A stretch of 64,000 nt of DNA from positions 107,696,001 to 107,760,000 of the forward strand of contig CM059431.1 of assembly GCA_030390025.1 (NCBI GenBank), given 5' to 3'. Position numbers and translations under genes: made by a program. Below the pieces are notes generated by a model. It was not told the DNA's origin, did not search any database, and was given only the letters and a program-made list of their open reading frames with translations. Shown here one piece after another: positions 1-64,000 of the stretch; position 1 is the stretch's first letter, and each line of letters starts with the position of its first letter. Source of the stretch: Squalus acanthias. Its lineage: Eukaryota.

Positions 1-679
1 AAAGAGCTGATATTGAGGAAAGATTTCCACTCTGTATTCCATGTAGCTAAATTGCAAACCTATTCTTTACAAATGGGTTTATGACTTTATTACACATAAT
101 ATACAGTGAAAATCTTCCCTCGTTGTGAGTTAAAGATTTCATTATTCATTTTAGTATAACTTCATTTTAAATAGTATCCCTTTGCTACAATGTATAGCGT
201 AATACATCCAATAGAAAAACAGAAGCATCTTAGATTACAATGTGATCTCAAAAGACTTACGAGTGGCATTATAAATGAGTTAGTAGAACATTCATACAAT
301 TATTTAGAATGGATGGGAGACCAGTCTTGTCCCAGCTGTGTGGCCCTTCGTGGTTAATTCAAAAATGATATTGGCAGAGGCATCGGAGTTGGTTAGTTCA
401 TGGCCAAGGAATAGTAGATGGGACTTAAAGGAAGCAAAGAGAAATGAGATCAAAATTTAGCAATACAGAAATAAGATTTATTGTATAGCATTGCCATTCC
501 AATATTTCAATATTAGGCTTTTTGAGTGAGTCCTGATTACCCAATTTTTTTGTGAGTTCCTTTTGCATATTCAAGTACTTTTGAAGTCAAATAAAATCTA
601 AGGCAGGACAAAGTGTTCTTTTTCTGAATATAGTATGAGAAAGAAAGGATGAGAGTAATTACAGGATATTAGACAGCAA

Positions 680-1010
680 ACCTCCCAAAACGCTATACAG
701 CCAATGAAGTACTTTTTGGAAGTGTATTCACTGTTGTAATGTCGGAAACATGGCAGCCAATTCACGCACAGCAAGCTCCCACAAACAGCAATGTGCTAAT
801 GCCCAGATAATCTGTTTTGAGTGATCTTTTACAGTTCACCTGAGAGGGTAAACAAGACATTAGTTTAACACCTCATACAAACGATGGCACCCTTAGTACT
901 GTACTGGAGCGTCAGCCTAGATGCAACGTGCTCAAGTCCCTGTAGTGGGAGTTGAGCCCACAACCTTAGGACTCAGAGACAAGAAAGAGCAATACCAGTG
1001 AGCCACAGAT
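680..1010 (-). mobile_element. DeuSINE (SacSINE1/AmnSINE1-like), internally deleted
   Basis: Reverse complement of the Deu core (CAAGCTCCCACAAACAGCAATGTG, CAGCCAATGAAGTACTTTT) plus a tRNA-like head near 950-1005; homologous to 62150-62581. Confidence 0.75.
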
Positions 1011-1204
1011 GGCACCTGCTTTTCAGTGGATGTTTTTTAAAGGACAAATATTGGCCAGAGAAAAATATCCAATCAAAAGTGTCTTTAGTGGACCGGTTAA
1101 TGGTATTCATTTATTGCTTCGATGCTATCTTAAGGCACAATAATAAAGATTATGGGGAGAAGGAATATCTTGGAGGAGAAATTCAGTGCTAACTTTTGAA
1201 ACCT

Positions 1205-1324
1205 CAACGGGAATTTTGCGGGCATCGGTACTCTCGCCACGCCCGGTCGCAAAGCCGGCAGCGCCCCGTTATCACCCCCCGGAGGCTCTAACGGGAGGCG
1301 CAAAGGAGGCGCATTTCTAGCCCC
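1205..1324. mobile_element. Short Harbinger-type MITE remnant
   Basis: GC-rich island with CTAACGGGAGGCGCA, shared with the end of the MITE at 4718-5462; ends ATTTCTAGCCCC. Confidence 0.4.
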
Positions 1325-1625
1325 TTGTGTTTTATGTTATGCAGCTGAAAAGAATGATATAACAAGGACAAATGCTTCAAAAATTTGACTCTGTTCATTG
1401 TTGAGCCTTAGACAGAGAGACTTAAACAAAGTTCCGTTTTTATATACATTTACAATGCAACAGGAAAGGGAATGTTGAAAAACACAATACAGTGATATTA
1501 ATGTCTAATAACTTAGCATAATCTGTGTACTAAAATTCAGTAACTGTGACAAATTAGGGAGATATCTGCGTTTTATATCACTGTTCTGAAATAGCTAGAG
1601 TTAGAAATGGAAGTTGCGCTTTCCT

Positions 1626-3932
1626 TAACCGGGCCAAGTGTTTGATTTGTATGTGGGAGAGCACTTTGGAGATAGTGACCACAATTCGGTAACTTTCACT
1701 ATTGCAATGGAGAGGGATAGGGCCATACGGCAGGGCAGGGTTTATAATTGGGGGAGGGGTAATTATGATGCGATTAGGCAAGAATTAGGGAGTATAAGAT
1801 GGGAACAGAAACTATCAGGGAAAGGCACAAACGAGAAGTGGAGCTTTTTCATGGAGCAATTACTGCGTGTCCTTGATAGGTATGTCCCTGTCAGGCAGGG
1901 AGGAAATGGCCGAGTGAGAGAACCATGGTTCACAAAAGAGGTTGAATGTCTAGTCAAGAGGAAAAAGGAAGCGTATGTAAGGATGAGAAAACAAGGTTCA
2001 GTTGGGTCGATTGAGGGGTACAAGGTAGCAAGGAATGAGCTAAAAAAAGAGCTTAGGAGAGCTAGGAGGGGGCATGAGAAGTCCTTGGTGGGTCGGATCA
2101 AGAAAAACCCCAAGGCTTTTTACTCTTATGTGAGAAATAAAAGAATGACCAGGGTGAGGGTAGGGCCGGTCAAGGACAGTAGTGGGAACTTATGCATGCA
2201 GTCAGAAGAGATAGGAGAGGTGATGAATGAATACTTTTCGTCAGTGTTCACCGAGGAGAGGGGCCATGTTCTTGAGGATGAGAGTGTGATAAAGGTGGAT
2301 AGGCTGGAGGTGGTAGATGTTCTGAGGGAAGATGTTTTAGCAATTTTGAAGAACCTGAGGGTCGATAAGTCCCCTGGGCCAGATGGGATATATCCTAGGA
2401 TTCTTTGGGAGGCAAGGGAGGAGATTGCAGAGCCTCTGGCTTTGATCTTTGGGTCCTCACTGTCCACGGGGATGGTGCCAGAGGACTGGAGAGTGGCGAA
2501 TGTTGTTCCTCTCTTCAAGAAAGGAAATAGGAATGACCCTGGTAATTATAGGCCGGTTAGTCTTACTTCGGTGGTTGGTAAGATAATGGAAAAGGTCCTG
2601 AGGGATAGGATTTATGACCATTTGGAAAGGGGCAACTTAATCAGGGATAGTCAACACGGATTCGTGAAGGGTAAGTCTTGCCTAACAAATTTGATTGAAT
2701 TCTTTGAGGAGGTAACTAAGTGTGTAGATGAAGGTAGAGCAGTTGATGTCGTATACATGGATTTTAGTAAGGCGTTTGATAAGGTTCCCCATGGTCGTCT
2801 CATGAAGAAAGTAAGGAGTTGTGGGATAGAGGGAAATTTGGCCGATTGGATAAGTAACTGGCTATCTCATAGAAGGCAGAGGGTGGTGGTGGATGGAACA
2901 TTTTCGGACTGGAGACCAGTTACCAGCGGTGTGCCACAGGGGTCGGTGCTGGGTCCTCTGCTGTTTGTGATTTTTATCAATGACTTGGAGGAGGGGACTG
3001 AAGGGTGGATCAGTAAATTTGCTGATGACACCAAGATTGGTGGAGTAGTGGATGAGGTGGAGGGCAGTTGTAGGCTGCAAAGAGACATTGATAGGATGCA
3101 GAGCTGGGCCGAAAAATGGCAGATGGAATTTAACCCTGATAAGTGCGAGGTGATTCATTTTGGTAGGGCAAATTTGAATAAGGATTACAGGGTCAACGGC
3201 AGGGTTCTGAGGAACGTGGAGGAGCAGAGGGATCTGGGGGTTCATATCCACAGATCTCTGAAGGTTGCCACTCAAGTGGATAGAGCAGTAAAGAAGGCCT
3301 ATGGTGTGTTGGCATTTATTAACAGAGGGTTTGAGTTTAAGAACCGTGAGGTTATGCTGCAACTGTACAGGACCTTGGTGAGACCACATTTGGAATATTG
3401 TGTGCAGTTCTGGTCACCTCACTATAGGAAGGACGTGGAAGCATTGGAAAGAGTGCAAAGGAGATTTACCAGGATGCTGCCTGGTTTGGGGGGGAGGTCT
3501 TATGAGGAAAGATTGAGGGAGTTGGGGCTTTTCTCTTTAGAGCGGAGGAGGATGAGAGGCGACTTAATAGAGGTTTATAAGATGATGAGGGGAATAGATA
3601 GAGTGGATGTTCAGAGACTATTTCCTCGGGTAGAGGCAGCTGTTACAAGGGGGCATAACTATAAGGTGCATGGGGGGAGATATAGAAGGGATGTCCGAGG
3701 TAGATTCTTTACTCAGAGAGTGGTTGGGGTGTGGAATGGACTGCCTGCTGTGATAGTGGAGTCGGACACTTTAGGAACTTTCAAGCGGTTATTGGATAAG
3801 CACATGGAGCACACCAGAGTGATAGGGAGTGTGATAGCTTGATCTTGGTCTCGGACAATGCTCGGCACAACATTGAGGGCCGAAGGGCCTGTAATGTGCT
3901 GTACTGTTCTATGTTCTATGTTCTATGTTCTA
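1626..3932 (+). mobile_element. CR1 LINE, 5'-truncated, young
   Basis: ORF2 followed by a short 3' UTR and a (TTCTATG)n tail at about 3907-3931. Confidence 0.95.
1638..3842 (+). CDS. CR1 ORF2 (end of endonuclease plus reverse transcriptase), 5'-truncated, no true start codon
   Basis: 734 open codons with SDH (endonuclease end), KSPGPDG, NYRPVSLTS, DFSKAFD, GVPQGSVLGP, KFADD and the CR1 C-terminal LERVQRRFT..FFTQRVV..WN motifs. Confidence 0.9.
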   Translation: MFDLYVGEHFGDSDHNSVTFTIAMERDRAIRQGRVYNWGRGNYDAIRQELGSIRWEQKLSGKGTNEKWSFFMEQLLRVLDRYVPVRQGGNGRVREPWFTKEVECLVKRKKEAYVRMRKQGSVGSIEGYKVARNELKKELRRARRGHEKSLVGRIKKNPKAFYSYVRNKRMTRVRVGPVKDSSGNLCMQSEEIGEVMNEYFSSVFTEERGHVLEDESVIKVDRLEVVDVLREDVLAILKNLRVDKSPGPDGIYPRILWEAREEIAEPLALIFGSSLSTGMVPEDWRVANVVPLFKKGNRNDPGNYRPVSLTSVVGKIMEKVLRDRIYDHLERGNLIRDSQHGFVKGKSCLTNLIEFFEEVTKCVDEGRAVDVVYMDFSKAFDKVPHGRLMKKVRSCGIEGNLADWISNWLSHRRQRVVVDGTFSDWRPVTSGVPQGSVLGPLLFVIFINDLEEGTEGWISKFADDTKIGGVVDEVEGSCRLQRDIDRMQSWAEKWQMEFNPDKCEVIHFGRANLNKDYRVNGRVLRNVEEQRDLGVHIHRSLKVATQVDRAVKKAYGVLAFINRGFEFKNREVMLQLYRTLVRPHLEYCVQFWSPHYRKDVEALERVQRRFTRMLPGLGGRSYEERLRELGLFSLERRRMRGDLIEVYKMMRGIDRVDVQRLFPRVEAAVTRGHNYKVHGGRYRRDVRGRFFTQRVVGVWNGLPAVIVESDTLGTFKRLLDKHMEHTRVIGSVIA

Positions 3933-4039
3933 AGTACAAAATTAAGGTCGTGGCCAAGTTGTCTGTGGGATCAGGGCAGGTTGATTGATCTCCCTTTTTT
4001 TTCTCTCTCTCTCCCACTGCAGCTGTCTCTCATTCTGCC

Positions 4040-4325
4040 AGCATTTCACACTTCACACTTCTGAGCCACCTTTTGTTTCTTAACCTGTCCCATTACCATC
4101 TCGTCTCGCCTTGAGCATCTCTTAATGTCTCTACTTACCATAGACCACCCCTTTTGTTCTTTTATTCCTCCCCCCAGCCTCCCACTTGCTTTTTTATCTG
4201 TTTCATTTCCTGCTTTTTTCTCAGTTCTGACGAAGGGTTTTGACCTGAAACGTTAACTCTGTTTCTCTCTCCACGGATGTTGCCTGGCCTGCTGAGTTTT
4301 TCCAGAGTTTTCTGTTGTTGTTTTG
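4040..4325 (+). mobile_element. Penelope-like element 3' tail fragment
   Basis: TCTGACGAAGGG..GACCTGAAACGTTAACTCTGTTTCTCTCTCCAC..CTGCTGAG matches the tail after the GIY-YIG remnant at 41100-41200. Confidence 0.65.
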
Positions 4326-4391
4326 ATTGATCTCCAGGTTTGTCAAGAGGCGGGGGGCTTTGTTTGAGGTGTTAATTAAATCGAAAGGCCA

Positions 4392-4505
4392 ACTGGCTCA
4401 GTTGGTGACAGTCTTGTCAATTAGAAAGCTGTGGTCCAAGTCCACCTCCAGGACTGCAGCACATAATCCAGGCTGACTCTTTGGCAGCTCAGTGAGGAAG
4501 TGAGC
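4392..4505 (+). mobile_element. DeuSINE tRNA-derived head fragment
   Basis: GGCTCAGTTGGT A-box, GGTCCAAGTCC B-box-like motif and ATCCAGGCTGAC, as in 62150-62220. Confidence 0.55.
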
Positions 4506-4717
4506 TGGGTAAGTCAGGTAGAAAGGCACAGCTTGCAGATCATAGGAGACTCATTTTTGCTTATGGAAACTGCCATTTTGCCTTGAATATAAGACAGGCC
4601 TTTTGGAATAATTATGACTGCAACTTTGCTCTACCCACAGATTTATTAAGTATTGCCTGTCAAGCTTTGGAAGGACTCAACAACTGAAGTAGGTGGCTAC
4701 TTAAACCAAAAGCCTTA

Positions 4718-5462
4718 GGGGGAAAAATTAGGTCGCGCCCCATTTGGGGCGCAAATATCGTCTGGACGCAAATATTAGCGCCTGGCGCTAATTATCGCCA
4801 CTGACTGGAAACTTCACTTTTACCGCCCCGGGAGGTGAGTGGAGCGCTAAATCAGGCGCTGCACACCTGTCTTAAGGCGCAAAGGCCGAGCAGTGAGGCG
4901 CTAACTCAGCGCGCAAGCGCAGCGCAGGTGCTGCCAGTTAGCGAGGGAACACAGACACACTGGCGCCGGCCAGTTCTTAAAGCGGGGGGGGGGGGGCAAC
5001 TGTTAGGATCAGTAGGCAAAACTACCTCACAAAGCGTTGACTCAATGCAGAAGTCTCTCTTTCTCTCTCTCCGAATCTCTCTCTCTCTCTCAGAACGAGT
5101 GGTGCAAAAATGTCAACCACAGAAAAAGACAGGAAGAGGCCCCCTTTAAATAGCGCCCCCCCCCAGCCCCACAGCGATTGATAGCGTTCCAGTCTTCCGG
5201 TCGTTGGATGCGCCAGGCGGTAAGGCAGGGGGCGCCACTCAATTTCCGCTCCGGGGCTCCACAAGGGCGTTGCACCATGGAATGACGTCACAATCTGCGC
5301 GCGCAGGTGGTCGCAGCGGTAAAGTTTAGCGCCGCCGCACAATGTCTAGTTAAGTTCCCGAGCGGCGCAAACATCGCTGTGCCCGGGTGTTAGCGGCTTT
5401 GCGCCCCATTAGCGCCCTCTTAAGGCGCTAACGGGAGGCGCAACCAACTGAATTTTTACCCC
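4718..5462. mobile_element. PIF/Harbinger MITE (AGCGCC-rich family)
   Basis: 12-bp TIRs GGGGGAAAAATT / AATTTTTACCCC (11/12) and TSD TTA on both sides; termini related to 57257-60343. Confidence 0.85.
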
Positions 5463-7755
5463 TTAAAGTTGTACCCAAACCACCCCCCCCCCAGAGAACG
5501 GCAACATCCCAGAGCAAGAAGATCGTGGAAGAGAATTGTGGGTTTTGCACCAGTGCGATGAACAGATTGGCAAAGTGCCTGAGCGCTTGCAGGATGGGAT
5601 AAGTTAACTCTGGAGTTTCCTTATGACACTGCTTCACCGACCTCATCTGCACTAGTGCTCGTAGGCTAGCAATGTTCTTTGAAAACATTTCATTTATATG
5701 TTGCAACTTTGAAGTTTTCTTTTTAAAAAGTTTCTCTCTCTCCACAAACACACACACATACAATCATGTGCCAATATTGGGTTTAGTTGTCATTTCTTTG
5801 TGTAAGTTGCTCATAAAATGCACCTTATTGACAAATTGAAGTTGTGTGCACTCAGAACAAAATGCTATTCCTTTTAATGTCTTGCTTTGGGTTTTATACA
5901 GCATTTGGCATTTTATAGAATGGTAAACCTTCCTTGCTCTCATGGGCAGACAGACTAAGGGTTGCTATATGGAATAAAGCATCTCTGCTATACTAAGTGC
6001 TCCATTAAACTCTTTCTTCATCCAGCATAAAACACAAATGCAATAAATCCAGTTGCTGTTCCTGTCAGATTATCAGAAACTGCAGTGATACTGTGATGAT
6101 CTGATCATTTGTTATCCAAGTATTACCCACTCCTGTCTGAATAGAACAGTTTAAAGACCTTAAGAGCAGCTGTGATTTGAACATCAGTGGACACTATTCA
6201 GCTTCTCCATTTGGGAAATGAGAGGAGGTCCTTTAACAAGTTTACAACATGGTAAATTAGCAACTCTGGATTGGGGTTGCTATTTATAGAGAAACTAGTC
6301 ATTACATGGGGAGAAATTGCCATGGTTGCTGTGAAACGCTTTCACAATCAGCAGCAACCAATATTTTTGATTCAAAGTGTGCATTAGTTCAGTCTCAAAA
6401 GGGTTTAGTCAAGTTCTTGCACATACTTCAACTGGGACCATATACGAACACGATATTCAAAATTGAGAAAATCCATAGGTGTCTCGGGTTGCCATCTCGA
6501 TGAGAACAACACTTACTCATAACTATGGATGTGATATTTTTCGTAAATCTAATTTTGAAAGTTGGGCTCAAGTAGAAAAGGCATCTTCAGATCCCTAAAG
6601 AATGCAAGACAGGCTAACAAATTTACTTTCATATCCCATCCAATATGGCACAGAGAAACAGATAGCTCACGGTATAGTACGTTATCAATCTGGGCGATTT
6701 AATTAGCAAATTGATGCATTTGGAGCCATTAGAAATTCCACCTCATTAGTAGAAAACTGAACATGAGGTAACTTCAATGAAACCATTTCATTCAACGAGT
6801 TTCTTGAAAGTCAAATACTATTGATAAGAGTGACATCTAAGGGTGGAAAACGGTGACCTATTTGCACAAACAGAATCTCTTGGCTGAAAAAATAGAACTA
6901 ATACAAGATGTATTTTAAAGCTGTGCTATGATTTTTGTTAAAATTCAACAGTAATATTCAGCATTTTATTACTACTAATTTTCCAACCGAACTGTGAAAT
7001 CAAAATTAATTGAAACAAACTTGCACAACATTTTATCAGCAAGTGCATACTGGCAAATAGCACGTTAATCTCCCATCCACCCTTCTTATTTTATGGATTA
7101 TGTATGCCATACTGCGGCATAAAACCCATTAATTTTAATGCTAAAGAAGGTCTCATTTGTCTCGGCATATTTTAGTTATAATTCCTTAGGGTACCAAGCT
7201 ATTATTCTAATCTATATTTATTCATGGAATCAAAAATATTTTAAAATTCAATCCCTTTATGAGCGAAAAGTTAGATCATTTACACAATGTGGAGAAGAAT
7301 GCATCTCGAAACAGCAAGGAATTTATTTTGATACCGAGTGCATTTAAATGTTATTGCAGCATAGATAATTGGGCTGACATATCTAATTTTTTCCTTGCAT
7401 CACTAATATTACTCTCATCTAACGGATCATTTTATGGCAATATGATAGCACTTACAAAGACATTTATGTGACAGGCGCATTAACCTCATATACTGAGCAC
7501 CACAGGTAACTAACAGAGTACAGCAGCCTTCCTCTAACTTAACTGGTAGAAGTAATAAATCAGGAACAAAATAAACGTTGGAACATACTTAGCGAATGTT
7601 TTTAAAGTGAAATGTTTTGTTCAGGGGTGTCAAACACCCGGCCACGCGTTGTGCTATGCCAAGTCACTGCGTCAAATTTTGTGCCGCAGTAGTACTCCTC
7701 CCCCACTCAACGCCCCCTCCCGCTGGGATAGACAACCAGCCCTCCCTCTCAGGAG

Positions 7756-8372
7756 TAACAGAACATAAGAACATAAGAAATAGGAGCAGGAGTAGGCCAT
7801 TCGGCCCCTCGAGCCTGCTCCACCATTCAATAAGATCATGGCTGATTTTCTACCTCATCTCCACTTTCCCGCACTATCCCCATATCCCTTGATTTCCTTA
7901 ATATCCAAAAATCTATCGATCCCTGTCTTGAATATACTCAATGACTGAGCCTCCACAGCCCTCTGGGGTAGAGAATTCCAAAGATTCACAACCCTTTGAG
8001 TGAAGAAATTTCTCCCAATTTCAGTCCTAAATGGCCGACCCCTTATTCTGAGACTGTGACCCCTGGTTCTAGACTCCCCAGCCAGGGGAAACATCCTCCC
8101 TGCATCTACCCTGTCAAGCCCTTTAAGAATTTTATACGTTTAAATGAGATCACCTCTCATTCTTCTAAACTCTAGGGAATATAGGCCGAGTCTACTCAAT
8201 CTGTCCTCATAGGACAATCCCCCCATCCCAGGAATCAGTCTAGTGAACCTTCGTTGCACTCCCTCTAAAGCAAGTATATCCTAGCTTAGGTAAGGAGACC
8301 AAAACTGTGCACAGTACTCCAGGTGTGGTCACACCAAGGCCCTATATAATTGTAGTGAGACTTTATAACTCT
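7756..8372 (-). mobile_element. CR1 LINE 3' fragment
   Basis: Minus ORF MFPLAGESRTRGH..FFTQRVVNLWNSLP and a short AAGAACAT-repeat tail at about 7760-7780. Confidence 0.9.
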
Positions 8373-8854
8373 TGTACACCAATACTCGACAGGAGCGGTT
8401 TGTGGAGAAACATGGAGTGGGAGAGGTGTGGGGCTGGGCTGGGTGAACAGGGACTAAGGGGCAGGAGATTGGGGGTCCAGAGATTTTTACTTCAGCGGGT
8501 TGGGGGGAGGCAGCAGCTGTAATTGGGACTCTGGCAATGGGGGACCAGGATATTGGGATTCAAGGAGCGGGGGTGGGTTAGAGGGAACAGGGTTGGGAGA
8601 TTGGGGCTTCAGTGGGGAGGGAGATGAAGAGGAGTGGTCAATGTAATAGGGTTGTGTGGGCAACATTTACTGCAGAGCTGGGAGCACCAGCACCAGCAAC
8701 ATGGTGAGTAGGAGCGGCACCGAGAGGGTGGAGCAGCTGGTAAATTGCTGTGAACACTGCAGACTTTATCGTGGGTAAATAGAGAAAGATAGTTTCCAAT
8801 GGCTGGCGAATGGGTAACAAATGGGAATCGGGGGGAAAACTCTCCCCTGGCAGG

Positions 8855-9906
8855 AGTCACACCTAGCACAAAGGAAGATGGTTGGGGTGGTTGGAGGTCA
8901 ATCATCACAGCCCCAGGACATCACTGCAGGAGTTCCTCAGGGCAGTGTCCTAGGCCCAACCATCTTCAGCTGCTTCATCAATGACCTTCCCTCCAACATA
9001 AGGCCAGAAATGGGGATGTTCGCTGATGACTGCAGTGTTCAGCGCCATTCACAACTCCTCAGATAATGAAGCAGTCAATGCCCGCATGCAACAAGACCTG
9101 GACGACGTTCAGGCTTGGGCTGATACGTGGCAGGTAACATTCGCGCCTCAGAAGTGCCAGGCAATGACTATCTCCAACAAGCGAGAGACTAAACACCGCC
9201 CCTTGGCATTCAATGGTATTACCATCGCCGAATCCCCCACCATCAACATCCTGGGGGTCACCATTGACCAGAAACTTAACTGGACCAGCCACATAAATAC
9301 TGTGGCAACAAGAGCTGGTCAGAGACTAGGTATTCTGCGGCGAGTGTCTCACCTCCTGACTCCCCAAAGCCTTTCTACCATCTACAAGGCACAAGTCAGG
9401 AGTGTGATGGATTACTCTTCACTTACCTGGATGAGTGCAGCTCCAACAACACTCAAGAAGCTCAACACCATCCAGGACAAAGCAGCCCGCTTGATTGGCA
9501 CCCCATCTACCACCTTAAACATTCATTCCCTCCACCACCAGCGTACCGTGGCTGCAGTGTGTACCATCTACAAGATGCACTGTAGCAACTCACCAAGGCT
9601 TCTTCGGCAGCACCTCCCAAACCCATGACCTCTTCCACCTAGAAGGACAAGGGCAGCAGGCGCATGGGAACACCACCACCTCCAAGTTCCCCTCCAAGTC
9701 ACACACCATCCTGACTTAGAAGTATATCGCCGATCCTTCATCGTCGCTGGGTCAAAATCCTGGAACTCCCTCCCTAACAGCACTGTGGGAGTACCTTCAC
9801 CACACGGACTGCAGCGGTTCAAGAAGGCGGCTCACCACCACCTTCTCGAGGGCAATTAGGGATGGGCAATAAATGCTGGCCTTGCCAGCGACGCCCACAT
9901 CCCATA
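8855..9906 (+). mobile_element. CR1-group (L2/Crack-like) LINE 3' fragment, frameshifted RT
   Basis: GVPQGSVLGP..FIND..FADD, then a frameshift into WQVTFAPQKC..LGVTIDQKLNW..; 3' UTR ends GGGCAATAAATGCTGGCCTTGCCAGCGACGCCCACATCCCAT. Confidence 0.85.
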
Positions 9907-9929
9907 AAAACAAATTTAAAAAATGAAAA

Positions 9930-10654
9930 TAAAATGGATGGAGACCGAGGCTTCCCACTGCGCTCGAGGTATTGCGCGCCCTCGTTTTACGTGGCAAGTT
10001 CCATCTGCCACTGTTTCCGCCAGGCTGGGAGAGGAGGGGAGGAATGCGCGGCACAGTCGCAAGCTGCAGCCCTGGCTCCCTCGGCTCCTTTCTCGGTCAA
10101 GAAACCCCACAAACAAACCTGGGCAGCTGTTGGCTCCTCGCTCGAGATCTTGCAGAGTTTGTAGCTGGGTAGCTCATCCAACCTTGGGCCTCAGGCTTCA
10201 TTTTAATAATAGAGGCGAGCGACTGGCACCTGAGATGCCTGCAGATGCAGCTCACCCATCTTCGGGGATCAGATCTGGGCCTGTTGCATCGCCGGGCAAT
10301 GGGCGGAGGCAAATGCAGGAAGGCCGAGCCCGCAGTAATGCTTTGGAGCTGGGGGTGGCGCTCTTTCTCTCCCATTTCTTTAGCGGCCTTCAGTGATCCC
10401 TTTAAGGACTGCTGCTTAGGCCGCTGTAGAACTGGAAAAGCTAGTCGGAGTTTGCACCGCACATGCTCCAACTAGCTTATCACGCATTTTGCAGAAGGGT
10501 CCTGAAACAGGTACAGGAACCTTCTGTGCCTATTTAAATAAATCAAACGCTGATTTCAGGCAGCCGCCAGGGACGCCTAAAAGCAGTGTGAGCCAATATG
10601 GTGCCCATTTTACGCCCAAAGAATGAGCTTGCAACACATACCAGTTTCTACCCC
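9930..10654. mobile_element. Probable GC-rich MITE (left end not resolved)
   Basis: GC/CpG-rich block ending in the TIR-like AGTTTCTACCCC. Confidence 0.35.
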
Positions 10655-11579
10655 AGTGTGTCCAAATATCTACTGCTAAACGTGGTCCACACCAAGGCTG
10701 CAATTTCACCAGCCGTGGTGAGTCCGGTGCCGCAGGAGTAGACAGCAGCCTCAAACCCTGCTCCTGTCTTCATCCCACATCCTCCAAGTGATTTTGCCCT
10801 GATTGGGCTTGTTAAGCCCGCCCTGCGAGGTTCCCGGCCAATTAAAAGGAAGCGGGTCTGATGACGTCATTTGATGGTTTCCTTAAAGGCACCATGTCCA
10901 CATTCATTTTGACAGTTCTGTTGTCAATGTTCTACAGTATTGAGGTGCTGCAAACACTGACAAGCACTGCACAAAAGTGCACGGCTGCACCCAGGCTCTC
11001 CCATGATTCTCTCCAAATGCTTTTGGAGAGAGTCACAGCACGCAGGGAGGTCCTCTTCCCTTCAAATGGGCAGAAGAGATCTCCCCAGGACACCAATGCA
11101 GCCTGGTTGCACCTTGTGCAAGAGGAAACAAGCAGGGATGTTGTCAGGAGGACCTGGCTGCAGTGGCGCAAACCTTTCAATGATCACAGTGGATCACGAA
11201 ACGTTACTGCAAAGCCACACTCAACCTCACCCTGCTGTGCCACTCATCACATCCCCATCACTCTGCCTTCCCTACCCTACTCCTGCACATCCTTACTCAC
11301 ACCAACTTACCTTGCACCTCCACCCATCCCTCTCTATCTATATTATCACTTCCCCATCTCACTAGCCTTCCCTCACACTCACCCTCATCCTAGTCCAATC
11401 ATACCAACTAACAACACACAAGGGTAGGCACTTGGGTGGTTTAGTCAATGTGTGTGTAAACTTTCTGTTAATGTGTTGTCAAGCATTAAAATCTTTATTT
11501 TCACTACTTTGCCTTCTTGGACCGATTTGTGTGCACCTTTGAAAGTGCCTCAGTGAGTTCCAGTGAATGGTGAGACTCC

Positions 11580-12424
11580 GGGCTGGATTTTCATTGACCC
11601 GTGGAGGTGGGTTTGGAGGCGTGTGGGGGGTTAAAGTTGCAGATTCGGGGGTCCCGAACCCATCCCGCCCCCAACCCGCCTCCATGCCAGTTTCGCTGGA
11701 GGCGGGTACCCGACCTGTGCTGGGACCCGCCTCCCCGAGGCGGGAAGGGGATTAGTGCCAATAAACTGCCTGTTAACAGGTAGTTAACAGGCAGTTTTTT
11801 GCCTAATCCCTATTTTGATTCGTGAAATGTGGGCTTCCCGACAAGTCCCAACCACGCCAAGTTAGCGAGGCGGACTGTGGGTCTGCAGGGGTTGGAGGGG
11901 TCGATATGTCCGGTGGGCAGGTGAGTGATGAGTGCATGTGTGCAGAGGAAAGTGTGTAAGGTAAGTGTAAAGTGTGGGAAAAAGTTTTACTTACATTAAC
12001 TTCCTCCTGCAGGTGTCAACCCTTCAGGTCTCGGGAGTCAGAAATCTCACCGGCACAGAAAGCAGAAAAGCCGTGGTGCTGTCAAAAACTGCAGCCTTCT
12101 GTTTTCTGTGCTGGAATGATTTCTAACTCAGCCTGAGAGGAAGGACTCAAGTTAGAAGACAGATTGTCAGTGTTTCACAGCTTCACAGAGCTGTCAAACG
12201 CTGATATTTCATCTGTCAAAAGCTCTTGACAGATGAAATGTCAATCTGTGACATCACCTGTTGCCGGGTGGCCCTTAATTGGCCTGCTGAGCCCACTGGG
12301 CGGGCTCAACAAGGTCAATCAAGTGAAAATACAGTGGGTTGGCCACAAGTCGATGGAGGTGCGACTACAACCCAAAAAGTGGGAGTCCCGCCTCCATCAC
12401 GTCCCCAGTATCAAAATCCAGCCC
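11580..12424 (+). mobile_element. Harbinger-type MITE, family A
   Basis: Perfect 12-bp TIR GGGCTGGATTTT / AAAATCCAGCCC; absent from the uninterrupted copy near 49945; homologous to 26418-27262 and 54830-55670. Confidence 0.85.
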
Positions 12425-12686
12425 ATAATTCCGCCGCCCCCCTCCCCCCCACCCCCGCAATGGTGATGAGTGTGAAAGAAATGCCTTGGATATTGTAGGG
12501 ATGCTTTATGGTGTTGGTGTGGGGTGGTGCCAAGCTGGTGCATCATGTGGCAGCCAGGGTGTAGTGTTAAGTGAAGCAAATCTGGACATGGTAAGGCAAT
12601 CCCTGACCTCATGGGCAGCAATGTGGTCAGGTGATGATGCCCTGTCTCCAGTATAGCATCAGTTGATTGCGGAGAAGGTTGGTGTG

Positions 12687-13132
12687 TGTTAGAGTAAAAA
12701 TTATAGGGCTTAAAGCAACAATGTAAAAGTTAAAGAATGTAAAAGTTAAAGCAACAATATAAAAGTTAAGGTAAATTCGTATAGACAGAATGGTTTCGCT
12801 GACATAGTGCGATGAGTAATGTCTGTGGTCAACATGTATACGTGCGAGACCCAATGTTTATAGTTTCGGAGGGAAGTAAAGTTTTTAGCTTAACGTGCAG
12901 TTTATAATTAGGCGCTTGTTGCTGGGGGAATGTGATTGGGTGAAGACATTTGTATGTAATGAATTGCGTAATCGACCCTATAATGTATAAAAGAAGTTTC
13001 AATACCACTGTAACAACGAGAAGTGAATCACTAGATTGCGGAGTCTATGCCTCTTCTCCCAGATCGCTCTGTTAAATAAACTGTGATCTTCTGCTTTGAG
13101 ACAGACTCGAGTGAATTCATTTTTCATCAACA
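12687..13132 (+). repeat. ERV 5' LTR (446 bp)
   Basis: TGTTAG..CAACA; TATAAAA at 12986-12992; AATAAA at 13075-13080; direct repeat of 18859-19305. Confidence 0.95.
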
Positions 13133-13134
13133 AT

Positions 13135-13152
13135 TGGCGTAGTCGGCAGGAT
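13135..13152 (+). promoter_or_regulatory. Primer binding site, tRNA-Ser
   Basis: TGGCGTAGTCGGCAGGAT, 2 nt after the LTR, is the exact complement of the vertebrate tRNA-Ser 3' end (ATCCTGCCGACTACGCCA). Confidence 0.9.
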
Positions 13153-13625
13153 GCTCCAGAACTGAAAGACTGCCCGCACCAGTGAACCCGGACGAGAAGT
13201 CAATTTTTACCGTCCAGAAATTGAGTCACCTGGGAAGGCGGAGGGACAGTGCCGTAGCATCACGAATCAAGTAAAGTCTGTGAGAGGTAGGAGAACACAG
13301 TTGTTGTGAAAATGTGGATCGCAAGTACTAAAGGGAACACTGTGTAGCGATAAATGTCGCGAAGGAATGAGTGAGTGACGAAACGACACGGACAAGGAGG
13401 GTGCCTGTCTCAAACACCTAGCTTGAGCTTGAATTAAGAGGACGTAGTCCCACGTGACGGCCAGGATCAAGTAGGCGTAGAGGCTCCAAAACACCCTGGG
13501 ATCGTGAAGTCAGCAAATATATATGTGTGTTGTGACTAATTAACCGCTTGAAGGTCTTTAAAGTATCAAGAACAAGCCCGAGTAGAGGAACTCAGCATTT
13601 GGTAAGACTGTAAGTTGGACTACAA

Positions 13626-15175
13626 ATGGCGTCGGGGAAGAAATAGAATGGAGACGAATGGGGTCCCTTACTAGGTTCTATGCAGACGACCGGAAGGGTT
13701 TAGTTGATAAGATGACGAAGGAGGGGTGGGACCCGCTCCAGAATCCGAAGGTAAAAGAGAGTGGTAGAGGGTCAAAAACAGAAAAGACAAAAAAGGTGGG
13801 GGTGATACTAGTAAACCAATTAGTCACATTAACTAATGAAAGGATTCACAAAATTTCATGTGTTCCCCCCCGAAGATTTTTGTTGGACTTATTAATATGG
13901 AACCCTGGTCAGACTGAGTTTTAAAATCCAGGGCATGGCTGTGGTCGGACCTCGTGACCGAGAGCCTGGCAGTTTCATTTCAGACTCTGGCAAGCTATCA
14001 GCTTGTGTATTCCGATGTCTGCAGCAGGAAGTTCACGAAACCAGACAGGACCTTTCCTTATGCATTACAATCAGGTCTACGCATAAGGCTTTCAAGGTGT
14101 TTGCTCAAATAATCAGCGGGGACATTGAGACTGGGTTGGCCCCCATCAACGGACCTGTCGGACAATAGGGAGCAGTTGGAGAACTGGCATGATACAATTA
14201 CCGGCCATCTAACATGATGGGCCAAGATCAGTACCTTTTGTTAAAATTCATCATGCCCAGATCAGACAATAGAAATGAGCTGATCTGAAGGGAGATTAGG
14301 ACGACCGGGAGGGTATAACTGGGAAGACCCAGCCATTCTCTCTCTCTCTCTGCCTGGATCCCGGTTCGCTCTGTCTGCCTGCCAGCAGCCCAGAAAGAAG
14401 ATGACCAGAAACTTCGCAGCCACATGTCAACGGCAGAAACAGAGTACAGGGCCAGGTTTTTCCATCCATTTCACCGGTGAGCATTATCTTCTTCTGGCTG
14501 TCGCAAGACAATTTTAGTTAGGCATAAGGGTAGGAATTAATGGGGATATTGCTAAAATTGTAATTTTAGGATTTTCCCTCGATGTGTCCGTTCTCCTCCC
14601 ATGTTAAGTGTAAAACCGTCTTCATATGATACTGTTTCTCTGTAGTTTTACTTCTGTAAATAAACATTGGTTTTCCTCGCACCAATCCATGGGTCTGTTC
14701 GTTTGTCCTTATTGCCGCTCGATAAGTCCTGGGCTCAGAACTAGGAAGGGGATAGCGATTCGCAACCGCACAGTGGGCAGGACAGCTCAGGAAAACATAA
14801 CTGGCTGACCTACAAATAAGCCCGAGACAAAAACCCCTTACACTAACAAGGTGCAGCAACTCCACACTAGACTTGCAAGTAAAAATGAAAGAATTCTGGA
14901 ATTAGAACAAGAGTTATTATTGTACAAAGGAGGCCAGACGGTCCTTGATGGGTACCGGCTGGACAAAACGGAACTATGGAACGAAAGGCGGGCACATTTG
15001 TGCACCTCAGTAAAAGTCCAGGGCTCCAAAAATGAGGAAGAGATGCCACCTCCTTACGCCCCAGAGGCATCAGCCCCTTCCATGGAAGACAGTGATGACG
15101 AAAACTTAAAGAAGAGATAAAGTTGTTAAAGGAAAAAGTAGCGTTGCTACAGATGGAACGTTTAATCAAAGGAGA
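13626..15175 (+). pseudogene. gag: gag N-terminal remnant split by a solo LTR
   Basis: ORFs 13658-13836 and 14843-15120 join in frame once the insertion is removed; coiled-coil-like segment and PPPY late-domain motif. Confidence 0.7.
13837..14842 (+). mobile_element. Solo LTR (1006 bp) of a second LTR-element family
   Basis: TGAAAGG..CCCTTACA termini, 4-bp TSD CTAA, TATAA near 14314, AATAAA near 14659. Confidence 0.85.
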
Positions 15176-16479
15176 CCGAGTCCCCTTTGAAAAAGTGATA
15201 AACTTTATTCTGGAAAGTCTGTCTCAAAAATAAACACAATGGGTTAAGAGAAAAACATAGCCATGTGGTTAAGCATAAAGTGCAGGAGAGAGAGAGAGAG
15301 CGATAAAGAAGGAAAAAGATTGATTATGCAGGCTAACCAATCTGAAAACTCAGCAAAGGAAGGGAAAAAAAACAGGGATTTGAAAGCCAGGAAAAGCTGC
15401 TGAGACACCGATGTACAAAAAAAGAGAAATTTAAAGTTTTACCGACATGGAAGTTATTTATGTCTGTGCCGAGACAAATAAAACACAAGATTTGCTGAAT
15501 GAAAGGAACCTTAAAAAAATGCTGGAATTTCATTTTGAGTGAAAGTGTTTTTAAAGTGTCAAAGTTATCCTGACTGTGAATGTTTAAGAAGTTACAGTAT
15601 TTCTTTTGTCTGAAAGTCTGTCTTTAAAAAGGTGTCTGTCATTTTTGTTTTAGCTCCACCCACTCTTTTGTACAGAGAGCTAAAAGCTGTTTAACCCTTT
15701 GAAGACTTGTCTTGAACGATGGACAAGTGTGTGTTGTTTTAAGTTTGTTAATTGTTTTACAAAAGATAAGATTGAGCCTTGAAGTCACAGTTGCCAATGT
15801 GCCTGGAAGAAAATGAATTTGAATGTTTACAAGGCATGGGTAATTGTTTCTTTGTTAATATGGTTTCTTTATTTTCTAAGTGATACTGGTTAGTTTAAAA
15901 AAAAATTGATCTGGATTGAATTGGAGTTATTGAGGTCAATTAACCTATTAAAACCAGACTTTCATTGTGGCCACGGTGAAATTCTGGTCGGTGTAAATTT
16001 GTGTAGACCGCATCGAATAAGATTGTGCAACCAGAATTGAAACAAAACTTCAAACTACAATTTAAGTTAAGCTGGTGTGTAAAAACTGAGAAGAAAAACA
16101 AAAAGTTTGTTTAACAAAAGATTAAGTTTCAGTCTAATATTTAACCTTGGAGTCACGGTTGCTATGGTGAAATCCTCCAAAGCAATTTGTTTAAATGTGA
16201 AAAACTAATTTTTCTCCAGTTGTAAGCAACAACTTTGGTATTGCTGAATGAAATTTAAAGATATTGGACATTATTAAATTTAAGTGTCTTAATTTTAAGT
16301 TAATATTTCCCCACAGTGACAGAAGGAAAATTAAGATTTGATAAATTAACCCCTTGGGCTTTTAAACAGAACTATATCAGATAGCCGGAAAGCAAAATGG
16401 GAAACAATCCTCTTACCAGGAGATGGATCAGTATTAATACAAAAACATACTGGAATAAACCTAGCATCCGGAATATTAA

Positions 16480-17004
16480 CAGAAGGGTATGAGCATAGTT
16501 GCTAAGTAAAAATAGAGGAAGAAATGTACATGACATTGATAAAGTAGTAATGCATGCTGTTCGGTGGTAATTGTTGCAGAAATCTCCTGGGCAGATTCCC
16601 ATCGAGCAGACGGAATATTACTATGAACAAGAAATGGTTGAAAAAAACGTAGCCAGTGCACAGGTGGAAGAAATAGATATTAGGAAATTACACAAAAAGA
16701 ACCCAAACGTAGTCAAGGCAGCCCCTTTAAAAAGAGGGGGAACGTTACAAATTTCCACAGCCAAGTACCAAGCTTTTAGCCCCTTAGAAAAACAAACAAT
16801 ATTGAAAGATTTGGGAAGTTGGGTCATATGGCAAAAGAATGTAGGGCCCCCAAACAAAACCGACCGGTATGTGCTAATTGCGCAAGACCAGGACTTTCAA
16901 CCGAGAGGTGTTGGACAAAAAAGGAAGAGCCAAACCAGACCGGGACCATTGATATGTATCAAAAGATCCTGCAGTATGTAAAGGAACAGGGTTGCGGCAA
17001 CTGA
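16480..17004 (+). pseudogene. gag: gag capsid-start and nucleocapsid remnant
   Basis: KYQAFSPLE (capsid-start-like) joined by a deletion to GKLGHMAKEC and CANCARPGLSTERC, i.e. two CCHC-type knuckles, both damaged. Confidence 0.75.
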
Positions 17005-17459
17005 CTAGCGGCGGCCCCCATCAAGAGGGAGAAGGAAGATCCCAGAGTCTATGTACCGGCACTGTTAGGGGGGCAGCAGTGCGATATGTTAGTAGACACG
17101 GGAGCTTCTGTATCCATTACCAATTTACCCATTCCCCTCATAAACAAAGGATAGACATAGTGGGGTTGGGAGGGGAGCATTTACATGCATTTAAAAGTGA
17201 GGTACAAGTATTGGAATTAGCGGGACGACTATTACCTGCACAATTTTATGTATGCCCAAACAGTGAGGGGAATATCTTAGGAATAGATTTGTTAAAAGAA
17301 TTTAATTTGTTAATAGATTCACGACAAGGAAAGTTAACCTGGGTACAGGGAGACGGGAACATAGTAAACTGGGGAAAACCACTTTGCCATTTGGCAACAG
17401 TAGGAAGTGCAAAACTCGTGGCCCGGGACTGGAAGGAGGAGAGGATGTGGGTCCTCTAA
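17005..17459 (+). pseudogene. pro: Retroviral aspartic protease, frameshifted
   Basis: DPRVYV..GGQQCDMLVDTGAS (D at 17095) in the gag frame, then IVGLGG and NILGIDLL in another frame. Confidence 0.85.
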
Positions 17460-17553
17460 AGGATAAGCTCCGAAGGAAAATAGAATCTTCAAGCAACAAA
17501 GCGGTTCGGTTGGCGATATAGCCTTTGGGACATTGTTAACATAAAGTGATAAG

Positions 17554-18715
17554 ATGAACGTGTTACGTAATATCATGTGTAGTTTGCTAGTTTGTATAAT
17601 CATAATATGTAGCCTCGGGAGGACTCAGGCTAGAGTACCCCCACGGGCCAAAAGAGGGTTACGGGTGAACACCTGTTTATATATGTCATACACATATGCC
17701 AAGAGAGTTGATGTTTCCAGCTGTTGGGTCTGCGCCCATGTCCTCACGGACTCGGAGGAAGGAGTCCCCCTACAACCAATCCCACTTAGTGATGATGAGA
17801 CGGTCAGTTGGATGTTTGGAGTTAGAGCAGGATGCACAAGTGTGGGCTGTTATGAAGCCAAGACAGACGGCAGAATTATAGCAAAGCTCCAACATCATGG
17901 GTACAACCCAGAATATTGTAATGGGTGGACACGGTATTCCTATCTACCACCGTTCCTGAGAACGAGGAGTAAGAAGGGACAAAGGGGGGGACTATGTCTC
18001 GCAAAGAGGGGACGACCGACAGATCCTATTGTGGGCTACAGTAACTGCACATATAACATTGCCTTGCCTGGTGAAACGGGTAGTGTGAAGCTCCCATCAC
18101 TAAACCGAAGCGGTGACTTCTCAGTACAATGGGACCCCGCAGAGGTAAATAAGTATACCTCCTACAACGGGACTCATTTCGTGTGCGGTCATAGGGCTTA
18201 TCCCTGGTTGCCCCGAGAATGGAGCGGGTAAATTGGCAAGGGAATCCATTAACCTGGCCTCTGTCTTGGAGCAGGTGGCCAACGATACAGCTGAAGCCCT
18301 AGTTAAGGTTAATGCTGAGATGGTAGCCCTCCGCACAGTAGCTCTACAAAATCGGATGGCCCTTGACTATGTGTTAGCGGAAAAAGGGGGAACCTGCGCA
18401 CTAATAGGTACAGAATGTTGTACCTATATACCAGATAACTCGGAAGCAATAACTAACTTGGCAGAACACATACAGGAAGAAGTAAAGAAATTAAAACAAC
18501 CTCCGGGATCCACCCTTTGGGGCTAGGCAACTGGATGGTTGGGATCACTCGGGACATCAGTAGTACAAGGATTGATTTTGTTCTTTGCTATAATATTAGT
18601 GATGTATGGTCTGGCCCTATTGTTAAAATGTTGTTGCGCTCAAATGTCACGGACTGCTGTAAGTGTCATAATGGTTAATCAAGTGACTCCCGGAGAGAGA
18701 GATATGTGGATATGA
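17554..18715 (+). pseudogene. env: Gamma-type env with SU/TM junction deleted
   Basis: Signal peptide, RAKR, CWVC (CXXC); TM part with ISD LQNRMALDYVLAEKGG and CX6CC; premature TAG at 18524-18526, then an in-frame membrane anchor ending at TGA 18713-18715. Confidence 0.9.
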
Positions 18716-18847
18716 GTCCCTAAACAAGGATGCCACAGTCTGACTAACGGACTGTGAGCCCCTGGAATGTAAACATATCTACTTACATTACCAGAAATCC
18801 GTATGATGCTGGTTCCCTTTCACAAAAGGAGTTTTGATCAGGGACTA

Positions 18848-18858
18848 ACAGGAGGGAT
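18848..18858 (+). promoter_or_regulatory. Polypurine tract
   Basis: ACAGGAGGGAT immediately before the 3' LTR. Confidence 0.6.
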
Positions 18859-19305
18859 TGTTAGAGTAAAAATTATAGGGCTTAAAGCAACAATGTAAAA
18901 GTTAAAGAATGTAAAAGTTAAAGCAACAATGTAAAAGTTAAGGTAAATTTGTATAGACAGAATGGTTTCGCTGACATAGTGCGATGAGTAATGTCTGTGG
19001 TCAACATGTGTACGTGCGAGACCCAATGTTTATAGTTTCGGTAGGGAAGTAAAGTTTTTAGCTTAACGTGCAGTTTATAATTAGGCGCTTGTTGCTGGGG
19101 GAATGTGATTGGGTGAAGACATTTGTATGTAATGAATTGCATAACCGACCCTATAATGTATAAAAGAAGTTTCGATACCACTGTAACAACGAGAAGTGGA
19201 TCACTAGATCGTGGGGTCTATGACTCTTCTCCCAGGGCGCACTGTTAAATAAACTGTGATCTTCTGCTTTGAGACAGACTCGAGTGAATTCATTTTTCAC
19301 CAACA
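18859..19305 (+). repeat. ERV 3' LTR (447 bp)
   Basis: About 15 differences from the 5' LTR by hand alignment. Confidence 0.95.
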
Positions 19306-21331
19306 GTGTGGATGTTGGTGAGGCTGGTGTGCCCCGTGATGCTGGTGTTGGGGCTGATCGCGCTGGGATTCTGAGGACCAAGGTGAGATTATTTCAAGGG
19401 CACCAATGCAGATGGAATCGATGGCAGGTGAGGTTGAGATGGCAGAAGTAATCTGTCAATGTTGAGATAGATTGTTCCAGGGAGGTGACAGTGGATAGAG
19501 AGATTACTCCAAACACTGCAAAAGTGCATAAAGCTCAAAAGTGGGTTCCAAATCATTAATGCTCCAGCTTCTAAGATTAGGAAGTGACCAGCTGTGAAAT
19601 GGTAGGTTTTAGACCCCTTTTGCAAGTATCAACTATTCAGAGCAATCCACAGTCATTGAGAACCCGACATACTTACCTGACGTGATAGCCGCTCTCCGGG
19701 AACCTCGTTGAAAACCTGGTAAAATGTTAAGTACATGGGAAAATGGTTATTAACTGCCTTTTAATAAGCTTTTAGCTATCTAAATTGGCTGACCCGCCGC
19801 ATGATGCCAGGTCTGTTCAGGGATGACAGACCCGACAGTTGGGAAACTGACAAGGAGACGGGTTTACAGCGGGATACCGACCCGCTGTCAATCTTTGTGA
19901 TTTTGACAGCGGACCCACCTCCAAACCCGCACTCTGAGCGCCGGTAAAATTCTGGCCCAAGTGTCCGGATGTCAAATCAGGCCCGCCACGTAAATTGAGT
20001 TTGACATCCCAGGGATAGAGTATATGCAAATTCATGCTAAGCAGGCACCAGATCCTTCTAATAGGAAGTGTAGAATTGCAAAGATTGTGTTGGTTTAGAA
20101 GTGTGCTTGAAATTGTGTAAACTCACTAACCTTTGGTCATAACCTATGAAATTGGGAAAATGTGTTGGAGATCTATTCTAATCCATTAACAACTATAACT
20201 GCAGTGTGAGATCAACGTAGAATAAAGTTGAAAAGTGACATTGCTTTTGAAAGGCAGCGATCTTTCGAAAACGCTTCCAAATAAATACTGTAATTGTAAT
20301 GAAAAGTGAGTGGAATTGACTATCTTTTAATCAAATCTACACAGAATCAAATATATCTTTATTTAATCCAAACTATGTTTGTATGAAGAAGAAAATGTGA
20401 TTGTGAACCTCTAATTAGTTTTATGTCAAGCAAACTGAAAGGTTTATGACTCTTAATCTAATGTACTTATTGTCAAAGGTATTGCAGTACAATTTATGCA
20501 AGCAGGAAGCAGGCAACCTTTAAAATTAAGCACAATACATTGTAGATCAAAAGTATGATAATTAAGTTGCTACATGTAACTAAATGAAGGAATTATTGTT
20601 TATTTTTGTAAAAGGTCAAAATCTCAATTCTTTGTCCTTCCTTTACCCCGCACCTCTTTAATACAACAATTTTGTATTTCATCTCAATCAAGTTCCTTTT
20701 CCCCTTATGTCAATGGGACTTCAGCAACAGAAAATGCTTCAATCATGAGCGATGCATTAGTGCCATCATTGGGGTAGGTTGCTCAGGTTCTCTCGGCGTA
20801 ATTCATCCGAAATCGGCGCAAGAGATCACAGAATTCTAAGGGCAAATTACACATTCAGCGCAACTCGCGTTTACGCGATCTTTTGCGCTCGTTTAAAAAA
20901 TTAGCATAAAGCTCAAAAGTGGGTTACAAATCATTAACGCTCCAGCTTCTAAGATTGGGAAGTGAACAGCTGTGAAATGGTAGGTTTTAGACCACTTTTG
21001 CAGCTGTCAACTATTCACAGTCATTGAGAACCCGACATACTTACCTGACGTGATAGTCGCTCTCCGGGACCCTTGTTGAAAACCTGGTAAAATGGTAAGT
21101 ACATTGGAAAATGGTTCTTAACTACCTTTTAATAAGCTTTTAACTATCTAAATTGGCTAGAAGTGGGCCCTGCCCACAAAACAGTCCCCTACCCCCTACC
21201 CCCGGGATGAATTAATCATTATTGGGAGTTTCCGCTAATTGCGCTCGTTTGCGGGTCTTTGGGGAGTCTTCAAAAATTAAGCTGGATCTTTTGGGCGCAA
21301 GGACAATAATAGGAAATTTTTAAAAGCTTTA

Positions 21332-22038
21332 GGGGGAAAAATTTGGTTGCTTTGCGCCACCCAAAGCAACTCGCGCCCGGGCGCGGCGCCGCAAATGCCT
21401 CCTGCGAAATTCAGCGGGAGGTAACCATTAGTGCCCCGCGGTGCTGTGCCGCTGGTGATGACATCATCGCCGTATGCAGTGGCCCGCTCGCACCCCGGCC
21501 GCGATCTTCGGTATCACCCCCTGACTTACCGCCGGACGCTATGTCCGACGGGGTCAGGGGGGGCCTACCTGCGGCCGGTGCGACGCTAATTAAAGGCAAG
21601 GTGCCGGACGGCCATTTTTGTTGCTGGCCGTCTGCCAGCACCTGCCTGCGCTCCCGTTCCCGGCCTCCTCAGCAGCCCCCCCGCGGGGGGCCGGCTGCGC
21701 TACGTGAGCCCGGCACTCCTCTTGAGTGCCGGGCTCTGTTGCCGGCACTCCGATCCCTGGTGGCCCAGCTGGTCCCCGGGTCGCGCTGCTCTAGGCCCCT
21801 CCCCTTTAAGAAGGGGAGGAAGGCCTGCAGTACCGCGTGGCGCTGTGGCACGTAACGCTGCGATATTCCCTCGCAGTGCCCCAAGAGGGAGGCGGGGCGC
21901 TTCCAGTCGCGCTCCGCTTCCCTCTTGGGGTGCTACCGATGAATTTCAGCCGCAGGGGTGCTAATTTTTTCGGGGCGCCAAAATTAGTGCCCCGGCGAAG
22001 TTAGCGCCCCAAAGGGGGCGCAACTCAATTTTTCCCTC
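21332..22038. mobile_element. PIF/Harbinger MITE (AGCGCC-rich family)
   Basis: TIR GGGGGAAAAATT / AATTTTTCCCTC; TSD TTA on both sides. Confidence 0.85.
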
Positions 22039-22441
22039 TTAGAATTTTTTTTTTGTATTTATGAAGAAACTGACTACTGTACCCCAATATAACTAGCAAA
22101 TCGTTCTGCATATTTTTTAAATGTCATTTTCAGTCGTTTAAAATCGGGTTACTCACAGGTAGAGAATTGGCACTGGGATTAAAAATCCTGATTCTTTGGG
22201 ATAAACCCAACTGTATTAATCAAACTGCACCAAGTTACCTCTCTTAAATGTATCAAGAAATACTTTTTGAAGCAAATTTTTTGTTTAAATGATGTTTTAA
22301 CTCGCTGCCTGACTGTGCTGGTTTATGGCTGGGGTTGTGCTCGGTGAGATGCAAATGAGTTTGAACGGAAATTCCAGAATTTTTTTTTCTCAAAACGGGC
22401 GCAATTTTGGGTGTTTGTCTTGCACGATCTAAAAGAATAAA

Positions 22442-23193
22442 GGCCCAGAAATTCCCGTGTCCGGCTTGCCGCGGGGGTAAGGATTGCGCGCGCTCTTACC
22501 TACCGCGCCTGCCGTTGTGTTTTGGGCCCATGGGAACTTCGGGTTCTGGGCCTCTCCCAAGAGCTGGCGCGCAGTGCTTGCGTGTTCCAGGGGCGCAGTT
22601 AGTGCGATGCGACCCCTGGGATCACGTGGGCCATGGAGAGCCAATGGCAGCAGACCATCTTTCATTCATAGATTTGACAGGAGACCTGTCAAATCTGTGA
22701 ATTGAAATCGGCCCCAAAAGAACAGCTAAACTTAAAATAAATTTTTTAAAAACCATCACATTTATAAAATAACTATAGTTAAATAAATTAACCACTTTAA
22801 ACAAAAATTTAAATTTTTGAAAAAATCGAAATACTTTTTAAAAGTTATAAAAATAAACTTACCTTTCTTTAAAGTATCTAAAAAAGATAAACCTGTTGAA
22901 AACTTTTTTTAATTATACTTAATTAACCACTTACCTTGTTCAAAAGGGGTCTTACGCCTCCTTTTTATTAGCGTAGTATCTTCAATACTTACCCTCGCGT
23001 AGAAACCTGAAAAAAAATCTAAGTGTGCTGCATGCACGCAGCCTCTAGCGCGCACACGGTTCACCTAGGAACCGCCCCCTTCACCAGACCGGAAGTTCCG
23101 GTTTCCCGCGCATGCAGGAAACCGGCACTTCAGGAAGCAATACTGGTGAGTACACACAGTGTACTCACGCGGGAAGGGCCGAATTTTTGTGCC
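22442..23193 (+). mobile_element. Harbinger-type MITE, family B
   Basis: TIR GGCCCAGAAATT / AATTTTTGTGCC; TSD AAA; homologous to 27963-28723 and 43941-44703. Confidence 0.85.
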
Positions 23194-23540
23194 AAAGTTC
23201 TTCCTAGACGGCAGATTGCTTATTGGCCTCATTTACATGAAATTGACAATGTCAGGTTTGCGTTGATTGGATCTGATCTAATTAGCAAATCTGGAAAATT
23301 AATAGTTTTGCCTTTTTACTCAGTGTGGATTTTTTTTGGACGGCTTCGCAGAAACAAATCGCGAGATGTTGACTCAGCCTGGAATATCCTGGTGTAATAC
23401 GAGATTCGAGAAAATCATCGCTGAATATCTGTTGCAAATGAAAATGCAGCCAATGGGACTGACTACCAGGCACTGCATATAATGGGTGGGCAATCCGATC
23501 CCGCCCGGTTTGCACCACTGCCCGAGATGAATTTCTAGGT

Positions 23541-23686
23541 CCTCACCTCCGACAGTGCAGCACTCCCTCAGTCCTGCACTGGAGTGTCAGTCAAGATTCA
23601 TGTCCTCAAGTCCTGGACTGCAGCTTGAACCCATGCCCTTCTGATTCAGAAGGCAAAGAGTGCTACCACTGAGCCAAGGCTAACAC
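23541..23686 (-). mobile_element. DeuSINE 5' fragment
   Basis: Reverse complement of the tRNA-like head (CTTGAACCC, CCACTGAGCCA) and CACTGGAGTGTCAG. Confidence 0.7.
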
Positions 23687-24041
23687 TAGTTCAGCAACTG
23701 ATTTTCAAATTCATGTACAAATTTCCCAAAGTTACCACTAAACCAAGTGGTGAAATTACTCTGCAACATCACATTGGCTAATCCAATGAATTCATAAAAG
23801 AAAAGCGACGAATGACACTATGACTTGATGTACGTAGGTCCATTGTATTCTGAAACAGTCCTCGGTAATGCCAACCCCACCGCCTCATAAATCAGAAGAC
23901 AAAAAATCATGAGATTTGGTAAGAAATCACGAGTTGCTTTTTTTTCCAAACATAAACCAATATAGATTGACAGTTCGTTCATAAATCTCATCAGTGGCTT
24001 TATTTAATCTCTAACAAGTCACAGCTCTTTGCAAAAACTAT

Positions 24042-24781
24042 GGGCCTGAAAATCCGATGGGCGGATGCCTCCGATCGGAAAAAAATCTACGCGCTTACCT
24101 GCTGGCTCTGTAGGTCCCGAGACATCCGCTCCTGGGCCTCTCCACTACGAAATGCGCAGAGGCCCAGGTATCCCAGGGGCGCAGGCGATTCACAAGCTCC
24201 CCTGGGATCACGTGGGCCATGGGGAACCAATCAAAGAAGGGAATCCCCCCTCATACTTTTGACAGGTCTCTACGCACGGATCTGTCAAAAGTATGAATGG
24301 GGATCACTTAAAAAACAAAGTTAAACATTAAATATATATTTTTAAAATCACATATTAGTTAAAATTGCATTAAATTAAATATTTTAAACAAAAAAATAAT
24401 TTTTTGAAAAAAGAATTAAAGTTTTTCACGGGGCTAAAAATAAACTTACCTTTTTTAAAAGTATTTTAAAATTCTAAATGAGTGAAAAAAAAAATTTTTT
24501 TTAAACTCTTATCCTGGTAAAAGCAGCCCTTACACAGGCTTTTACCAGGCGTAAGATTTTTAAAGGTTTTCGGCGGGCGGAGGTTGTGCAGAAAGCGGAA
24601 CTCTCCCCCCGCGGAGGCCCGTCTCCCGGGCAGGCGGAGGATCTGTCAAGAGAATTCTTCACAGATTGCAAGTGCCAGGTTTTAGCGCATGCGCTTTGCA
24701 TGCCTGAAACCGGCACTTGCACGGCCCCTATGGGCACATACGCAGCTCGTACGCACCCATAGAAGTCACAAAATCCGGCCC
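24042..24781 (+). mobile_element. Harbinger-type MITE, family B-related
   Basis: TIR GGGCCTGAAAAT / AAAATCCGGCCC; TSD TAT; same GGATCACGTGGGCC..CCAAT and TGACAG hairpin modules as family B. Confidence 0.8.
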
Positions 24782-25287
24782 TATATTACTGCATCTGAAA
24801 ATGCTTCACAAGAACCTTTTAAAAAATCCTACCCGTTATCACCAGCCCTCACCCGGTGCCCGACACAACCACCACGCAATGCAATCCCTGCAGCTGCCAA
24901 CCAAAGGTAAGTTTTGGGGGGGAAAAGATCCAAAACACCTTTCCATGGAGATAGGAGGCTCGATCACCCCCCACCCCGCCGTAGGCCGCTCCAAGCTCCT
25001 GGGACTTGCCTGAGGGCTGGTGCTGGCATTGATGTCTTCACTCGAGCAACCTGCCCGTGCAGGTGCGGCCAATGTCGCCGCTCGGCCCGAGTATGCAGAT
25101 GTGGCCCGAGGACCGATTTCTATCCATCCTCGGGCCCCTTGCTTCCCAGGCCCCCTCCCGTGTTCTAAAAAAAATTCGGGGACCCCCCTGAATCACAATG
25201 AGTATTTTTTTTCTGTATAACAATTAGTTATACAATTAAGCATATATATTTATTGTTACTTTTGTTTTACTGAATTAATGTAAGAGA

Positions 25288-25839
25288 ATGTAGATCTGGG
25301 CCACCTGCAAGGTCTTGTACTTGGACAGTTTCTGGCCGTTGTTGAAGGAAGGGATGACGTTCCTGAGCTGGTGGAAGGCATGGTTCAAGTCGTGCATCCT
25401 CCTCCTCGCCCTGGTGTTGGCGGGCAGCCTCCTCGGCTTCTGCACTCCGTTGGCTCGACAGCCCAGCTCCTCCAAAAAAAGACCCCATGCCCTTCAGTTT
25501 GCACAGCTCCCGCGCTTTGATCGGGCTCTTGCCCTGGCCGCGTCGGGTCCCAGCAGCAGCTGCTCGGGACCACCCGGGCGACAGGTAATCAGTGTGAGCC
25601 GAGCAGGTGCTGTGCAAAGGTGGGCTGCAAGCCAGGCTGGTGGGTGGGTGTCCAGCAGGGAGAGTGCAGCCACCGCCTGCGGGTTCTCCTGAGCTATCTG
25701 CTCAGGGTGATGATGATGATGCTGCTGATGATGCAGACACCTCCGAAGCTCTCCCGGCGCTGGTTGAATTCCATTCCGCAAATTTTCCAACTTTGGACCG
25801 GTCGCTCTGCTCGACCTCTCCCTCTCTCTCCCGGCTAAT
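25288..25839 (-). pseudogene. ATOH1: Atoh1 (Math1) bHLH pseudogene
   Basis: Three successive frames give [29 protein letters not shown] and [60 protein letters not shown], collinear with vertebrate ATOH1; at least two frameshifts; similarity stops after QIYI. Confidence 0.9.
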
Positions 25840-25899
25840 TATTTTTAACCGACTCACTTGCCCTCCCCAGAAAAGAATAAAATATCTCCCAATCCTAGG

Positions 25900-26300
25900 A
25901 GGAGATAGACTCCAGTCAGATGCGAAGAATTTTAAAGTACTTAAAACAGCCCAAGCTCTGAAAATGGCTCCAGTGATTTTCCCACCCGCCCCTCAAGTTT
26001 CAATCAAAAAAGAATTTACCGAGATAATCTTCAAGCCAGTGAACTCACCCATCATGTATTGCAAATGGCGTCTCAACAGTACGCACGCACAGCCTTCGTA
26101 TCTGAGACTATTCCAAACGTCTCAAATACAAAGGGGAGAAGGGGAGACTTCTGATGGGAAAACCAACTCGTGGGAGACTACTAATGGCACAAACCAACTT
26201 GCGGACCCCCGGGGTGGTGGGGGCCTCGGATCCCCGGCTGAGAACTCATGTGTCCCAGCAGTAGCCAATCACAGGAGGCCTGATGAAGATTAATGCAGCA
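25900..26300 (-). promoter_or_regulatory. Candidate promoter of the Atoh1 copy
   Basis: Non-repeat DNA directly upstream with a GC box (25985-25992), YY1-like AAATGGCG (26063-26070), CCAAT (26265-26269), and N-box/CSL-like CTCGTGGGAGA near 26168. Confidence 0.4.
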
Positions 26301-26417
26301 AATAGAATATCGTGAGCTTTCACATTTCCACTCGCAAGGTCGCGAGTTGGGGTATATTTTCAGTGAAAATCACGTGTCTCGCGATTAATTCGCGAGAGTT
26401 GGCAATGCTGAGTCCTT

Positions 26418-27262
26418 GGGGGCGATTTTGTCAATGGGGGCATGTTGGAGGCGGGACTGCTGCTTGTCGGGTTTTAGTCCCGCCTCCATCGACTTGTGGC
26501 CAACCCACGCTATTTTCCCTTGATTGACCTTGTTAAGCCCGCCCAGTGGGCTTAGCAGGCCAATTAAGGGGAAGCTGGTTACAGAGAACGTCAGCATATG
26601 ACGTTTCATCTGTCAAAAATTTTTGACAGATGAATTGTCATCGTTTGACAGCTCTGTGAAGCTGTCAAACACTGACATTCTCTTTAGTTTGATGAGTTCT
26701 GTATTCAAGACTCATCAAACCTCTTTTGTGAGCAGAAATTAGATGGCTGTTGCATCAGAGAATGTAACAGCCATCTGTCATCTCTGCCGGTGAGATGCGA
26801 GAGTCTCCGCATCCCCAACTGTTGAAGCCTGCAGGAAGAAACAAAGGTAAGTAAACATTTTCTATCACTTTTCACTTACCTCACATACTTACCTCTCCAC
26901 ACTTGCACCCATCACTCACCTCCACAGTGCACTTTTGGACCCCTCCGACCCCCGCAGACCCACTGCTCGCCTCGATGGCCCTGGCAGGGTTTCCCGACAT
27001 CGGGAAGGCTGCGCCTCTAGTGGAAAAATGGGGATAATCCTACTAACTGCCTGTTAACTACCTGTTAACAGGCAGTTAAGTGGCTGTAATCCCCTTCCCG
27101 CCTCCAGGGAGTCGGTACCCGGCGCGGGTCGGCTGCCCGCCTCCTGGGAAGATGGCACAGAGGCAGGATGGGGGCAGGACGGGCACTCGCCCCCAGGTTC
27201 TGCCATTTTCCCGGCAGTCCCGCCTCCAAACCCGCCTCCCCAGGGCTGGCAAGATCGCGCCC
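26418..27262 (-). mobile_element. Harbinger-type MITE, family A
   Basis: TIR GGGGGCGATTTT / AAGATCGCGCCC; TSD CTT; reverse-complement homologue of 54830-55670. Confidence 0.85.
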
Positions 27263-27962
27263 CTTGTCTTGTTTTTTGTTAAGATCAGCTATGTGTCCCC
27301 CCTCATCAAATTCCCACTGGTGGCCCACATGAATCACACCGTATGGTTATGTGAATCTCACCCGTAACTCAAAACTTGCACTTTGGAGTACATATTTTGG
27401 CATTTCATGCACGTGTGTAATTTCCTCAAGGAGCTATGATAAGACTTAAATTAATTTCCAACTGTATCTTGATGGCAGGCAGCCCAGTGCTTCAGTGTGC
27501 TTGCGAAGTAGTAGGATGCAGGTACACGTCCCTGATCCCATGCACAAGTTCCTGATCGCGGCTGAGCCATTTTTGAAAATGGCACAAGTGAAAGGCTTGA
27601 CATTCCCACAGTAGGAGTCAGGGAAAATCAAAGGGAAGGTCCATTCAGTTACCCTTTTGTACCTTTTAGAAACATTTAAATGGCGCCATTTCCGTAGCTC
27701 TGTGAGCGGGTCAGCAACTGGCGAGAGGTGTATGGCATTAGGGTGGGGTGGAGAGATGTGTTAAGATTTAGGAGATTGGGTGAATTGATTGCACTGTGGG
27801 TCAGAATGCTGTTTTTTTCACTTCTCTCCGAAGGCTCTGGTAATCTTATGTAGAATGGGTTTGGGGCACTATTAAGCAAGTTTATGATTAGCTAACACCT
27901 TGAAGAATGCAAACTATTAAAATAATAAAAAAATATATAAGGGGAACAAATAAATTATAATA

Positions 27963-28723
27963 GGGCCAGAAATTCGGCTCTCCGGCTTCCCGCGGGTGCA
28001 AGAATCGCGCGTACTTACATACCGCGCCTGCCGTTGTGCTTCGGGCCCGCATGGAATTTGGCTCCTGGGCCTCCTGCAGCTGCCGGCGCGCAGTGCTTGC
28101 GTATCCCAGGGGTGCAGTTAGTTCGAAGCGTCCCCTGGGATCACGTGGGCCATGGAGAGCCAATCGGAGCAGGGAATCTTCATTCATAGATTTTGACAGG
28201 AAGACCTGTCAAATCTATGAATAGAGATCGGCCCCAAAACCACACTAAAACTTCAAATAAATAAAAAAAACATCATATTTTTAAAATAACTATAAATTAC
28301 ATAAATTAACTACTTTAAACAAAAATTTTAATTTTTGAAAAAATTAATTACACTTTTTAACGGTGCTAAAAATAAACTTACCTTTCTTTAAAGTATGTAA
28401 AAAAGATAAACCTGTTGAAAAAATGTTTAAATTGTACTTAATTCACCACTTACCTTGTTAAAAGCAGGCCTTTGCGCCTCCTTTTCCCTCGCGCAGCTTC
28501 TCCGTACTTACCCTCACGGAGAAACCTGAAAAAAAAACAAAGTTCGCTGCGTGCGCGCTGCCTCTCCGGCGCACGCGTTCGACCTCTGAACTCCTTCCTT
28601 CAGGGGAACGGAAGTTCCGGTTTCCAGTGCATGCGCAGTGCATGCGCGAAACCGGCACTTTCGTTGGGTCTACGGGTGAGTACACAGCGTGTACTCACCT
28701 GTGGAGACCCGAATTTCTGGCCC
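27963..28723 (+). mobile_element. Harbinger-type MITE, family B
   Basis: Perfect TIR GGGCCAGAAATT / AATTTCTGGCCC; close inverted copy of 43941-44703. Confidence 0.9.
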
Positions 28724-28895
28724 TATATTTAAACATGTGGTGGATTTTGATAAATCAAATATTCCATTAGTCACCTATAGAGGTTTTGTTTGTGTGGTAC
28801 ATGCTGGGATATATTACCTCCCCGTTAAGGACTGCACCATTCAGAAAATGTAATTCCATAAGATATTGGTGACTAAGCACATTTGGAAAGATAAA

Positions 28896-31432
28896 GGTTC
28901 GGAATTTGTGGTCAGCGGCGAAGCGATGGCAATCGCCACTGACCTCGAAGAAAGCTGCCCACAAAGACCTTACAATCTCTGTAGTGAAAACTTCAGCTTT
29001 CTTGAGGTTAAATTGATTGTAGTGCTGTCAAAAGGGGATCCTGAGCATAGAGCAACAGTGATGTCATCAAGCTGTCTAAGCAACCAATCACATTGAAGAA
29101 TTCTCATAGACAGCAAACCAGGAAATAAAAAGCACTGAATATCATTCATGTTTTAATTTTTTTTACAGAGAGCAAAATAAAGATTGAGACATACACATGG
29201 GGTTAAGCTAGAAGCAGAAATATCAGAAACAAACGTTAAAAAAATTATTTAAAAAATATTTTTATTATTTTAAAAATCTAGTAATTTTTATCATAATGGA
29301 GAAATTTGACATTCCACAAATATAAAATTAGTTTTTCAGGGCCAGAACAATTGTTCAGCAGTCAATAAGCTCTTAAAACCCCAGTTACACCTCTTCAAAA
29401 CAAGGCTTAACTTTTTATGGGGTTTTTAACTGCGATATTAGAGTGGAAAGACAAAGGGCTGGATTTTGCAGGTGGTCAGCGGGTGCGGTCGGTGGCGGGT
29501 CGGGTGGGACCGTTTTTTTTTCCCCCAGCGGGTCGGGACCTCACTGTAAACCCACCACCATGCACCTTTACCAAATGTCAGGTCTCTCAGTGCTGAGCAG
29601 ACCTGACAAGCCGTGGTGAGGAAGGCAATTAAAATCATTAATGACTTGCTTACAGCCGCTTATCAATGTTTTTTCCCAGCTTTTTGGATTTGACAGGTCA
29701 CCCACCGGTTTCCCGCTGTGCCTAGACCTCGTCTGTGAAGCTGAGGCGGGAGGGCAGTGGTCATTGATGAGCTGACAGCTTCAAATGTCAACTCAAAGCT
29801 CCCAGCTGATTGAGAAATGTTCCCTTAACCACTAGCTTCTCTAAACTGTATTTCCACAACAGATTCACCATGCTGCAAGTCTTTACACAAGTCTCCATCC
29901 AATCTGACCTCATTACCTCTCCCAACATTGACAGATTGCTTCTGTCATCTCTGCTTCACCTGCCATCTACTCCATCAGCATGGGTGCCCTTGAATTTTTC
30001 TCACCTTGGTCCTCAGAATCCCACCACGATCAGCCCCAACACCAGCATCACCAGGCACACCAGCAGCACCAACAACAACACCAAACTTCTCTGCAATCAA
30101 CTGATGCGACACAGGACAGAGGGCATCAGCACCCGACCACATTGCTGCCTAGGAGGTTAGGGATGGCCTCATCATGGCCAGATTTACTTCACTTGACGCT
30201 GTACAACCTGGCTGCCACAAGATGCGCCAGGTTGGCACCACCCCACACCAACACCATAAAGCATTCTTACAATGCCAAAGCCATTCCTTTCACACTCATT
30301 ACCATTGTGGGTGATACAATTATGTCTCACCATTCACTGCAACTCACTAAGCTACTTCCAAAGGTGCACACAAATCTGTCTAAGAATGCAAAGTGTTGAA
30401 AATAAAGGTTTCAATGTTTGACAGCATATTAGCAGAAACTTCACATGAACATTGCATAAAACACCCAAGTGCCTACCCTTGTGTGTTGTTAGTTGGTATG
30501 ATTGGACTAGGATGAGGGTGAGTGTGAGGGGTGGCTAGTGAGATGGGGATGTGATAATGTAGATAGAGAGGGATGGGTGGAGGTGCAAGGTAAGTTGGTG
30601 TGAGTAAGGATGTGCAGGAGTAGAATCGGGAAGACAGAGTGATGGGGATGTGATGAGAGGCACAGCAGGATGACGTTGAGTGTGGCTTTGTACTAACGTT
30701 TCTTGATCTACTGAGATTATTGAAACGTTTGTGGCACTGCACCCATGTCCTCCTGACCACATCCCTGCATGTGACCTCCTCTGTAATGTGCAAGCAGGCT
30801 GTGTTGGTCTTCTGGGGAGGTCTCTTCCGCCCATGGGAAGGGAAGAGGACCTCCCTGCGTGCTGTGACTCCCTCCATAAGCATATGGAGGGAGTCATGGG
30901 AGAGCCTGGGTGCAGCCGTGCACCTCTGTGCAGTGCTTGTCAGTGTTTGCAGCACCTCAATGCTGTAGAACACTGACAGCACAAATGTCAAAATTAATTT
31001 GGCCATGGTCCCTTTAAGAAAACTGACTGTTGACGCATCATTAAATGATGTCATCAGACCCGCTTCCTCTAATTGGCCGGGAAACACACTGGGCGAGCTT
31101 AACAAGCCCAATCTTGGGAAATTCATTTCAGAGGCCGGGATGGAAACAACAGCGGGGTCGGGACCCGCTACCGACGTCACCTGCCATGGACCCACCGAGA
31201 TTAGTAATATCGCGGCAAAGTTTTCGTCAGTTCAAGTGATTTCACTGATTGCCGGCTCTGGGGAGTTCCACAGTGCAGCCTATGGCGGAGCAGGGAATGA
31301 CTGACCACAACTTCTGGATTTCCACCTTTATCAGTGCACACGCTAAATCCTGAAGTTACGGTCAGTTTCAGAGGGGTAATGACGGTGTGTGCTGACAGTT
31401 ACGCCGTCATCACCACCGCAAAATCCAGGCCC
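28896..31432. mobile_element. Older MITE hosting a Harbinger derivative
   Basis: TIR-like GGTTCGGAATTT / AAAATCCAGGCC(C) bracketing 29456-31217. Confidence 0.45.
29456..31217 (-). mobile_element. Non-autonomous Harbinger derivative with Myb/SANT exon
   Basis: Left TIR GGGCTGGATTTT; minus-strand APRLSHDSL..RREVLFP..RRTWVQCHKRFNNL; inverted homologue of 49064-50823. Confidence 0.85.
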
Positions 31433-31964
31433 AGATCTTCTTGATGAATTGTAGGGCTTGCTAGCAGACAGGTGGTATTAACAGAGCCTTGGCAACTCAT
31501 AACTCTAAATCCAAAGTGGCCCGATGTTGGCCATTTCAGACACGCATGTCCCTTTAAAGGGCAGAGAACCTCCCTGAATATATTGGCGGCCAATTTATAT
31601 ATCTTGTTATTTATTTTGTACAGTCATGGTGTGGGGCGGGTGGCTGGTTATCATCTGTATACGTCATAATGCTCCAGCCATCATGGTGTGGGGGCAAGCT
31701 TGATGGACCAGCTGGTCTTTTCCTGCCTGTCAGTGTCGTATGTCCCTCTGTATCTGGAGCTGCAGCCATAAACCAAAAGCAGCTGCAGCAGGTTACTGAA
31801 GTGATTTAGTTCTGAAGTGTTACGTTCCCCAACGTTTGCTTTAGCTGGTTCCCCAACCCTGTCCAAATTGCATATCTCTTCAATGTCAGTTTTTCTAGCA
31901 GTGAACAAGAGTGGATAACCTCTGCTCAGGAAAATTAGATTTTCTATACAGTTAGCAAAATAAA

Positions 31965-32360
31965 TGATCATAAATATAAGATGGTCACCAATAGATCCGA
32001 TAGAGGATTCAGGAGAAACTTCCTTACCCAGTGAGTGGCAAGAATCTGGAACAAGGAGTGGTTGAGGCGAATAGCATCGATACCTTGAAGAGGAAGCGAA
32101 ATAAGCACATGAGGGAGAAAGGAATAGAAGGATATGCAGTTAGGGTTTAGCTGAATAAGGGTGGGAGGAGGCTCGAGTGGAGCATGAACGGTGACATGGA
32201 CCAGTTAGGCAGACGTTGACTCTGTTTCTCTCTCCTCGATGCTGCCTGACCTGCTGAGTGTTTCCAGCATTCTCTGTTGTTTTTTTTTCAGATTTCCAGC
32301 ATCCGCAGTATTTTGCTATGGCCTTGTTTCTGTGCTGTACGTTCAATGTAATTCTATGCA
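31965..32360 (+). mobile_element. CR1 3' fragment with an embedded Penelope tail piece (about 32215-32318)
   Basis: CATAAATATAAGATGGTCACC..AGGAGAAACTTC and CR1 3' UTR; GATGCTGCCTGACCTGCTGAG block inside. Confidence 0.7.
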
Positions 32361-32559
32361 ATATGAGGGTGTTTACTTTACTGCAGGTTATCACACCAAC
32401 TGCTGGTGTTGTGATGCCGTGATGTGTCTTGGTTTCTGAGTGTTGTGTCGGCGCCAGCTGTTAGCGTCAGCTACAGTCTGACTATTTGGTGGCTCACTGT
32501 GCAAGGGGTGCAACCAAATCAGAGTGAGATTTGCTCTGCTCTGCATCATTATTTGTATG

Positions 32560-33310
32560 TCGAATACTGGTAGGAAGCTTGGGGAGTTGTAAAGACGACA
32601 TCAAAGGAAGGATTGGACTTGGTCCTGCTGCTTTTGGAAGATTAAGCAGGTTATGGAAGGCTAAAGATATCTCGGTAAAAACGAAGGAAAGAGTTTATGA
32701 AGCGTTGGTTATCCCCACATTATCATGTGGGTCTGAGTGTTGGAACATGGGAAAAGTTGATGAGTAACAGATACTAACAGCAGAGATGGGTTGGTTGAGA
32801 TGAATACTGGGAGTATCCAGGATGCAAAGAAGCAACAATGATATAATAAGAACATGGCTTAGACAAGAAAAAACGTTTATACAGAAGATCCAAGAAAGAC
32901 GACTGCAACGATTTAGGCGCGTTTCAAGAATGGAAGCAGCGAGAATGTCTTTCATGGACCTACATACAACAACAACAACTTGCATTTATGCGGCGACTCT
33001 AACGGCTTGAGGCACTTCAGAGGAGCGCAATCAGACAAAATTTGACACCGAGCCACATAAGGAGACATTAGGACAGGCGCCCAAAAGCTTGGTCAAAGAG
33101 ATAGGTTTTAAGGTGCGTCTTAAAGGAGGATGGAGGGGTTGGGAGGCGGAGAGTTTTAACAAGAAGCCGAGGAAGACCAAGGAAGCGTTGGATAGACAAT
33201 GTCAAGAGTGGCTTGTCACAGAAAGGGAAGCAGCCAAGCTGGTTCAGAACCGACAACAATGGAGTGAATTCATTCGGCCCCCATCGTCGCTGCTGAGCTG
33301 AAGGACAGGA
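32560..33310 (+). mobile_element. RTE-clade LINE 3' fragment, degenerate
   Basis: DIKGRIG..AAFGRLSRLW..ISVKTKERVYEALVIPTLSCGSECW, and after an insertion RGRPRKRWIDNV. Confidence 0.8.
32965..33155 (-). mobile_element. L2 LINE 3' end nested in the RTE
   Basis: Minus strand SSFKTHLKTYLFDQAF with an (AAC)n tail; homologous to 35085-35170. Confidence 0.75.
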
Positions 33311-34814
33311 ATTTAGTAATTAGCAGGAGGAGGAAGCTATTTATATTTCCTCTGAATTCACAATACATTAGACCACAATACAAAATATAGTCATATTAAA
33401 TTAAAATAAAATTTGCATTTAATATATTTTACGGTACAGTTGTGCTAAAAAACAGAGTGCTGGATTGAAAATCAATGGAAACTGACTGTGAGTGTTTCCT
33501 ACATAACTCATTCCAACTTGTGACTTAAGTGTTAATCAGTCACCCTTACATAAATTTCACAGTCAACAGTTTTGCATCAAGTACTACCCTTCTCTTTCCC
33601 TGTTCTGGAATGTTAACATCACAATTTGTATCACACTGTGTGCAGAATCTGGAAAAGTTTGGTCAAAATCTGTAAAGTGTGACCAGTCAGAAACCTGCTT
33701 TAAAATTTCAATTAATTTACACCCGCAGTGGAACCTTCTCGTGTAATGTGGAGCTGACCTTAATCTGAGCACAAATGCCTATTTATTTTTCTGATTTTTG
33801 TACAGAAAAAGCAAATTCTCAAATTACCAAACTGGATTTTTCACATGTTTTTCTCAGGGTTCCTCACCTTCATTTAATGCACTCGTGATGGAATTCTTGT
33901 TTTTCAGTACCTGCCAATTTAAACATTCATGTCTCCACCTCTTTGCCTCCAACTATTTTTCAGAACTGAACGAAGTAATGAATAGTTTCCCCATCGTGAT
34001 TTATATCCGTCGGGTTTAAATAAGAAGTAGTAAATCACTGATATGAAAGACAAAAGCAGTCGGTAATTCTTATAATCCAAACGTGTTGTGTGGGAGGAAA
34101 ATGGCACAGTGACATTCACTACGATGAATAATAGGCCACAATTTCTTCTTGTCTTTGTTTTCTATTGCCTTGAAATAAATGCAAGTGTTTGTGCTGCAGT
34201 TACATGAAATTAAATGCTCTCTTTACAGAAATGAATCAAGTGGAAAAGCATCTAGTCAAATTGTTGGGCATGGCACAATTAGATACAAACAAACCAACGT
34301 TCCACGCTGGTGGAAAATGTCAGTTTATTTTAGAATACTAATTTTAGATATGTTTATATTAAGATGCAACTGTTAAGTCTTTCTCACCAGCTTTTTAAGA
34401 ATTTCCATAAAGGATTACGTAAATTCTCACTTATTTGGCTTGGTTTTGATAGGAAACCTATTTTTAGATTAGGCGACCAATGGTTTAAATGTGACGGTGG
34501 TTGTTATTCATCTAATTTTGAATGGCCTCATTATAATAATTTCTCGTCATGATACATGGAATAATAACTGTCTGGCAGTGAACCACAAGGCTGTAATTCA
34601 AGTTCCGATGACGCAAATCACTATTGTGGATTACAATATCAAGAGAAATCACTGCAGGGATTTATTATCCTTTATGTTCTGTAGTCCAACGCTGACTTGA
34701 AAATAATGTTACACTTGGTGGGTGGTTGTTATTATCAATGATGCGTGAGTCAATGAAGAGAACTGAAAGATATATGTCATCATGGCGGGGTGGGGGGGGG
34801 GGTTTACTTTCGGT

Positions 34815-35175
34815 AGTGCTGACCTACATTGGCTCCCGGTCCAGCAACACCTCGATTTTCAAATTCTCATCCTGGTGTTCAAATCCCTCCAATGCCTCGC
34901 CTCTCCCTATCTCTGTAATCTCCTCCAGCCCTAAAACCCTTCGAGATTTCTGCGCTCCTCCAATTCTGGCCTCTTGGCATTCCCTCATTTTCAAAGCTCC
35001 ACCATTGGCGGCCGTACCTTCAGCTGGCTAGGCCCCAAGCTCTGGAATCCCCTCCCAAAACCTCTCTGCCTCGCTACCTCTCTTTCCTCCTTTAAGTCGT
35101 ACCTTAAAACCTACCTCTTTGACCAAGCTTTTGGTCACCTGTCCTAATATCTCTTTATGTGGCTTGTGTCAAGTT
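34815..35175 (+). mobile_element. L2 LINE 3' fragment
   Basis: DLHWLPVQQ..FKILILVFKSL and LKTYLFDQAF L2 C-terminal motifs. Confidence 0.8.
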
Positions 35176-35809
35176 GTAGCGAATTACCTGCCCATCATAC
35201 ACCCGGTTCAACTTTCCTTTCGGTCGAAGTCAATGGAATGGAAAGTTGGACAGGACGTATGATGGACTTCTGATTGCTGCCCCTCGTTTTCCACCCCTGC
35301 TACAAATGAAAATCGACCCAAAGTACTTACAAGTATGATGGCAAAGGTTAAAGAGCATTTTTCACCCCACAGAAGAGCTTCAAACAGGTTCAATTCTGGA
35401 ACATGCAGAAATAGCCACCTCCCATCTTCAGCTGAAAGACTATGTTGGTTGCCCGGGTAACTTTCCACTTCAGCAGATTTTATATCTGCTGCAATGTAAA
35501 ATTTGTAGAATGCATTTTCTTTGGGTTTTTATACATGTACAGAGGTAGATATAAATGATAGATCAATTACATTATCATATCAGAAATCATATATTTGCAC
35601 AAAACTCCATTCCCAAACCTGATTCATCTGGTCTTACAAGACATTTCATTTGCCAATATTCTTCAAAATATCTACCGCGATCACGATAAAACCTGCTAAA
35701 GAATGGGGATATCTCACTGCTGGCAGTGGCAAATATTGGAGACCTCTATTTAGAAACTACAGACAGTTACTTAGCATTAAGTGTGCTAAATGTCTCTCCT
35801 GTAGCACTC

Positions 35810-36979
35810 TGGCCGGAATTTTCAGGGAGGTAAGCGGGCGGGATTGGTGGCGGGTCGGGTGGGAAATTTGATTTTTTTGATCAACCTGCCGCAACGTGCC
35901 TTTCCCAATGTCGGGACTGCCAGCGCTGAGCAGACCCGACAGGCAGTGGCGGGTGACCCAATTAAACTCATTAGCTTCTAGTTGACAGATCATTAACAGG
36001 ATTTTTTAATTTACCTTTTCACTTTAACTTCATGGCCACGGGAACCATGCTGTCACACTCACCTCCATTGCAGGGATACCGTTATGTCTCACCATTCACT
36101 GCAACTCACTAGGCCACTTCCAAAGGTGCACACAAATTTGTCCAAGAACGCAAAGTGGTGAAAATAAAGGTTTCAATGTTTGACAGCACATTAACAGAAA
36201 TGTTAAAAGAACATTCTATAAAACACCCAAGTGGCTACCCTTGTTAGTTGGTATGATTGGACTAGGATGAGGGTGAGTGTGAGGGGTGGCTACTGAGATG
36301 GGGAAGTGATAATATAGATAGAGAGGGATGGGTGGAGGTGCAAGGTAAGTTGGTGTGAGTAAGGATGTGCAGGAGTACGGTAGGGAAGGCAGACTGATGG
36401 GGATGTGATGAGAGACACAGCAGGATGAAGGTGAGCGTGGCTTGGCAGTAACATTTTGTGATCTAATAAGATCATTGAAAGGTTTGCGCCACTGCACCCA
36501 GGTCCTCCTGACCACATCCCTGCTTGTGCCTTCCTGTGCAATGTGCAACTCGGCTGTGTTGGTCTTCTGGGAAGGTGTCTTCTGCCCATCGGAAGGGAAG
36601 AGGACCTCCCGGCATGCTGTGAGTCTCTCCATAAGCATATGGAGGGAGTCATGGGAGAACCTGGGTGCAGCCCTGCACCTCTGTGCAGTGATTGTCAGTG
36701 TTTGCAGCACCTCAATGCTGTAGAACATTGACAGCACAAATGTTAAAAGAAAGTCGGCCATGGTCCCTTTAAGGAAACCGACTGATGACTGATGACGTGC
36801 CATGAATGACGCCACTAGACCCGCTTCCTCTAATTGGCCAGGGAAATGCGCTGGGCGGGCTTAACAAGCCTAATCAACGTAAATTCATTTTCCAGAGCGG
36901 GATGGAGCCAGCAGCGGGGTCAGGACCCGCCACCAACGTCGCCCGCACTGGACCCGCCGAGGTAAGCAAAATCCAGCCC
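35810..36979 (-). mobile_element. Non-autonomous Harbinger derivative with Myb/SANT exon, further deleted
   Basis: Right TIR AAAATCCAGCCC; APRFSHDSL..RRTWVQWRKPFNDL; lacks the Gln/His-rich block of its sister copies. Confidence 0.85.
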
Positions 36980-37309
36980 TATACTTCTCCTTCCTGCTAC
37001 ATGTTCTTATTACCCTCCATCCAGTCTAGCAACTGGCTGTAGCTTGAGCCATCCGTCTATCATTAATGGAACAAAACTCCCTGATGCTCAACTAGACTGT
37101 GAAGGACCACACAGCTTACCATTAGGTGAAGCAAAATGAAGTGGTCAAGCTTGATGCACTTTAGGAGTATTCATTGGAGCAGCATTTGCTGGCCAGGACA
37201 TTTACACAAACACAGCCTGAAGGGGAGGAGGGTGGGAGGGAAAGATAAGGAGTAACCATGATGAAAATACTTTTAGGTGGCTCCAGGTGCCAACAGCAAC
37301 AAAGCCTCG

Positions 37310-38385
37310 ATGTTACATAGAATTTACAGCACAGAAAGAGGTCATTCGACCCAACAACTCTATGCCAGTGTTTATGCTCCACATGAGCCTCCTCCCACCT
37401 TAATTCATCTAACCCTTTCAGCATACCCTTCTATTCCTTTCTCTCTCATGTACTTATGTAGCTGTCCCTGAAATGCATCTATGCTATCCACCTCCACTAC
37501 TCCATGTGGTAGTAAGTTCCACATTCTAACCACTCTCTGGGTAAAGTTTCTCCTGAATTCCTTATTGGACGCAGGTTAGCAAGGCCATAAAAAAGGCAAA
37601 CCAAACACTAGGGTTTACTTCTAGAGGAATTGAAAAGTAGAGAAGTTATGCTAAACCTGTATCGAACCTTGGTTAGACCACACTTGGAGTACTACGTAAA
37701 GTTCTGGTCGCCATATTATAAAAAGGATATAGAGGCACTGGAGAGGGTGCAGAGAAGATTTACAAGGGTGATACCAGAAATGTGAGGGTATACATATCAG
37801 GAAAGGATGAACAGGCTGGGTCTCTTTTCTCTTGAAAAAAGAAGGCTGAGGGGTAAGCTAATAGAGGTCTTTAAAATTATGAAAAATTTTGATAGAGTAG
37901 ATACAGAGAGAATGTTTCCACTTGTGGGGAAGAGCATAACTAGAGGCCATCAATATAAGATAGTCACCAAGAAATCAATAGGGAATTCAGAAGAAACTTC
38001 TTTACCCAGAGAGTGGTGAGAATGTGGAACTCGCTACCACAGGGAGTGGTTGAAGCGAATAGTATAGATGCATTTAAGGGGAGGCTAGACAAGCATATGA
38101 GGGAGAAGGGAATAGAGGGTTATGCTGATAGATTTAGATGAGGAAAGATGGGAGGATGCTCATGTGGAGCATAAACGCCGGCATGGACTGGTTGGGCTGA
38201 ATGGCCTGTCTCTGTGCCGTATATCCTATGTAATCCTATGTATTAGTGGCTATCTTATATTTGTCTCCTCTAGTTTTGGACTCCCCCACAAGTGGAAACA
38301 TCTTCTCTACGTCTACCTTATCAAACCCCTTCATAATGTTAAAGACCTCAATTAGATCACCCCACAGCCTTCTCTTTTCTAAGCA
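37310..38385 (-). mobile_element. CR1 3' fragment (minus) interrupted by a plus-strand CR1
   Basis: CR1 3' UTR at 37310-37570 resumes at about 38242-38385. Confidence 0.75.
37571..38241 (+). mobile_element. CR1 3' fragment
   Basis: YRTLVRPHLEY, LGLFSLEKRRLRG and a TCCTATGTAA-repeat tail. Confidence 0.9.
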
Positions 38386-40659
38386 CATTTGTTCTCCATT
38401 CATCCTTGCCAGAATTTATGCATGAGCAAACAATGTTAAACTGCATTGCATCAGCCAGCTATTCCTGCAGATCCTGTAAACACACCAATAAAATTGATTG
38501 CTTTATGTGAGAGGCATTACGCTATTCCAAAATTAGTTGACATTACTAGATTAGTAGACATTTTACAATTAAAACAAAATATTTGACAACAGATAAGTCA
38601 ATAAATTAGCAGATACATGCAAACAAGATTATTTACTGAATTCAAATTCAAATTACTTTGGTTCATTTCCAATGCATAATGCTGCCACTTTCATCAAATG
38701 AAGGTTAATAAACCTACAGTACTCACTCCAGCTATCATTTCTTGTACCATTAACACTATTTTTACACCCAACTTTTAGCATTATGATACTAGCTTGCTTA
38801 CGTTATGATATGCAAAGAAAACAATTGTGATGAATCTTCAAGGTACCAATAATTGAGAGCTGCAGTGGTTATTACTCTCTTCAAAATGTTTAGCGTTCAC
38901 CATTACGATGATCCCAGTGATAACTGCACTGAAGCAATGATGATGCAAAACTTCTTTGTTTTGCATTTCCCATTCTGTCTTTACCTTGTTAAGATGGCTC
39001 TTAACCGGATAAGCCAAAAGAAGCTACTATACAACAACCTTGTAACAAGGTTCTCTATCTGCGTTTTGTGAATACTAAATAGATCATGAGGTTTCCTGTC
39101 AGCAGTTGTCGAAGTTTAAAGGAGTACCAGTATTTGAATTAAAAAAGGTAAGTATTTGGACAAAAAGACTATTTATTTGCATCTGACATAAAGGCAGACT
39201 TGAAAACTTTTAGGAAACATTTCATGTTTAGTTGTGAGCTTCATTTGAGGATAAGCATAAACTGTGCAAGTTTGGAACTGAGCCAAAAATAAAGCGCTTT
39301 CAAACTTTTGCATTCTGCTAAGACGTTAAGACACCAATCAAGACATCTTCCTAATTATTGGTTTAATTAATATAAGCTGGAATGTATGCCCGTGACCCCC
39401 CAAGAGTTACCACATTTCCAATGAATGGTCGCTAGTCGGTGAGACTGAAGAAGCAGCAAGTGAACAGGAGAGGGCGCTGAAACAGGAGAGAAGCTCGAGC
39501 TGATTGGGGAAGAGGGCCTTTAGCATCATATTTTGATCACCAAACCCCAGAGATGAAAGAGAAATATCGCTGAATTTCGAAGCAGCTCGATGCGATCTCT
39601 CGCAAAAACAAGAGGACAGATGTCTTTACTGGGGTAAAATTTACATCGCTTGTTTACAAAAAAAACAGAGGGTGAGAAAAATAAGTGTTCTGATTAACAC
39701 TTGTTCCAGCTTCTGTTTTGTGTTCTGTAAATTTTAAAAGGTGCATTAAACTGAGGGAGAGAGAGATGGAACAAGTTAGAGAGGGTTAGAGAGAGGGAGA
39801 TTGAAGAACGTAATAGAGAAGAGAGAGAGAGTAAGAAACAAGAGAGAGTGTGCTCACTTCATTTAAAAGTAATTAAATTTTCAAAAGAAAAACACCAGTT
39901 CAATTTTGAAGCCAGCTTTTATTATTTATTATTAAATTATCTCCACCTACCTTTGATGACGGATAGCAAAGGCCAATGATAATGGCCGACACATTTGAGA
40001 CAGAGATTCCAATTTCTAAGACCTATCACACACAGAGGAAGAAAGAAAGAGAGGAGGGGCAATCCTGGACCTCTGCCCAAAACGGACACAAGGTCAGCCA
40101 AGCAGCCACCGCGCCTGCCCGTTAGTGCTGGCATGAGGCCCGAGCCATTTTGAGGCCCAGAATCCATTAACATGCTGCAGCTCATCAGTTGTGGCAGGGC
40201 GGGTAAACAGGCCGGCTTCCACGCTGAGCTGGCCGGCAGGTCGGATCTGGGAGAGGGTTGGAGGCAATCCCCAGGGGAGAGCCCTCAACATTGGCCATCA
40301 ACGGGCCCAGAGGTTTAGCTGGGGACACAGCAGGACCATCCCTCCCCCACCCCTAATGCGACCTGCAGCTGTTGGTGGCTCAAACCCCCACCACACCACA
40401 ACAAATAATCCACCACCTTCCATTGTAACAGAAAGAAGAAAAAGACAGACAGAAGGAGAAGGGGACAGAGAGAGAAAGAAAGCAGCAAAAAGAATTTAGG
40501 GGAGAGAAGAAGAGGAGAAGAAACAGAAAGAATCAGCAACATAAAGACATCAAAGACAGGTTAAAAAAGGACCATATTCTCTGAATTAACATATGCAAAG
40601 CCGGGGGAGATCAACCAGTTTTTTAAAAAGTATACGGTGAGTATGTTATTATTTTACAA

Positions 40660-41200
40660 TAGCAAAATACTGTGGATGCTGGAAACCTGAAATAACAACA
40701 GTAAATATTGTTCAGTCCGTAAGGGTGACCCCGAGCTTCCGGTCGCTTGTCACTTTAATTCTCCGCTCCATTCCCACTCCCACTCTGACCTCTCTGTCCT
40801 TGGCCTCTTACACTGTTCCAATGAAGCTCAACGTAAGCTCGAGGAACAGCACCTCATCTTTTGATTAGGCACTTTACAGTCTTCTGGACTCAACATCGAG
40901 TTCAACAATTTCAGACCATAACCTCTGCCCCTATTTTTTCAGGCGGCAGCTGTTGATGATTCTGCCATCCCCATTTGCAACATTTAACCTCTCCTGCCTT
41001 CCACCCTAGCACAGACCATTCCTTTTATTCTTTCCTCCCCTCCCCCCCCTTTCCCTGCCTCTGCATCTGCTTAAAAACCTGCTACATCTCCAACTTTTTC
41101 CAGTTCTGACAAAGGGTCACAGACCTGAAATGTTAACTCTGTTTCTTCCTCCACGGATGCTGCCTGACCGGCTGAGTTTTTGCAGCATTTTCTGTTGTTA
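40660..41200 (+). mobile_element. Penelope-like element 3' fragment with a short inverted tail piece upstream
   Basis: HFNS..SDLSVLGLLHCSNEAQRKLEEQHLIF*LGTLQSSGLNIEF (GIY-YIG C-terminus), then the tail; inverted tail piece at 40660-40700. Confidence 0.8.
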
Positions 41201-43089
41201 TTATTTCATCTTTATTGCACTTGAAATGTACTTTTGAATCAGAACGATTATAATTGTTAAAGATTACTCAGTGGGAGTTATTGTCTCAAAAGCGATATTT
41301 AAATCAGTCACACGCTCCTGATTACGGAATCATTTGAAAAACAGGAATAACGAGACAACAGATTTAAAACTCAAAGAGGTGGAGAAGTGTAGCAAAAAAG
41401 AGTAAAAAGATAAAACTCTACATTTCACCGCACTAGCAGATGGCATCTCCAGGAATGATCAAAAACTACTGAGATAAGTTGTTATGTAACAGCAAAATGC
41501 AGGGCTGCTAAAAAAAAAGCCAGATGTAATAGATTGCACACTTGCAAAAATCCTGAAACAGTTGCCTCATTAACTCCAATTACAGGCAACCAGATGTCAA
41601 GAAGATGGGAAATGTTCTGATGGGCCATCGTTTGCTACGAGTGTTTAAGGAGCTTGCACCATATTCCCGCCAGTGTTCTCAAGGAAGGTATTAACCCATT
41701 TATTTTTAAAAGATCATCCATCAGAAAATCTCCAGTGGTAAGAATAGGAATTTTGACCCTAGATTGGATTCCTATGACTTTCCACAATCTCCAGCGCACT
41801 TCACATTGAGCAAGATCAATGAGTTCGGCTGTGTCGAAATTTGGCTAATGACCTTCAACTTCTTGAAAATGGGTCACCTAGGTAACAGCTTAAGGATTTG
41901 TGTTAATTTGCTATCTAATGCAGTGGTAGGACTGGTGGAATGAAATCTCTTGTGTAACTTCTGATAACAGCGAGTCAGGCAGCAGTTTGTGCAGGAACAA
42001 CAATCTCTCAACCGTTTGATTCAGGTCAAGCAGATCAAAAGCAATCAAAATGCTTCCTCTGTGTTAGCACAATTCACATTACTGAACAAACAAGCCATTG
42101 ACAACACAATGCACTTCACTAAAGGCAAACAGATATAGCAATCACCACACTATTACAAAACACATCATTTTAATTTTGGTTAGGTTCACGGGTTAAGATA
42201 ACCCAAAGAAATTATACATTTTCTTAATAAGGGCTTCACAGTGAGTTCTAAATCTTAGCGAGACTACCTACCAGTATTCATTTTATTCCAGGGACTAATC
42301 TTGGAAAATAGTCTTGTGTTAGGTGTTAAGGCAATTTTGTTGATAGCCCACTCTTGATAATACAACAACAAACTGCAGATGCTGGAAATCGGAAATAATA
42401 ATGGAATATGATGGAAACTCTCAGCAGGTCAGGCAGCATCTATTGAGACAAATTGACTTTACAGGTGTGTACCCTTTATTTAGGGAGGGGGGATAATGGG
42501 GACTAGTCCCCCCACATTTTATGGCATCAGTTTTGTCCCCCTCTCCCCTTAAACAAATCCCAGAATTGCCCTGCTATCCCTCCAACTCTTTAGGAGTGAA
42601 TTACCTTGGAGGTTCTCCTGCCGGAGCTCTGGCGGAAACACCATTCACGTGATTATCTGGGGTTTCAACCGATCTACCATCGAAGTTACAGCTGCCAATC
42701 CTGAAAGTGGGCTGCCCATGATTTATCCACTTACATTTTCAGTCCCTCAATCTAATTGGAAAATAATTCAAAGTCTCATGTCAAAAGTCATGAAGTCTTT
42801 AAAAATGCATTGGTTCACAGATGATCCTTTGCGAAGTCATAAATTGATGATCTTAACATTTATGTGTTCACAGATAATTTATCTCCATCCCAAGGCACCA
42901 GCACGCCTTGTAGTGAGGGCTACGAAGGAAACTGAAACTCTAAGGAGAAGAAAAATGAAGAATCTGAAAAATGTACCTGTCGCTTACCTGTTATGGTGAA
43001 AAAGTTTCAAAATTTGACAATGGGTTTGCAGCAGTGCTAACAACATCTGCCCATGTTTGCAGGCTGAATAGTGGAGAGGGATGAGGTGA

Positions 43090-43255
43090 GTTAAAAGGAA
43101 ATTAAATACATACTTCAAAAGCAAAAAATTGCAGGGCTATGGGGAAAAAGCAGGAGAGCGGGACTAATTGGACAGCTCTTTCAAAGAGCCAGCACAGGCA
43201 CGATGGGCCAAATGGCCTCCTTCTATGCTGTAAGATTCTATTCTATGATTCTAGG
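43090..43255 (+). mobile_element. CR1 3' tail fragment
   Basis: CAGGGCTATGGGGAAAAAGCAGG..GATGGGCCAAATGGCCTCCTTCT plus TTCTAT repeats. Confidence 0.7.
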
Positions 43256-43940
43256 TGTCTGTGTCTAATTTCTGGAGCTATATTCCTTTACCCTGGTAGT
43301 TCTCATTGGAGGATGAGCCATGATTGCTGGAGATGCAGGAAGGGGGGCTTGTATGCCTGCTAGTGGGATAGAACCTTTGGATTTGGCTTCAGGAATACTG
43401 ACATTTTGTTCTTAATTGAATTTCCAACATTAGTGCTAACAAAATCAATCACATTTAGAAACAAAAAACAACTTCAGGCATCAGAGTGACAAATGCATTG
43501 ATGCTCAAATCTGAAGAGCCATTAAAGACACACGTTTCAGTTACAAATTGCCCTTATTAACTGCATCTTCAAGAAGGGGTTTTGAGAAAGGTCGGAATTC
43601 CTCAGCATAGACAGCGAAAGAAAATTATAGAGTGCACACATTATTATGAAGTAAATCCATAGTGCCAGCCAATCAGATCACAGATGTAATGGTTCGAATG
43701 AGTTGATCTCTTGTTTGCAAGACCATCACCTCAAGCTGATTCTCCCCAACAGCTGTACATGTATGCTGTAGAAATCGAATGATGAACAGTAAATGATTGC
43801 GACCTATGTCACCTGATATCATACACCTGAAGCTGACTCAATGTAAATGATTTTAAGTAAAAATCTATTTTTTATAATTTATGATTTCAAGTGGCAGAGG
43901 GATAGAAATTGGTATGTGCTGATTTACACTGAATTACATA

Positions 43941-44703
43941 GGGGCAGAAATTCGGGTCTCCACGGGTGAGTACGCGCTGTGTACTCACCCGTAGGGCCAT
44001 CGGAAGTGCCGGTTTTGCGCATGCACTGCGCATGCACGGGAAACCGGAACTTCCGGTCTCGTGAAAGAAGGGGTTCGAGGGTCAACCGCGTGCGCCGGAG
44101 AGGCAGCGCGCACGCAGCGAACTTCCGTTTTTTTTACAGGTTTCTCCGTGAGGGTAAGAACGGAGAAGCTGCGCGGGAAAAAAGGAGGCGCAGGCCTGCT
44201 TTTAACAAGGTAAGTGGTGAATTAATTACAATTTAAACATTTTTTTAACAGGTTTATCTATTTTACATACTTTAAAGAAAGGTAAGTTTATTTTTAGCAC
44301 CGTTAAAAAGTATAATTAATTTTTTCAAAAATTAAAATTTTTGTTTGAAGTAGTTAACTTATGTAATTTATAGTTATTTTAAAAATGTGATTTTTAAAAA
44401 ATTTATTTGAAGTTTTAAGTGAGGTTTTGGGGCTGATCTCTATTCAGAGATTTGACAGGTCTTCCTGTCAAAATCTATGAATGGAGATTCCCTGCTCTGA
44501 TTGGCTCTCCATGGCCCACGTGATCCCAGGGGATGCTTCAAACTAACTGCGCCCCTGGGATACGCAAGCACTGCGCGCCGGCAGCTGCAGGAGGCCCAGG
44601 AGCCGAAGTCCACGCGGGCCCGAAGCACAATGGCAGGCGCGGTAGGTAAGTACGCGCGCGATCCTTGCACCCGCGGGAAGCCGGAGAGCCAAATTTCTGG
44701 CCC
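43941..44703 (-). mobile_element. Harbinger-type MITE, family B
   Basis: TIR GGGGCAGAAATT / AATTTCTGGCCC; TSD ATA; sits at a CR1 tail. Confidence 0.9.
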
Positions 44704-44945
44704 ATAGAATGTACAGCACAGAAACAGGCTATTCGGCCCAACAGGTCTGTGCCGGCGTTTATGCTCCACTTGAGCCTGCAACCACTTCTCTTCATCTCAC
44801 CATATCAGCATAACCTTCTATTCCTTTCTCCCTCATGCGTTTATCTAGCTTCCCCTTAAATGCATCTAAGCTATTCATGTCGACTACTCCTTGTGGTAGC
44901 GAGTTCCACATTCTAACCACTCTCTGGGTAAAGAAGTTTCTCCTC
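44704..44945 (-). mobile_element. CR1 3' fragment
   Basis: GAGTTCCACATTCTAACCACTCTCTGGGTAAAGAAGTTTC (FFTQRVVRMWN on the minus strand). Confidence 0.85.
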
Positions 44946-45128
44946 ATTGAATAGAATCATAGAAATTTACGGCACAGAAGGAGGCAATATGGCCCATTGG
45001 CCACGATTTCCTCTTCCTCGGCGGGTCCAGTGTGGCTGGGGTCGGTGGCGGGTCCCAAACCCGCTGCTGGATCCAGTCCGCTCTGTAGAATGATTTTCCC
45101 CTGATTGGGCTTGTTAAGCCCACCCAGT

Positions 45129-45885
45129 GGGCTGGATTTTCATAGGGCCGTGGAGGCGGGTTTGGAGGCGTGTGGGGGGTTAAAATTGCGAAAAGTGGCA
45201 GGCGGACCTGATCCCGCCTCCACGCAATTTTGATAAAATCGTGTGCGGTGTTCCCGACTCCGTCCTGCCTCCAAGAGGCGGGAGAGGCCATTAAAACCCT
45301 TAACAAGCCCTAAATTGGCTTTGTAATGCCATTTTGAAATGTTTTAGCTAGTTTAACCCTTTTCCGACGTGAGGCACGCCTGATGTGAAACACGCCAGTG
45401 AAACCTGGCGAGAGCACAAGTGGATAGCTGACTATCAGCTGCAGGTCCACTATTACAACTGAGATGTGATGAAGGTAGTAGTAGTATTAGGTCTGAAAGT
45501 CGCCTCTGATGCTGCTGCATTGAATGTCTTCAGAGACTGTCTGGCCTTTGCTGTGAGAGGACCTGGATGCAAAAAAAAATTCTCTCTCTCTCTCCTCTCT
45601 CTCTCTTTCTCTCTCTCTGAGCTGCTGCTCATTTTGCATCCAGGTCCACTCACAGCAAAGGCCAGGCAGTCTTTGCAGACCTTCACTGCAGCAGCAATGA
45701 TGACATCATCAGAAGCGACTTTCAGACTGAAACCACTAATTGGTTCATGGGTTCCCACATGCTGGAACTCAATTGCCCAATTAGGTGAAAATTGCATCAA
45801 TCTCCCACATCCAATTGCAGTCGGGTGGATAACACGAAATGCGGATGACACGACCCCAACCCGCCCCAGTATCAAAATCCAGCCC
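45129..45885. mobile_element. Harbinger-type MITE with a long internal hairpin, nested in a Harbinger-derivative end (about 44999-45972)
   Basis: Perfect TIR GGGCTGGATTTT / AAAATCCAGCCC; TSD AGT. Confidence 0.9.
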
Positions 45886-45972
45886 AGTGTGTTTGCCAGC
45901 CAATTGAAGGAAGTGGGTCTGATGATGTCACTTGATGACGCATTATCAGCCGGTTTCCTTAAAGGGACCATG

Positions 45973-46032
45973 TGGAAATTATGGAAGCAAGTCGTCCTCG
46001 GTTCCAAGGGACTGCCTAAGAAGAAGAAGAAG
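45973..46032 (+). mobile_element. Probable RTE-type LINE extreme 3' end
   Basis: GGAAGCAAGTCGTCCTCGGTTCCAAGGGACTGCCT followed by (AAG)n; family assignment from memory only. Confidence 0.4.
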
Positions 46033-46612
46033 GGAAATAGGTCCTTCCTATCCACTCTATCTAGGCCCCTCATAATTTTATGCACTTCAATTAAATCTCC
46101 CCTCAGCCTCCTCTGCTCCAAAGAAAACAACCCCAGCCTATCCAATCTTTCCTCATAGCTAAAATTCTCCAGTCCTGGAAGCATCCTCGTAAATGACCTC
46201 TGTACCCTCTCCAGTGCAATCACATCTTTCCTGTAATGTGGTGACCAGAACTGTATGCAGTATTCTAGCTGTGGCCTAACTAGTGTTTTATACAGTTCAA
46301 GCATAACCTACCTGCTCTTATATTCTATGCCTCGGCTAATAAACAGAAATATCCCATATGCCTTCTTAACCACCTTATCTACCTGCCCTGCTACCTTCAG
46401 GGATCTGTGGACATGCACTCCAAGGTCCCTCTGTTCCTCTACACATCTCAGTATCCTATCATTTATGGTGTATTCCCTTGCCTTGTTGGCCCTCCCCAAA
46501 TACATTACCTCATACTTCTCCAGATTGAATTCCATTTGCCACTTTTCTGCCCACCTGACCAGTCCATTGATATCTTCCTGCAGACTACAGCCTTTTTCCT
46601 TACTATCAACCA
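46033..46612 (-). mobile_element. CR1 ORF2 fragment
   Basis: WAEKWQMEFN..EQRDLGV..YKTLVRPQLEYC..LERVQR. Confidence 0.9.
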
Positions 46613-48572
46613 CACGGATTTCTGGGCACAGAATGAGGGATGAGGGTTAGGGGGACCAATTTGGGCCGGTGGTATCCTTTGTCTAATCTTCCCTGGAAGT
46701 GCACAGGCTGCCAAATTGAGCATCTGTACAACACAGGCATTAGCCCTCTTGATTATGCTACTCAGGGGCCTGTTTCAGGACGTCGATACGAAGTTGGTCA
46801 GAAACTGAGCTCAGTTTTTCCAGGTCTACAGATGCCTAACAAGCAATTTTTAAAATGACCGCTGGAGGCTGCTGAAGGGGGTGCATTTTTCTTCTTTATT
46901 TACCTGAATGTGGAGCCAGGAGGAGCAAGAAAGTTTCCTCCCGTCTGCTCAACACTTCTGTGGGCCACTGGCAGTCCATGCTTGCCCACCCCACATTTGC
47001 CTCTTCCCCCCCCCGAAGCCCCCAGAATCTACCCGAAGACCACTGCTGGCGTTGCCCAAATCGGTGACCTCTGAACTGGCGAGCTGCATCGGGACGTCCA
47101 ATGGGCGTCCGCAGCTGACCGGTTAAATGCAGGTGAGGCCCGGCGCCGAATTTGACACAAAGCAACCACTCCACTGACTTGGGCGCAAGCCCTGTTTCCA
47201 GCACAGAGTTCCCATAATCCTTTGATGTGTGGATGTGAAAGAGTTAAAATTGTGAGACCTGCAAGAGAGACGAGAATGAAAGCACAAGCGTGTGCGCCCT
47301 TTATCTCTAGACGAATTACTGCCGACAGAAACCCTTTCGATTGGGACTATCTAAGCCCTTAAATCTGTTCGTTTCAGATTTGAACAACAGCAGTGATGGA
47401 TACCTGATAGAATTCCTGAAATGGATTTGAATATTGAGTGCCGTATATAGAAGAGTATTCTGCATTTGAAGCCTTCTGCGTCCAAAGATACTTGACATTT
47501 AAAAGAGATTTTGCATTCCTGTTTTTAATTATTTATTTTTCTAGGCAAGTCTTTTTGCCATTCACCAATCCCTGGTTAAGGTTACTGGGAGCTAGCCTGG
47601 TGCTGAGCCTTATCGTATGATTATCTGTGACAGGCCACTAGAAGGTCCCCGAGAGCAAACTGGAGTGGCGAGCTGCTTTTCCTCATTTGCTGTAGGAAAA
47701 TGCATGACCTCTATTCTTATCCTCTCCTGAATGCCAACCCCGGAGATCAGAATTAGCAAACCTGTTGTGTGAGGAGCTGTATCGGGAAACCCAGTTTTAC
47801 CAGCCTGTCCTGCAAGGCAGAAAAAACATCGAGGTGCACAGTTACAGAAAATGTTCTTACGGTTTTGTTTTTAACAAATAGGTTTAATGATTTGTGCTAA
47901 TTTTCAGTTTTAATACAATGTGAAATCAATTAAAATAGGCTTAATTAAAATTTGCCATTCTTGGAGATCATTTCATTTGTAGATATATATAGTAGTAAAT
48001 ATCTAGGGATACTTTTATGTTCATTTATTAATTTATTTACAAAACATTTATGCAATTCATTCACAGTATAATGCCTCAAAATTACATGGGACAAAAATTA
48101 GGACATGAACACTTAATGCACTTACATGCAATTCCTTTTTAATAGAGGTGTTGACTTATTTAAAGCACTTGGATGCTAATATTCAAAGCCTCAGGATGCT
48201 GTCTCACATTGCTTTAACATTTTCATAATACTTCTCGTCATCCTTCAAACATGACAGTGAAGTTACTTACGGCCAGGATTTTCCTCGGAGCCGCTCCTGC
48301 TCCGTCGTTGTAACTTTGCCGGAGACGGGGCAAATCCGAGGAAATTCCCGAGCCCATATCTATCCTTGTCTCATGGAATTGGCCCAGGCATCCATTTGAT
48401 ACGGCATATTTCTGGGCCAGTTTGAACTCAAACACAGCAGAGATGGTAACTGCGTGTGTCTAACCGTTTCGCTGGGGAGTTTAGATTATTGTTTCATCTC
48501 GTAAAATCGTTTATTTTTTTAATGTACGTAATACTTTTATGGAATATGCAGCAAGAATAACTGAATCACATT

Positions 48573-50985
48573 GGCCCGGATTTTGCGAGGCTGATGACGA
48601 CATACGCACAGCGCATGCGCGAAAACCTGGAACTTGCGACCCGTCAAGGTTCGCGGATCCACCGAACCGAAAAAAAAACACCTTCGCTGGGGCAGAGTGG
48701 GGCCCAACTACTGCCCAGCAAATGTCCACAAAACGCTTACGCCTGGTAAAAGCAGACGTAGGGCCTGCGTTCACCAGCGTAAGGGTTCATATACCTGTTA
48801 AATTAAAAATGTTAAAATAAAAAATCATCCACGAACATTTAAAATTAGTTTACGTAAAACTTTGGCCTGGATTAAAATATTTAAAATTATTTTTCAAAAA
48901 GTTACATTTTTATTGTAACTGCTTCAGTAAAGGGACTTTTAATTAAATGTGAAAATGGGAACATTTATTTTTTATCCCAGATGTGTAAATTCTTCAATTA
49001 TTTGGGGCTTCCTTTGGTTGTCATTGAGGGATTCCATTCGGAAATGACAGCAATGGAAGCCTCGGTCGCGATTTTGCTGACCTCGGCGGGTCCAGGGTGG
49101 GCGATGTTGGTGGCGGGTCCCGGCCTCGCTGCTGGCTCCAGCCCGCTGTCCAAAATGGATTTCCCTTGATGGGACTTGTTAAGCCCCGCCCTGCGGGGTT
49201 CCCGGCCAATTAGAGGAAGCGGGTCTGGTGACGTCATTTGATGACGTGTCATCAGCCGGTTTCCTTAAAGGGACCGTGGCCAAATTGATTTTGACAGTTG
49301 TGCTGTCAGTGTTCCACAGCATTAAGGTGCTGCAAACACTGACAAGCACTGCACAAAGGTACAGGGCTGCACCCAGGCTCTCCCATGACTCCCTCCATAC
49401 GCTTATGGAGGGAGTCACAGCACACAGGGAGTTCCTCTTCCCTTCTCATGGAAGAGACCTCCCCAGGAGATCCATACAGCTTGTTTGCACATTTCAGAGG
49501 AGGTCACAAGCAGGGATGTCGTCTGGAGGACCAGGCTGCAGTGCCACAAACCTTTCAATGATCTCAGTAGATCACGAAACGTTAGTCCAAAGCCACACTC
49601 AACCTCATCCTGCTGTGCCACCCATCAAATCCCCATCACTCTGCCTTCTCTACCGTACTCCTGCACATCCTTACTCACACCAACTTACCTTGCACCTCCA
49701 CCCATCCCTCTCTATCTACATTATCACATCCCCATCTCACTCGCCACCCCTCACACTCATCCTAGTGAAATCATACCAACTAACAACACACAAGGGTAGG
49801 CACTTGGGTGTTTTATGCAATGTTCAAGTAAAGTTTCTGTTAATGTGCTGTCAAACATTGAAACCTTTATTTTCAACACTTTGCATTCTTGGACAGATTT
49901 GTGTGCACCTTCGGAAGTGGCTTAGTGAGTTGCAGTGAATGGTGAGACATAACGGTAGCCCCCGCAATGGTAAGGAGGGTGAAAGGAATGGCTTGGCATT
50001 GTAGGAATGCTTTATGGTGTTGGTGTGAGGTGGTGCCAACCTGGCGCATCATGTGTCAGCCAGGGTGTACAGCCTCAAGTAAAGTAAATTTGGCTATGGT
50101 GAGGCCATCCTTGGCCTCCCAGGCAGCAATGTGCTTGGATGCTGATACCCTGTGTCCTGTGCAGCATCAGTTGATTGCCGAGAAAGTTGGTGTTGTTGTT
50201 GTTGATGCTGGTGTGCCTGGTGCTGCTGGTGTTAGGGCTGATAATTGTGGGATTCTCAGGACCAAGGTGAGAGAGTTTAAAGGGCATCCATGCTGATGGA
50301 ATAGATGGCAGGTGATGTACAGATGACAGAAGCGATCTGTCAATGGTGAGAGATGTAATGAGGTGGAGACTTGTCTAAAGACGTGCAGCATGGTGAATCT
50401 GTTGTGGAAATGCAGTGAGGAAGAGCTTGTGGCTGAGGGAAGATATCTCTAAGGTGGGAGTTTTTACTTTACATTTGAAGCTGTCAACTCAACAGCTGAT
50501 TCAATGGCCACTGAACTCCTGCCTCAGTTTGATAGACGTGGTCCACGACCAGCATGGACCCTGTGGGCGAGCTGTCAAATGCAGAAGATGAGCCAAAATT
50601 CATTCTTAAGTGGCTCTAAACAAGCCACTAATTACCTGAATTGGGTCCCCCGCTGTGAACCCGCCGCTGCCTGTCCGGTCTGCTCCGCACTGACAGACCC
50701 GACATCGGGGAAAGGCGCACGGCGGCGGGTTCACAACAGGGTTCTGACCTGCTCGGGAAAAAAAATTTCCCCACCCGACCCACCACCGATCGCACCCGCT
50801 GACCCCCCCACAAAATCCAGCCACCCTTTCTGATAGGAGGACCTGGCCCAAACCGCCTGCGTCCCTGGGATCCGTGGGCCTTTCCGCAGGTGTACACCTG
50901 CAGGCCCAGGACCCGAACTCTCCAAAGCGCAGGAGTCAGTAGGTAGGTTCGTCTTTTTTTTCGGGTCGAAGTCCTACTCCGGCCC
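48573..50985. mobile_element. MITE hosting a Harbinger derivative
   Basis: GGCCCGGATTTT ... CCGGCCC ends; internal motifs shared with 24042-24781 (GCGCATGCGC, CCTGGTAAAAGCAG). Confidence 0.5.
49064..50823 (+). mobile_element. Non-autonomous Harbinger derivative with Myb/SANT exon
   Basis: TIR-like GGTCGCGATTTT / AAAATCCAGCCA; frameshifted APRLSHDSL..CHKPFNDL; full-length homologue of 29456-31217. Confidence 0.85.
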
Positions 50986-51219
50986 ACTATTATTTAAAAC
51001 AAAAAAACTCAGAAAATGCTGGAAACACTCAGCAGGTCAGTCAGCATCTGTGGAGAGAACAGTTGAGTTAATGAGGGTAACTTTAATTTAACTCGCCTGG
51101 CGGGAATCCCATAATATCGGAGGAACTCTGGATTTCCCCTCTCTCCCCATCCCCATATTACATAGAATTGCATAGAAATAACAGCACAGAAACAGGCCAT
51201 TCGGTCCATCAGGTCTATG

Positions 51220-53852
51220 TGAAGGGATAATTACAAGTCCTATCCCTTTCGGACTAAACCAGAACAGGCGTATTCCCCAGACATTGACTTTCAACTAAAG
51301 TTTGCAGTAGCCGGATCCTATAAGACGCTTAATTAGGTCTAAAGGTCAGACTACCTCTCCCTAAAGGAAAGAAACGGTCTAAAGATGTTACCGTCCTCCA
51401 GATAGTACTTTTAATAAGTTTAACTAGACTGCAACCTTCCGGATATTATAAGGAATACCCCCCAGAATTCTGCAACTCCTTTGAGTGTACAGAAATTGAG
51501 TTCACAAGATGATACAGAAATACTCTTTGAGACAATTCTTACAATATATAGATTTATTAATGAACCGATATTTAGATAACATCTATTATGGCAATCGCAA
51601 CTTTAATCGTTCAAAATACAAATAGCTTACATTTTCTTATTCTCAAATCTTAACTTTGTTATATTTCCATACTTCTACTTATTTCTTAATCCAGAATATC
51701 CACCAAAATCAAATACCTTGATTGCCCGAGACTCAAAAGTTGTAAACTTACAGAGAATGTCTGTAAAGTTGAGAAACGCTTGTCTTCCCAGCGACTTCTG
51801 ACTTTCCTGTTTGAAAAGGTCTATATTTATATATTTTTTGGGTGGTTTATCCTTTGAAGTATTCGTGCTGATGTAAGCTAATCGTATCAAGTCATTCTTT
51901 GGTGACTTTGTTCTATTCTTTACTGTCATTTCAGCTGTCAGCTTTTAGACTTGTGTCCTGTTTAGGTGTTTCCAAAACCATCATAAACACAATGACAGCA
52001 ATGGTTTCTGTTTGATGCAATTCTTATCGAAGTCTTTCTATTGAATTTCTAGTACTATTTTAACTGGTTTTTATCAGATGTTGTGACTCCGTGGTATTCC
52101 AAGTTCAATACAAGAACAATGAAATTGCTTGGCGTATCCATTGAAGTAATATTTTCAAAGTCGTCTTGTTTGTGTACTTTTTACAAATTGTAAATTAAAA
52201 ACACTTCTCTAGTATCTTCATGCATTTCTAATTTACTTCAATTGGTCTTTATCAGACCTTGGAACTCCATCTTTCAAGTTTAACATTAAAACTATTTGTT
52301 CAGCAGGCGTCTCTTTCACTTGATGTCATTTCTTCAAAGCTTTCTGTAGGTATCACATTTACAATATGTAAATTGAAAACACTTTAACTCAGTGTTTACT
52401 TGTTTTCTAGCTATCTCAATTGGTTGCATATTTAATCATGTTTCCTGTTTCTAAGTTTAACATAAAACTATTTTACGATAAAAGTGAGAAGTCGCACAAC
52501 ACCAGGTTATAGTCCAACAGTTTTATTTGAAATCACAAGCTTTCGGAGCGGCTGCTCCTTCGTCAGGTGAAGTGAAGAAATACAAATCGGCACAGCATAT
52601 ATAGACAGAGAACAATGCCTGTGCAGCGTACAATGTCAGATGACTACAGTTAATCTTTCTGACTGCCTTTTATCACACCTCGGCAGAGAGACAATCAGGT
52701 CAGTCAGGAAGACATTATATCAAAGACATAGCAAAATACAACTAAGACAATGAGGTGGGGTCACAGGGGGTCTAATGTGTCAGATGCTGCAGTCTGTATG
52801 GAAAACCATAAACTTTAAACTTTTTGCTTTTTTTTACTGGAAATCACATCTGTGAACAAGCCAACGATGACTCGAGTCTGGATGACTCTACGTCAGGTGG
52901 GGTTACATGTAGCGTGACATGAACCCAAGATCCCGGTTGAGGCCGTCCTCATGGGTGCGTAACTTGGCTATCAGTTTCTGCTCGATGATTTTGCGTTGTC
53001 GTGTGTCTCGAAGGCTGCCTTGGAGAACGCTTACCCGAAGATCCGAGGCTGAATGTCATTGACTGCTGAAGTGTTCCCCGACTGGGAGGTAACACTCCTG
53101 CCTGGCGATTGTTGTGCGGTGTCCATTCATACGTTGTCGCAGTGTCTGCATGGTCTCGCCGATGTACCATGCTCTGGGGCATCCTTTCCTGCAACGTATG
53201 AGGTAGACAACGTTGGCCGAGTCACATGAGTATGTACCATGTACCTGGTGGGTAGTGTCCTCATGTGTGATGATGGTATCTGTGTTGATGATCTGGCACG
53301 TCTTGCAGAGATTGCCGTGGCAGGGTTGTGCGGTGTCGTGGTCGCTGTTCTCCTGAACGCTGGGTAATTTGCTGCGAATGATCGTACTTTTGAGGTTAGG
53401 CGGCTGTTTGAAGGCGAGTAGTGGAGGCGTGGGGATGGCCTTAGCGAGGTGTTCGTTGTCATCATATTTTACGACAGGTATTTCTTACTTGATGTCATTT
53501 TTTCAAAGGCACTTGTTTTTTTTAATGTTCTGTGCACCTGTTCGACGTGTTAGATTAGAACACTTTACTTGGGTCATTCCATTGTTTTGATTCCAATGTC
53601 CAGACGCTCTGGAAGCAAACCTTTGCTTTATCAATAGGGCTTGTTTCTTGGTCAATAACCCATTCCCATTTCAAAGGCTGTGGTGTTTTACAACTTATGA
53701 ATAACTGATCTTTATTTCAGAAGCCTGTATTGTGCCTACAGCCTGTGTCGCCGAGGCTTTCAGACTTTTAAACCCAGTATGTCATTTATTAATAATTTCA
53801 GAAATCTGTTTTTAGTATTGTGTATTTTTCTGAAAATGGCTATTCCTTCACA
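51220..53852 (-). mobile_element. Solo LTR (about 1.65 kb net; Gypsy or class I ERV type)
   Basis: Ends TGAAGGGATA .. TATTCCTTCACA; 4-bp TSD TATG; minus-strand TATAAA near 51825 and AATAAA near 51556; no ORFs. Confidence 0.7.
52479..53464 (-). mobile_element. Penelope-like element, 5'-truncated (GIY-YIG endonuclease)
   Basis: Minus frame PPLLAFKQPPNL..CHGNLCKTC..NVVYLIRCRKGCPRAWYIGET..RMNGH..GLN with one stop; 10-bp TSD TATTTTACGA. Confidence 0.9.
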
Positions 53853-54829
53853 TATGCTGGTGTTTATGTTCCACACGAGCGTCCTACCACTCCTCTTCAT
53901 CTAACCCTATCAGCGTAACCTTCTATTCCTTTCTCCCTAAAGCGTTTATCTAGCTTCCCCTTAAATGTACCTACACTATTCGCCTCAACTACTCCCTGTG
54001 GTGGTGAGTTCCAAATTCTAACCACTCTCTGGGTGAAGAAGTTTCTCCTGAATTCATTATTGGATTTATTAGTGACTATCTTAAAGTGATGACCCCTCAT
54101 TTTGAATGCCCCCAAAAGTAGAAACATTTTCTCTATGTCTCTCCTTTCAAACCCCTTCATAATTTTAAAGACCTCCATTAGGTCAACCCCTCCGCTATGT
54201 TCCCTTTAAGCTGGGCGGCCGCACAATATATTGCCAGCAGGAAAAAATGAAAATTGTGGGGTACAACCAGCTTAGGGCAGATTTACCATCTGGGTTTTAA
54301 AGTTGACACCAACATCCTGTGGTAATAGTTACCGTTGAAATAATTAAAAAGCAATTAAATCCAATAATTAAAGTACACAACACCTTGAAACTTGCCAATT
54401 TTGAAATTAGTTTTTAATGCTTCAACACCAACAAAACTGTCATTGCAGACACATCTGAAGCTGATCTTTTTATAAGCTCCTGAAAATCATTCCATCTGAT
54501 TGCAATGCAGTGCCTTAGGCACTGAATAGTGTTACACAGTCCATGGTTTCAATAAATTTGCTATTGTGGGAGAAATGTTACAGTTGCATGGACACTGCTT
54601 ACTTAAAGATACAGCATTCTATAACTGGTTTTGAGAGTGCCGCCACCTGATGACTTTTCTGACACCAGACAGGGCCACCATTTCGAGACATGCAAATAAG
54701 AAAAGAGGAACAAAGAAAATGATTAAATGTAAAAGAAAACTATTTGTTTGGAATTACAAACACCACACTCACTGAAGCCTACACAGAGTAAGCTTGTGTG
54801 GCGAGCAGGAAATCCATAGCAGCAGTCAT

Positions 54830-55670
54830 GGGCGATTTTGCCAGCCCTGGAGAAGCGGTTATGGAGGCGGGACTGCCGGGAAAATGGCAGAAACTGGGAG
54901 CGGGTACCCATCCCGCCCCCAACCCGCCTCCGTGCCATCTTCCCAGGAGGCGGGTACCCGACCCGCGCCGGGTCCCGTCTCCTCGAGGCGGGAAGGGGAT
55001 TAGTGCCAATTAACTGCCCGTTAACAGGTAGTTAATTGGCAGTTTTTTGGCTAATCCCTATTTTGAGCTCTAAAGTGAGGGCTTCCCGACGGCTCCGAAC
55101 CTCGCCAGGGTCAGCGAGGCGAGCCGTGGGTCTGCGGGGGTCGGAGGGGCCGAAATGTCCGGTGTGCAGGTGAGTGATGAGTGCAAGTGTGGAGAGGTAA
55201 GTGTGTGAGGTGAGTCTAAAGTGTTTTAATAAGATTACTTACCTTTGCTTCTTCCTCCAGGCTTCATCCCTTTAGGCTGCGGAGCTGCCTCATCTCACCG
55301 GCAGAGAAAACAGAATGGCCGCTGCATTCTTAAATGCTGCAGCCTTCTGCTTTCTACTCAGGAAAGCTTTCTAATTGAGTCTTGAGTAAAGACTCAACTT
55401 AGAAGACAGATTGTCAGTGTTTGACAGCTTCACAGAGCTGTCAAACGATGACAATTCATCTGTCAAAAAATCTTGACAGATGAAACGCCATACGCTGACG
55501 TTCTCTGTCACCGGCTTTCCCTTAATTGGCCTGCGAAGCCCGCTGGGCGGGCTTAACAAGGTCAATCAAGGGAAAATAGCATGGGTTGGCCGGACGTCGA
55601 TGGAGGCGGAACTAAAACCCGACAAGCAGCAGTCCCGCTTCCATCACGTCACCATTGATAAAATCACCCC
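54830..55670 (+). mobile_element. Harbinger-type MITE, family A
   Basis: GGGCGATTTT / AAAATCACCCC ends; possible TSD CAT; homologous to 11580-12424 and 26418-27262. Confidence 0.85.
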
Positions 55671-55884
55671 CCATAAGTTTTGTTACAAACAACATGATGT
55701 TTATATGAAAGCTCTTCAGCCAGTTGACCTCATCTTACTTTAATACCAACCCTACCACCTTCCTATTGCCAACTTGTACAGCCATTTTAAACAGGCTAAA
55801 GGGCACCTTAGCTTAACATCTCATCTGAAGGATGCTCCCTTTTGACAACTTGACACTTGCTCTGTAGTGGGCAGGAGTGTCATA

Positions 55885-56050
55885 AGAAAATAACATCAGA
55901 AATAGGAGCAGGAGTCGATCATTTGGCCTTTCGAGCCTGCTCCGCCATTCAATAAGATCATGCCTGATCTTCTACCTTAACTCCACCTTCCCGCACTATC
56001 CCCATATCCCTTGGGTGTCCAAAATATATTTAAGGCACTCAATATATATA
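55885..56050 (-). mobile_element. CR1 3' tail fragment, probably inside a DeuSINE remnant (about 55810-56125)
   Basis: AGAAATAGGAGCAGGAGT..GAGCCTGCTCCGCCATTCAATAAGATCATG, as at 7776-7840. Confidence 0.75.
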
Positions 56051-56504
56051 AGGGACTCAATTCCTTTGTGGAGCTTGGACACACGATATGCTGGCTATGA
56101 GGAAGGTGTGCTACCAACTGAGTCAAGTAGATGTTCTGGTTGACCCAAGAATCATGCCACCTCAATAGTCTGCAGAGTTGAGATAGATCTGACAGATGCC
56201 AATCTCGAGCTACATAGAGGAGATACTCAGTTCAATAAGTGCAACAATCTGTTTAGCCAACTCCTTCCCACCACCTTTCACACTGTAATTTTAACAAGTG
56301 ATGCTAGCTAAACTAGTCTGTATAGAATTGATTAGATTTTCTACACTCTGAATCTTGTGGTTCTGTTTCTGTTCTGCTGACCTAAGGTTGCTGGAGGATT
56401 TGAGGGGCAAACACTTGACACTATTGTGGTCGATGTATCTTCTTGTGCTTTTTCAGGTATCTGGTGGAGATTTCTGGTCGTGAGATGTTTAAATGCTGCT
56501 GTCA

Positions 56505-57254
56505 GAGGAACATAGGAACAGGAGTCGGCCATTCAGCCCCTCGAGCCTGTTCCGCCATTCAATGAGATCATGGCTGATCTGCAACCTAACTCCATACAGC
56601 CGCCTTTGCCCCATATCCATTAATACCCTTGGTTAACAAAAATCTATCAATCTTAGACTTAAATTAACAATTGATCTAGCAGCAATTGCTGTTTGTGGAA
56701 GAGAGTTCCAAACATCTACCACCCTTTGTGTGTAAAAGTGTTTCCTTACTTCACTCCTGAAAGATCTGGCTCTAACATTAAGGCTATGTCCCCCAGTCCG
56801 AGACTCCCCAACCAGCAGAAATAGGTTCTCTCTATCTACCCTAACAATTCCGCTCAATATTTTGAAAACTTCGATTAAATAACCCCTTAACCATCTAAAT
56901 TCCAGGGAATACAAACCTAGTTTCCGTAATCTTTCCTTGTAACTTAACCTTTGAAATCCGGGTATCATTCTGGTAAACCTACGCTGCACTCCCTCCAAGG
57001 CCAATATATCCTTCCTAAGGTGTGGTGCCCAGAACTGCTCACAGTACTCCAGGTGTGGTCTAACCAGGGTTTTGTATAGCTGCAGCATAACTTCTACCCC
57101 CTTTTATTCTAGTCCTCTAGATATAAAGGCCAGCATTCCATTAGCCTTTTTGATTATTTCCTGCACCTCTCCATGATATTTAAAAATCCATGTACATGAC
57201 GTCCAAAGTCTCATTGGATCTCCACTGCTTCGAGCTTTTCATCGTTTAGAAAGC
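56505..57254 (-). mobile_element. CR1 3' fragment
   Basis: ORF 56633-57088 YKTLVRPHLEYC..FYTQRVVDVWNSLP plus tail. Confidence 0.9.
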
Positions 57255-57407
57255 TTGGGGGAGAATTTCAGTTGGTTAGCGCCTCCCGTTAGCGTCTGGC
57301 GGGGGCGAGGCAAAACTAACGCCACACGCCAAATCCAGTCGCCCCTTAGCACCGCCGTTAACAGTTAACGCCTGGGGCTTTAGCACCAGGCAGATTTTGA
57401 CGTCAGT

Positions 57408-57878
57408 GCCCGCTATCCTGGCAGCAGTCACGATGCCTTCATCCTGCGCCAACCCGGTGTTCCAGCACTCTTCCAGCCGCCACATCAAGCTCGCAGCTGG
57501 TTGGTTGGAGACAAGGGCTATCTGCTCTCCACCTGGCTCATGACTCCTCTCCGCAACCCCAGCACTCCTGCCCAGCACTTATATAATGAGAGCCATGCCG
57601 CCGCCAGGAACATCATCGAGCAAACCATCGGAGTGCTCAAGCAACGGTTCCGCTGCCTTGACCACTCGGGAGGAGCCCTCCAGTACTCGTCGGAGCGGGA
57701 GTCCCATTTTGTCATGGTCTGCTGCATGCTCAACAACATGGCCATCATGAGGGCCCAGCCCTTGCCACAAGGGATTGCGGGACCACCTCAGGAGGAGGAA
57801 GAGGGAGAGGAGGAGGAGGACGAGGACAAGGAGGAAGAGGAAGTTGAGGAGGAGGAGGAGGAGGAGGAACAGGAGTGA
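57408..57878 (+). pseudogene. Harbinger (HARBI1-like) DDE transposase, C-terminal half
   Basis: [55 protein letters not shown] with an acidic tail; the N-terminal half with the first catalytic Asp is missing. Confidence 0.92.
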
Positions 57879-58153
57879 GGGAGGAGGCTGCCACTCAATC
57901 GGCCTTCTGGAAGGGCGGTCTGTGATCACCTCATCAGACTGCGGTTCCAGTAACTTCAACCCCAGATCCCCGTTGCTCACCACATCCCTGTCATTCCATC
58001 CCTGTCGCAGGCCATATCGCAGCACAAAGCTGAAACTAGAGAAACCGCAAAATCATCCAAAGCCATTTAATAAATTTATCAATAATCAGTGAACATATAT
58101 TTACAACAACAATATTAGCTCATCATCTTTGTGCAGTCCCTTAGTGCCTCTCG

Positions 58154-59986
58154 TTACTGTACCTTTGCCTCCTCTAGTGCTCCTACGAATTGTTGGCCCA
58201 GTGGCTGCAGAACAGCTGGTGGAAGGCTGCTGATTGTCATTTGGGAGACTTCAGATGGCCTTGCAGGACGCCCTCGACCAGCTCTGGGCCTGGAAGGCCC
58301 GGCTGTAGACTGCACCACCTCAGCATGGGCGGCAGCAGTCTGGGCTGGCTGGATGAGAGGCAGCGACAAGGGCAATGGCGGAGTGGCAGTGGTGGGAGCA
58401 GGAATGCTGTCATCCTGAGAGAGGACAGCAGGTTCGTGCTCCACTGACCCACTGCCACTCCCCCAGGGCAGCACCTCAGCATCACTACCAATCTGTTGGA
58501 GCACAGATTGCTAGCCTACCGCAACACCGTGAAAGCCCCGGTCGACAAAGGTATTAATGACAGCAGCAGTCAGAGCTTGCATGGCATCAAGCTGAGACTG
58601 CATGGGAGGAGTCTGAGATTGGATGCTACTAAGCATAGACTGCATTACAGCACTAATACGTTGCGTGGCTTCCACCTGTGCTGCAATGGAAGCTGCAACA
58701 TCACCCATCACGCGGCATGAGGTCTAGGTCGCCAAGGTCTCTCTGGGAGTCCACCATGCTTTGCAGACTGCAAATGATGGGCTCTATGGTGTGCACAGAG
58801 CCTTGTGCAATGTTGGAGGCAGATTCCTCCACGCTCCTTACCATTGCCGAGTGGCTCTCAGGCACCCTTGCCATTGGACCTATTATCTCCGTGTGCATGC
58901 CCATCATCCTTCTTCTAAAGGCCTCCCCATCGAGGTCCTCATCTGAGTCCTGTGCAGCAGAACTCGCGCGCAAACTCGCCCTCTGGGGAGCTGACTCCCG
59001 AGCTACCCTTTCCCCCTGGCCTTGCTGCAGACCGCTCGTCCCCGGTGCATCACCCTGTGCGGATCCCGCTACTTTACTAGCCTCTAAAGAATGTGTAGTG
59101 CCAGTATCTGAGCTGGTGCCTGCGGGTGAGACATGCAGTGACGTAGTGTGCTCTTCGTCCTCTTCTCCCGCCTTGCTCTCTATGGTACCCTCAGGGACAG
59201 GCTGCTCAGGTGCTTGCTCATTATCTGAAAGCATAAAGGCACAGGAGTTGGGTTAAGGTGAGGGGAGGGGGGCAGGAAGGGAGAAATGTATGCATACCGC
59301 ATGATTAGCTGGAAAGTGCAAAATGCTTGTGGGGTGAGGGGGAAGTGGGATGTGAGAAGAAGGAGTAGGGATGAACATACCGTTGTTGTCCCCAAGGGGG
59401 TCAACATCGCCGGTGGCCACGGCACTCACCACCTGGCGCCGAATAATCTGCAGCACAGTGGTTGGATGTTGGCTTGTCCCCTGCCTGTGCGCTCCTGCTC
59501 CCTCCTGTGGTGAGCCACCTTGGCCTGCAAAAGAGAGGAAAGTGTGTGAGTGAGTGTGGAGCAATGTGTTCGGGAGATGTGCCTTTCATAGTTGAATAGC
59601 TGTCATTGTGTGCAAGGTGTGAGATGTGGGTGTGAGTGTTGGTAGGTGGAGATTGTTGGTGGGTGAGTGCTGGGGGTGTGGTGCTTTGTGCAGTGTGTGC
59701 AGACTGAGGTTCAGACGGTAGTATGTAGCAGTTGTTGAAGCATTGTCTCACCCTGACCACCCGACTGAGGTCGTTAAATTTCTTCCTGCACTGTGTGAGG
59801 AACAACAGTGCTGCCCGACACCTGCTGGGCTACCTCGCTCCACATGGCGCGGAAGACTTGCGGCGAAGGCCTCCTGCCACTTGTCGGGTAGAGCACTGCC
59901 CTCCGTCTCTCCACAGCGAGGACCAATGCCTCCAATGTTTGGTCGCTGAATCTGCGAGCTCTCTCCCTGGGTCGTCGATCTGCCAT
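58154..59986 (-). pseudogene. Harbinger Myb/SANT-like (trihelix) partner gene, 3 exons, frameshifted
   Basis: Exon 1 RARRFSDQTLEALV..RRAVLYP..W.EVA..QCRKKFNDL with donor GTGAG near 59751; exon 2 from 59524 (AKVAHHRREQERTG) to a GTATGT donor near 59380; exon 3 after TTTCAG near 59224. Confidence 0.85.
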
Positions 59987-60644
59987 GATGACACCTCCTT
60001 CAGTGGTCCGGTTCCTTCTCCTTGGCCTTCTGCTGCTGGCTGAGACAGCTGCAAATTCAGCAATGCTGAGAATGAGGTTCTGCAGCATCAATGATCCTCC
60101 CCTTTAAGCACTGGAAAGAGCCTATGGCAATGATGACTAGTGATTAGACTGCACCTGAAATTGCATAGCGCTTTGAGTCTAACACCACTGAGCTCGGTCA
60201 TTAGCGCTTGATTTAGCACTCCCATCCTCTCTTTGAGCGATAACAAGGAATTTTTTGTGCAGCGAGATTCACTAGCGCCTGGCGCTAAATCTCAAACTTT
60301 TCAGAAGTTAGCACCCATTCCTGGGCGATAATGAATTTCGCCCAATTATATTTTCTATCATTATTGACTTCCACTCACCTTTTTATCTTTTCCCTCCTGC
60401 TACTTTAGAATAGTGGTGTTTTGAAGGTCATTCTTGGAAAGGGGGGGAAAAGAAATATACATATGTTTTTAGTTATCCACGTTTGGATATGAAGAAACTG
60501 CCTTGGAGCAGAGAGAGCATCGGCAAATTCTAGAGGGAACTGGATAGATAGTTAACAGTGAATGTAATTGGGGGATATTTAAGATAGAGTGGTGTATTTG
60601 CTTTTCAATTTGGTGATCACGATGGTTTCTTCTGGTCCAATACA

Positions 60645-61165
60645 TGTTCTTGCCATGGAAGGAGTTCAGTGAAGATTCACAAGGCTGATACCTGGGATGG
60701 CAGGAATGACATATGAGGAGAGATTGGGTCGATTGGGCCTATACTCGCTGGAGTTAAGAAGAATGAGAGGGGATCTCATCGAAACTTATAAAATTCTGAC
60801 AGGTCTGGGCAAACTAGATGCAGGAAGAATGTTCCCGATGGTTGGAGAGTCCAGAACCAGGGGTCATAATCTAAGGATAAGGGGTAAGCCATTTAGGACA
60901 GAAATTAGGAAGAATTTCTTCACCCAGAGAGTGGTGAACCTGTGGAATTCTCTACCACAGAAGGTAGTTGAGGCCAAGTCATTAAATATATTCAAGAATG
61001 AGTTAGATATATTTCTTAAAGCTAAAGGTATCAAGGGATATGGGGAGAAGGCAGGTACAGGGTACTGAGTTTGGATGATCAGCCATGATCTCAGCGAATG
61101 GCGGAGCAGGCTCGAGGGGCTAAATGGCCTACTCCTGCTCCTATCTTCTATGTCTATGTCTATGC
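60645..61165 (+). mobile_element. CR1 3' fragment
   Basis: YEERLGRLGLYSLE..FFTQRVVNLWNSLP and a (TCTATG)n tail. Confidence 0.9.
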
Positions 61166-62149
61166 TTATGGACCTTTGTAACCCTGTTTATTATCTGTGG
61201 AAATTGTTAATGACATCCTTACTGCTAGCAGTGTTACTGCGATTTAAAAGTATGAAATACACCTTTATTGCTTCATTAGTTTTACCTCCTAAAGCATCTC
61301 CAACATTGTTAACCAACCACCAAGATATCCAACCCCAAATCCTTCATGATACTAATAGGAACCCAGTGAGTATTTAACATTGACATTTATTTAATCCAGT
61401 CAGATATAATTGCACCACGCTTTACCTCTTTAAAGAGCTTTAATGTTCAAATTAAAATGTGATCTCAAAACCACCAGATGATACCATTGTTTATTAAAAT
61501 GCAAACATTGGGTTTATGGTATAAGAATGGAACATCATTCTGGAGACTCATGATGGACCAAATTGCATATTTTTTTCCAGGTAATTTCATTTTAATGCCC
61601 TTCCTTGTGCATTCAAATTCTTAGTTTTGTAGCTGTAATTTTATTGAATTTTGCTATTTCTTGTTCAATTTAGATGCTATCTATATATTTCTCTTTTACA
61701 CAAATTAAAGGGTCGCCTTTAATTTGATTTATTATCCTTCCTTTTTATTTATTCATATTATATCGTCTTTGTATTACTTTAATAACCTCCTTGCATTCGG
61801 CATCATAGCTTTTTAATTTAATTTGGATGAGGTTTCTTTTTCACAGTTTGGATAGAAAGACTTTAGCTTAATTTGATTTGATTCACTCCCTCTTATTATG
61901 TTCGTCTCTTTTTATTGATTGTGGTTATTTAATCTTCCACAAGCAAGAAGGGAAAAGAGTGACAGAAGAAGGAGGAGAGACTGGTAGCAGAATGGAGAGT
62001 TTGGACTGGCTCATGGTGGATGTAAAACGCATTGTGAAGAGTACAGAGATCTGATAGATGTGTCAAAAATTAAGTCTGGCAAACTCATTTGAATATCTGT
62101 GTTGCTTTGTATTTGACCGACTGTACTTGGTAAATCTTTTTATAAAGAT

Positions 62150-62581
62150 GTGTCAGGAGGTTGTGGGTTCAAGTCCCACACCAGAGACATGAGCATAAAA
62201 ATCTAGGCTGACACTCCAGGGGAGTGCAAAGGGAGAGCTGTACTGTTGGAGGTGCCGTCTTTTGGATGAGATTTTAAACCGAGGCCCGGTCTGCTCTCTC
62301 AGGTGGACGTAAAAGATGGCACTATTTCGAAGAAGAGCAGGGGAGTTATCCCCGGAGTTATTCCCAGTGTCCTGGCCAATATCGATCCCTCAATCAACAT
62401 AACAAAAACAGATTATCTGGTCATTATCACATTGCTGTTTGTGGGAGCTTGCTTTGTGCAATTGACTGCCACGTTTCCCACATTACAACAGTGACTACAC
62501 TTCAAAGTTACTTAATTGGTTGTAAAGAGCTTTGGGAATGTCCTGAGGTCATGAAAGGCGCTATAGAAATGCAAGTCTTTC
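62150..62581 (+). mobile_element. DeuSINE (SacSINE1-like), near full length
   Basis: B-box GGTTCAAGTCC; Deu core CACATTGCTGTTTGTGGGAGCTTGCT..CATTACAACAGTGACTACACTTCAAA; L2-like tail AAAGGCGCTATAGAAATGCAAGT. Confidence 0.85.
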
Positions 62582-64000
62582 TGGTGGTGCATATAGGTAC
62601 CAACGATATAGGTAAAAAACGGGATGAAGTCCTAAAAGCTGAATATAGGGAGTTCGGAGGTAAATTAAAAAATAGGACCTCAAAGGTAGTAATCTCAGGA
62701 TTGCTACCAGTGCCATGTACTAGTCAGAGTAGAAATAGAAGGATATTTCAGCTGAATACGCGGCTAGAAGAATGGTACAAGGGGGAGGGATTCAAATTCC
62801 TGGGACATTGGAACCGGTTCTGGGGGAGGTGGGACCAGTACAAACTGGACGGTTTGCACCTGGGCAGGACCGGGACAAATGTCCTAGGGGGAGTGTTTTC
62901 TAGTGCTGTTGGGGAGGGTTTAAACTAAAATGGCAGGGGGTTGGGAACCTGTGCAGGGAGACAGAGGAAAGGGAAGCAAGGATAGAAGCAAAAGACAGGA
63001 CGGAGAAAAGCAAAAGTGGAAGTCAGAGAAATCAAGGGTGTAAATCAAACATGGCCACAGTAAACAATAATTCTAAAAGGACTAAGAGTGTTAAAAAAAC
63101 AAGCCTGAAGGCTTTGTGTCTTTAATATGAGGAGCATTCGCAATAAGGTGGCTGAATTAGCTGCGCAAATAGATGTAAATGGATATGATATAATTGGGAT
63201 TACGGAGACATGGCTCCAGGGTGACCAAGGCTGGGAATTCAACATCCAGGGGTATTCAATATTCAGGAAGCACAGGCAAAAAGTAAAAGGAGGTGGGGTA
63301 GCATTGCTCGTCAAAGAGGAGATTAACACAATAGTAAGGAAGGATATTAGCTCTGATGATGTGGAATCTGTATGGGTAGAGCTGAGAAATACCAAGGGGC
63401 AGAAAACGTTAGTGGGAGTTGTATACAGAACCCCAAACAGTAATGCTGAGGTTGGGGATGGCATTAAATGGGACATTAGAGATGCGTGCAATAAGGGCAC
63501 AGCAGTTATCATGGGTGACTTTAATCTACATACAGATTGGACTAACCAAATTAGTAACAATACTGTGGAAGAGGAATTCCTAGAGTGTATACGGGATGGT
63601 TTCCTGGACCAATATGTCGAGGAACCAACTAGAGATCAGGCCATCTTAGACTGGGTATTATGTAATGAAAAAGGATTAATTAGCAATCTTGTTGTGCGAG
63701 GCCCCTTGGGTTGGAGCGATCATAATATGATAGAATTCTTCATTAAGATGGAGAGTGAAGTAGTTGACTCAGAGACTAGGGTCCTGAATTTAAATAAAGG
63801 AAACTGCGATGGTATGAGGCGCGAGTTGGCTAGGATGGATTGGGAAGCGTTACTTAAAGGGTTGACGGTGGATAGGCAATGGCAAACATTTAAAGATCGC
63901 ATGGATGAACTACAGAATTTGTTCATCCCTGTTTGGCATAAAAATAAAACAAAAAAGGTGACTCAACCGTGGCTAACAAGGGAAATTAGGGACAGCATAA
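62582..64000 (+). mobile_element. CR1 LINE: end of ORF1 (SGNH esterase) and ORF2 endonuclease, runs off the window
   Basis: VVHIGTND..DGLHL ends at 62928; from about 63100 NMRSIRNK..IIGITETW..GGGVA..GVVYR..MGDFN..ILD..SDH, apparently open to 64000 after one early frameshift. Confidence 0.92.

What the first reader, a model, noticed from the sequence alone, without database searches (positions are those of the whole stretch)
12687..19305. Mosaic shark ERV: tRNA-Ser PBS and 5-bp TSD, two zinc knuckles, gamma-type env, no pol
Seen: exact 18-nt Ser PBS, GTGTG TSD, two CCHC-like motifs, CXXC/ISD/CX6CC env, and protease running almost directly into env. Known: a Ser primer and 5-bp TSD fit class III (ERV-S-like) elements, whereas gammaretroviruses usually have one knuckle and 4-bp TSDs. 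Inference: a poorly described fish retrovirus lineage. The interior is heavily deleted while the LTRs are about 97% identical, which suggests it was already defective and was moved in trans by a helper.
Basis: partly seen in the sequence, partly recalled or inferred. Interest (0 to 1): 0.7.

Follow-up and report, generated by a model that had tools for sequence, protein, structure and literature searches.

The report
Dead snakehead-like shark retrovirus relic
This is a real but long-dead retroviral insertion in a cartilaginous-fish genome that most likely belongs to the already known snakehead-retrovirus-like group, whose normal traits explain the 'odd' mix of features; it is one copy of a repeated family with many gutted members.

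Summary
The provirus is real: LTRs 431/446 identical, 5-bp TSD, and an 18-nt PBS identical to the tRNA-Ser PBS of XtERV-S. RT core, RNase H and integrase are absent. Env is gamma-type but broken. Neither zinc knuckle is intact here. The trait mix is not anomalous: it fits the SnRV-like group (clade Huo), not ERV-S and not gamma. The published SnRV-like elephant-shark CmiERV lineage I has the same PBS, the same first 7 LTR bases and the closest TM (47/65 residues by hand count). The protease matches a metagenome provirus with a foamy-leaning RT (21/33 identical), not an epsilon-like one. Related copies are covered across all 30 bins in 4 of 4 runs and carry several shared internal deletions, so defective members of the family probably spread in trans. 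Whether this locus's own large deletions predate insertion is untested; its small lesions fit decay in place. Two non-coding segments interrupt gag; one is absent from related copies and may hold a pol scrap. Verdict: new member of a known kind; modest interest.

The parts
12682..12686 (.). left target-site duplication (5 bp), inside a high-copy host repeat
12687..13132 (+). 5' LTR, TG...CA, poly(A) signal at 13075
13135..13152 (+). primer binding site, tRNA-Ser(AGA/TGA), 18 nt; identical to that of XtERV-S and CmiERV lineage I
13626..13858 (+). probable 5' end of gag (matrix-like), broken; assigned by position only, no database hit
   Evidence: no match to relatives' Gag
13859..14808 (.). non-coding segment interrupting gag; boundaries uncertain; AATAAA at 14659; origin unexplained
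14809..15113 (+). gag piece with a heptad-like stretch and a PPPY late-domain motif (15046)
   Evidence: related copies join its end to 16694
15114..16693 (.). 1,580-nt segment absent from some related copies; AT-rich (29-38% GC over 15133-16532), non-coding
   Evidence: joint 15113->16694 in 4 of 4 runs
16368..16502 (+). possible displaced remnant of the RT tether/connection region (tentative)
   Evidence: 2 of 150 block shuffles reach the score
16724..16810 (+). start of capsid (by position and a recalled motif); rest of CA deleted
   Evidence: P0003 residues 1-107 have no match in the window; no PDB hit
16813..17001 (+). nucleocapsid: half of knuckle 1 (16813-16842) and knuckle 2 without its His (16870-16911)
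17002..17004 (+). in-frame TGA between gag and protease (read-through arrangement)
17005..17440 (+). aspartic protease (DTG at 17095), frameshifted, plus linker; RT-RNase H-integrase deleted after it
   Evidence: an X8 contig leaves the window at 17440
17554..18715 (+). gamma-type env: signal peptide, SU with CXXC, break at ~18230 (furin site and fusion peptide missing), TM with ISD and CX6CC, premature stop at 18524-18526
18849..18858 (+). polypurine tract
18859..19305 (+). 3' LTR
19306..19310 (.). right target-site duplication (5 bp)

Best explanation
A coding-dead provirus of the SnRV-like group (clade Huo) in a cartilaginous fish. Its ancestor primed reverse transcription with tRNA-Ser, made Gag-Pol by reading through an in-frame stop, packaged RNA with a two-knuckle NC, used a gamma-type Env and made 5-bp duplications on integration (PBS, stop, knuckle remnants, env motifs and TSD are shown; the working virus is inferred). 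The family multiplied in the germ line and threw off many internally deleted forms that kept LTR, PBS, leader and PPT and were copied by the enzymes of intact members (inferred from shared joints). This locus is most likely one such gutted, recombined genome, inserted about 1.7% of sequence divergence ago, which then gathered its point lesions in place (inferred; about 60% that the big deletions predate insertion).
For: Same 18-nt PBS, same first 7 LTR bases and 47/65 TM residues shared with CmiERV scaffold 2, which is lineage I and clusters with SnRV by Pol, against a different PBS and 36/65 for the epsilon-like lineage II copy (translation and counts by hand). Protease N-half 21/33 identical to locus L007 (z 18.3) against z 3.0 for epsilon-like L008. 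L007 RT scores foamy 160 > MLV 142 bits; control L008 scores MLV 172 > foamy 118. L007 has a knuckle, a GPY-type motif and no dUTPase hit, as Chong 2014 describes for SnRV/Ovex1-related ERVs. Closest Gag-Pro in 1.84 billion representatives is a devil-ray protein with two intact knuckles. Family: 30 of 30 bins covered in 4 of 4 runs, two of them only 209-255 Mb; deletion joints 14017->14068 (4 of 4 runs), 18253->18356 (3 of 4), 17105->17186 inside protease (2 of 4), 16535->17165 (1 of 4), with contig depths up to 626.
Against: No RT survives, so placement rests on protease, PBS, LTR ends and env; no tree was built and SnRV itself was not compared. The CmiERV comparison is by eye. Env is a poor marker: L001-L003 (58% in TM) are closer than L007 (39-41%) and their class is unknown. 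SnRV has one knuckle and I saw one in CmiERV-I and L007; this element had two. L006's apparent PBS is not Ser. The 5' gag pieces match no relative. Observed stops/frameshifts are compatible with decay after insertion (expected about 2 stops and 3 indels), and the env stop and the lost His are not seen in the family's contigs in 4 of 4 runs. Several joints have sides under 30 nt and were called at 85% likeness; depth is not a copy number. One X8 contig (depth 36) follows the protease and leaves at 17440, so this pol junction is not universal in the family.
Confidence: 0.72

Rival explanations
1. Same lineage, but the provirus inserted intact (autonomous) and lost CA, pol and part of env, and gained the two segments, in place.
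For: Small lesions match the LTR clock; two point lesions are private to this copy; the LTR clock could mean 17-79 My at rates of 1e-9 to 2.2e-10 per site per year (the slower rate is from Han 2015); no shown sharing of the three junctions (one search lists only part of its tables).
Against: Three large deletions and two kb-size interruptions in 5.7 kb of interior against one 1-nt gap in 892 nt of LTR; every cis-signal is spared; the 1,580-nt segment has no TSD or terminal repeats, which suits a template switch better than a later insertion; other deleted forms of the family are shared between runs.
Confidence: 0.3
2. An epsilon-like (class I) fish ERV that happens to use tRNA-Ser and a 5-bp TSD.
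For: Two knuckles and read-through are epsilon traits; gamma-type env; NCBI names the closest env 'PABLB-like'.
Against: Protease matches the foamy-leaning L007, not epsilon-like L008; all 15 crocodilian ERV1 families have 4-bp TSDs; the epsilon-like CmiERV lineage II has another PBS.
Confidence: 0.1
3. An ERV-S-like (class III proper) element like XtERV-S with a class I env.
For: Identical Ser PBS, 5-bp TSD, TGA read-through, TGT...ACA ends and class I TM in XtERV-S.
Against: XtERV-S, ERV3 and ERV4 have no zinc knuckle; HERV-S/L-like elements are reported from tetrapods; the nearest pol-bearing relative found has no dUTPase hit.
Confidence: 0.08

Closest known systems
CmiERV lineage I (scaffold 2), elephant shark, SnRV-like (Han 2015, PMC4422223)
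   Same: 18-nt Ser PBS, LTR start TGTTAGA, knuckle-bearing NC, heptad-rich Gag, gamma-type env with 47/65 TM residues shared (by eye)
   Different: Has full pol, one visible knuckle, LTR about 830 nt against 446; no interrupting segments seen; TSD not given in the supplement
Snakehead retrovirus / SnRV-like clade / clade Huo (PMC1224870, PMC6001957, PMC4977317, PMC12193657)
   Same: Single-frame gag-pro-pol with read-through, zinc knuckle, position between epsilon and spuma-like viruses
   Different: SnRV has one knuckle, accessory ORFs and an Arg primer (recalled, not checked)
XtERV-S, Xenopus class III ERV with class I env (PMC8278194)
   Same: Identical Ser PBS, 5-bp TSD, TGA read-through, class I TM, families of deleted copies
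   Different: No zinc knuckle, has dUTPase, ERV-L-like gag and pol
Mobula hypostoma XP_062926799.1 and Scyliorhinus canicula XP_038662064.1
   Same: Gag-Pro with two knuckles, 36% over 124 columns; env 38% SU, 49% TM
   Different: Automatic annotations only; the ray protein has no stop between gag and protease
Metagenome locus L007/L006 (intact pol and env)
   Same: Protease 21/33 identical, in-frame stop, knuckle, gamma-type env
   Different: One knuckle, TAG stop, non-Ser PBS, TM only 39-41% identical

Membership tests
SnRV-like ERVs (clade Huo) | RT/Pol clusters with SnRV | not testable with these tools
   No RT in the locus; SnRV sequence not held. Indirect: protease partner L007 has a foamy-leaning RT
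SnRV-like ERVs (clade Huo) | Protease closer to non-class-I relatives than to epsilon-like ones | tested here: met
   z 18.3 and 6.5 (L007) against 3.0 and 3.2 (L008); one sequence per side
SnRV-like ERVs (clade Huo) | Zinc knuckle in Gag (some members) | tested here: met
   zf-CCHC hit and a second degenerate knuckle; two rather than SnRV's one
SnRV-like ERVs (clade Huo) | gag and pro-pol in one frame with a stop between | tested here: met
SnRV-like ERVs (clade Huo) | PBS and LTR ends as in the chondrichthyan member CmiERV-I | tested here: met
   1 exact PBS hit in the three-ERV dataset, in lineage I
SnRV-like ERVs (clade Huo) | TSD length typical of the group | tested here: inconclusive
   No paper found stating it (0 hits); unclassified crocodilian families have 4 or 5 bp
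ERV-S-like / ERV3 / ERV4 (class III) | 5-bp TSD | tested here: met
ERV-S-like / ERV3 / ERV4 (class III) | tRNA-Ser PBS (ERV-S) | tested here: met
ERV-S-like / ERV3 / ERV4 (class III) | No zinc knuckle in Gag | tested here: not met
ERV-S-like / ERV3 / ERV4 (class III) | dUTPase in pol (ERV3, XtERV-S) | not testable with these tools
   pol deleted; none in L007
Class I (gamma/epsilon, ERV1) | 4-bp TSD | tested here: not met
Class I (gamma/epsilon, ERV1) | 1-2 knuckles, read-through, gamma-type env | tested here: met
   not exclusive to class I
Class I (gamma/epsilon, ERV1) | Class I protease/RT | tested here: not met
   protease only, against one epsilon-like control
Non-autonomous ERV copied in trans | Same inactivating deletions at two or more loci with different flanks | tested here: inconclusive
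   Other deletions are shared in the family; this locus's three junctions not shown either way
Non-autonomous ERV copied in trans | Intact cis-signals (LTRs, PBS, PPT) with dead genes | tested here: met

The most novel reading that the evidence does not exclude
An undescribed elasmobranch branch of the SnRV-like clade with a two-knuckle NC and Ser primer that expanded to high copy number across several species mainly as pol-less, env-keeping chimeric genomes which swapped in pieces of other elements. It would mark two knuckles as the ancestral state of clade Huo (two, then one in SnRV, then none in ERV-S/ERV-L) and show shark genomes to hold a large non-autonomous retroviral load that pol-based surveys miss.
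Probability: 0.3. Interest if true: 0.5.

Novelty: new member of a known kind. Interest (0 to 1): 0.3.

Why it matters
SnRV-like viruses have one known exogenous member and their non-Pol traits are thinly recorded: my searches found no paper giving TSD and knuckle data for fish members (0 papers) and 5 papers naming SnRV, shark and ERV together, in a library that lacks most subscription journals and Repbase. This locus adds a 5-bp TSD, Ser primer and two-knuckle NC to that picture and points to a repeated shark family that RT-based screens would overlook. It is a useful data point for retroviral classification, not a new mechanism.

Tried and rejected
Own-genome search: no genome held, so no copy or helper search was possible. 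Protease C-half and P0003 against longer proteins: no hits. Viral contigs: nothing. Nested solo LTR at 13881-14510 (TG...CA with a 5-bp repeat): 3 such pairs seen against a mean of 1.07 in 200 shuffles, P(>=3)=0.12, so not accepted. A second myristoylated gag start near 16398: dropped, no support and another frame there matches pol weakly. Decayed RT core or RNase H in the AT-rich segment: scores at shuffle level. A class I reading from remembered capsid/protease motifs: dropped. The open 225-codon SU frame as a kept host gene: about 0.3 likely to stay open by chance at this age (my estimate rates), not pursued. ESM Atlas on P0003 gave generic gag-protease clusters only. Depth differences along the element (15248-16517 about 5-20 times its neighbours) are not used as copy numbers. 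Earlier findings: nothing relevant. Shark mutation-rate search: 0 papers. No fold or complex prediction was run.
Full report
Observation. The element spans 12687-19305. Its LTRs match at 431 of 446 aligned bases with one 1-nt gap, K2P 0.035 (95% interval of the raw difference 1.9-5.5%). The 5' LTR end is fixed by the PBS and the 3' LTR start by the polypurine tract, and only a 5-bp duplication (GTGTG) fits both flanks; chance is about 0.001. The target is a high-copy host repeat whose other copies show the empty site. The 18-nt PBS is identical to that of XtERV-S, assigned there to tRNA-Ser(AGA/TGA). Rfam and ARAGORN found nothing in the window. The host was not identified: no genome is held and run names were coded; the named relatives are a catshark env, a devil-ray Gag-Pro and an elephant-shark ERV.

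Anatomy. After a 470-nt leader comes a broken gag: a 5' piece (13626-13858, by position only), a non-coding stretch (about 13859-14808), a piece with PPPY (14809-15113), a 1,580-nt segment, about 30 codons of capsid start, then NC. The ray protein P0003 has about 100 capsid-side residues and two whole knuckles before its protease; its first 107 residues have no counterpart here. Knuckle 1 is cut in half and knuckle 2 lacks its His. An in-frame TGA separates gag from a frameshifted protease. Two Pol queries found no RT core, RNase H or integrase; protease-to-env distance is about 3.5 kb shorter than in an intact relative. Env has CXXC, ISD and CX6CC but lacks about 40-48 residues around the furin site and fusion peptide, changes frame there and stops before its anchor. 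No whole gene product can be made.

Lineage. Papers read: Jern 2005 (passages): two knuckles in epsilon and HERV-H, one in SnRV, none in ERV-L/spuma; SnRV shares read-through. Chong 2014 (passages and supplement 1; one supplement was a scan and unread): ERV1 4-bp TSD, ERV3/ERV4 5 bp and no knuckle; SnRV/Ovex1-related ERVs unclassified, some with a knuckle or GPY/F. XtERV-S paper (passages, section 10, supplement search): Ser PBS, 5-bp TSD, class I TM, no knuckle. Han 2015 (first 10,000 of 14,366 characters and all of supplement 1): lineage I clusters with SnRV, II and III with epsilon. Xu 2018, Naville 2016, the 2025 SnRV paper and the zebrafish ERV survey (passages). PMC10435555 and PMC10699275 (passages) added nothing. 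Our PBS occurs once in Han's three sequences, in lineage I, whose LTR also starts with the same 7 bases. Translating by eye, its TM shares 47 of 65 residues with ours (70 of 104 over a longer stretch) against 36 of 65 for lineage II; the lineage III sequence has no env or PBS to compare. A metagenome scan with the TM gave 13 loci from 287 candidate stretches. Only L006/L007 matched our NC-protease (E 2e-10): 21 of 33 residues identical in the N-half, z 18.3, against z 3.0 for L008. L007's RT scores higher to foamy (160 bits) than to MLV RT (142); L008's the reverse (172 against 118). L007 has one knuckle, a GPY-type motif and no dUTPase hit. Together this places the element most likely in the SnRV-like group. 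Against: no RT here, no tree, one control per side, env does not follow pol among the 13 loci, and the knuckle number differs from SnRV.

Family and spread. Eleven runs of five studies and six coded organisms plus one unlabelled hold 18-41% of the element's words. I laid 4 of the 11: 30 of 30 bins were covered in each, including runs of 209 and 255 Mb, so the family is repeated and shared by several species (inference). High-depth protease and env contigs from organisms B and D differ from this copy by 1.5-3.7%, near half the LTR distance, which suggests a burst at about the time of this insertion. Of the joints, 15 were shown and 104 were not. Internal ones: 14017->14068 (4 of 4 runs), 14366->14416 (1), 15113->16694 (4), 16535->17165 (1), 17105->17186 (2), 18253->18356 (3). 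Joints that cut protease or env at contig depths of 269-626 in runs of 2-3 Gb imply defective forms that were multiplied, hence complemented in trans (inference; several joints have short sides, likeness was set to 85%). The 15113->16694 joint shows that 15114-16693 is missing from some relatives; it has no TSD or terminal repeats, is AT-rich and ends in a 45-codon stretch like the RT tether of L007 (score 55; 2 of 150 shuffles reach it), so 'mosaic' is fair and 'no pol' may have a small exception.

Defective before or after insertion. At 1.7% per lineage, 2,443 coding nt should gather about 42 substitutions, 2 stops and 3 small indels (the indel rate rests on one event). That matches what is seen, and the env stop and the lost His are private to this copy. 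So the point lesions do not show prior defect. Three large deletions and two kb-size interruptions with all cis-signals spared do suggest it, but none of the three junctions was shown shared; one X8 contig follows the protease and leaves at 17440, so other members continue differently there. I put prior defect at about 60%. Age is 17-79 My for rates of 1e-9 to 2.2e-10, poorly constrained.

Verdict. Real, dead, and a new member of a known if thinly described group; helper-driven spread of deleted ERV copies is itself well known (e.g. the deleted XtERV-S copies). The two-knuckle NC and the apparent size of the family are the points worth a follow-up. Interest 0.3.

Noticed in passing
L007:797-1026 (and 3350-3579): The gag frame of this intact-looking provirus carries a 230-nt, 78% identical copy of its own RNase H region, in frame, where capsid would be expected.
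   Followed up: partly
L008:2931-7856: Epsilon-like pol of 1,642 residues with a long insert between protease and RT and a Cys-rich insert between RNase H and integrase.
   Followed up: no
L002/L003:142-4689: Env with the closest TM among the 13 loci (58%), followed by LTR, a non-Ser PBS and a heptad-rich one-knuckle Gag of undetermined class.
   Followed up: partly
window 10866-12686 + 19306-19467, 29917-31231, 36075-36860, 49151-50351, 54834-55665: The provirus sits in a high-copy host repeat present several times in the window, with Myb/SANT-like reading frames by eye (recalled motif); probably a Harbinger-related element.
   Followed up: no
window 1629-3842: Open 737-codon LINE ORF2 piece with RVT_1 (E 3.7e-37), CR1-like by recalled motifs.
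   Followed up: partly
window 57384-57878: DDE_Tnp_4 (Harbinger-type) transposase fragment, E 4.3e-24, next to an acidic triplet repeat.
   Followed up: partly
window 17554-18231: The env break leaves an open 225-codon frame with signal peptide and SU only, which would be secreted if expressed; expression not tested.
   Followed up: no
window 15953-15988 and 14543-14578: Two 36-nt imperfect palindromes inside the interrupting segments.
   Followed up: no
window 12687-13132, 18859-19305: The longest listed LTR contigs differ from this copy by 10-14% while protease/env contigs differ by about 2%, hinting at several LTR subfamilies on one interior (longest records only).
   Followed up: no

Follow-up and report, generated by a model that had tools for sequence, protein, structure and literature searches.

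Transposons with terminal inverted repeats (TIRs) that hold 100-5000 bp of non-transposon sequence between both termini of one element, taken from a unique donor whose flanks are free of the element, are known as Pack-TIRs. A survey of 100 animal genomes reported 370 Pack-TIRs, among which four families were multicopy, and only cases that were 90% or more identical to the donor were retained (Tan et al. 2021, PMC8277862); by these figures, gene capture by DNA transposons has rarely given rise to multicopy families in the surveyed animals. Two of the described families come closest to the case presented here. Pack-hAT-N8_XT of Xenopus tropicalis is a non-autonomous TIR element that carries 291 bp of the CAPSL 5' UTR from a distant donor free of the element, and its three copies were re-transposed to other chromosomes with distinct target duplications (PMC8277862). 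In Drosophila melanogaster, Ssk-FB4 is a non-autonomous TIR element that captured a protein-coding gene and occurs in multiple copies; it is young, includes nearly the whole gene and is positively selected (PMC8277862).

Here, we studied a window (the whole 64,000-nucleotide stretch of Squalus acanthias DNA presented above, on contig C7 of a 3.7-Gb assembly) in which a sequence resembling the developmental regulator ATOH1 had been predicted to be a pseudogenised gene copy. The sequence instead lies between the two termini of one non-autonomous TIR element, which has carried the same 455-bp host fragment to other chromosomes with distinct duplications, and whose donor, the intact ATOH1 gene of the host, is distant and free of the element. 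In these respects it resembles Pack-hAT-N8_XT; it differs in having six copies rather than three, in a coding cargo that includes most of a bHLH domain, in a 6-bp duplication, in its chondrichthyan host and in being far older, the copies being 79-83% identical to the donor and their majority sequence 85%. In contrast to Ssk-FB4, the cargo is partial, ancient and neutral. With identical junctions at six loci, the element joins a known but rare class, the multicopy Pack-TIRs. Its identity to the donor falls below the 90% filter, which is operational, aimed at young cases and not part of the concept; this is thus an old case that the pipeline of Tan et al. (2021) would miss. The word "shark" does not occur in the main text of that survey, and we found no report of this element in the literature on atoh1 pseudogenes in sharks, on Pack-TIRs or on chondrichthyan transposon captures, although the survey supplements may hold chondrichthyan cases. 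The best reading, to which we assign a probability of about 0.68, is that of an ancient, neutrally decaying multicopy Pack-TIR that preserves an ancestral shark ATOH1 sequence. Such captures would then stay readable for a very long time in a shark genome, and the core of a master regulator can be taken while the copies merely decay.

The transposon and its ATOH1 fragment

The descent of the sequence from ATOH1, and not from ATOH7, is confirmed. A profile search gives a Pfam HLH match (E 2e-15) at 25278-25490 of the minus strand, and 25702-25288 aligns collinearly with the intact ATOH1 gene on contig C2 at 75%, both within the bHLH domain and outside it. An ATOH7-like gene on C14, which is a further intact relative, was tried as the source and rejected, with only 10 of 32 N-terminal residues in agreement and no collinear match.

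The outer parts of the supposed gene have a different origin. What had been read as a decayed start (M-S-R at 25839) is not one: similarity to the real gene stops at 25742, shark ATOH1 proteins start with MSQ, and the stretch around 25839 is transposon arm, which also occurs in copies without ATOH1. The upstream promoter motifs fall in the same arm, which does not resemble the 1.4 kb that precede the real gene; a promoter scan with a bacterial model, which does not apply to vertebrate DNA, gave chance levels. A DNA-level origin, as opposed to retrocopying, still appears right, but the promoter-motif argument that had been offered for it fails because the upstream DNA is transposon. At the other limit, ATOH1 similarity breaks off within helix 2, and it does so at an identical base in each of the four copies that reach that far. 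The cargo fragment thus has neither a start codon nor a complete helix 2 (Table 1), and the 3' half of ATOH1 was never present in it.

Table 1. The element, its cargo and the lesions of the cargo, in window coordinates
Feature	Coordinates	Strand	Remarks
Whole non-autonomous TIR DNA transposon, hAT6-like	23863..26410	-	2548 bp with nested insert, 1808 bp without
Left target-site duplication AGGACT	26411..26416	-	exact, 6 bp
Right target-site duplication AGGACT	23857..23862	-	exact, 6 bp
Left TIR, 13-bp core	26398..26410	-	1 mismatch to family motif CAGTATTGCCAAC
Right TIR	23863..23875	+	2 mismatches to motif, one at the second terminal base
Left arm, not ATOH1-derived	25743..26410	-	holds the claimed promoter and decayed start
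Captured ATOH1 coding fragment	25288..25742	-	codons 19-171 of the intact gene, 455 bp
Right arm, inner part	24782..25287	-	dispersed homology
Nested insertion, later	24042..24781	.	about 740 bp, GGGCC...GGCCC ends, 3-bp ATA duplication
Right arm, terminal part	23863..24041	-	dispersed homology
Residual 40-codon ATG frame	25275..25397	-	predicted; HLH without basic region, helix 2 cut
Indel +2	25624-5		vs majority sequence
Indel +1	near 25568		vs majority sequence
Indel -28	after 25538		vs majority sequence
Indel +7	25477-83		vs majority sequence
Indel -24	after 25455		vs majority sequence

The limits of the element were set by its homology with dispersed copies, which starts sharply at 26410 and stops at 23863-23865. 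By count, matches to the end motif are not above chance (two in 64 kb, with a shuffle mean of 1.84), and the TIRs are not among the 25 longest pairs in an inverted-repeat scan of the window; we accept them because they lie at the homology boundaries, are inverted and have an exact duplication just outside. The right arm is interrupted by an insertion that, by its hallmarks, we take to be a Harbinger-type MITE; there are contigs joining 24037 to 24781, and the summed depth over the insert is very high. Capture by a Helitron was considered when the right end seemed to be at 24781, and was dropped since the arm resumes at 24041 behind the nested insert. Helitrons have 5' TC and 3' CTRR ends and make no target duplication, whereas this element has inverted ends and 6-bp duplications.

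Genome searches with the left arm, the inner part of the right arm and its terminal part returned 489, 1093 and 1145 candidates, which are not copy numbers; 40 candidates were scored in each case, yielding 44 matches, 49 matches and, besides the self match, 40 matches at 86-89%. These results point to a family size between hundreds and roughly a thousand members. Eight elements have both ends known, and five of them carry an exact 6-bp duplication (the window element, L058, L060, L073 and the cargo copy on C13); the other three, among them the cargo copy on C3698, have no exact duplication. The TIRs of hAT6 elements are short, imperfect and begin with CAG, and so do those observed here. The 6-bp duplication is likewise that of hAT6, the hAT families with 6-bp target duplications instead of the usual 8 (Kapitonov and Jurka 2007, as cited in PMC12730594). 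Duplications of 6 bp are also made by IS3EU elements, with TIRs over 30 bp (PMC12730594), as compared with a 13-bp TIR core in this element. A search with PF05699 produced 150 hAT-domain matches from 639 candidates, and none of the six best loci, checked for the arms or ends, is an autonomous partner; for this reason the family is named hAT6-like only. In contrast to hAT6 itself, which uses a hAT transposase of the Blackjack-related lineage, encoded by the element or by an autonomous partner with matching ends, no transposase is seen here, and the hAT placement would follow from signature, that is, from duplication length and end motif.

Five indels, four of which shift the frame, separate the window copy from the majority sequence of the six, and the original prediction of a dead sequence was right in this. 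It had named two of the five, near 25600 and at the A7 run (25474-25480); both are real, and the A7 run is part of a 7-bp insertion. The basic region is also altered, as claimed, with an E-to-A change at 25408. Contigs assembled from two DNA runs, belonging to two studies, span 25225-26169 and 25229-26169, and each differs from the window by 10 letters and one gap, so that at least four of the five indels and the 3' junction are common to the reads; one of the two runs may be the source of the assembly itself. Assembly error as the cause of the lesions was ruled out by these contigs.

The intact gene and six cargo loci

The assembly contains one full-length ATOH1, a single open frame of 300 codons on contig C2 (L004:1428-2330), which lies 8 Mb from the end of this 216-Mb contig and was the only full-length match in both DNA and protein searches. 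Its best hits are proteins from elasmobranchs that bear the name atonal homolog 1a. Ionotropic glutamate-receptor (Lig_chan) exons are found 200-240 kb upstream on the same strand, which we take to be the GRID2-ATOH1 arrangement. Such exons adjoin the C2 gene and its C3 paralogue, and none of the 31 Lig_chan matches is near a cargo copy. The element arm shows no similarity in the 1.4 kb 5' and the 1.1 kb 3' of the C2 gene. Expression of atoh1 has been described in ampullae (PMC11979771).

Two other intact atoh1-like genes, on C3 (L023, C3:136969440-136970234) and C23 (L026, C23:906881-907159), lie about 100 kb and about 750 kb, respectively, from glutamate-receptor exons and are probably old whole-genome-duplication paralogues. 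At C1:123666195 and C19:13196908, two Lig_chan matches each fall in a 380-codon stop-free frame, unlike the other receptors, which match exon by exon; these two are possibly intron-poor or retrocopied genes.

A DNA search with the intact gene gave 11 matches, comprising the gene, seven at six cargo loci (two on C7 and one each on C3, C5, C13 and C3698) and three other bHLH genes. When Heptranchias ATOH1 served as a protein query, 47 matches were obtained, among which there was no extra cargo locus and no remnant with the 3' half. The left junction is identical in all six copies in the alignment, and likewise in the sequences of four sister copies; the right junction is identical in all four copies that retain it. 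Sister elements continue with other sequence at the left junction (L053, L054, L059 and L062) and at the right junction (L053, L054, L063, L068 and L074). Overlap at the junctions is at most one base, with no positive sign of template switching. Both ends are known for three cargo copies, two of which have distinct exact duplications (AGGACT in the window and TACTTT on C13); the right ends of the C7a and C3 copies were not found within the 3-4 kb examined. In a left-arm tree of 20 rows, the six cargo copies group together, plus L055 (SH-aLRT 89), and the cargo tree is star-like, with copies 82-88% alike. Shared junctions, grouping of the arms and a star-like cargo together point to one capture, after which the loaded element transposed in a burst. 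The majority sequence, which draws on 2-6 copies per column and may be biased by CpG decay, is an open ATOH1 frame, suggesting that amplification came soon after capture.

It could be supposed that a segmental duplicate or retrocopy of ATOH1 decayed in place and that transposon pieces flank it by chance, particularly because the C2 gene is one open frame and the donor stretch intronless, so that an intron test cannot exclude retrocopying. However, two junctions and the arms are identical at six unlinked loci, the target duplication is outside the element and not around the cargo, and the cargo has no poly(A), no 3' end and no ATOH1 flanks. We give this supposition almost no credence, and consider the transposon-cargo structure close to certain. 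Under separate consideration, a processed pseudogene was rejected for want of a 3' end with poly(A) and of a duplication directly around the copy, and an ATOH1 paralogue or segmental duplicate, as originally proposed, for want of a start codon, 3' half, homologous flanks or GRID-type neighbour. What had been called a lost paralogue is start-less internal cargo of a TIR transposon present at six loci. These loci should not be scored as atoh1 paralogues or losses, and probes or primers designed on the 5' half of ATOH1 are best avoided.

The capture may have begun with a double-strand gap in one element, after excision or at a stalled fork. Repair of the gap would have switched template to the ATOH1 locus, copied about 460-490 bp and switched back, and the loaded element would then have been mobilised in trans by a hAT6-type transposase, with five or more further insertions within a short period. 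The window copy would now be debris that no longer moves and that a MITE has since entered.

None of the copies is free of frameshifts. Measured against the majority sequence, pooled pN is 0.077 and pS 0.102, and the bHLH part of five copies has 27 replaced versus 5 silent codons. By these measures, the copies are evolving neutrally, and the captured piece would have been functionless ever since it was acquired.

Id proteins (class V HLH) lack a basic domain and sequester E proteins (PMC8657788), and a speculative Id-like product had been proposed for 25275-25475. One point speaks for that proposal: the residual 40-codon frame is the only in-frame ATG product of the window copy, scores as HLH (Pfam positions 13-50 of 53) and, like Id proteins, has no basic region. 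The last three residues of the frame and its stop come from the transposon arm, in which AATAAA follows, and the window copy is the only one with an HLH free of indel or stop. On these grounds the copy might act as an Id-like inhibitor or a regulatory RNA, the arm being transcribed and a 40-residue HLH peptide binding E proteins. However, helix 2, which is complete in Id proteins, ends here about seven residues early, with His at the conserved leucine position; several ATGs lie upstream, one with an overlapping out-of-frame ORF; the window bHLH has 7 replacements and 0 silent changes; five sister copies lost or broke the HLH part; and there is no constraint in any copy. An Id-like role for the predicted product is unlikely because the copies evolve neutrally, and the inhibitor as just described seems to us very improbable.

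In the C3698 copy (L017:1310-2601), the left junction has expanded into a 61-bp minisatellite with 21 copies that are 98% alike. Its unit consists of transposon arm and the first ATOH1 codons, and it opens a frame of 317 codons that contains no stop and continues into the basic region. Sister subfamilies (L058, L060, L053 and L073) have different interiors, one of which is GC-rich and contains an exon-like 52-bp stretch between splice-like signals, while in another a piece resembling a tRNA-SINE immediately precedes the right junction. These interiors may be further captured host DNA. The majority sequences of two of them contain no clean long frame; a 62-residue frame in L058 had no protein relative (weak evidence, with 30 candidates and none scored), and a DNA search with the L058 interior gave 61 matches and no obvious donor.

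Age and source of the captured sequence

Before the bHLH domain, the majority sequence of the cargo agrees with ATOH1 of Heptranchias at 105 of 116 residues (91%), of Heterodontus at 93/107, of Scyliorhinus at 91/106, of Cetorhinus at 89/104 and of the host at 77 of 103 (75%). It is without the changes common to host and sawshark ATOH1, and shares with Heptranchias the Asp and Val states around the DADF and VRC stretch. Host ATOH1 groups with that of Pristiophorus japonicus (SH-aLRT 99, C-terminal half), as fits a squalomorph host, and in the free protein tree the cargo is not joined to the host lineage. Cargo and host as a clade by themselves are rejected (AU p=0.03); not rejected are cargo with host and Pristiophorus (p=0.105), cargo with host, Pristiophorus and Heptranchias (p=0.08), and cargo with Heptranchias (p=0.33, at a cost of 0.26 log-likelihood units). 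The trees leave aside the 100-odd other non-shark hits and extra cluster members, and the trees behind these clade tests also leave aside three host paralogues and four bony fishes that were used in an N-terminal tree.

Most order-level splits among sharks have been placed in the Early-Middle Jurassic (bioRxiv 10.64898/2026.02.13.705779). Because the cargo resembles the ancestral sequence, without the changes of host and sawshark, the capture most likely took place in an ancestor before the host/sawshark split, in the Jurassic or earlier; capture after that split is rejected (p=0.03). If the capture was Jurassic, neutral change would amount to about 0.4 per site per billion years, a rate that is slow but in line with sharks generally. 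Contigs under two other organism labels differ from the window copy by 5 of 259 letters (98%) and 49 of about 850 (94%), compared with 84-87% identity for the sister copies in this assembly; these contigs, which contain no flank, are probably orthologous to the window copy.

Branch lengths from the cargo ancestor, measured over the third positions of 123 conserved codons, are 0.165 for the host and 0.075 for the copies; their ratio is 2.2 (bootstrap 1.2-3.8) and becomes 4.2 at 54 fourfold sites. Vertical capture at equal rates does not predict this twofold silent-site excess of the host. The simplest account would combine capture before the split with later acceleration of the host gene, which would since then have evolved faster than the dead copies. 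Acceleration is suggested by a more than tenfold spread of ATOH1 rates among sharks (end branches 0.017-0.4), by the GC lean of the host (silent differences AT-to-GC 18 versus 8, with 4 of the 18 in CpG context) and by the position of the gene near a contig end. Vertical ancient capture is what we consider likely.

The excess could also come from a foreign donor, if a hexanchiform-like shark was the site of capture and the element entered host ancestors by horizontal transfer or introgression and amplified there. The closeness of the cargo to Heptranchias, their common Asp and Val states and the small cost of joining them would be expected of such an origin, and DNA transposons do move between fishes. 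If true, it would explain both the 91% versus 75% likeness and the silent-site excess, and would constitute transposon-borne transfer of a fragment of a developmental master gene between vertebrates. However, Heterodontus, Cetorhinus and Scyliorhinus are nearly as close to the cargo (86-87%), and the likeness may therefore be the ancestral state. Further, the arms of the cargo copies fall within a set of sister elements that belong to the host and are of similar age, the grouping with host and Pristiophorus stands unrejected, and ATOH1 has accelerated independently in several shark lineages. We regard a foreign donor as unlikely.

A lost donor within the host lineage would be a second ATOH1 of ancestral type that was kept until capture and then lost, and this hidden paralogy is the surviving part of the "lost paralogue" in the original prediction. 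It accounts for the silent-site excess, and can draw on the N-terminal gene tree, in which host, sawshark and batoids come together (84-92 bootstrap, unstarred), in conflict with the usual species tree. Yet no remnant with a start or the 3' half occurs among the 11 DNA or 47 protein matches, no listed species has both sequence types, and the host-batoid group is not recovered in the C-terminal tree; where the shark and ray tree should be rooted has itself not been settled (bioRxiv 10.64898/2026.02.13.705779). We find a lost donor quite improbable. A short deletion before the KSP motif is common to host, sawshark and batoid ATOH1 and absent in hexanchiform, galeomorph and chimaera proteins; together with the N-terminal grouping, it could reflect convergence, lineage sorting or hidden paralogy.

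With vertical capture before the split as the preferred reading, the six copies represent a fossil of ancestral shark ATOH1, and allow neutral and genic rates to be compared from one starting point.

Other elements in the window

No host gene was recognised within the 64-kb window. A LINE reverse-transcriptase frame of 737 codons occupies 1629-3842, a Myb/SANT piece lies at 10846-11427, and 16953-18526 contains endogenous-retrovirus fragments that include an envelope match (PF00429). A DDE_Tnp_4 piece of Harbinger type is located at 57384-59256. At 22437-23189, a very abundant MITE-like insert with GGGCC ends is related to the insertion nested in the ATOH1-bearing element.
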